A DNA stretch of 18,861 bases from Candidatus Firestoneibacteriota bacterium. Lineage in GTDB: Bacteria > Oederibacteriota > D2-FULL-39-29 > JBBTED01. The notes under the pieces were generated by a model. The model was not told where the DNA came from, did not search any database, and worked only from the letters and a program-made list of their open reading frames with translations. The translations under genes were made by a program, and so were the position numbers. The DNA is taken from the NCBI GenBank assembly GCA_038042445.1, contig JBBTED010000134.1, positions 1 to 18,861 of the forward strand. Reading direction: 5' to 3'. Within the stretch, counting starts at the first letter, position 1; the number at the start of each line of letters is the position of its first letter. Shown here one piece after another: positions 1 through 18,861 of the stretch.

Positions 1-1057
1 GAATTTATTTCAGCATATAATGAATTCAAATGTTCCTGTTGTTGTTTACATTTATCCAAATGGGGCAAGAGCAGCATCTGCAGGCGTTTTTATAGCATTG
101 GCTGCGGATATAGTCGCAATGTCTCCAGGAACAAATATAGGAGCTGCTCATCCTGTGGATTTAAGTGGTAAATCAGCATCAGAAAAAATAACAAATGATG
201 CAGTTGCTTATATTAAAGCTATTGCTCAGAAAAAACATAGGAATATAAGTTGGGCTGAAAAAGCTGTTAAAGAAAGTGTTTCAATAACAGAAACCGAAGC
301 AGTAAAATTAAAAATTTCAGATTGGACATCTTCAAGTATAGATGAATTATTGACAAAAATTAATGGTAAAAAAATTATATTGTCTAATAATGAGACTAAA
401 ATTATAGATACCAAAGGTAGTAGAATTAGACATATAAAAATGAATAATATAGAAAAATTTTTAAATGCGATTTCTGATCCAAATATTGCTTATGTATTAT
501 TTATGCTTGGTATTTATGGATTAATTTATGAATTGGCAAGTCCTGGAACATTATTTTCTGGAATTGTTGGTGTTATATGTATAATTTTGGCTTTAACGGC
601 TTTTGAAAGTTTACCAATTAATCTTGCTGGATTACTTTTGATTTTGTTGGCAATTTTACTATTCTTTTTGGATATAAAAGCTCCTACTCATGGGATTTTG
701 ACAATTGGGGGCATAATAGCTTTAACTTTAGGTTCATTTATGCTTTTTGTTCCATCATTGCCTGAATATAGAGTATCTACGAGTATAGTTGTAACAATGG
801 TTATACTTACATCTGGTTTTTTTACATTTGCAATAGCTAAGGGAATACTTGCGCAGAAATCCAAAGTAATGTCAGGTTGGGAAAGTTTGATAGGGAAAGA
901 GGGGGATGCAAGATCAGATATTGCTCCTGAAGGCAGAGTTTATGTTGCAGGCGAAGAATGGACTGCATATATTGAAGGGGGAACTATAACAAAAGGTGAA
1001 AAAATAAAAGTTATTGGAATAAATGGAGTTAAATTAAAGGTTGAAAAAGCAGGATAA
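1..1057 (+). CDS. nfeD: Long-form NfeD (membrane-bound ClpP-class serine protease + TM domain + C-terminal OB fold); 5' end lies outside the window
   Basis: Frame is open from base 2. Motifs PVVVY.YP.GARAASAG (catalytic Ser), MSPGTNIGAAHPV, SEKITND (Lys), a 4-5 TM segment, and OB fold G.V.VAGEEWTA...GEKIKVIGINGVKLKV. Confidence 0.92.
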   Translation, partial: NLFQHIMNSNVPVVVYIYPNGARAASAGVFIALAADIVAMSPGTNIGAAHPVDLSGKSASEKITNDAVAYIKAIAQKKHRNISWAEKAVKESVSITETEAVKLKISDWTSSSIDELLTKINGKKIILSNNETKIIDTKGSRIRHIKMNNIEKFLNAISDPNIAYVLFMLGIYGLIYELASPGTLFSGIVGVICIILALTAFESLPINLAGLLLILLAILLFFLDIKAPTHGILTIGGIIALTLGSFMLFVPSLPEYRVSTSIVVTMVILTSGFFTFAIAKGILAQKSKVMSGWESLIGKEGDARSDIAPEGRVYVAGEEWTAYIEGGTITKGEKIKVIGINGVKLKVEKAG

Positions 1058-1429
1058 ATGAAAAAGAAAATTTTAATAGTTGATGATTCAAAATTTTCAT
1101 GTGACATAATAGCGAGTATGTTGTCTGGTTTGGATTGCGATGTAATAATCGCTCAGGACGGTGAAGAGGGTGTTAAAAGAGCAATAGAAGAAAAACCAAA
1201 TTTAATAATTATGGATTTCATACTGCCTAAAAAAACTGGTCTTGAAGTTACGAGAGAGATAAAGTCAAATGAAATAACCAAAAGTATTCCTATAATTATG
1301 ATAAGTTCTTTTAGGGAATTATACGATGAATTAAAATCTACATATAATTTTAATCCGGATGTTTTTTTACCTAAACCAGTTGAAAAACGAGAATTATTGA
1401 AATATGTGCAACAGCTTTTAATGGGTTGA
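1058..1429 (+). CDS. Single-domain response regulator (CheY-like receiver)
   Basis: KILIVDD, LIIMD (phosphoacceptor Asp), PIIMISS, FLPKPV. The ATG directly follows the nfeD stop (TAAATG). Confidence 0.92.
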   Translation: MKKKILIVDDSKFSCDIIASMLSGLDCDVIIAQDGEEGVKRAIEEKPNLIIMDFILPKKTGLEVTREIKSNEITKSIPIIMISSFRELYDELKSTYNFNPDVFLPKPVEKRELLKYVQQLLMG

Positions 1430-1831
1430 TGATTTAACCTTTTTTTCATCAGCTATTTCAACTATTTTGCCGTGTTCTTTTCCTAACATTTGGCAATTAC
1501 CTTCAAAAATTCCACCATTTGAAATCACAACAGATGGAGCTTTTATATCGCCAAATAATTGCCCTCCTGAAGTTATTTCTAATTTTACAGATGCATCTGC
1601 ATTGCCTTCTGTTTTACCACTTATTGAAATGTTTTTTGCTTCTATATCGCCTTTTACTTTGCCGTCTTTTCCAATTATAACATCACCTTCACTTATTACA
1701 CCACCATCTATTTTGCCATCAATTCGTATTGTAGCTTTGCTTGTAATGGTTCCTCTAATTTCAGCTTCAGGTCCAACTACAGTGCAGACTTTAGAAACTT
1801 TTGATTCATCACCGATTTTTGTTCCAAACAT
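1418..1831 (-). CDS. Bactofilin (polymer-forming cytoskeletal protein, CcmA/BacA family)
   Basis: Beta-helix repeats TVVGPEAEIRGTI...IRIDGKIDGGV...VIIGKDGKVKGDIEA...G.L.GDIKAPSVVI.NGGIFEGNCQM. Strong SD AGGAGGTG upstream. Confidence 0.92.
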   Translation of the reverse strand: MFGTKIGDESKVSKVCTVVGPEAEIRGTITSKATIRIDGKIDGGVISEGDVIIGKDGKVKGDIEAKNISISGKTEGNADASVKLEITSGGQLFGDIKAPSVVISNGGIFEGNCQMLGKEHGKIVEIADEKKVKSSTH

Positions 1832-1873
1832 ATAAAAACACCTCCTGATTTTTTATTCTCTTTAATAAGGGAA

Positions 1874-2803
1874 TTATTTTATATAACTGATTGGATTAAC
1901 AGGTACTCCGAATTTTCGTACTTCGTAATGTAAATGTGGACCTGTGCTATTACCAGTAGAGCCAACATACGCTATAATATCTCCACGTTTTACCCGTTCT
2001 CCTGTTTTTACTTTTATTTTAGTATTATGTCCATAACGTGTGGTATATCCATATCCATGATTTATTACAACTAATTTTCCATATCCTCCATGATAATCTG
2101 CGAAAACAATTACTCCATCTGCAACAGATTTAACAGGTGTTCCTTTATCTGCAGCTATATCCATTCCACAATGCCATTCAGAGTCATCTTCAGAATTTAT
2201 ACGAGAGAGATGTCTTGAACCAAATCCTGATGTTATCCAACCTCTAACTGGCCAAATAGATGGTGTTGCAGCAAGCAAAGACCGTTGTTCTTCAAGAAAG
2301 CGTTGAATTTCCTGAAAGTTTTGTTCTCGTAATTTAATTTCCTGCTGTAATTCTGTTACAACTTTTTTCATTGAGTCACGAGCTAATCCATCATCTTCAT
2401 GCAGGAGTTTTGAAAGGAATTTCTGATCTTTTTCAGTAGGTCCACCAGAACCAACTTCTTCTATCATTGATTTTGTGGATTTTAATTGAAGCATTTTCTT
2501 TAATTTGTCTTCCAGAAATCCAATATTTTTAATAGCATCTCTGGTTTTATTTATTTCCGCAGCAAAATACAAGGTTCTTTCCTGTAGTGTTTTATTTGTT
2601 TCAAGTGTTACTTTGTAATTTACATGTTTTGTTAAAATAAGTAGTGCAGAACCAATAGTGCTTGTACATATCAATGCAACAACACATACAATTAACATTG
2701 GAACCCGAATTTGACGTACTTTAGCGGTATCATGCGGCACTAACATTATAGTGATATTTCGCTCAAGCCATTTGATTAAGAAATTCTTTTTCTTATGAAT
2801 CAT
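1874..2803 (-). CDS. M23 family (LytM-like) peptidoglycan endopeptidase with N-terminal TM helix and coiled coil
   Basis: PSIWPVRGWITSGFG, HCGMD (HxxxD), YGKLVVINHG, GNSTGPHLHYEVR (HxH). Sits immediately upstream of the bactofilin gene. Confidence 0.92.
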   Translation of the reverse strand: MIHKKKNFLIKWLERNITIMLVPHDTAKVRQIRVPMLIVCVVALICTSTIGSALLILTKHVNYKVTLETNKTLQERTLYFAAEINKTRDAIKNIGFLEDKLKKMLQLKSTKSMIEEVGSGGPTEKDQKFLSKLLHEDDGLARDSMKKVVTELQQEIKLREQNFQEIQRFLEEQRSLLAATPSIWPVRGWITSGFGSRHLSRINSEDDSEWHCGMDIAADKGTPVKSVADGVIVFADYHGGYGKLVVINHGYGYTTRYGHNTKIKVKTGERVKRGDIIAYVGSTGNSTGPHLHYEVRKFGVPVNPISYIK

Positions 2804-2811
2804 AGTGTTAA

Positions 2812-2840
2812 AATATAACAGTAAAATTGAAATATTGCAA
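2812..2840 (-). promoter_or_regulatory. Putative sigma70 promoter for the M23-bactofilin genes
   Basis: Minus strand reads TTGCAA (2840-2835), 17 bp spacer, TATATT (2817-2812), with an extended -10 TG. The -10 is 8 nt upstream of the ATG at 2803. Confidence 0.5.
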
Positions 2841-2846
2841 GTGTTT

Positions 2847-3113
2847 TTAATTTTTAATTTTTTCTGCTTTTTCAGTAAGAATTACTACTTTATTTGGTAG
2901 AATTTCAGCAAACCCAGAATCTATTGAAAAATATAGAGTTTGTGTGTTATTCTTGATTTTTAACCTACCTTTTTTTAAAAAGGTTAGAAGGGGAGTATGT
3001 TTTGGTAATATACCTAATTCTCCATTTTGTCCTGGAATTATGACCATATCTGCTTTATCCTGTAATATTACAGATTCTGGAGTATATATTTCAATTTCAA
3101 ATTTATTCTGCAT
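2847..3113 (-). CDS. atpC: ATP synthase F1 epsilon subunit, short form (N-terminal beta-sandwich only)
   Basis: IEIYTPE...VIIPGQNGELGILPKHTPLLT.L..G...SGFAEI...V.ILTEKAE. Last gene of the atp operon; 88 aa. Confidence 0.93.
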   Translation of the reverse strand: MQNKFEIEIYTPESVILQDKADMVIIPGQNGELGILPKHTPLLTFLKKGRLKIKNNTQTLYFSIDSGFAEILPNKVVILTEKAEKIKN

Positions 3114-3122
3114 ATAAATATT

Positions 3123-3170
3123 GTAGTGTCGCTATGCGACCATTTATTGGGCGAGTAAACTCGCCCCTAC
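3123..3170. repeat. Heterologous inverted doublet of GTAG-type REP-like hairpins between atpD and atpC
   Basis: GTAG-T-GTCGC-TAT-GCGAC (3123-3140). On the minus strand GTAG-GGGCGAG-TTTA-CTCGCCC (3170-3149). Confidence 0.65.
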
Positions 3171-3187
3171 GGGTTTACCGATAAATA

Positions 3188-4704
<1,517 letters not shown>

Positions 4705-4736
4705 ATTTCTTTTTATTTTTTGTTTTTCGTTCTGCA

Positions 4737-5609
4737 TTATTTCAGTGCTTCGGCTCCGCCAACTAAATCAGCAATTTCACGAGTAATTGTTGATTGTCTT
4801 GCTTTGTTGAATGCCAATGTTAAATCAGTTAGCATTTCATCAGCGTTTTTTGTTGCTTTGTCCATTATTGTCATACGTTGGCCTTGTTCACTTGCATTTG
4901 ATTCAAGTAATATCCTGTAAAATTGAAATTTAACATACTTAGGTACTAATTCATTCATAATATCATCTGAATTCGGCTCGTATAGATAATCTGTTTTTGA
5001 TTTCCTGTGCCAATTATCTTTTGCTTGAGGAAATATAGGTAATAACTTTTCTAAAACTATTTTGCTTTGCATTGCTGTTTTGAATTCATTATATAACACA
5101 TAGATTTCACCATATTCTGATTTTAAATAATGGTCAATTAATTCTTGTGCAATTTTTTCTGCACTGGAATAAGTTAAATTCTTAAAGACATCAATATAAA
5201 TGTTTTTTATCTTTTGGGTATGTTTTTTTAAACCATCTTTGCCTTTTTTACCAATAACAAATAAATTGATTTCAGAGTTTTCTTTTATTATTTCCTTTTT
5301 AGTAATGTAACCGACTGTTTTTTTTAAGAGATTTGAATTAAAACTACTGCATAATCCTTTATCTGAAGTTATTACTACTATCAGGATATTATTCGCTTGT
5401 TTTGAATACAAAAGTGGGTGGGTATGGGAAGAGCGATTTGAAATTTCTGCCATCAATTCTTTTAATTTGTTTGCATAAGGTCTGCTGGATAAAATGGCTG
5501 AATGTGCGTGTTTAAATTTTATTGCAGATACCATTTTCATTGCTTTGGTAATTTGCCTTATTTTTGTTGTGCTTTTGATTCTTCTTTTAATTTCCCGTGT
5601 TCCCTGCAT
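4737..5609 (-). CDS. atpG: ATP synthase F1 gamma subunit
   Basis: IKRRIKS...QITKAMKMVS, ITSDKGLC..FN, ASEQGQRM..MDKATKNA, NKARQ.TITREIADLVGGAEAL. Confidence 0.98.
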   Translation of the reverse strand: MQGTREIKRRIKSTTKIRQITKAMKMVSAIKFKHAHSAILSSRPYANKLKELMAEISNRSSHTHPLLYSKQANNILIVVITSDKGLCSSFNSNLLKKTVGYITKKEIIKENSEINLFVIGKKGKDGLKKHTQKIKNIYIDVFKNLTYSSAEKIAQELIDHYLKSEYGEIYVLYNEFKTAMQSKIVLEKLLPIFPQAKDNWHRKSKTDYLYEPNSDDIMNELVPKYVKFQFYRILLESNASEQGQRMTIMDKATKNADEMLTDLTLAFNKARQSTITREIADLVGGAEALK

Positions 5610-5620
5610 AATTTTTTCCC

Positions 5621-7174
5621 TTATGGTTTGTCTTTTTCTACCAAACCATATTTTTCCTTGAATTTTTGCTTGAATACTTCAATTATAGGTTTGAATGTTG
5701 CAGTTAATTGTTCATCAATATCTTTTTTTGTAAGGATTTCCTTAAAAATCTTAGGATTTGTTTCTTCTATATAAATTAAAAATTCTGCTTCAAAATTTTT
5801 AAGTGAAGGAGTGGGGATATCGTCCAAATATCCTAATGTTGCAGCAAAAATAATTGCAATTTGTTTTTCAACAGGTATGGGTTTGTATTGATCCTGTTTT
5901 AAAAGTTCCACCATTTTCTCTCCACGTGTTAGCTGTTGTTCTGATGATTTATCTAATTCAGCACCAAACTGAGCAAATGCGGCTAATTCCTGATATTGTG
6001 CAAGATCCATACGTAATCTTCCTGCTATTTTTTTCATTGCTTTTATTTGTGCACTTCCGCCAACTCTTGAAACGGATAAACCAACATTAACTGCAGGTTT
6101 TATTCCTGCGTAGAATAAACCTGGTTCAAGGTATATCTGTCCATCAGTTATTGATATTACATTTGTCGGTATATATGCAGATATATCACCTGCCTGAGTT
6201 TCAATTATGGGTAACGCAGTTAAAGAACCGCTTCCACGTGTTTCAGATAATTTTGCAGCTCTTTCAAGAAGACGTGAATGCAAATAGAAAACATCACCAG
6301 GATAAGCTTCACGGCCTGGTGGTCTGCGTAAAAGCAAAGATAATTGTCTATATGCTACTGCATGTTTTGATAAATCATCGTATATTATTAGAGCGTGCAT
6401 TCCTGCATCTCTGAATTCTTCACCCATTGCACATCCTGTATATGGTGCTATATATTGAAGTGGGGCAGGTTCTGATGCAGTTGCAGATACAACTATAGTG
6501 TGGTCCATTGCATTGTTATCTTCTAAAGCTTTAACTACTTGTGCTACAGTAGATCTTTTTTGTCCTATTGCTACATATATACATATAACTCCTGTATTTT
6601 TTTGGTTTATTATAGCATCAATAGCGATTGCAGTTTTTCCTGTTTGTCTATCACCTATTATTAATTCACGTTGACCTCTGCCTATGGGAATCATTGAGTC
6701 AATAGCTTTTATACCTGTTTGTAAAGGTTCTTTTACAGGTTGACGTTCTATTACCATTGGCGCACGTGCTTCAATGGGTCTTTTCTTAGTTGTAAGAATA
6801 GGTCCTTTGCCATCAATAGGTTTTCCAATAGCATTAACAACTCTACCTATGAGTTGCTTGCCTACAGGAACTTCCATTATTTTGCCTGTGCTTTTTGCCA
6901 AATCTCCTTCTTTTATTGCTTTATCGTTACCAAGTAAAATACATCCTATGACGTCACGTTCTAAATTTAAAACCATACCATATACTTCTCCTGGAAATTC
7001 TATTAATTCACCTGCCATAGCATTTGGCATTCCATAGAGTTGCGCAATTCCGTCTCCAACTTGTATTACTACTCCTACATTTTCAGAGCGGACTTTAGAC
7101 TCGTATTTTTCTATCCGTTCTTTCAAAATAGAAGTTATTTCATCGGGTTTTGCCTGAAATTCTTTATGTGACAT
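5621..7174 (-). CDS. atpA: ATP synthase F1 alpha subunit
   Basis: [64 protein letters not shown]. Confidence 0.99.
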
Positions 7175-7197
7175 TTTTTTACCTCTTTTCTATTATG

Positions 7198-7268
7198 GTA
7201 GCCGCAGGCTTTAGCCTGCGTTCTTGTAAACTTGTATTCTTTAATCGCAGGCTAAAGCCTGCGGCTAC
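7198..7268. repeat. REPIN-like doublet: perfect 23-bp inverted pair of a GTAG-type REP
   Basis: GTAGCCGCAGGCTTTAGCCTGCG (7198-7220), 25-bp spacer, exact reverse complement (7246-7268). Same family as 11107-11178 and 17129-17151. Confidence 0.9.
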
Positions 7269-7270
7269 AT

Positions 7271-7807
7271 CTAATTATTAAGTAATATGTTTTTCAATTG
7301 TGCAAGTTTGTTTTTTATACTACCATCAATAAGTGTATCTTTTATTCTAACAGTTATACCGCCTATTAGTGAATTGTCTATTTCTGTTTGTAAAATTATA
7401 TTCTTGCCTGTAAAAATTTCTAATTGGATTTTTAGTTTTTTTATCAGATTCTCTTCTATAGGAAATGTTGAATTAACAGTTGCATCTACAGTATTGTTAT
7501 GTTTTTTAATAAGATCTTCGTACTCGTATAAAATTTCAAATAGTATATGCAATCGTTTTTTTTCTAAAAGTATGAGTAAAAAATTTATAATTGTTTCACC
7601 ATAGGAGTTAAAGTTTGATTTTATAAGAGAAATCTTATCTGCTTTTTGTATTATGGGGTTATCAAATATTTTTATCTGTTCATTTTTACCCAAAATTGCT
7701 TCGGATATTTTTTTTAACGAATTATTTATTTTGTCAAGCGATTTAAGTTTTTCAGCTTCTTCAAACAGAGCAAGTGCATATTTTTGAGCAATTGCAAGTC
7801 TTCTCAT
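7271..7807 (-). CDS. atpH: ATP synthase F1 delta subunit
   Basis: IAQKYALALFE, NFLLILLEKKR, D.SLIGGI.VRI.DTLIDGSIKNKL. ATGA overlap with atpF. Confidence 0.96.
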   Translation of the reverse strand: MRRLAIAQKYALALFEEAEKLKSLDKINNSLKKISEAILGKNEQIKIFDNPIIQKADKISLIKSNFNSYGETIINFLLILLEKKRLHILFEILYEYEDLIKKHNNTVDATVNSTFPIEENLIKKLKIQLEIFTGKNIILQTEIDNSLIGGITVRIKDTLIDGSIKNKLAQLKNILLNN

Positions 7808-8337
7808 TTCTTTTCAGCCCCAGTATTTTTTTCAGTCTTACTTCCAGTATTCCTTTCAGTCTCAATCTGAGTGATAAAATCTTCTACAAGTTTTTTATTT
7901 GTTTCTTTATTGAGGTTTTGTTTTAATATTTTTTCTGCGGCAGACATAGAAATATTAATTATTTCATCTTTTATTTCTTTTAATGTTTTTTCTTTTTCCA
8001 TCCCAAGCTTTTCTTTTGTTTGCAGTATGGTTTGCTTGGCTTCTTCACGTGCAGTTGAAATTATTTCTTCTTTTATTATTTGGCCTTCTTTTATCGCTTG
8101 TCTGGTTAATTCCTGTAATTTTACTTCAATAGAGCCAAGTTCTTTTTCGTATTTTTGTTTTAATTCATTCATTTCAGTTTTAAATTTTTCTGCATTTTCT
8201 ATATCTGATTTTATTTTTTCGCTTCTTGTTTCCATAATCTTGGTTAATCTCTTATAGAATATTTTCCATAGGAGTACTAATCCAAGTAGGAAAGTCGCAA
8301 GCTGCACCAATAAAATTTTTAAATCTATATCAACCAT
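7804..8337 (-). CDS. atpF: ATP synthase Fo subunit b
   Basis: N-terminal TM helix (LLVQLATFLLGLVLLWKIFYK), conserved R.EKI, long charged coiled coil, AAEKIL. Positioned between atpE and atpH. Confidence 0.94.
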   Translation of the reverse strand: MVDIDLKILLVQLATFLLGLVLLWKIFYKRLTKIMETRSEKIKSDIENAEKFKTEMNELKQKYEKELGSIEVKLQELTRQAIKEGQIIKEEIISTAREEAKQTILQTKEKLGMEKEKTLKEIKDEIINISMSAAEKILKQNLNKETNKKLVEDFITQIETERNTGSKTEKNTGAEKK

Positions 8338-8348
8338 AGTTTTTATTA

Positions 8349-8376
8349 TGTCATTCCCACGAAAGTGGGAATGACA
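8349..8376. repeat. Perfect 12-bp-stem hairpin, a collapsed member of the GTCATTCC/GGAATGAC repeat family
   Basis: TGTCATTCCCAC-GAAA-GTGGGAATGACA between atpE and atpF. Confidence 0.8.
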
Positions 8377-8390
8377 GTGGACAAAAATTG

Positions 8391-8756
8391 TTATTTGGTA
8401 ACGGCTTTTTCAGAAGAAGATTTTAATTTTGACAAATCTTTTTCTAACTGTATTTTTTGAATCTCCAGTTGTATAACTTCAACTTCAGATTTCATCTTTT
8501 CTGTTTCAAGAAAAGGTTTGGCTAATGGATTAGCGAATAAAATGATTATAGATATAACCAATACATAAATGGTTAATGATTCTATAAATGCCAGTCCTAT
8601 AATTAAAGTTGTAGTAATTGGACCTGTTGCTTCTGGTTGTCTTGATATTCCTTCCATTGCTTTTGATAATGCTATGCCTTGTGCAAGAGCTGTAGCTATA
8701 GTTCCTATTGCTATTGCACCACCTGCTACTATTACTGATATTACAAATATACTCAT
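8391..8756 (-). CDS. atpE: ATP synthase Fo subunit c with C-terminal coiled-coil extension (121 aa)
   Basis: Start re-placed at ATG 8756 because AAAGGAGG lies 5 nt upstream. Two TM helices, loop RQPEA, carboxylate in [13 protein letters not shown], then 43 hydrophilic residues. Confidence 0.95.
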
Positions 8757-8777
8757 TATTTCCTCCTTTGAAAACAA

Positions 8778-8810
8778 CTCCCTCTTAATCTCCCTTATCA
8801 GGGGGAGGGT
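8778..8810. repeat. GC-rich imperfect hairpin between atpB and atpE
   Basis: CTCCCTCTTAATCTCCCTTATCAGGGGGAGGGT. Either CTCCC copy can pair with GGGGGAG. Stands out against the AT-rich background. Confidence 0.45.
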
Positions 8811-8865
8811 AGTTTTTGTATTATATATTTTGAAATTATCTATGTCAATAAATAATCAGATTTAT

Positions 8866-9591
8866 TTAATTGTGTTCTTCTGTTGCTGTAGCTCCGGCAA
8901 TATATATTATAGATAAACTTGTAAATACTAATGCTTGTATAAAACTTACAAGAGTTCCAAGAAGAATTATTGCAGGCCTTAATATTAGAGGAACGAGGAG
9001 CATAATTTTGCCAATAACTCCGGGTACATCTAAGAATACAATAAAAAGAAAGCCAAGCATTCCAAGCAATATTTCTTTAGCCATTATATTCCCGAATAAA
9101 CGTATTGATAATGATAAAGGTCTTGCGAGTTCACTTATTATATGGAGTGGGAAAAACAATGGTGCAAGCCAGTATGGAGGTCCCATAAAATGTTTAATAT
9201 AACCCCAAAGCCCTTTTTTCTTAATGCCTAAGTAGTGCGTGGAAAAAAATACAACGAGTGCTAATGCGACAGTTGTATTAATGCTGGAAGTTGGAGATTT
9301 AAATCCGGGTAGTAAACCTAACAGATTGGAGAAAAATATAAAAAGAAATATAGTTAAAAATAAAGGCGTGTATTTTATTCCTTCTTTACCTATAGTACCT
9401 TCACTTAAAGCGCTTATTTTTTCGAATCCCCATTCTAATATGTTTTGTAGTTTGCCTGGTATTATTTTGACTTTCATAGTTGCAATTGCGCATAAAATAA
9501 TAATAGCTGCCATTACAACCCATGACATTGTTATTATTTCAGGGACACCTGGCAAATGTAGTAATATTGGACCTTCTAAGCCTTCACTCAT
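8866..9591 (-). CDS. atpB: ATP synthase Fo subunit a
   Basis: PGKLQN..E, FIFFSNLLGLLP, PTS.INTT.ALAL, ELARPLSLSIRLFGN (essential Arg164), IQALVFTSL...YI. Confidence 0.97.
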   Translation of the reverse strand: MSEGLEGPILLHLPGVPEIITMSWVVMAAIIILCAIATMKVKIIPGKLQNILEWGFEKISALSEGTIGKEGIKYTPLFLTIFLFIFFSNLLGLLPGFKSPTSSINTTVALALVVFFSTHYLGIKKKGLWGYIKHFMGPPYWLAPLFFPLHIISELARPLSLSIRLFGNIMAKEILLGMLGFLFIVFLDVPGVIGKIMLLVPLILRPAIILLGTLVSFIQALVFTSLSIIYIAGATATEEHN

Positions 9592-11003
9592 TTTAGTAGC
9601 AGTTTTTTATTTTCTTCTTCAACTGCTTTTTTGTATTCAGTTATTAAAGTTTTTATTTCAGCATCATCAGGAATATTTTTTACCAATGCTACTAATTCAT
9701 TTGATGTTGAAATAACTTTTCCCAAATTATCTAAAGTAAATATAAGTTTTCCAATGTATTGTCCATTTTGTCCTGCTTGTACTAAAAGCACATTTTTTAT
9801 TTTCTCAGGTTGTTTTAATAGGGTTTGAGAGTGGCCACCAACTATTACATCAATTCCATCAATATTTTCAGCTAATTTTCTGTCTTCATCATATCCTGCA
9901 TGTGTTACTAAAATTGTTAAATTAACCTTGCCTTTGATTTCCTGCAAAATTTCAGAAATTCTTTCTTTTGGGTCTGAGAATTTTAAATTTTCTTTTATTG
10001 CTTTTGGAAAGAAAGTAAAAGCTTTTGGTGAAACTATACCAATAACAGCAACTTTGTATTTCCCAATTTCTTTAATTATATAGGATTTTCCCAGTGGTCT
10101 GCAATTAGTTAGTGTGCAGACTTCAAAATTAGCGGCTACGAGTGGGAGATTGTTGGTTTGGGCTTCTTTCACAATAAAGTCTGTTCCTAAAATTAATTCC
10201 TGGTCACCTGGAACCATTACGTCGTATTTAAGTAAATTAAATGCTTTCGATACATATTTTGCTTTAAGTTCGTCTTCTCTTGCAGAAAAAAAATCACCAG
10301 AATCTACAAGTATGTATGATGTATTTTCTTTTCTGAATTCTTTTAAAAATGTGGCACGTCTTAATAAACCACCAAATGGATTTTCCGGACATTCACAGGA
10401 TTCAAGATGGCCATTTGTGCTATTAGTATATAAAAGTGTAATTTCATTTTTTGCTTTTTCAATTTTGGGAGTTTGGACCACTGCTTCTTTTTTTAATTCT
10501 GTGATTAAGCTTTCTAATTCTTCTACTAATTTAGGGTCATAGCCATCGAAATGTTTTTTTATTGTTCCATTCTTTCCTATTACAAAAAGTTGTGGAACAG
10601 TTGCTCTGTTATTTTCTACAACCTTAAACCATTTTGCCAAACGTATTCCATAAGGGTCCAATAAAACCGGTATTTTGAATTTGTGTTCCTGAATATAAGG
10701 AGCAACTTCTTCTTTGCCTTTGGGATCTATACTTACCAAACGCACTTTTACGCCTTTACCTTCATACTTCAAATATATTTCCTGAAGTAGTGGTATTTCA
10801 TTAAGGCAGGGTTTACATTGGGTATCAAAAAATGAAAGTATTACTATGTTTCTACTTGATTCATCGCCAAGTAAAGCATTAAGACTTTCTGCGCCACTAT
10901 CTAATTTGTCTAATTTAAAAGAAGGGGCTGGATCATTAATATTAAATGCATATACATTTATTGCAAAACTTACTAAAAAAACTACTGCAAATACTTTTTT
11001 CAT
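9588..11003 (-). CDS. Exported fusion protein: TlpA/ResA-like thioredoxin (CKPC) + UshA-like (5'-nucleotidase N-terminal, calcineurin-like fold) domain with CxC motif
   Basis: Start re-placed at ATG 11003 (AAGGTGA SD), giving signal peptide MKKVFAVVFLVSFAINVYA. APSFKL...SFFDTQCKPCLNEIP.L...PVLLD...VPQLFVIGKNG. Then LLYTNSTNGHLESCEC...GGLLRRAT...VDSGD...PGDQE...AAN...THAG...IDVIVGGHSQ...VQAG..G.YIGKL. ATGA overlap with atpB. Confidence 0.85.
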   Translation of the reverse strand: MKKVFAVVFLVSFAINVYAFNINDPAPSFKLDKLDSGAESLNALLGDESSRNIVILSFFDTQCKPCLNEIPLLQEIYLKYEGKGVKVRLVSIDPKGKEEVAPYIQEHKFKIPVLLDPYGIRLAKWFKVVENNRATVPQLFVIGKNGTIKKHFDGYDPKLVEELESLITELKKEAVVQTPKIEKAKNEITLLYTNSTNGHLESCECPENPFGGLLRRATFLKEFRKENTSYILVDSGDFFSAREDELKAKYVSKAFNLLKYDVMVPGDQELILGTDFIVKEAQTNNLPLVAANFEVCTLTNCRPLGKSYIIKEIGKYKVAVIGIVSPKAFTFFPKAIKENLKFSDPKERISEILQEIKGKVNLTILVTHAGYDEDRKLAENIDGIDVIVGGHSQTLLKQPEKIKNVLLVQAGQNGQYIGKLIFTLDNLGKVISTSNELVALVKNIPDDAEIKTLITEYKKAVEEENKKLLLK

Positions 11004-11106
11004 ATTTTTCACCTTTTTTATAATGATTAACAACATATATATAACAAATTAATTGTTTTAAAGCAACATTTTTATGTAATTGGGTCAATTACGGGTGTAT
11101 GATTTG

Positions 11107-11178
11107 GTAGTCGCAGGCTTTAGCCTGCGAAAAATGTAATTAAAGCAATAATTTCCGCAAGCTAAAGCTTGCGACTAC
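11107..11178. repeat. REPIN-like doublet of the same GTAG REP family
   Basis: GTAGTCGCAGGCTTTAGCCTGCG (11107-11129), 26-bp spacer, CGCAAGCTAAAGCTTGCGACTAC (11156-11178). Confidence 0.9.
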
Positions 11179-11241
11179 ATCTAAAAATAATTATTAAGAA
11201 CCAAAGACTGCGCCCCATTACATTTTTTTTACTTAATTAGC

Positions 11242-11270
11242 TTGTGATAACCTTATTTTTTTAGTAAAAT
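11242..11270 (+). promoter_or_regulatory. Putative sigma70 promoter for the small ORF / nucleotidyltransferase pair
   Basis: TTGTGA (11242-11247), 17 bp, TAAAAT (11265-11270). ATG at 11284. The AT-rich background limits certainty. Confidence 0.45.
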
Positions 11271-11283
11271 TACTTTATTAACA

Positions 11284-11469
11284 ATGAAAAGCTTATTAAA
11301 GTTAGCTAAGCATGATGAAAAAAAGGAAATAGAATTTGAAATGAATTATTTGGCATCTTTAACTGTAGAACAGCGATTCAGAATGCTTTTTCAGAAATCT
11401 GATGAAATGAAAAAAGTACTTTTACGAAATGGGCATAGAAAAGCTTTTGAAATTATTAAAAGAAAATAA
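11284..11469 (+). CDS. Small helical protein, probable partner of the downstream nucleotidyltransferase
   Basis: 61 aa, charged, contains Y.ASLTVEQRF. Overlaps the NTase gene by 41 bp, an arrangement typical of two-gene TA-like modules. Confidence 0.65.
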   Translation: MKSLLKLAKHDEKKEIEFEMNYLASLTVEQRFRMLFQKSDEMKKVLLRNGHRKAFEIIKRK

Positions 11470-11872
11470 GGTTAAGTTTGTGATTATAGGTGCAACAGCT
11501 TTTCCTGTTTATGGATACGCGAGAGCTACTCTTGATACTGATATATTTATAAAACCTGAGAAACAAAATGCTTCAAGTGTATTAAAAGCATTGAAGGAGT
11601 TTGGGTATGATGTGACAGATGTTACTGTTGAAGATTTAATTTCTAAAAAGCTATTAATAAGACAGTATACTGTAGAAACAGATGTTCATCCTTTTGTTAA
11701 AGGTGTAACATTTGAAGAAGCGTGGGAACATAAAGTTAAAGCGAAAATTGGGAAAACCGAAGTATTTTTTGCTTCATTGGATGATTTGATAAAAATGAAA
11801 AAAAGTGCAAATCGTCCAAAAGACAAAGAAGACTTAAAATATTTAGCAAAAATAAAAAAAACTATCAAATAA
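11429..11872 (+). CDS. Small nucleotidyltransferase-fold protein (DUF6036/AbiEii-like)
   Basis: FVIIGATA...YGY.RATLDTDIFI, and C-terminal SLDDLIKMKKSANRPKDKEDL. Confidence 0.8.
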   Translation: MGIEKLLKLLKENKVKFVIIGATAFPVYGYARATLDTDIFIKPEKQNASSVLKALKEFGYDVTDVTVEDLISKKLLIRQYTVETDVHPFVKGVTFEEAWEHKVKAKIGKTEVFFASLDDLIKMKKSANRPKDKEDLKYLAKIKKTIK

Positions 11873-11930
11873 ATAATATTACTATGCAAATTAGATAATA
11901 CTATAAAACTCGTTGAAATGGAGGTTTTAA

Positions 11931-13589
11931 ATGGAATATATAACTGCTACAAATAAATCAATAAGTCAGCTTATGAATGAATTTAAGGACGGACTAATAG
12001 ACGTACCGGAAATACAACGGGATGTTGTTTGGAAATCAGATCAAATAAAAGATCTTATTGATTCTATAAGTAGGGGTTTTCCATGTGGTTCTTTGATTTT
12101 ATGGGAACCACGAGAAAAAGATAAAAACTTTTTGAGGTCAATAATACGTCCTGAAAGACTAGAAAAAAATGCACCTCTACCAAAATATTTTATTCTTGAT
12201 GGGCAACAAAGATTAACAGCATTATCAGTTGTATTATTGAAGAGAGAACTATTAAAGAATCTTCTAAATGAACTAGAGGAAGAAATGCCTTATATTTACA
12301 TCAATCTTAAGAGATTTCCAAAAGAAATTGAAGCAAGAAGTTCTGCCAGTCATGATATCCATTGGGTATTATATAATAGTTTATTTGATGGAACATTAGA
12401 GGATACTGGGGAATATAAAAAATTAGATGATGCTATGAAATGTCGTATAAAAAAGCATGTACAAAATATTTTTGATTATCAATTTCCTGTTCAAATTATA
12501 CATGACCGAAATTATGCTGATGTTTCTGAAATATTTACGAGAGTCAATTCTCAGGGCACTCCATTAACTGGGGCAGAAATACACTTGGCAAAAATAGTAC
12601 CTCATTGGCCAGGAATAACACGAAAATTTCGTGAGTACCGTAAAGAACTAAGAATAAATTATTATGATTTAGACTTGAATTTTTTAATGAGAACGATTAC
12701 TGCAATTGAGTGTAATGTTCCTCAAATTAAAAAATTATCTGAAAAAATATCAAAGGATCATATTAGTAAAAACAGATTAAATGCAACATGGGAAAAAGTT
12801 AAAAAATCAACAAACAGACTAATAAAAATACTAAAAAAAGAACTTTACTTAGACAAATCAAAATATTTTACATCGAAAAATACTTTAGTTCCATTAGTCT
12901 ATTATATTTCAACAAAGAAAAGAAGTGTAGCGATAGGAAATATAAAGAAATTTTTTCCTTTGTCTCAGCTATCTGAACATTATGGTGGTGCGGCAGAATC
13001 AACATTGCGAAAGGATTTCAAAACCCTTACTGAAGCTTCTAAACCACGTTTTGGTCTTATTGAACTAGTTAACAATGTCAACTATGAATCACGTCAATAT
13101 TATCGAGGTTTAAAAATAAAAGGTGAAGATATATCTGGAATACCATCAAAGAATGTACTAGTGTTATTTATGTATGTGTTAATGAAGAGAAACAAAGCTA
13201 CTGATTGGGGTAGTAGAAACAGACTCTCATTAGAAGAGATTGAACCGAGAAATACACAATTGCATCATATATTTCCATCTAACCTTATGCTGAATGATAA
13301 GAATGCTCTTAAAAGGTACACAGAAGAGAAGGAATGTTCACAATCAGAGTATAGAGAAGCTGTAAATGATATAGCGAATATTACTTTCTTGTCAAAAGCA
13401 AAAAATATTGCTATTGGTGATGTAGCTCCATCGCAATATCTAATAAATGAAACAACACGTGAAATACGAAAAGCACATTTTATCCCAGAAAAGCCAGAAT
13501 TATGGAAAACCGAGAATTATATCGATTTTTTAGAAGAGCGAAAAAGGTTGATAGCTGAAGCAATTACAAGATTTATAAAAAATTTATAA
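11931..13589 (+). CDS. DUF262 (ParB/Srx-like) + C-terminal DUF1524/HNH-like protein; GmrSD-like modification-dependent nuclease
   Basis: VPEIQRDVVW, GSLILW, ILDGQQRLT, IFTRVNSQGTPL. C-terminal LHHIFP...IANITFLSKAKN..IG. SD GGAGGT. Confidence 0.85.
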   Translation: MEYITATNKSISQLMNEFKDGLIDVPEIQRDVVWKSDQIKDLIDSISRGFPCGSLILWEPREKDKNFLRSIIRPERLEKNAPLPKYFILDGQQRLTALSVVLLKRELLKNLLNELEEEMPYIYINLKRFPKEIEARSSASHDIHWVLYNSLFDGTLEDTGEYKKLDDAMKCRIKKHVQNIFDYQFPVQIIHDRNYADVSEIFTRVNSQGTPLTGAEIHLAKIVPHWPGITRKFREYRKELRINYYDLDLNFLMRTITAIECNVPQIKKLSEKISKDHISKNRLNATWEKVKKSTNRLIKILKKELYLDKSKYFTSKNTLVPLVYYISTKKRSVAIGNIKKFFPLSQLSEHYGGAAESTLRKDFKTLTEASKPRFGLIELVNNVNYESRQYYRGLKIKGEDISGIPSKNVLVLFMYVLMKRNKATDWGSRNRLSLEEIEPRNTQLHHIFPSNLMLNDKNALKRYTEEKECSQSEYREAVNDIANITFLSKAKNIAIGDVAPSQYLINETTREIRKAHFIPEKPELWKTENYIDFLEERKRLIAEAITRFIKNL

Positions 13590-13654
13590 AAAAATACAAA
13601 AAAGTAAGTTGTAAATTGATTAGTTTTTATGATAAAAGTATACAGGTAAAAAAT

Positions 13655-14113
13655 ATGAAATTTTTAGAAGTGCTTAAATCAAGAAATGGCAAAATATTAG
13701 ATATTGATTTGTTAGAGCCATTGGTTGAAAATGTGTGTCAAAGATTTAAAATCCAGCTTTTATACCTATTTGGTTCTTATGCAACAAAGAATATCTCTAA
13801 ATTAAGTGACTTGGATATTGCGTTTTTTGCAAGCGATGATATTAAATTAGAGAAATGGGGTCAATTTTTAGGAGAACTTCAAGATATCTTTGAAGAGGAA
13901 GCTATAGACCTTGTAGATTTAAAAAATGCACCTCTTCCTTTGATACATAGAATATTAAGAGATGGCAAATGTCTTTATGCAATAAATTTGGAAAGCAGGA
14001 TAAATTTTGAAACCAGGTCTGAAACATTTTATCAAGATACAAAATATTTACGTATGGAGTACTTTGATGCTTTACTAAGGAGAATAGAAAATGGTACCTT
14101 TGGGTGTAGATAA
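13655..14113 (+). CDS. mntA: MNT (minimal nucleotidyltransferase) antitoxin of a HEPN/MNT type VII TA system
   Basis: LFGSYATKNISKLSDLDIA matches GSx10DxD; IDLVDL..AP..L...I.RDG. ATG 13655 preferred over TTG 13616. Confidence 0.88.
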   Translation: MKFLEVLKSRNGKILDIDLLEPLVENVCQRFKIQLLYLFGSYATKNISKLSDLDIAFFASDDIKLEKWGQFLGELQDIFEEEAIDLVDLKNAPLPLIHRILRDGKCLYAINLESRINFETRSETFYQDTKYLRMEYFDALLRRIENGTFGCR

Positions 14114-14525
14114 AGAAAAACTATTTCTTCAATTAAATCGATTAGAAGAATTATTAATACAATTAGAAAATGTGAAAAAAAGTTTATTAGCTAAAGAAAA
14201 AGAGTTTATATTAATACCTGCAATTGAAAGATTATTACAAATATCTATAGAGGAATGTATTAATATAGGCAATCATATTATTTCAGGCTTAATGCTTAAG
14301 AGAGCAGATAGTTATAAAGAAGTGTTTGCTATTTTGAGAGAAGCAGATATTTTATCAAAAGATACAGGTGCGGAAATGGAATCTTTTGCTAAATTCAGAA
14401 ATAAACTCGTGCATTTATATTGGGTGGTTGATAAAGAAGAGCTATATGCAAAACTTGAACAAAAAAATATTATAAAAAGTTTTGTCATAGAAATAACAAA
14501 GTACTTGAATAAAAAATTACCATAA
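14091..14525 (+). CDS. hepT: HEPN (DUF86) RNase toxin
   Basis: ERLLQISIE.CINIGNHII, and RNKLVHLY matching Rx4HxY. Overlaps mntA by 23 bp. Confidence 0.88.
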   Translation: MVPLGVDKEKLFLQLNRLEELLIQLENVKKSLLAKEKEFILIPAIERLLQISIEECINIGNHIISGLMLKRADSYKEVFAILREADILSKDTGAEMESFAKFRNKLVHLYWVVDKEELYAKLEQKNIIKSFVIEITKYLNKKLP

Positions 14526-15625
14526 TGAAAAATCTATTAATTAGTACTTTTTTGATTGCCATCTTTTCTTCTGCTGGGTTCACTGCAGATAAAGAAGGAA
14601 TTGTTGTGAAAAATACGGATAGGGATACTTATTTTTACTCCTGTAAATATGTAAAGGCTGATGGGTTAAAAAAAGTATTAGAAGAATTGGTTTCTCCTGT
14701 TGGAAGAGTTGTTTATTCTGAAGAGTTAAATATGTTGGTAGTTTCCGATGTCCGGGAAAATATTCCTGCAATAAAAGAATATATTAAAAATTTAGATATA
14801 TATATTCCACAAGTGTTAGTAGAAGCAAAAATCGTGGAACTTACTACAGATTCTGATTTTGAATATGAAATAGCACATTCTTTTACATCAGGGTCAGATA
14901 CAAGTGTATTACAGGATAAAACAAAACTGAATTTGCCGACTCCTGGTGCTAATCCAAATACTAATGCAGGCGGAATTTTTTCATTAAGAACTTATACTAA
15001 TAATGCGAATATGTTAGATAATTATTTGCGGGTGTTAGTTACAAATGGTAAAGCCAAGATTTTGTCAGCTCCGAATCTTGTTGTGGATAAAGGAACAGAA
15101 GCGAGTATTATTACAGGTGAAGAAGTGCCTGTGCAGTCTGCAACTGTGGTGTCAGGTTCAGTAAGCACAACTACTCAGTTTAAAAAAGTAGGAGTGAAAT
15201 TGAGAGTTGTTCCTATTAATATAACTGAGGATAGTGTTAAATTAGAGATAAATCCGGAAGTTTCTACAGTTACAGGTTATACTAATTCTGGTTCAAGTGG
15301 AGTTTCCAATCCTATAGTAGCGCTTAGAAATACAAATACAGTACTTACTGTAAAAGATGGAGAAATGATAACAATTGGCGGTTTAATGAGAAAAGAATCA
15401 CGAGATGTAGTAAAGCAGATTCCAATATTGGGCGATATACCGTTAATTGGTCTTTTATTTAGAAGTGTACGGGAACAGACTGTAAATACTCAGCTTATGT
15501 TTTTCTTGAAAATCAAAATTTTAAAAGAGGGAATAGTTGATGGAGTTCAAATTTTCAGGCCTGATGAAAAGCAAAAAGAAATTGATAAAGAAATAGAAGA
15601 CATTGAGAAAAAAATTAAAGAATAA
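14525..15625 (+). CDS. Minimal outer-membrane secretin (signal peptide + single N3-like domain + secretin domain)
   Basis: KYVKA..LK.VL...N.LVVSD...I..LD...PQVLVEAKIVE, GKAKILSAP.L, A.I.TGEEVP, VGVKLRVVP, V.DGE.ITIGGL, signature IPILGDIPLIGLLFRS. Confidence 0.9.
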   Translation: MKNLLISTFLIAIFSSAGFTADKEGIVVKNTDRDTYFYSCKYVKADGLKKVLEELVSPVGRVVYSEELNMLVVSDVRENIPAIKEYIKNLDIYIPQVLVEAKIVELTTDSDFEYEIAHSFTSGSDTSVLQDKTKLNLPTPGANPNTNAGGIFSLRTYTNNANMLDNYLRVLVTNGKAKILSAPNLVVDKGTEASIITGEEVPVQSATVVSGSVSTTTQFKKVGVKLRVVPINITEDSVKLEINPEVSTVTGYTNSGSSGVSNPIVALRNTNTVLTVKDGEMITIGGLMRKESRDVVKQIPILGDIPLIGLLFRSVREQTVNTQLMFFLKIKILKEGIVDGVQIFRPDEKQKEIDKEIEDIEKKIKE

Positions 15626-17105
15626 AATTATCGCACTGGCTATATTAACTTCTATAATCATAATAGCAGTAGTTTTTATCTCTAAATCCAAAACACAAAA
15701 TACAAAAGTTGATGAAAACAACAAATTTTTCAATGCAGAAAAAGGTGACCTTCCTGTATTAATAGTTCAGACAGGTCAGCTTAAAGCCTCTCAATCCTAT
15801 AAAATTAAAGCTCCAATTATTCCGGGTATATCACGTGATTTAAAACTTGAATGGATAGTATCTGAAGGCTCTAAAGTAAAAAAAGATGAAGTGATTGCGA
15901 AACTTGATAGGGAGCCGATTCAACAGGATATAGATAATTTGACTGCTGAACTTGAATCAGAGAAGGCATTATTGTCTATTGAAAAAGAAAATTTTAAAAT
16001 TCAGGAATCGCAAAACATTTTAAATTTAAACACTGCAAAAATTAATCTGGAAAATTCAGGAAATGAATTAAAAAAATATAACACTCTGGAGTTACCAACA
16101 CAAATTAATGAATTTGAAGTAAAAACAAATGCTGCAAAAATCAAATATGAAGAAGCACAAAAGAATTTAAAAAATCTGCAGCAACAGGCAGAAAGCCAGT
16201 TATTTGTTGAAAGCTCGCAGGAGGCAGATACAAAAAAGAAAGTTGAAGATGCAAAAAAAATAGTGGAAAATGCTAAAACATTATTAGAATCCACGGAATT
16301 GGAATATAAAATTTTTAAACGTTACACGTCTCCTGAGCAACTTGGAAATAAAATGACTGCTTATGAAAAAGCAAAAATGGATTTGGAAAGAACAAAAGTT
16401 ACGTCAGGGTCATCTATTATACAAATACAAGAAAGAATACGACAAAAGGAAAGAACAATAAAAGATAAGGAGACAAAATCCAAAAAATCAAAAGAATATC
16501 TGGAACAGCTTATACTAAAAGCGCTTGTGGATGGCTTAGTTATTTATAAGGATGTAGATTTGCCATATTGGAGAGCTTCAACAGATGAAATGAAGGAAGG
16601 TAAGATAGTAAGACCAGGAGAGGTAATAATTACTATACCGGATTTATCTGCTTATGAAGTATCTGTGGAAATTGGAGAAGAATCCAGAAGTAAATTAAAA
16701 GAAAAAATGGATGGTACAATTAAAATTGAAGCTATTCCTGATTTGATATTACATGGAACTATAAAAACTATAAGTAATTTGGCAAGGTCGTCAGCTGCAT
16801 GGGATCCATCTTCTCCAAAGGTTTATGATATTATATTTACACTTGGAGACTGTAATGAAGAAATGAAACCCGGTATGTCTGCAAAAGTTGAAATTCTTAT
16901 AGAAAAATTAAAAGATGTTTTATATATACCAATAGAAGCAGTTTATGAATCTGAAGATGAAAAATATTGCTATGTAAAAACTTCAGCTGGACCTGAAAAA
17001 AGAATTATAAAAGCAGGAAAAAGTAATGACAGTTTTATTGTAATTATAGATGGTTTAAAAAAAGGCGAGACTGTTTATCTCTTTAACCCAATAAAAAAAG
17101 ACTAA
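15603..17105 (+). CDS. Membrane-fusion / periplasmic adaptor protein (HlyD/MacA-like) with long coiled-coil hairpin
   Basis: N-terminal TM anchor, lipoyl halves V.EGSKVKKDEVIAKLD and LKALVDGLV, PGEVIITIPDLS, MKPGMSAKVEI, VLYIP.EAV, GLKKGETV. TTG start overlaps the secretin end. Confidence 0.9.
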   Translation: MRKKLKNKIIALAILTSIIIIAVVFISKSKTQNTKVDENNKFFNAEKGDLPVLIVQTGQLKASQSYKIKAPIIPGISRDLKLEWIVSEGSKVKKDEVIAKLDREPIQQDIDNLTAELESEKALLSIEKENFKIQESQNILNLNTAKINLENSGNELKKYNTLELPTQINEFEVKTNAAKIKYEEAQKNLKNLQQQAESQLFVESSQEADTKKKVEDAKKIVENAKTLLESTELEYKIFKRYTSPEQLGNKMTAYEKAKMDLERTKVTSGSSIIQIQERIRQKERTIKDKETKSKKSKEYLEQLILKALVDGLVIYKDVDLPYWRASTDEMKEGKIVRPGEVIITIPDLSAYEVSVEIGEESRSKLKEKMDGTIKIEAIPDLILHGTIKTISNLARSSAAWDPSSPKVYDIIFTLGDCNEEMKPGMSAKVEILIEKLKDVLYIPIEAVYESEDEKYCYVKTSAGPEKRIIKAGKSNDSFIVIIDGLKKGETVYLFNPIKKD

Positions 17106-17128
17106 AATTATCAGATTATTTCATAATG

Positions 17129-17151
17129 GTAGCCGCAGGCTTTAGCCTGCG
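17129..17151 (+). repeat. Single copy of the GTAG REP
   Basis: GTAGCCGCAGGCTTTAGCCTGCG, identical to 7198-7220. Confidence 0.9.
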
Positions 17152-17161
17152 AAGAAAAACA

Positions 17162-18418
17162 ATGGATTTGACATTTACAGTAAAATTAGCACTTGAAAAT
17201 CTATCGTTGCACAAATTGCGTTCTTTGTTGACAATGCTTGGTATAATATTTGGAGTGGCAGCACTTATTTCAATGTTATCTATTGCTGCAGGAGCTGAAA
17301 AGAAGACTTTGGAACAAATAAAAACATTAGGGATTGAAAATATAATTTTGAAAAGTATCAAGCCACTTGGAATTAAAAAAACAACAAATAGAGATGTAGA
17401 AAATATTGTTTATGGAATAAAAAGAAAGGATATGAATAGTATAAAAGAAGTTTTTTCAAAAGTTAAAATGGTAGTTCCAATTAAAGAGTTAAATCAGCAA
17501 ATTTACTCCAATTTTCAAAAAAAAGATATAAAAGTTATTGCTACAACAATGGATTATTTGGAAGCCACTAAATCTAAAATTGAAAAAGGAAGATTTTTTA
17601 ATAATATTGATACTACTCAGAATAAACGAGTATGTGTGTTAGGAACAAAAGCAAAACAACAGCTTTTTTCATATCGTGTGTGTTTGGGTGAGTATATCAA
17701 AATTTCAAAAATTTGGTTTAAAGTAATAGGCATTTTTGAAAATACAGCAGACACAAAATCAGCAACGGGTAATGACAGCAACAATTATATTTATATACCA
17801 TATTCCACTGCTATAGTTAATTTTGGAGACAGATATACAAAGCAGGAATCTGGGGTTTCTGAAAGTTCAACAATTGAGATAGATCAATTATATATAACTA
17901 TGCAGTCTTCGGACTATATAGAAGCGGCTGCTGATAGGTTGAAAAGTTATATGCAAAAAATACACAAAAAAACTGATTATGAAATAGTTATTCCATTAGA
18001 TTTATTAAGACAAAAAGAAGCAACACAAAGAACTTTTAGTATTGTTATGGCTACTATTGCCGGTATTTCATTGCTTGTAGGTGGAATAGGAATAATGAAC
18101 ATTATGTTGGCGAATATATATGAAAGAACAAAAGAAATTGGAACAAGAAGGGCATTAGGTGCAAAAAAAACAGATGTTTTAATACAATTTTTAACAGAAG
18201 CTATTTTACTTACAAATGTGGGTGGAATTATAGGAATATTTTTAGGTGTAGGAATAGCATATCTTGTTGTATTTTATGCCAAATGGCCTGTAATTATTCA
18301 ACCATATAGTATTATTTTATCCTTTTTAATTTCTGGAATTATAGGAATAGTATTTGGAACTTATCCAGCATACAAAGCTGCAAATCTAAATCCAATAGAC
18401 GCATTACGATCAGAGTAG
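17162..18418 (+). CDS. MacB/FtsX-family ABC transporter permease (no fused ATPase)
   Basis: KLRSLLTMLGIIFGVAALI, periplasmic core with GRFF...VCVLG, GGIGIMNIMLANIYERTKEIGTRRALGA...QFLTEA, YPAYKAANLNPIDALRSE. Start placed at ATG 17162. Confidence 0.93.
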   Translation: MDLTFTVKLALENLSLHKLRSLLTMLGIIFGVAALISMLSIAAGAEKKTLEQIKTLGIENIILKSIKPLGIKKTTNRDVENIVYGIKRKDMNSIKEVFSKVKMVVPIKELNQQIYSNFQKKDIKVIATTMDYLEATKSKIEKGRFFNNIDTTQNKRVCVLGTKAKQQLFSYRVCLGEYIKISKIWFKVIGIFENTADTKSATGNDSNNYIYIPYSTAIVNFGDRYTKQESGVSESSTIEIDQLYITMQSSDYIEAAADRLKSYMQKIHKKTDYEIVIPLDLLRQKEATQRTFSIVMATIAGISLLVGGIGIMNIMLANIYERTKEIGTRRALGAKKTDVLIQFLTEAILLTNVGGIIGIFLGVGIAYLVVFYAKWPVIIQPYSIILSFLISGIIGIVFGTYPAYKAANLNPIDALRSE

Positions 18419-18455
18419 CAGATTTCAAATTATTACAAAAAAACTTAAAAATAAC

Positions 18456-18484
18456 TTGACAAATGCATTAAAGTGTGCTATAAT
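18456..18484 (+). promoter_or_regulatory. Consensus sigma70 promoter with extended -10
   Basis: TTGACA (18456-18461), 17 bp, TATAAT (18479-18484), preceded by TGC. A-rich UP-like tract upstream. Confidence 0.85.
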
Positions 18485-18493
18485 TATATTAAG

Positions 18494-18861
18494 ATGAGTA
18501 AAAATAAGATAATACGTGCCGAATTAGGAAAAAGGCCTCTAATGAATGAGGAGAGAAGATTTGGAATTCTTGATATTGTAAATACAAAAAAAAGTCGCAC
18601 AGTAAAGGAATTGGCAGAAGAACTCTATGTAGATGGTTCTACTATACGAAAAGATTTGAAAATCCTTCATAAAAAAAATTTGCTTAAAAGAACATTTGGA
18701 GGAGCTGTATCTTCTTCATATCCAGTTACTTATGAACCTGTTCATTTAATTCACAAAGAAGAATTTATAGAATACAAGAAAGCTATTGCATTAAAAGCAG
18801 TTGAGTTTATAAATGAGAATGATACTATTTTTCTTGAGGCAAGCACAACAGTTTTACATTT
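18494..18861 (+). CDS. DeoR/GlpR family transcriptional regulator (3' truncated by the window end; not in the ORF track)
   Basis: Manual translation: MSKNKIIRAELGKRPLMNEERRFGILDIVNTKKSRTVKELAEELYVDGSTIRKDLKILHKKNLLKRTFGGAV...KKAIALKAVEFINENDTIFLEASTT. Alternative start at ATG 18542. Confidence 0.9.
   Translation, partial: MSKNKIIRAELGKRPLMNEERRFGILDIVNTKKSRTVKELAEELYVDGSTIRKDLKILHKKNLLKRTFGGAVSSSYPVTYEPVHLIHKEEFIEYKKAIALKAVEFINENDTIFLEASTTVLH

Follow-up and report, generated by a model that had tools for sequence, protein, structure and literature searches.

A conserved, predicted helical tail on F-type ATP synthase subunit c in a Candidatus Firestoneibacteriota bacterium and its relatives

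In the c-ring of F-type ATP synthases, the loop of each subunit faces the cytoplasm, where it binds γ and ε, and both ends of the chain are on the membrane side opposite F1. The canonical c-rings closest to the protein described here, i.e., that of Spirulina (2WIE) and the chloroplast c14 rings (6FKF and 6TQJ), have the same hairpin fold, RQPE loop, and TM2 carboxylate. The closest solved c-rings showed 51–52% identity to its residues 1–78, with an rmsd of 1.7–2.0 Å over 75–77 columns. However, solved c chains stop within 1–5 residues of query position 78–79, whereas the protein of the window, i.e., the whole stretch of 18,861 nucleotides that was analysed, runs 43 residues further. In the phmmer search of PDB, c-ring matches ended at query residues 71–79 in 22 of 23 cases and at residue 65 in one.

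The nearest precedent among solved rings is that of Pseudomonas aeruginosa, in which a short C-terminal extension reaches the adjacent c and caps the ring at the periplasmic interface (PMC12796488; 9O1A). This subunit has 85 aa in total and caps the ring from outside, and, unlike the protein of the window, it carries no 30-residue heptad helix. The two proteins gave a weak match (E = 1e-4) in the hairpin only. In Tetrahymena, a four-helix bundle of subunit k seals the P-side mouth below the c-ring, as described in PMC7583250. Like the tail, the mitochondrial P-side sealing subunits are helical and would lie directly under the c-ring, away from F1. However, they are separate, non-rotating stator polypeptides, whereas the tail helix is part of every rotor subunit.

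Type-3 coiled coils, i.e., α-cylinders, α-sheets, and designed cross-α nanotubes, share with the tail a/d and c/f seams on opposite faces of the helix. TolC is the comparison case for the α-cylinders, and the original Type-3 paper is said by later papers to be that of Walshaw and Woolfson in 2001. The tail differs in that its repeat is short and its seams are staggered, and in that a ring in the membrane would hold its helices parallel and act as their template.

The atpE gene and the atp operon

The F1Fo operon of the window is complete, in the order atpBEFHAGDC, and its gene atpE is flanked by atpB and atpF (Table 1). The longest form of the ORF covers 8391–8777, from a TTG at 8777. However, the ATG at 8756 is the likely start, because GGAGG lies 5 nt upstream and homologues begin at the equivalent Met. 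With this start, the LFANPL end is residue 78 and residues 79–121 are the extra tail, which together with the TAA stop (8391–8393) occupies exactly 8391–8522. The first-pass annotation had described a c subunit that continues for about 43 residues past LFANPL, and both the translation and the homologues (see below) bear this out.

Table 1. Coordinates of the atp genes and of the parts of atpE in the window; for the seams, protein positions with the fraction of strongly hydrophobic residues among 108 sequences
Feature	Position	Strand	Evidence
atpE, F-type ATP synthase subunit c with tail	8391..8756	minus	121 aa (P0001), Pfam, TIGR01260
Canonical c hairpin, residues 1–78	8523..8756	minus	AlphaFold2, invariant columns, solved c-ring matches
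Linker, residues 79–87 (AKPFLETEK)	8496..8522	minus	alignment, AlphaFold2
Conserved tail core, predicted helical, residues 88–112, two hydrophobic seams	8421..8495	minus	alignment, AlphaFold2
Low-confidence C-terminal end, residues 113–121	8394..8420	minus	pLDDT, alignment
a/d seam	d88 (0.71), a92 (0.94), d95 (1.00), a99 (0.94), d102 (0.84)		occupancy, 108 sequences
c/f seam	c94 (0.97), f97 (0.92), f104 (0.97), c108 (0.94), f111 (0.93)		occupancy, 108 sequences
Putative ribosome-binding site of atpE, GGAGG	8762..8766	minus	read from sequence
Perfect 11-bp inverted repeat in the atpE–atpF gap; 12 pairs when folded as RNA	8350..8375	minus	RNA fold
atpB (subunit a), upstream neighbour of atpE	8866–9591	minus	PF00119, 204 bits
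atpF (subunit b), downstream neighbour of atpE	7804–8337	minus	Pfam, ORFs
atpH	7271–7807	minus	Pfam, ORFs
atpA	5621–7174	minus	Pfam, ORFs
atpG	4737–5609	minus	Pfam, ORFs
atpD	3188–4615	minus	Pfam, ORFs
atpC	2847–3113	minus	Pfam, ORFs

The hairpin was recognized as an F-type subunit c by profiles, by the two-helix fold with its RQPE loop and carboxylate, and by the position between atpB and atpF. The Pfam family PF00137 (ATP-synt_C) matched residues 9–72 only (52.8 bits, cut-off 24), and TIGR01260 matched with 51.5 bits (cut-off 43.95). The parts of the hairpin are a helix at residues 3–39, the loop R39-Q40-P41-E42, a second helix at 41–75 with the carboxylate E59, and the end F74-A75-N76-P77-L78. 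R39, Q40, P41, and E59 were invariant in the alignment. A c subunit usually has about 70–90 aa and ends soon after helix 2, whereas this protein has 121 aa. N-ATPase subunit c, whose operon carries atpR/atpQ and lacks delta, was considered and rejected, i.e., TIGR03322 gave 78.4 bits against a cut-off of 130.85, and the operon of the window has a delta gene (PF00213), whereas a search for AtpR in it found none.

The tail itself was not recognized in the searches made. No matched stretch of the NCBIfam models went beyond residue 84. No counterpart of the tail was seen among the listed Foldseek matches in PDB, all of which were c subunits over 64–79 columns (rmsd 1.2–2.3 Å). The tail as a query in the ESM Atlas gave no usable feature match, and its structure matches were generic single helices. 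In the full-text literature that was searched, which includes few subscription journals, no bacterial c subunit with a long helix at its C-terminus was found to be described. Judged from its sequence, the protein is a true F-type subunit c that carries what appears to be a new appended module.

The hairpin also holds residues that bear on ion specificity. Q26, E59, S60, and Y64 (within 8523–8756) were invariant in 108 homologues, and we take them to correspond to four Na+ ligands of the Ilyobacter tartaricus ring, i.e., Q32, E65, S66, and Y70. The fifth ligand of that ring, T67, presumably corresponds to a Leu in subunit c of the window. The ATP synthase of the window may be Na+-coupled.

The inverted repeat between atpE and atpF was predicted to fold into an RNA hairpin of -21.4 kcal/mol (z = -6.5), and 0 of 200 shuffles were as good. 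It is one of two related GC-rich hairpins (GTCATTCCC[A/G]C...) in the gaps of the operon. The other lies at about 4680–4704 on the minus strand, between atpG and atpD. These hairpins may set differential mRNA stability or subunit stoichiometry. The operon is continuous in the window and in the Kiritimatiellia loci. In five loci of Firestonebacteria (L001, L002, L004, L008, and L080), no atpG or atpD was found over at least 3 kb downstream of atpA, and their operon seems to be split.

AtpI was missing in the window, and the first-pass annotation had suggested that the tail might replace this assembly factor. Near atpB of the window, neither atpZ nor atpI was found (best tblastn match E = 0.84). 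However, relatives with the same tail carry these genes. Among the loci tested, an AtpZ gene (PF09527) precedes atpB in all 6 of Firestonebacteria, in 7 of the 14 of Verrucomicrobiota/Kiritimatiellia, and in 8 of the 10 without the tail. AtpI-like ORFs often adjoin atpZ, and PF03899 was above its cut-off in L024, L032, L036, L041, and L042. Because the tailed relatives keep atpZ and AtpI-like genes, substitution for AtpI is not supported as a general explanation.

At the place where relatives carry atpZ and atpI, the window has an ORF (9588–11036, minus) with a signal-peptide-like N-terminus, encoding a fusion of an AhpC/TSA redoxin and a calcineurin-like phosphoesterase. Its stop overlaps the start codon of atpB (9588–9591), and it matched only weakly, in one locus (L027, 26% identity). 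On the plus strand, a small defence or toxin-antitoxin-like cluster was found at 11429–14525. Its genes encode a DUF6036/DUF2204 nucleotidyltransferase, a GmrSD-type restriction endonuclease (552 aa), and a pair of a Polbeta-type nucleotidyltransferase and a HepT-like RNase. On the other side of the atp operon (20–2803), genes for an NfeD protein, a lone response-regulator receiver, a bactofilin, and an M23 peptidase were identified.

Distribution and conservation of the tail

The homologue search gave 165 matches at E ≤ 1e-3 among 236 candidates, and 120 of them were listed. The tail was present in 111 of these 120. Of the listed homologues, 108 were aligned, and all 108 were tailed, with a tail length of 40–56 residues (median 44). 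Longer tails were found in P0030 and P0109, and the fragment P0117 was also tailed. Nine listed homologues were without the tail, i.e., three of 91 aa (P0093, P0106, and P0111), three of 79 aa (P0116, P0118, and P0119), and three with a signal-like N-terminal extension instead (P0114, P0115, and P0120).

The 91-aa proteins end 13 residues past ANPF. They showed 63–72% identity over an aligned part that covers 67–68% of the query, i.e., the highest identity of the aligned hairpin among the listed matches; the tailed P0002 showed 70% over 88% of the query. Several of the closest relatives, among them P0002, P0093, and P0268, are known from metagenomes only. With no tail on these 91-aa relatives, at least one related lineage either can dispense with it or never acquired it. 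The first-pass annotation had asked whether close relatives stop right after the ANP[LF] end, with the tail as non-conserved read-through. The tail is not such read-through, as the count of tailed homologues shows, but these three relatives do end shortly after the hairpin.

In a scan with one genome per species, at least 599 stretches matched, and the best 80 were kept. The tail was looked for in 44 of those 80 loci (L001–L043 and L080); the remaining 36 were mostly Clostridia, in which the match reached only query residues 72–78. The tail was found in 29 of the 44, i.e., in 10 of 10 loci of Candidatus Firestonebacteria and 19 of 19 of Verrucomicrobiota/Kiritimatiellia. The other 15, from Elusimicrobiota, Goldiibacteriota, Spirochaetia, and other bacteria, were without it, and L042 has a different ending of 18 residues.

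The nearest tail-less relatives, i.e., Elusimicrobiota, Goldiibacteriota, and Spirochaetia, carry a signal-peptide-like N-terminal extension of 40–50 residues on subunit c. It was seen in P0114, P0115, and P0120, in loci L029, L031–L033, L036, L038–L041, and L043, and in many matches of the representative profile search. In these Elusimicrobiota, Goldiibacteriota, and other relatives, which are the nearest tail-less ones on the tree (L029 and L031, for example), the addition likewise sits at a periplasm-facing terminus. However, it is hydrophobic and signal-peptide-like, not a C-terminal heptad helix as in the window.

When 1.84 billion representatives were searched exhaustively with the profile, 4551 c-type matches were obtained at E ≤ 1e-3. 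Among the best 150 of these, just 5 extended beyond profile position 100, and one of the five, P0172, was a plastid-type c fusion. Because so few reach this far, the tail family is a handful of clusters at 50% clustering. Among the 20 representative sequences inspected, P0133 was a third divergent tail-bearing type. A second tail family was looked for among other long c subunits and rejected, i.e., the longer ones looked like plastid-type genes fused to downstream sequence or junk. Many database proteins (P0121–P0144 and others) were tandem fusions of 2–13 c-type hairpins. One of them, P0122, has 968 aa with 13 matched stretches and might form the whole rotor ring from one polypeptide. Fused c-type rotors occur in some archaea.

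Pooled pN/pS was 0.374 in the tail and 0.133 in the core, over 12 hand-picked, non-overlapping pairs. The dN/dS of all 435 pairs was set aside, as only 210 had a finite dS and the distant pairs were saturated. Thus, the tail is under purifying selection, about three times weaker than that on the hairpin. The comparison of homologues proposed in the first-pass annotation, i.e., of selection and heptad phase, therefore came out in favour of a conserved tail, with the phase conserved as well.

In a tree of concatenated AtpB and AtpA, built without subunit c from 34 rows and 739 columns, the 21 rows with the tail formed one clade with a support of 97/96. The window was sister to Firestonebacteria with weak support (90/68), and the nearest named AtpB was also from Firestonebacteria (62% identity). 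On the simplest reading, the tail was gained once and then either persisted through a split at phylum level or travelled with the operon. The tree of AtpB only, with an unresolved base, showed three tail changes, of which the starred branches force only one (P0270 was weakly linked to P0111).

Two-seam heptad pattern and candidate structures

From the alignment of 108 rows, AlphaFold2 gave a model with a mean pLDDT of 89.5 and helices at residues 3–39, 41–75, and 80–120, i.e., it predicts the tail as one helix over residues 80–120. The mean pLDDT was 87–94 for the 10-residue blocks covering 71–110 and fell at the tip, to a mean of 63 for residues 111–120 and 46 for residue 121. The model breaks the helix at residues 76–79, and a Gly or Pro stands at position 81 in 94 of the 108 homologues. 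No Pro was found among the 1944 cells of positions 88–105 in the alignment. The tail of the window has 17 charged residues among its 43, and the net tail charge in the family ranges from -1 to +4, i.e., near zero to slightly positive. The tip of the homologues (residues 113–121) is rich in A, K, P, and T. Of the 108 tail-bearing proteins, 104 end in Lys, 3 in Arg, and 1 in Gln, and that of the window ends in Lys (8394–8396).

The terminal Lys brought a Braun-lipoprotein-like coiled coil into consideration. Braun lipoprotein has an N-terminal signal peptide with a lipobox, forms a free-standing trimeric coiled coil, and is linked to peptidoglycan through its C-terminal Lys. This candidate was rejected, as there is no lipobox and the tail forms the C-terminal end of a rotor subunit in the membrane. 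A covalent link to the wall would presumably block rotation.

The heptad register was set with a at position 92, and the occupancy of each position was taken as the fraction of strongly hydrophobic residues among the 108 sequences. Two hydrophobic seams were recognized, i.e., a/d and c/f (Table 1), and the b, e, and g positions were hydrophobic in only 0–0.08 of the sequences. In the protein of the window, all 10 strongly hydrophobic residues of 88–111 lie outside the 10 b/e/g positions (hypergeometric P = 5e-4 for one register, about 4e-3 when seven registers are allowed). The stripes named in the first-pass annotation fall on real heptad positions, i.e., L97/L104/L111 on f, M88/I95/I102 on d, and V92/I99 on a. 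However, its longest stripe also took in L83 and S90, which are not conserved hydrophobic positions.

The seam centres are 1.5 residues apart, which is about 154 degrees by our own arithmetic. The interior angle of a regular polygon is 144 degrees at N = 10 and 156 degrees at N = 15. The angle of the seams fits polygons of at least 8 helices, i.e., the size range of c-rings, and not bundles of 2–6. The tail has the Type-3 heptad of hydrophobic a, c, d, and f with polar b, e, and g. According to PMC6175849, this repeat (hphhphp) is tied to large helical barrels and not to small bundles. In designed assemblies, according to PMC7814010, offset a/d and c/f faces pack heterotypically with both neighbouring helices. 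However, c101 and a106 are polar in the tail, so the full repeat spans little more than one heptad. The seams are also axially staggered, with a/d at 88–102 and c/f at 94–111. With the helices at equal height in a ring, the two seams would overlap only at about residues 94–102.

The tail is probably periplasmic by analogy with the known topology of c-rings, in which the RQPE loop is cytoplasmic and the termini are on the opposite side. At 14525–18418 (plus), the window holds a gene for a short secretin (366 aa), with HlyD-like and MacB/FtsX-type genes after it. A secretin with a MacB/HlyD-type system, as read from these genes, fits an envelope of two membranes.

It could well be, and this is our tentative preference, that the periplasm-facing tails zip side by side into a collar which turns with the c-ring and has a structural role. 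The module would consist of a short Gly/Pro linker, an amphipathic helix of 25–30 residues, and a flexible tip that ends in Lys. Once the ring is assembled, neighbouring c subunits would have their C-termini side by side. The two near-opposite seams would let each tail contact two neighbours instead of joining a bundle of 2–5 helices. From this seam geometry and the neighbouring C-termini, we infer lateral zipping, in which the a/d seam of one tail would pack on the c/f seam of the next. The result would be a single-walled, parallel helical collar about 4 nm long, coaxial with the c-ring, polar inside and out, and rotating with the rotor. Such a collar would tie neighbouring c subunits together on the periplasmic side, cap the periplasmic rim, and help ring assembly, stability, and a fixed ring size. 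We favour this role, i.e., a structural clamp for assembly, stability, and size of the ring, but only tentatively.

Some observations count against the collar, among them the polar positions and staggered seams given above and the three tail-less relatives of 91 aa. The rate of change in the tail is about threefold that of the core. A charged tail of 40–56 residues would have to cross the membrane, whereas E. coli subunit c uses a YidC-only route according to PMC2172039. A complex prediction of four copies of the tail alone (residues 79–121, 108-row alignment, without controls), with a score of 0.02 against a mark of 0.42, speaks neither for nor against self-association; four free tails differ from the real case, i.e., a ring of 8–17 copies templated by the membrane.

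The first-pass annotation had proposed a rotating helical barrel, which might fix the ring size, plug the lumen, or couple rotation to a periplasmic partner. The barrel idea gains support from the conserved Type-3 a/c/d/f pattern, which that annotation did not have. A closed, parallel α-cylinder of about 10–15 helices that hangs into the periplasm and spins with the c-ring is possible but rather doubtful. The ring would set the size of such a cylinder, or the cylinder that of the ring, and it might act as a spinning shaft through which rotation is reported or passed on to components of the periplasm. The positions that would line the collar or cylinder (g at 91, 98, and 105) are mostly Lys or Gln in the Kiritimatiellia-type tails and Glu in the window. 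Because the sign of the charge differs between subclades, there is no conserved lumen chemistry. K96–E100 as an e-b' salt bridge between helices was considered and dropped, as it would equally be an ordinary i/i+4 bridge within one helix.

The strongest alternative, which we consider unlikely, is that the tails form no collar and instead serve in docking or regulation by binding another element of the periplasmic side, e.g., loops of subunit a, the N-terminus of subunit b, or an unlinked protein. The conserved seams could equally be buried against such a partner. The tail might, for example, serve as a rotational brake in this clade, in which the inhibitory C-terminal helices of ε have been lost. 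The ε of the window has 88 aa, with PF02823 over residues 5–83, i.e., only the N-terminal β-sandwich without the inhibitory helices. Short ε of this kind (86–101 aa) was found in 11 of 11 tail-bearing loci in which ε was found, against long ε (131–149 aa) in 11 of 13 complete tail-less loci. However, the tail-less L029 and L041 also have a short ε, and since the tail-bearing rows are one clade, the link amounts to at most one or two evolutionary events. No extra gene was found conserved in the operons of the tail-bearing loci, so a dedicated periplasmic partner, if any, is not encoded there. Two opposite seams on 8–17 identical rotating copies also suit self-association better than one fixed partner.

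Two further readings are improbable. In one, the tail would rest on the periplasmic face of the membrane, around or under the ring, as an interfacial helix that organises lipids, e.g., by holding the lipid plug of the lumen. The Gly/Pro linker after ANPF permits a sharp turn, and the near-neutral to slightly positive tail charge agrees with this reading. Lipids in the c-ring with sealing subunits below are known in mitochondrial enzymes (PMC7583250). However, an interfacial helix requires a single hydrophobic face, whereas the tail has two opposite seams, parted by always-polar b/e/g positions rich in Glu and Lys.

The other, which we rate no higher, gives the tail a role in biogenesis or turnover, i.e., as a handle for insertion or assembly or as protection from proteases of the periplasm, and the tail may be flexible or removed in the mature ring. 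The final residue, Lys or Arg in 107 of 108 after an Ala/Pro-rich tip, speaks for it, and some related c subunits manage without the tail. Tail-specific proteases prefer apolar C-termini. However, this reading leaves a heptad-phased helix with two seams, kept across two phyla, unexplained.

Non-functional read-through or an annotation artefact is very improbable. In its favour, an open frame of 43 codons has a chance of about 3% at 31% GC (own arithmetic), and other long database c subunits are gene-call fusions or junk (P0172, P0191, P0214, and similar), but the tail in 111 of 120 listed homologues, its pN/pS of 0.37, and its conserved heptad phase and terminal Lys contradict it.

Meaning for the rotary motor

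Subunit c is among the smallest and most conserved parts of rotary ATPases, and in every solved F-type example searched it stops where the membrane meets the periplasm. A helical module conserved on the outer side of the rotor would add a new structural element to the motor. Its biogenesis is a puzzle, as a charged tail of 40–56 residues would have to cross the membrane, against the model of YidC alone in E. coli. The tail is also a natural test case for the Type-3 rule of large barrels in coiled-coil design. If the α-cylinder were true, it would be a new architecture of the F-type rotor and, among parallel helical barrels of natural proteins, unusually large. The tail-bearing lineages are mostly uncultured and probably anaerobic. 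The size of the ring sets the ratio of ions per ATP, so a module that clamps neighbouring subunits would bear on the bioenergetic cost of ATP in these bacteria.

Follow-up and report, generated by a model that had tools for sequence, protein, structure and literature searches.

Our results support a reading in which three adjacent genes of the window (the whole analysed stretch of 18,861 nt), encoding a secretin, a MacA-like membrane-fusion protein (MFP) and a MacB-type permease, are the local version of a four-gene module whose remaining member is an ABC ATPase gene. Judging from sequence, their most likely role, and a somewhat probable one, is in an export machine in which a minimal secretin takes the slot otherwise held by TolC. 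The gene content of the module is conserved, its linkage to a secretin or to TolC is mutually exclusive, its partners are co-inherited, and its adaptor has a hairpin of locked length with a changed tip. The initial annotation had read the secretin as the outer-membrane exit of an ABC/MFP complex; the conserved linkage, the TolC slot and the separate clade of these secretins all favor that suggestion.

The open reading frames agree with the gene layout first described, in which the secretin gene overlaps the MFP gene by 23 bp and a MacB-family permease gene follows (Table 1). The gap of 56 bp originally given between the MFP and the permease holds if the permease starts at its second ATG, but is 20 nt if it starts at the first. 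On the upstream side, the secretin ATG and the HepT stop share one base (TAATG), such that the toxin-antitoxin pair abuts the secretin start, and the surroundings of the cluster consist of defense and toxin-antitoxin genes (GmrSD and MntA/HepT). Downstream, a DeoR-family gene with its own consensus promoter (18456-18484; promoter scan, 12/12) lies where both the operon and the contig end. Because a 95%-identical copy of this gene lies on another contig (C164), the contig end appears to be an assembly break. As reported initially, pilin, GspE/F, T3SS and TolC genes are missing: a Pfam scan of 21 window ORFs detected none of these domains (OEP/TolC included), and no T2SS genes, including GspC, GspE, GspF and pseudopilin genes, were found in the window.

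Table 1. Features of the secretin cluster and its flanks, in window coordinates.
Feature	Position	Strand	Details
MntA/HepT type VII toxin-antitoxin pair	13616..14525	+	NCBIfam MntA 6.1e-24, HepT 2e-23, both above cut-offs
Secretin gene	14525-15625	+	366 aa; ORF reading
MacA-like adaptor (MFP) gene	15603-17105	+	500 aa, TTG start
Spacer between MFP and permease	17106..17161	none	Position of the ABC ATPase gene in relatives
MacB-type permease gene	17126-18418	+	430 aa (ATG 17126) or 418 aa (Met-13 ATG 17162)
DeoR-family regulator, 5' part	18473..18861	+	Pfam HTH_DeoR

Evidence for the module comes from its conservation. Across 67 genome loci with a related MFP, the gene directly upstream encodes a secretin in 41, a TolC-family protein in 15 and neither in 3, and is cut off in 8; a secretin thus directly precedes the orthologous MFP in 41 of the 59 readable loci. 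Metagenomes gave a further 48 loci, with a secretin upstream in 29 and the upstream gene cut off in 19, or 29/29 where it could be read. The synteny search proposed in the initial annotation therefore found the secretin-MFP-MacB linkage to be conserved, and secretin-bearing clusters that also contain a tolC, which would have counted against it, did not appear: a TolC-profile search detected no TolC-family ORF in any secretin locus of the genomes (41) or in any of the metagenome loci (48). The window has no OEP gene either, the TolC genes of its genome lying elsewhere. The operon order in relatives is outer-membrane gene, adaptor, ATPase, permease, and TolC fills exactly the secretin's slot in the 15 sister loci. 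In most relatives, as in the window, the secretin and MFP genes have overlapping or abutting start and stop codons, and the linkage spans Lentisphaerota, Planctomycetota, Kiritimatiellota and the non-PVC window genome at ~30% identity. In 15 metagenome loci, the secretin-MFP pair stays together without ABC genes following it. No conserved cargo gene was found beside the module, the largest neighboring family being present at 5 of 41 loci.

The trees, built by rapid searches with SH-aLRT as the sole support measure, point in the same direction; several of their branches, including that of the window, are long. In the MFP tree (67 rows), 42 secretin-linked rows and 2 cut rows form one clade (SH-aLRT 99), of which the window MFP is the deepest branch, and every row known to be TolC-linked falls outside it. 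In the secretin tree (54 rows), the 30 MFP-linked secretins, that of the window among them, likewise form one clade (SH-aLRT 96); the other 24 secretins come from the same six genomes and none has an MFP beside it. The main groups of the MFP-linked secretin clade reappear in the adaptor tree, and in an ATPase tree of 31 of the 67 loci all 17 secretin-linked ATPases fall into one clade (SH-aLRT 94). Grouping with T2SS or T4P secretins, which had been named as grounds for rejecting the proposal, was not observed, as these secretins form their own clade apart from the T4P, T2SS and Tad secretins of the same genomes.

The secretin itself is pared down. It matches Pfam Secretin (1.9e-40) and a single Secretin_N (2.5e-8), and comprises a signal peptide of the ordinary kind, with no lipobox, an N3-type ring (~25-90), a beta-barrel (~96-333) and a C-terminal helix (346-365). 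Pfam detected no N0/STN domain, and N1 and N2 are likewise absent. Its AlphaFold2 model has a mean pLDDT of 70.9, rising to ~90 in the N3 block. The top solved folds by sequence and Foldseek are GspD/ExeD of T2SS, and Foldseek also matches PilQ, InvG, pIV and RcpA. Pfam, AlphaFold2 and Foldseek together thus place it in the secretin superfamily (PF00263), with a C-terminal barrel, at least one N3-type ring and a signal peptide, whereas the NCBIfam GspD and PilQ models match it far below their curated cut-offs. It is the shortest secretin seen among copies of the module and shares 40-45% identity with the MFP-linked secretins of Tepidisphaeraceae, several of which carry a lipobox cysteine.

The adaptor is of the MacA kind. 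Direct matches are weak (Pfam HlyD_3, HlyD_D23 and Biotin_lipoyl_2; NCBIfam MacA far below its curated cut-off), but a profile of 35 relatives matches MacA structures at 1e-24, and the AlphaFold2 model (mean pLDDT 86.5) has MacA of MacAB-TolC as its top Foldseek match (3.9e-22). Besides a membrane helix at the N-terminus and the lipoyl, beta-barrel and membrane-proximal domains, the model shows a single alpha-hairpin of great length, with helices at 104-198 and 204-302 and a tip at 199-203. All 41 secretin-linked MFPs measured (the window and 40 relatives) have a hairpin insert of exactly 211 residues, compared with 203 residues in 12/15 TolC-linked sisters and 87 in the MacA of the same genome, and the 8 extra residues of the secretin-linked MFPs map to the predicted hairpin tip. 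A tip motif for MacA-type adaptors, R-x3-L-x6-S, has been published (PMC3391258). It occurs in 0/41 secretin-linked MFPs, but also in 0/15 TolC-linked sisters and not in the genome's own MacA, and so it fails to discriminate.

The permease matches Pfam MacB_PCD (6.9e-34) and FtsX (1.2e-23), as expected of a MacB-type (type VII ABC) protein with a four-helix FtsX fold and a large periplasmic core domain. In phmmer comparisons, permeases of secretin-linked loci match it at 1e-94 to 1e-122, and those of loci scored there as TolC-linked at 1e-78 to 1e-95. The NCBIfam MacB model is matched over residues 254-647 only, far below its curated cut-off, and neither Pfam nor NCBIfam detects a nucleotide-binding domain on the permease. 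A MacAB-TolC-type pump has a cognate ABC ATPase, either fused to its permease or encoded next to it. In 37/37 readable secretin-linked genome loci, the ATPase gene lies between the MFP and the permease, whereas no such gene or remnant is present in the window (tblastn with four cognate ATPases, nothing below E = 1); neither this nor the missing domain had been noted in the initial annotation. At the corresponding position lies a G+C-rich inverted repeat (~17134-17151) in surroundings of 30% G+C. Either the permease is driven by a MacB-type ATPase encoded in trans, or the acquired copy no longer works. The candidate for the former (G000:C95:21091-21798) has no neighboring permease and is the genome's only orphan MacB-type ATPase; it shares 58% identity with the genome's own MacB ATPase, of which it is a paralogue, and is not an orthologue of the module ATPase.

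If the copy no longer works, the window cluster would be a decaying, horizontally acquired remnant that became functionless upon loss of its ATPase gene. Such a history would fit the missing ATPase, the palindrome in its place and the setting of defense and toxin-antitoxin genes. The host is Firestonebacteria-like and does not belong to the PVC group. Its standing in its phylum would fit as well: it is the sole adaptor carrier (E <= 1e-25) among 99 genomes, and a full-length match is found in none of the 40 nearer relatives. However, all three frames are intact and full length (366, 500 and 430 aa) and retain every residue invariant in the family alignments, the orphan ATPase offers a possible replacement, and the split secretin-MFP arrangement is natural in the metagenome loci described above. 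Because the assembly is only ~90% complete, a partner may also be unassembled. Taken together, decay of the window copy seems to us unlikely, though a serious contender.

We therefore return to the secretin as a substitute for TolC. MacB works by mechanotransmission, and in the module the MacB-type permease and its ATPase would likewise turn ATP hydrolysis into periplasmic movements. The adaptor would build a tube on the permease, and its ~140 Å hairpin, fixed in length and with a clade-specific tip, would reach the periplasmic face of the secretin at the N3 ring or gate. The secretin pore would then be the way out for expelled periplasmic cargo. Adaptors are hexamers and secretins are 12- to 15-mers, and so docking, if it occurs with these stoichiometries, would need a symmetry mismatch. 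FtsEX and LolCDE are MacB relatives that act on periplasmic partners rather than through a duct, and by analogy the MacB-type unit and adaptor could instead assemble, insert, gate or repair the secretin, whose cargo would arrive otherwise. The lipobox cysteines of the Tepidisphaeraceae secretins and the 15 metagenome pairs without adjacent ABC genes are consistent with such a service role. On the other hand, the window secretin has no lipobox, and thus a Lol-like role would not be general; the adaptor has the full MacA architecture, with a length-locked hairpin of ~95 residues per arm that fits a spanning tube; and TolC holds the same slot in sister operons. These observations make a role without a conduit improbable.

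The genomic context also bears on whether TolC is needed. As the initial annotation had recommended, we looked for tolC and T2SS genes elsewhere in the genome. The former are plentiful, with 15 OEP-repeat matches in about seven TolC genes, which weakens the case, whereas the T2SS/T4P-like cluster (on C38) has its own secretin, which strengthens it. All five other secretins of the host have T4P, T2SS or Tad genes as neighbors, including a Tad secretin on C90 next to RcpC and CpaE/F, and contig C95 bears a canonical TolC-MacA-ATPase-MacB operon. The window secretin is thus the odd one out in a genome that already has an ordinary pump. TolC could in principle act in trans, because TolC genes are present in the host and OEP matches in 5/5 carrier genomes checked, and secretins are also plentiful in the carrier genomes checked, with 6 to 12 matches each. 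It is nevertheless very improbable that TolC in trans serves the adaptor and ABC unit while the secretin is an unrelated neighbor working for a pilus or T2SS encoded elsewhere, given the overlapping-gene linkage kept across phyla at ~30% identity, the secretin clade mirrored in the adaptor tree, the fixed 8-residue tip insert that sets the hairpin apart from TolC-linked sisters, and the pilus or T2SS partners already adjoining the host's other secretins. On this view, the module would work independently of TolC.

To our knowledge, every characterized tripartite pump (ABC, RND or MFS) and type I system exits via TolC-family ducts, and every characterized secretin works for pili, T2SS, T3SS or filamentous phage. 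The MacB-family exporters PvdRT-OpmQ, DevBCA-HgdD and Aat carry siderophore, glycolipid and protein cargo, respectively; all, as far as we know, use a TolC-family outer-membrane factor and none a secretin. Partners of pIV are phage pI/pXI and those of RcpA are Tad pilus genes, and neither kind is present at the window, although pIV (f1; PDB 7OFH) and Tad RcpA (PDB 8ODN) resemble the window secretin in being short with few N domains and both match it significantly. The marks of a type IV or Tad pilus secretin are missing, as there is no linkage to PilMNOP or RcpC/TadZ/CpaF, unlike for the host's other five, and the MFP-linked clade is separate. GspD/ExeD/PulD of T2SS (PDB 6I1X, 5WQ7, 5WQ8, 6HCG) give the best secretin-domain and N3 matches, but are roughly 650 residues long compared with 366 and have N0, N1 and N2 domains that the window secretin does not. 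T2SS membership likewise finds no support, given the absence of N0/STN and linked T2SS genes and a GspD score of 179.6 bits, where the curated cut-off is 351. Type I secretion (HlyB-type, HlyD and TolC) does not fit either, since the permease is of the MacB/FtsX type and the match to the type_I_hlyD model reaches 31 bits, with the cut-off at 209. The closest counterpart is E. coli MacAB-TolC (PDB 5NIK, 9QGY, 3FPP), which shares the MacB_PCD and FtsX permease, the adaptor with MacA as its best match and the operon order of the relatives. The module differs in that its outer-membrane gene encodes a secretin rather than a TolC-family protein, in its longer hairpin insert (211 vs. 87 residues in the host's own MacA) and in a separate ATPase gene in relatives, lacking in the window; the published R-x3-L-x6-S motif (PMC3391258) is absent from the module, but from TolC-linked sisters too.

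We found no description of a secretin-adaptor-ABC module in the literature. More tentatively, it is quite possible that the module represents a distinct class of "secretin-capped ABC exporter," in which a hexameric long-hairpin adaptor and a MacB-type mechanotransmission pump would drive periplasmic cargo, already folded, out via a gated secretin without a pseudopilus or TolC. This would be the first known case of a secretin co-opted by a system other than the type IV filament, type III or filamentous-phage machineries, and the secretin-adaptor pair might be a portable outer module for engines encoded elsewhere, as in the window and the 15 metagenome loci. Coupling a pump to a secretin would unite the worlds of TolC-duct pumps and secretins, and would offer a very simple four-gene route out for bulky periplasmic cargo, in keeping with the larger cargo suggested initially. 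It would also pose a structural puzzle, with a probably six-fold adaptor tube meeting a 12- to 15-fold secretin ring. The fixed 211-residue hairpin and its clade-specific tip provide mutagenesis targets. If correct, our model implies a widespread, unrecognized secretion route in Lentisphaerota, Planctomycetota and their relatives, many of which are gut or sediment polysaccharide degraders. The window copy shows that the module can pass from one phylum to another and can be present with no ATPase gene of its own.

The three export genes in the window belong to a module of secretin, long-hairpin adaptor, ABC ATPase and MacB-type permease that is real and conserved, and of which the window copy lacks the ATPase gene. 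Open reading frames and Pfam matches bear out the order secretin, MacA-like membrane-fusion protein (the adaptor) and MacB-type permease proposed in the initial annotation, together with the overlap of the first two genes. The 56-bp gap that it placed between the adaptor and permease genes holds with a permease start at the Met-13 codon, which is more likely to be the true start than the upstream ATG. A Pfam and NCBIfam scan of the window ORFs found no pilin, GspE/F, T3SS or TolC genes, so the earlier observation that the cluster lacks them stands, and matches to the NCBIfam models for GspD, PilQ, MacA and MacB all fell far under the curated cut-offs. What the initial annotation had overlooked is that the permease has no nucleotide-binding domain and that a sequence search of the window finds no ABC ATPase gene or remnant. 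The window makes up the whole of contig C134 of the host assembly.

Features of the export cluster, its surroundings and related genes elsewhere in the host genome (window positions unless a contig of the host assembly, G000, is named)
Feature	Position	Strand	Remarks
Peroxiredoxin-phosphoesterase fusion, 482 aa	9588-11036	-	AhpC/TSA-type thioredoxin fold (peroxiredoxin) plus calcineurin-like metallophosphoesterase
DUF6036/DUF2204 nucleotidyltransferase and GmrSD type IV restriction endonuclease	11429-13589	same as export genes	upstream of export genes
MntA/HepT type VII toxin-antitoxin pair	13616-14525		directly before secretin gene
Secretin, 366 aa	14525-15625	+	Pfam Secretin 1.9e-40, one Secretin_N
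Adaptor, 500 aa	15603-17105	+	TTG start; 23-bp overlap with secretin gene; weak Pfam HlyD-type matches
Inverted repeat	17134-17151		G+C-rich; 7-bp stem, 4-nt loop; in a region of 30% G+C
MacB-type permease	ATG 17126 or Met-13 ATG 17162, to 18418	+	Pfam MacB_PCD 6.9e-34, FtsX 1.2e-23
DeoR-family regulator	18452-18861		3' of permease gene; own consensus promoter; cut by contig end
Other window genes			NfeD, response regulator, bactofilin, M23 peptidase, F-type ATP synthase operon
DeoR-family paralogue	G000:C164:4538-4947		95% DNA identity to window end, promoter included; between glycoside-hydrolase genes
DeoR-family paralogue	G000:C72:27140-27964		69% protein identity; directly after another short secretin
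Orphan MacB/LolD-type ATPase	G000:C95:21091-21798 (locus L101, 6092-6799)	-	no neighbouring permease; adjoins ychF and a 414-aa protein without Pfam match

The predicted structure of the secretin is of moderate overall confidence (mean pLDDT 70.9). It comprises an N3-type domain (residues 25-90, where pLDDT is about 90), a secretin domain spanning residues 96-333 and a helix at the C terminus (346-365), and Pfam detects no N0/STN domain in the protein. Its best matches among solved structures are T2SS GspD/ExeD, followed by PilQ, InvG, pIV and RcpA. The orthologues, at 397-549 aa, likewise have one Secretin_N and no N0, and carry an extra N-terminal linker and, in the Tepidisphaeraceae, also a lipobox cysteine; the window secretin is the shortest version seen. 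To our knowledge, known secretin systems all have N0 as the docking site of the inner-membrane partner, a domain that is absent here. The pore is a true secretin, but it falls outside the T2SS, T4P, Tad, T3SS and phage systems alike.

The gene linkage is conserved. Relatives of the window adaptor are about 500 aa long and 30-35% identical to it, and a search with a nine-sequence alignment of such proteins, covering one genome from each species, yielded 67 loci, which by record title are mostly from Lentisphaerota/Victivallales and otherwise from Planctomycetota (Tepidisphaeraceae, Sedimentisphaeraceae, Phycisphaerae), Kiritimatiellota and Verrucomicrobiota. We mapped the neighbours of these loci with phmmer, Pfam and a TolC profile and scored which gene lies immediately upstream of the adaptor on the same strand. 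This gene encodes a secretin in 41 of the 67 loci, a TolC-family protein in 15 and neither in three (Verrucomicrobiales with a fused MacB); the upstream side is lost at a contig end in the remaining eight. The two partners occupy the slot mutually exclusively, in that the TolC profile finds no TolC-family ORF in any secretin locus within the flanks covered, TolC being found instead upstream in the 15 sister loci. Thus, the co-localization that the initial annotation had proposed to search for is conserved, and homologous secretin clusters do not include a tolC within those flanks. On the 3' side of the adaptor, the 37 secretin loci with sufficient flanking sequence all encode an ABC ATPase followed by a MacB-type permease; the other four are cut. 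No conserved cargo or accessory gene was found beside the module, the largest neighbour family being present in five of the 41 loci.

Metagenome contigs, in which a scan with the window adaptor as sole query found no relative, contain 48 loci of the family, with a secretin upstream in 29 of the 29 that are readable, TolC in none and 19 cut. The ATPase and permease genes are absent 3' of the secretin-adaptor pair in 15 of the 29 readable loci, which indicates that this pair is the tightest unit of the module and that split arrangements occur naturally. Two annotated loci of this kind have an EIIA-like gene, the secretin and the adaptor, followed by unrelated convergent genes. Pairs without following ABC genes form a sub-lineage of the module (metagenome loci L131, L132, L135-L140, L143, L145, L147, L151-L153, L161 and L163), and in L139 and L163 the pair is preceded by a gene whose product combines a zinc ribbon with a PTS EIIA-type domain, which hints at regulation or at a different inner-membrane engine.

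Phylogenies of three of the components show that the module has been passed on as a single unit and had one origin, beside its TolC-linked sisters. A quick maximum-likelihood tree of 67 adaptor rows had the genome's own MacA as outgroup to 65 loci and the window (two short rows were left out). In it, all 42 secretin-linked rows, window included, group with two cut rows in a single clade (SH-aLRT 99); the window adaptor is its deepest branch, and none of the rows with a known TolC link belongs to it. A grouping of the secretin with T2SS or T4P secretins, which the initial annotation had named as speaking against its reading, is not seen. Among the 54 secretins of a second tree, the 30 linked to an adaptor (the window and 29 of the 41 loci) form a clade of their own (SH-aLRT 96), apart from 24 others (five from this genome and 19 from five carriers), none of which lies beside an adaptor gene. 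The window secretin is sister to the Tepidisphaeraceae group (SH-aLRT 95), to which it is 40-45% identical. Likewise, 17 secretin-linked ATPases form one clade (SH-aLRT 94) in a tree restricted to 31 of the 67 loci so as to reduce redundancy.

The adaptor itself differs between the two groups at the point where it would meet its outer-membrane partner. An AlphaFold2 model built with 35 relatives is confident (mean pLDDT 86.5) and predicts a membrane helix, MacA-like lipoyl, beta-barrel and membrane-proximal domains, and a single uninterrupted hairpin of two helices (residues 104-198 and 204-302) with its tip at 199-203. MacA of MacAB-TolC is its best match in both fold and sequence. Each hairpin arm would be about 140 Å long, an estimate from about 1.5 Å per residue rather than from coordinates. 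The number of residues between the lipoyl halves is 211 in all 41 secretin-linked adaptors measured (the window and 40 loci, with one truncated row left out), 87 in the genome's own MacA, and 203 in 12 of the 15 TolC-linked sisters, in which it is otherwise 232 (twice) or 284 (once). The eight-residue difference between 211 and 203 is an insert right at the hairpin tip. A tip pattern derived post hoc, and to be given little weight, is found in 10 of the 15 TolC-linked adaptors and the genome's own MacA but in none of the 41 secretin-linked ones. The published TolC-binding tip motif R-x3-L-x6-S (RLS; PMC3391258) was rejected as a discriminator: it is absent from both groups and can therefore be used neither way. 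A length locked across sequences of about 30% identity, combined with a clade-specific tip, would be expected of a hairpin whose tip contacts another outer-membrane partner across a constant distance. The TolC-linked sisters (L060-L098) also have very long hairpins, so the long hairpin predates the switch to a secretin; it may be connected with the periplasm being wide in these phyla.

We also considered what else the host genome could offer (2.81 Mb in 181 contigs, about 90% complete). The search for tolC or T2SS genes elsewhere, envisaged in the initial annotation, found both, and each of the five secretin genes other than that of the window sits beside its own pilus or T2SS genes. These are a 749-aa PilQ-like secretin before aroB, aroC and aroK, another that follows PilM/N and PilO genes, a third grouped with pseudopilins, GspF, GspE and PilMNO, a Tad-type secretin with RcpC and CpaE/F, and one near a PilM gene. 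These five lie on contigs C158, C72, C38, C90 and C63, and a total of six secretin genes and at least four separate pilus- or T2SS-like sets is high for a genome of 2.8 Mb. It also has 15 matches to the TolC-family (OEP) repeat in about seven genes, and a canonical TolC-MacA-ATPase-MacB operon on C95. The window secretin is thus the only one with no pilus or T2SS neighbours, in a genome that already carries an ordinary MacAB-TolC operon. Nor is the secretin a stopgap for a lineage devoid of TolC, since OEP matches are present in all five carrier genomes checked.

The most likely reading is of a MacAB-like exporter, a tripartite ABC pump whose exit is a secretin. The gene content, the exclusive use of the slot, the co-inheritance, the fixed hairpin length and the altered tip are observed, and docking, stoichiometry, direction and cargo are inferred. 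In place of TolC, the adaptor tube would engage a minimal secretin at its N3 ring or gate, and periplasmic cargo would be expelled through the wider, gated secretin pore. The adaptor is probably six-fold, whereas secretins are 12- to 15-fold. Pump and adaptor are like those of MacAB-TolC, but two defining features of that family are absent, as the operon has no TolC partner and the window copy no ATPase. Searches of openly accessible main texts turned up no account of a secretin coupled to a MacB/MFP system, and no text naming secretin, HlyD and FtsX together. The only match to "secretin" in the searched text of a 2021 review of tripartite systems (PMC8277102) concerns no secretin, and a 2019 paper on how type IV filaments evolved (PMC6668835), in the passages covered, discusses secretin co-option within that superfamily and describes no secretin-MacB/MFP system. 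As far as we can tell, the module is undescribed, and there is a fair chance that it merits the name of a new class of secretion machine.

In the window copy, the spacer at the ATPase gene's usual place contains an inverted repeat, which could be the scar left by a deletion or a small hairpin with a regulatory role. Among the four MacB/LolD-type ATPases in the genome, three lie beside their own permeases, and the fourth is an orphan on C95. We rejected this orphan as the displaced cognate, because it is no orthologue of the module ATPase and instead a paralogue, at 58% identity, of the ATPase encoded in the genome's MacAB-TolC operon (SH-aLRT 99). It could have taken over driving the permease, or the window copy may no longer function. 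The three reading frames of the copy are unbroken and retain the residues invariant in the family.

The module was likely acquired horizontally, given that a full-length match was found in none of 40 host relatives and the adaptor in none of 98 other genomes of the phylum, and that the cluster follows GmrSD and MntA/HepT genes, with HepT overlapping the secretin gene. A single base is common to the HepT stop and the secretin ATG (TAATG), so transcripts of the toxin-antitoxin unit may continue into the export genes. The host, whose ATP synthase beta subunit is 77-81% identical to Candidatus Firestonebacteria proteins, is probably of that lineage, judging from this one marker, and not of the PVC group. 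Separately, a complete module in a record titled Bacillota bacterium MAG104 (L036) clusters tightly with the Tepidisphaeraceae copies and is either a mis-binned contig or another transfer outside the PVC group.

Finally, the surroundings include some features of their own. The DUF6036/DUF2204 and GmrSD genes make up a small defence island that adjoins the export cluster, and the peroxiredoxin-phosphoesterase fusion looks unusual. The DeoR-family gene at the contig end has two paralogues in the genome, and the contig ends there because of the nearly identical repeat on C164.
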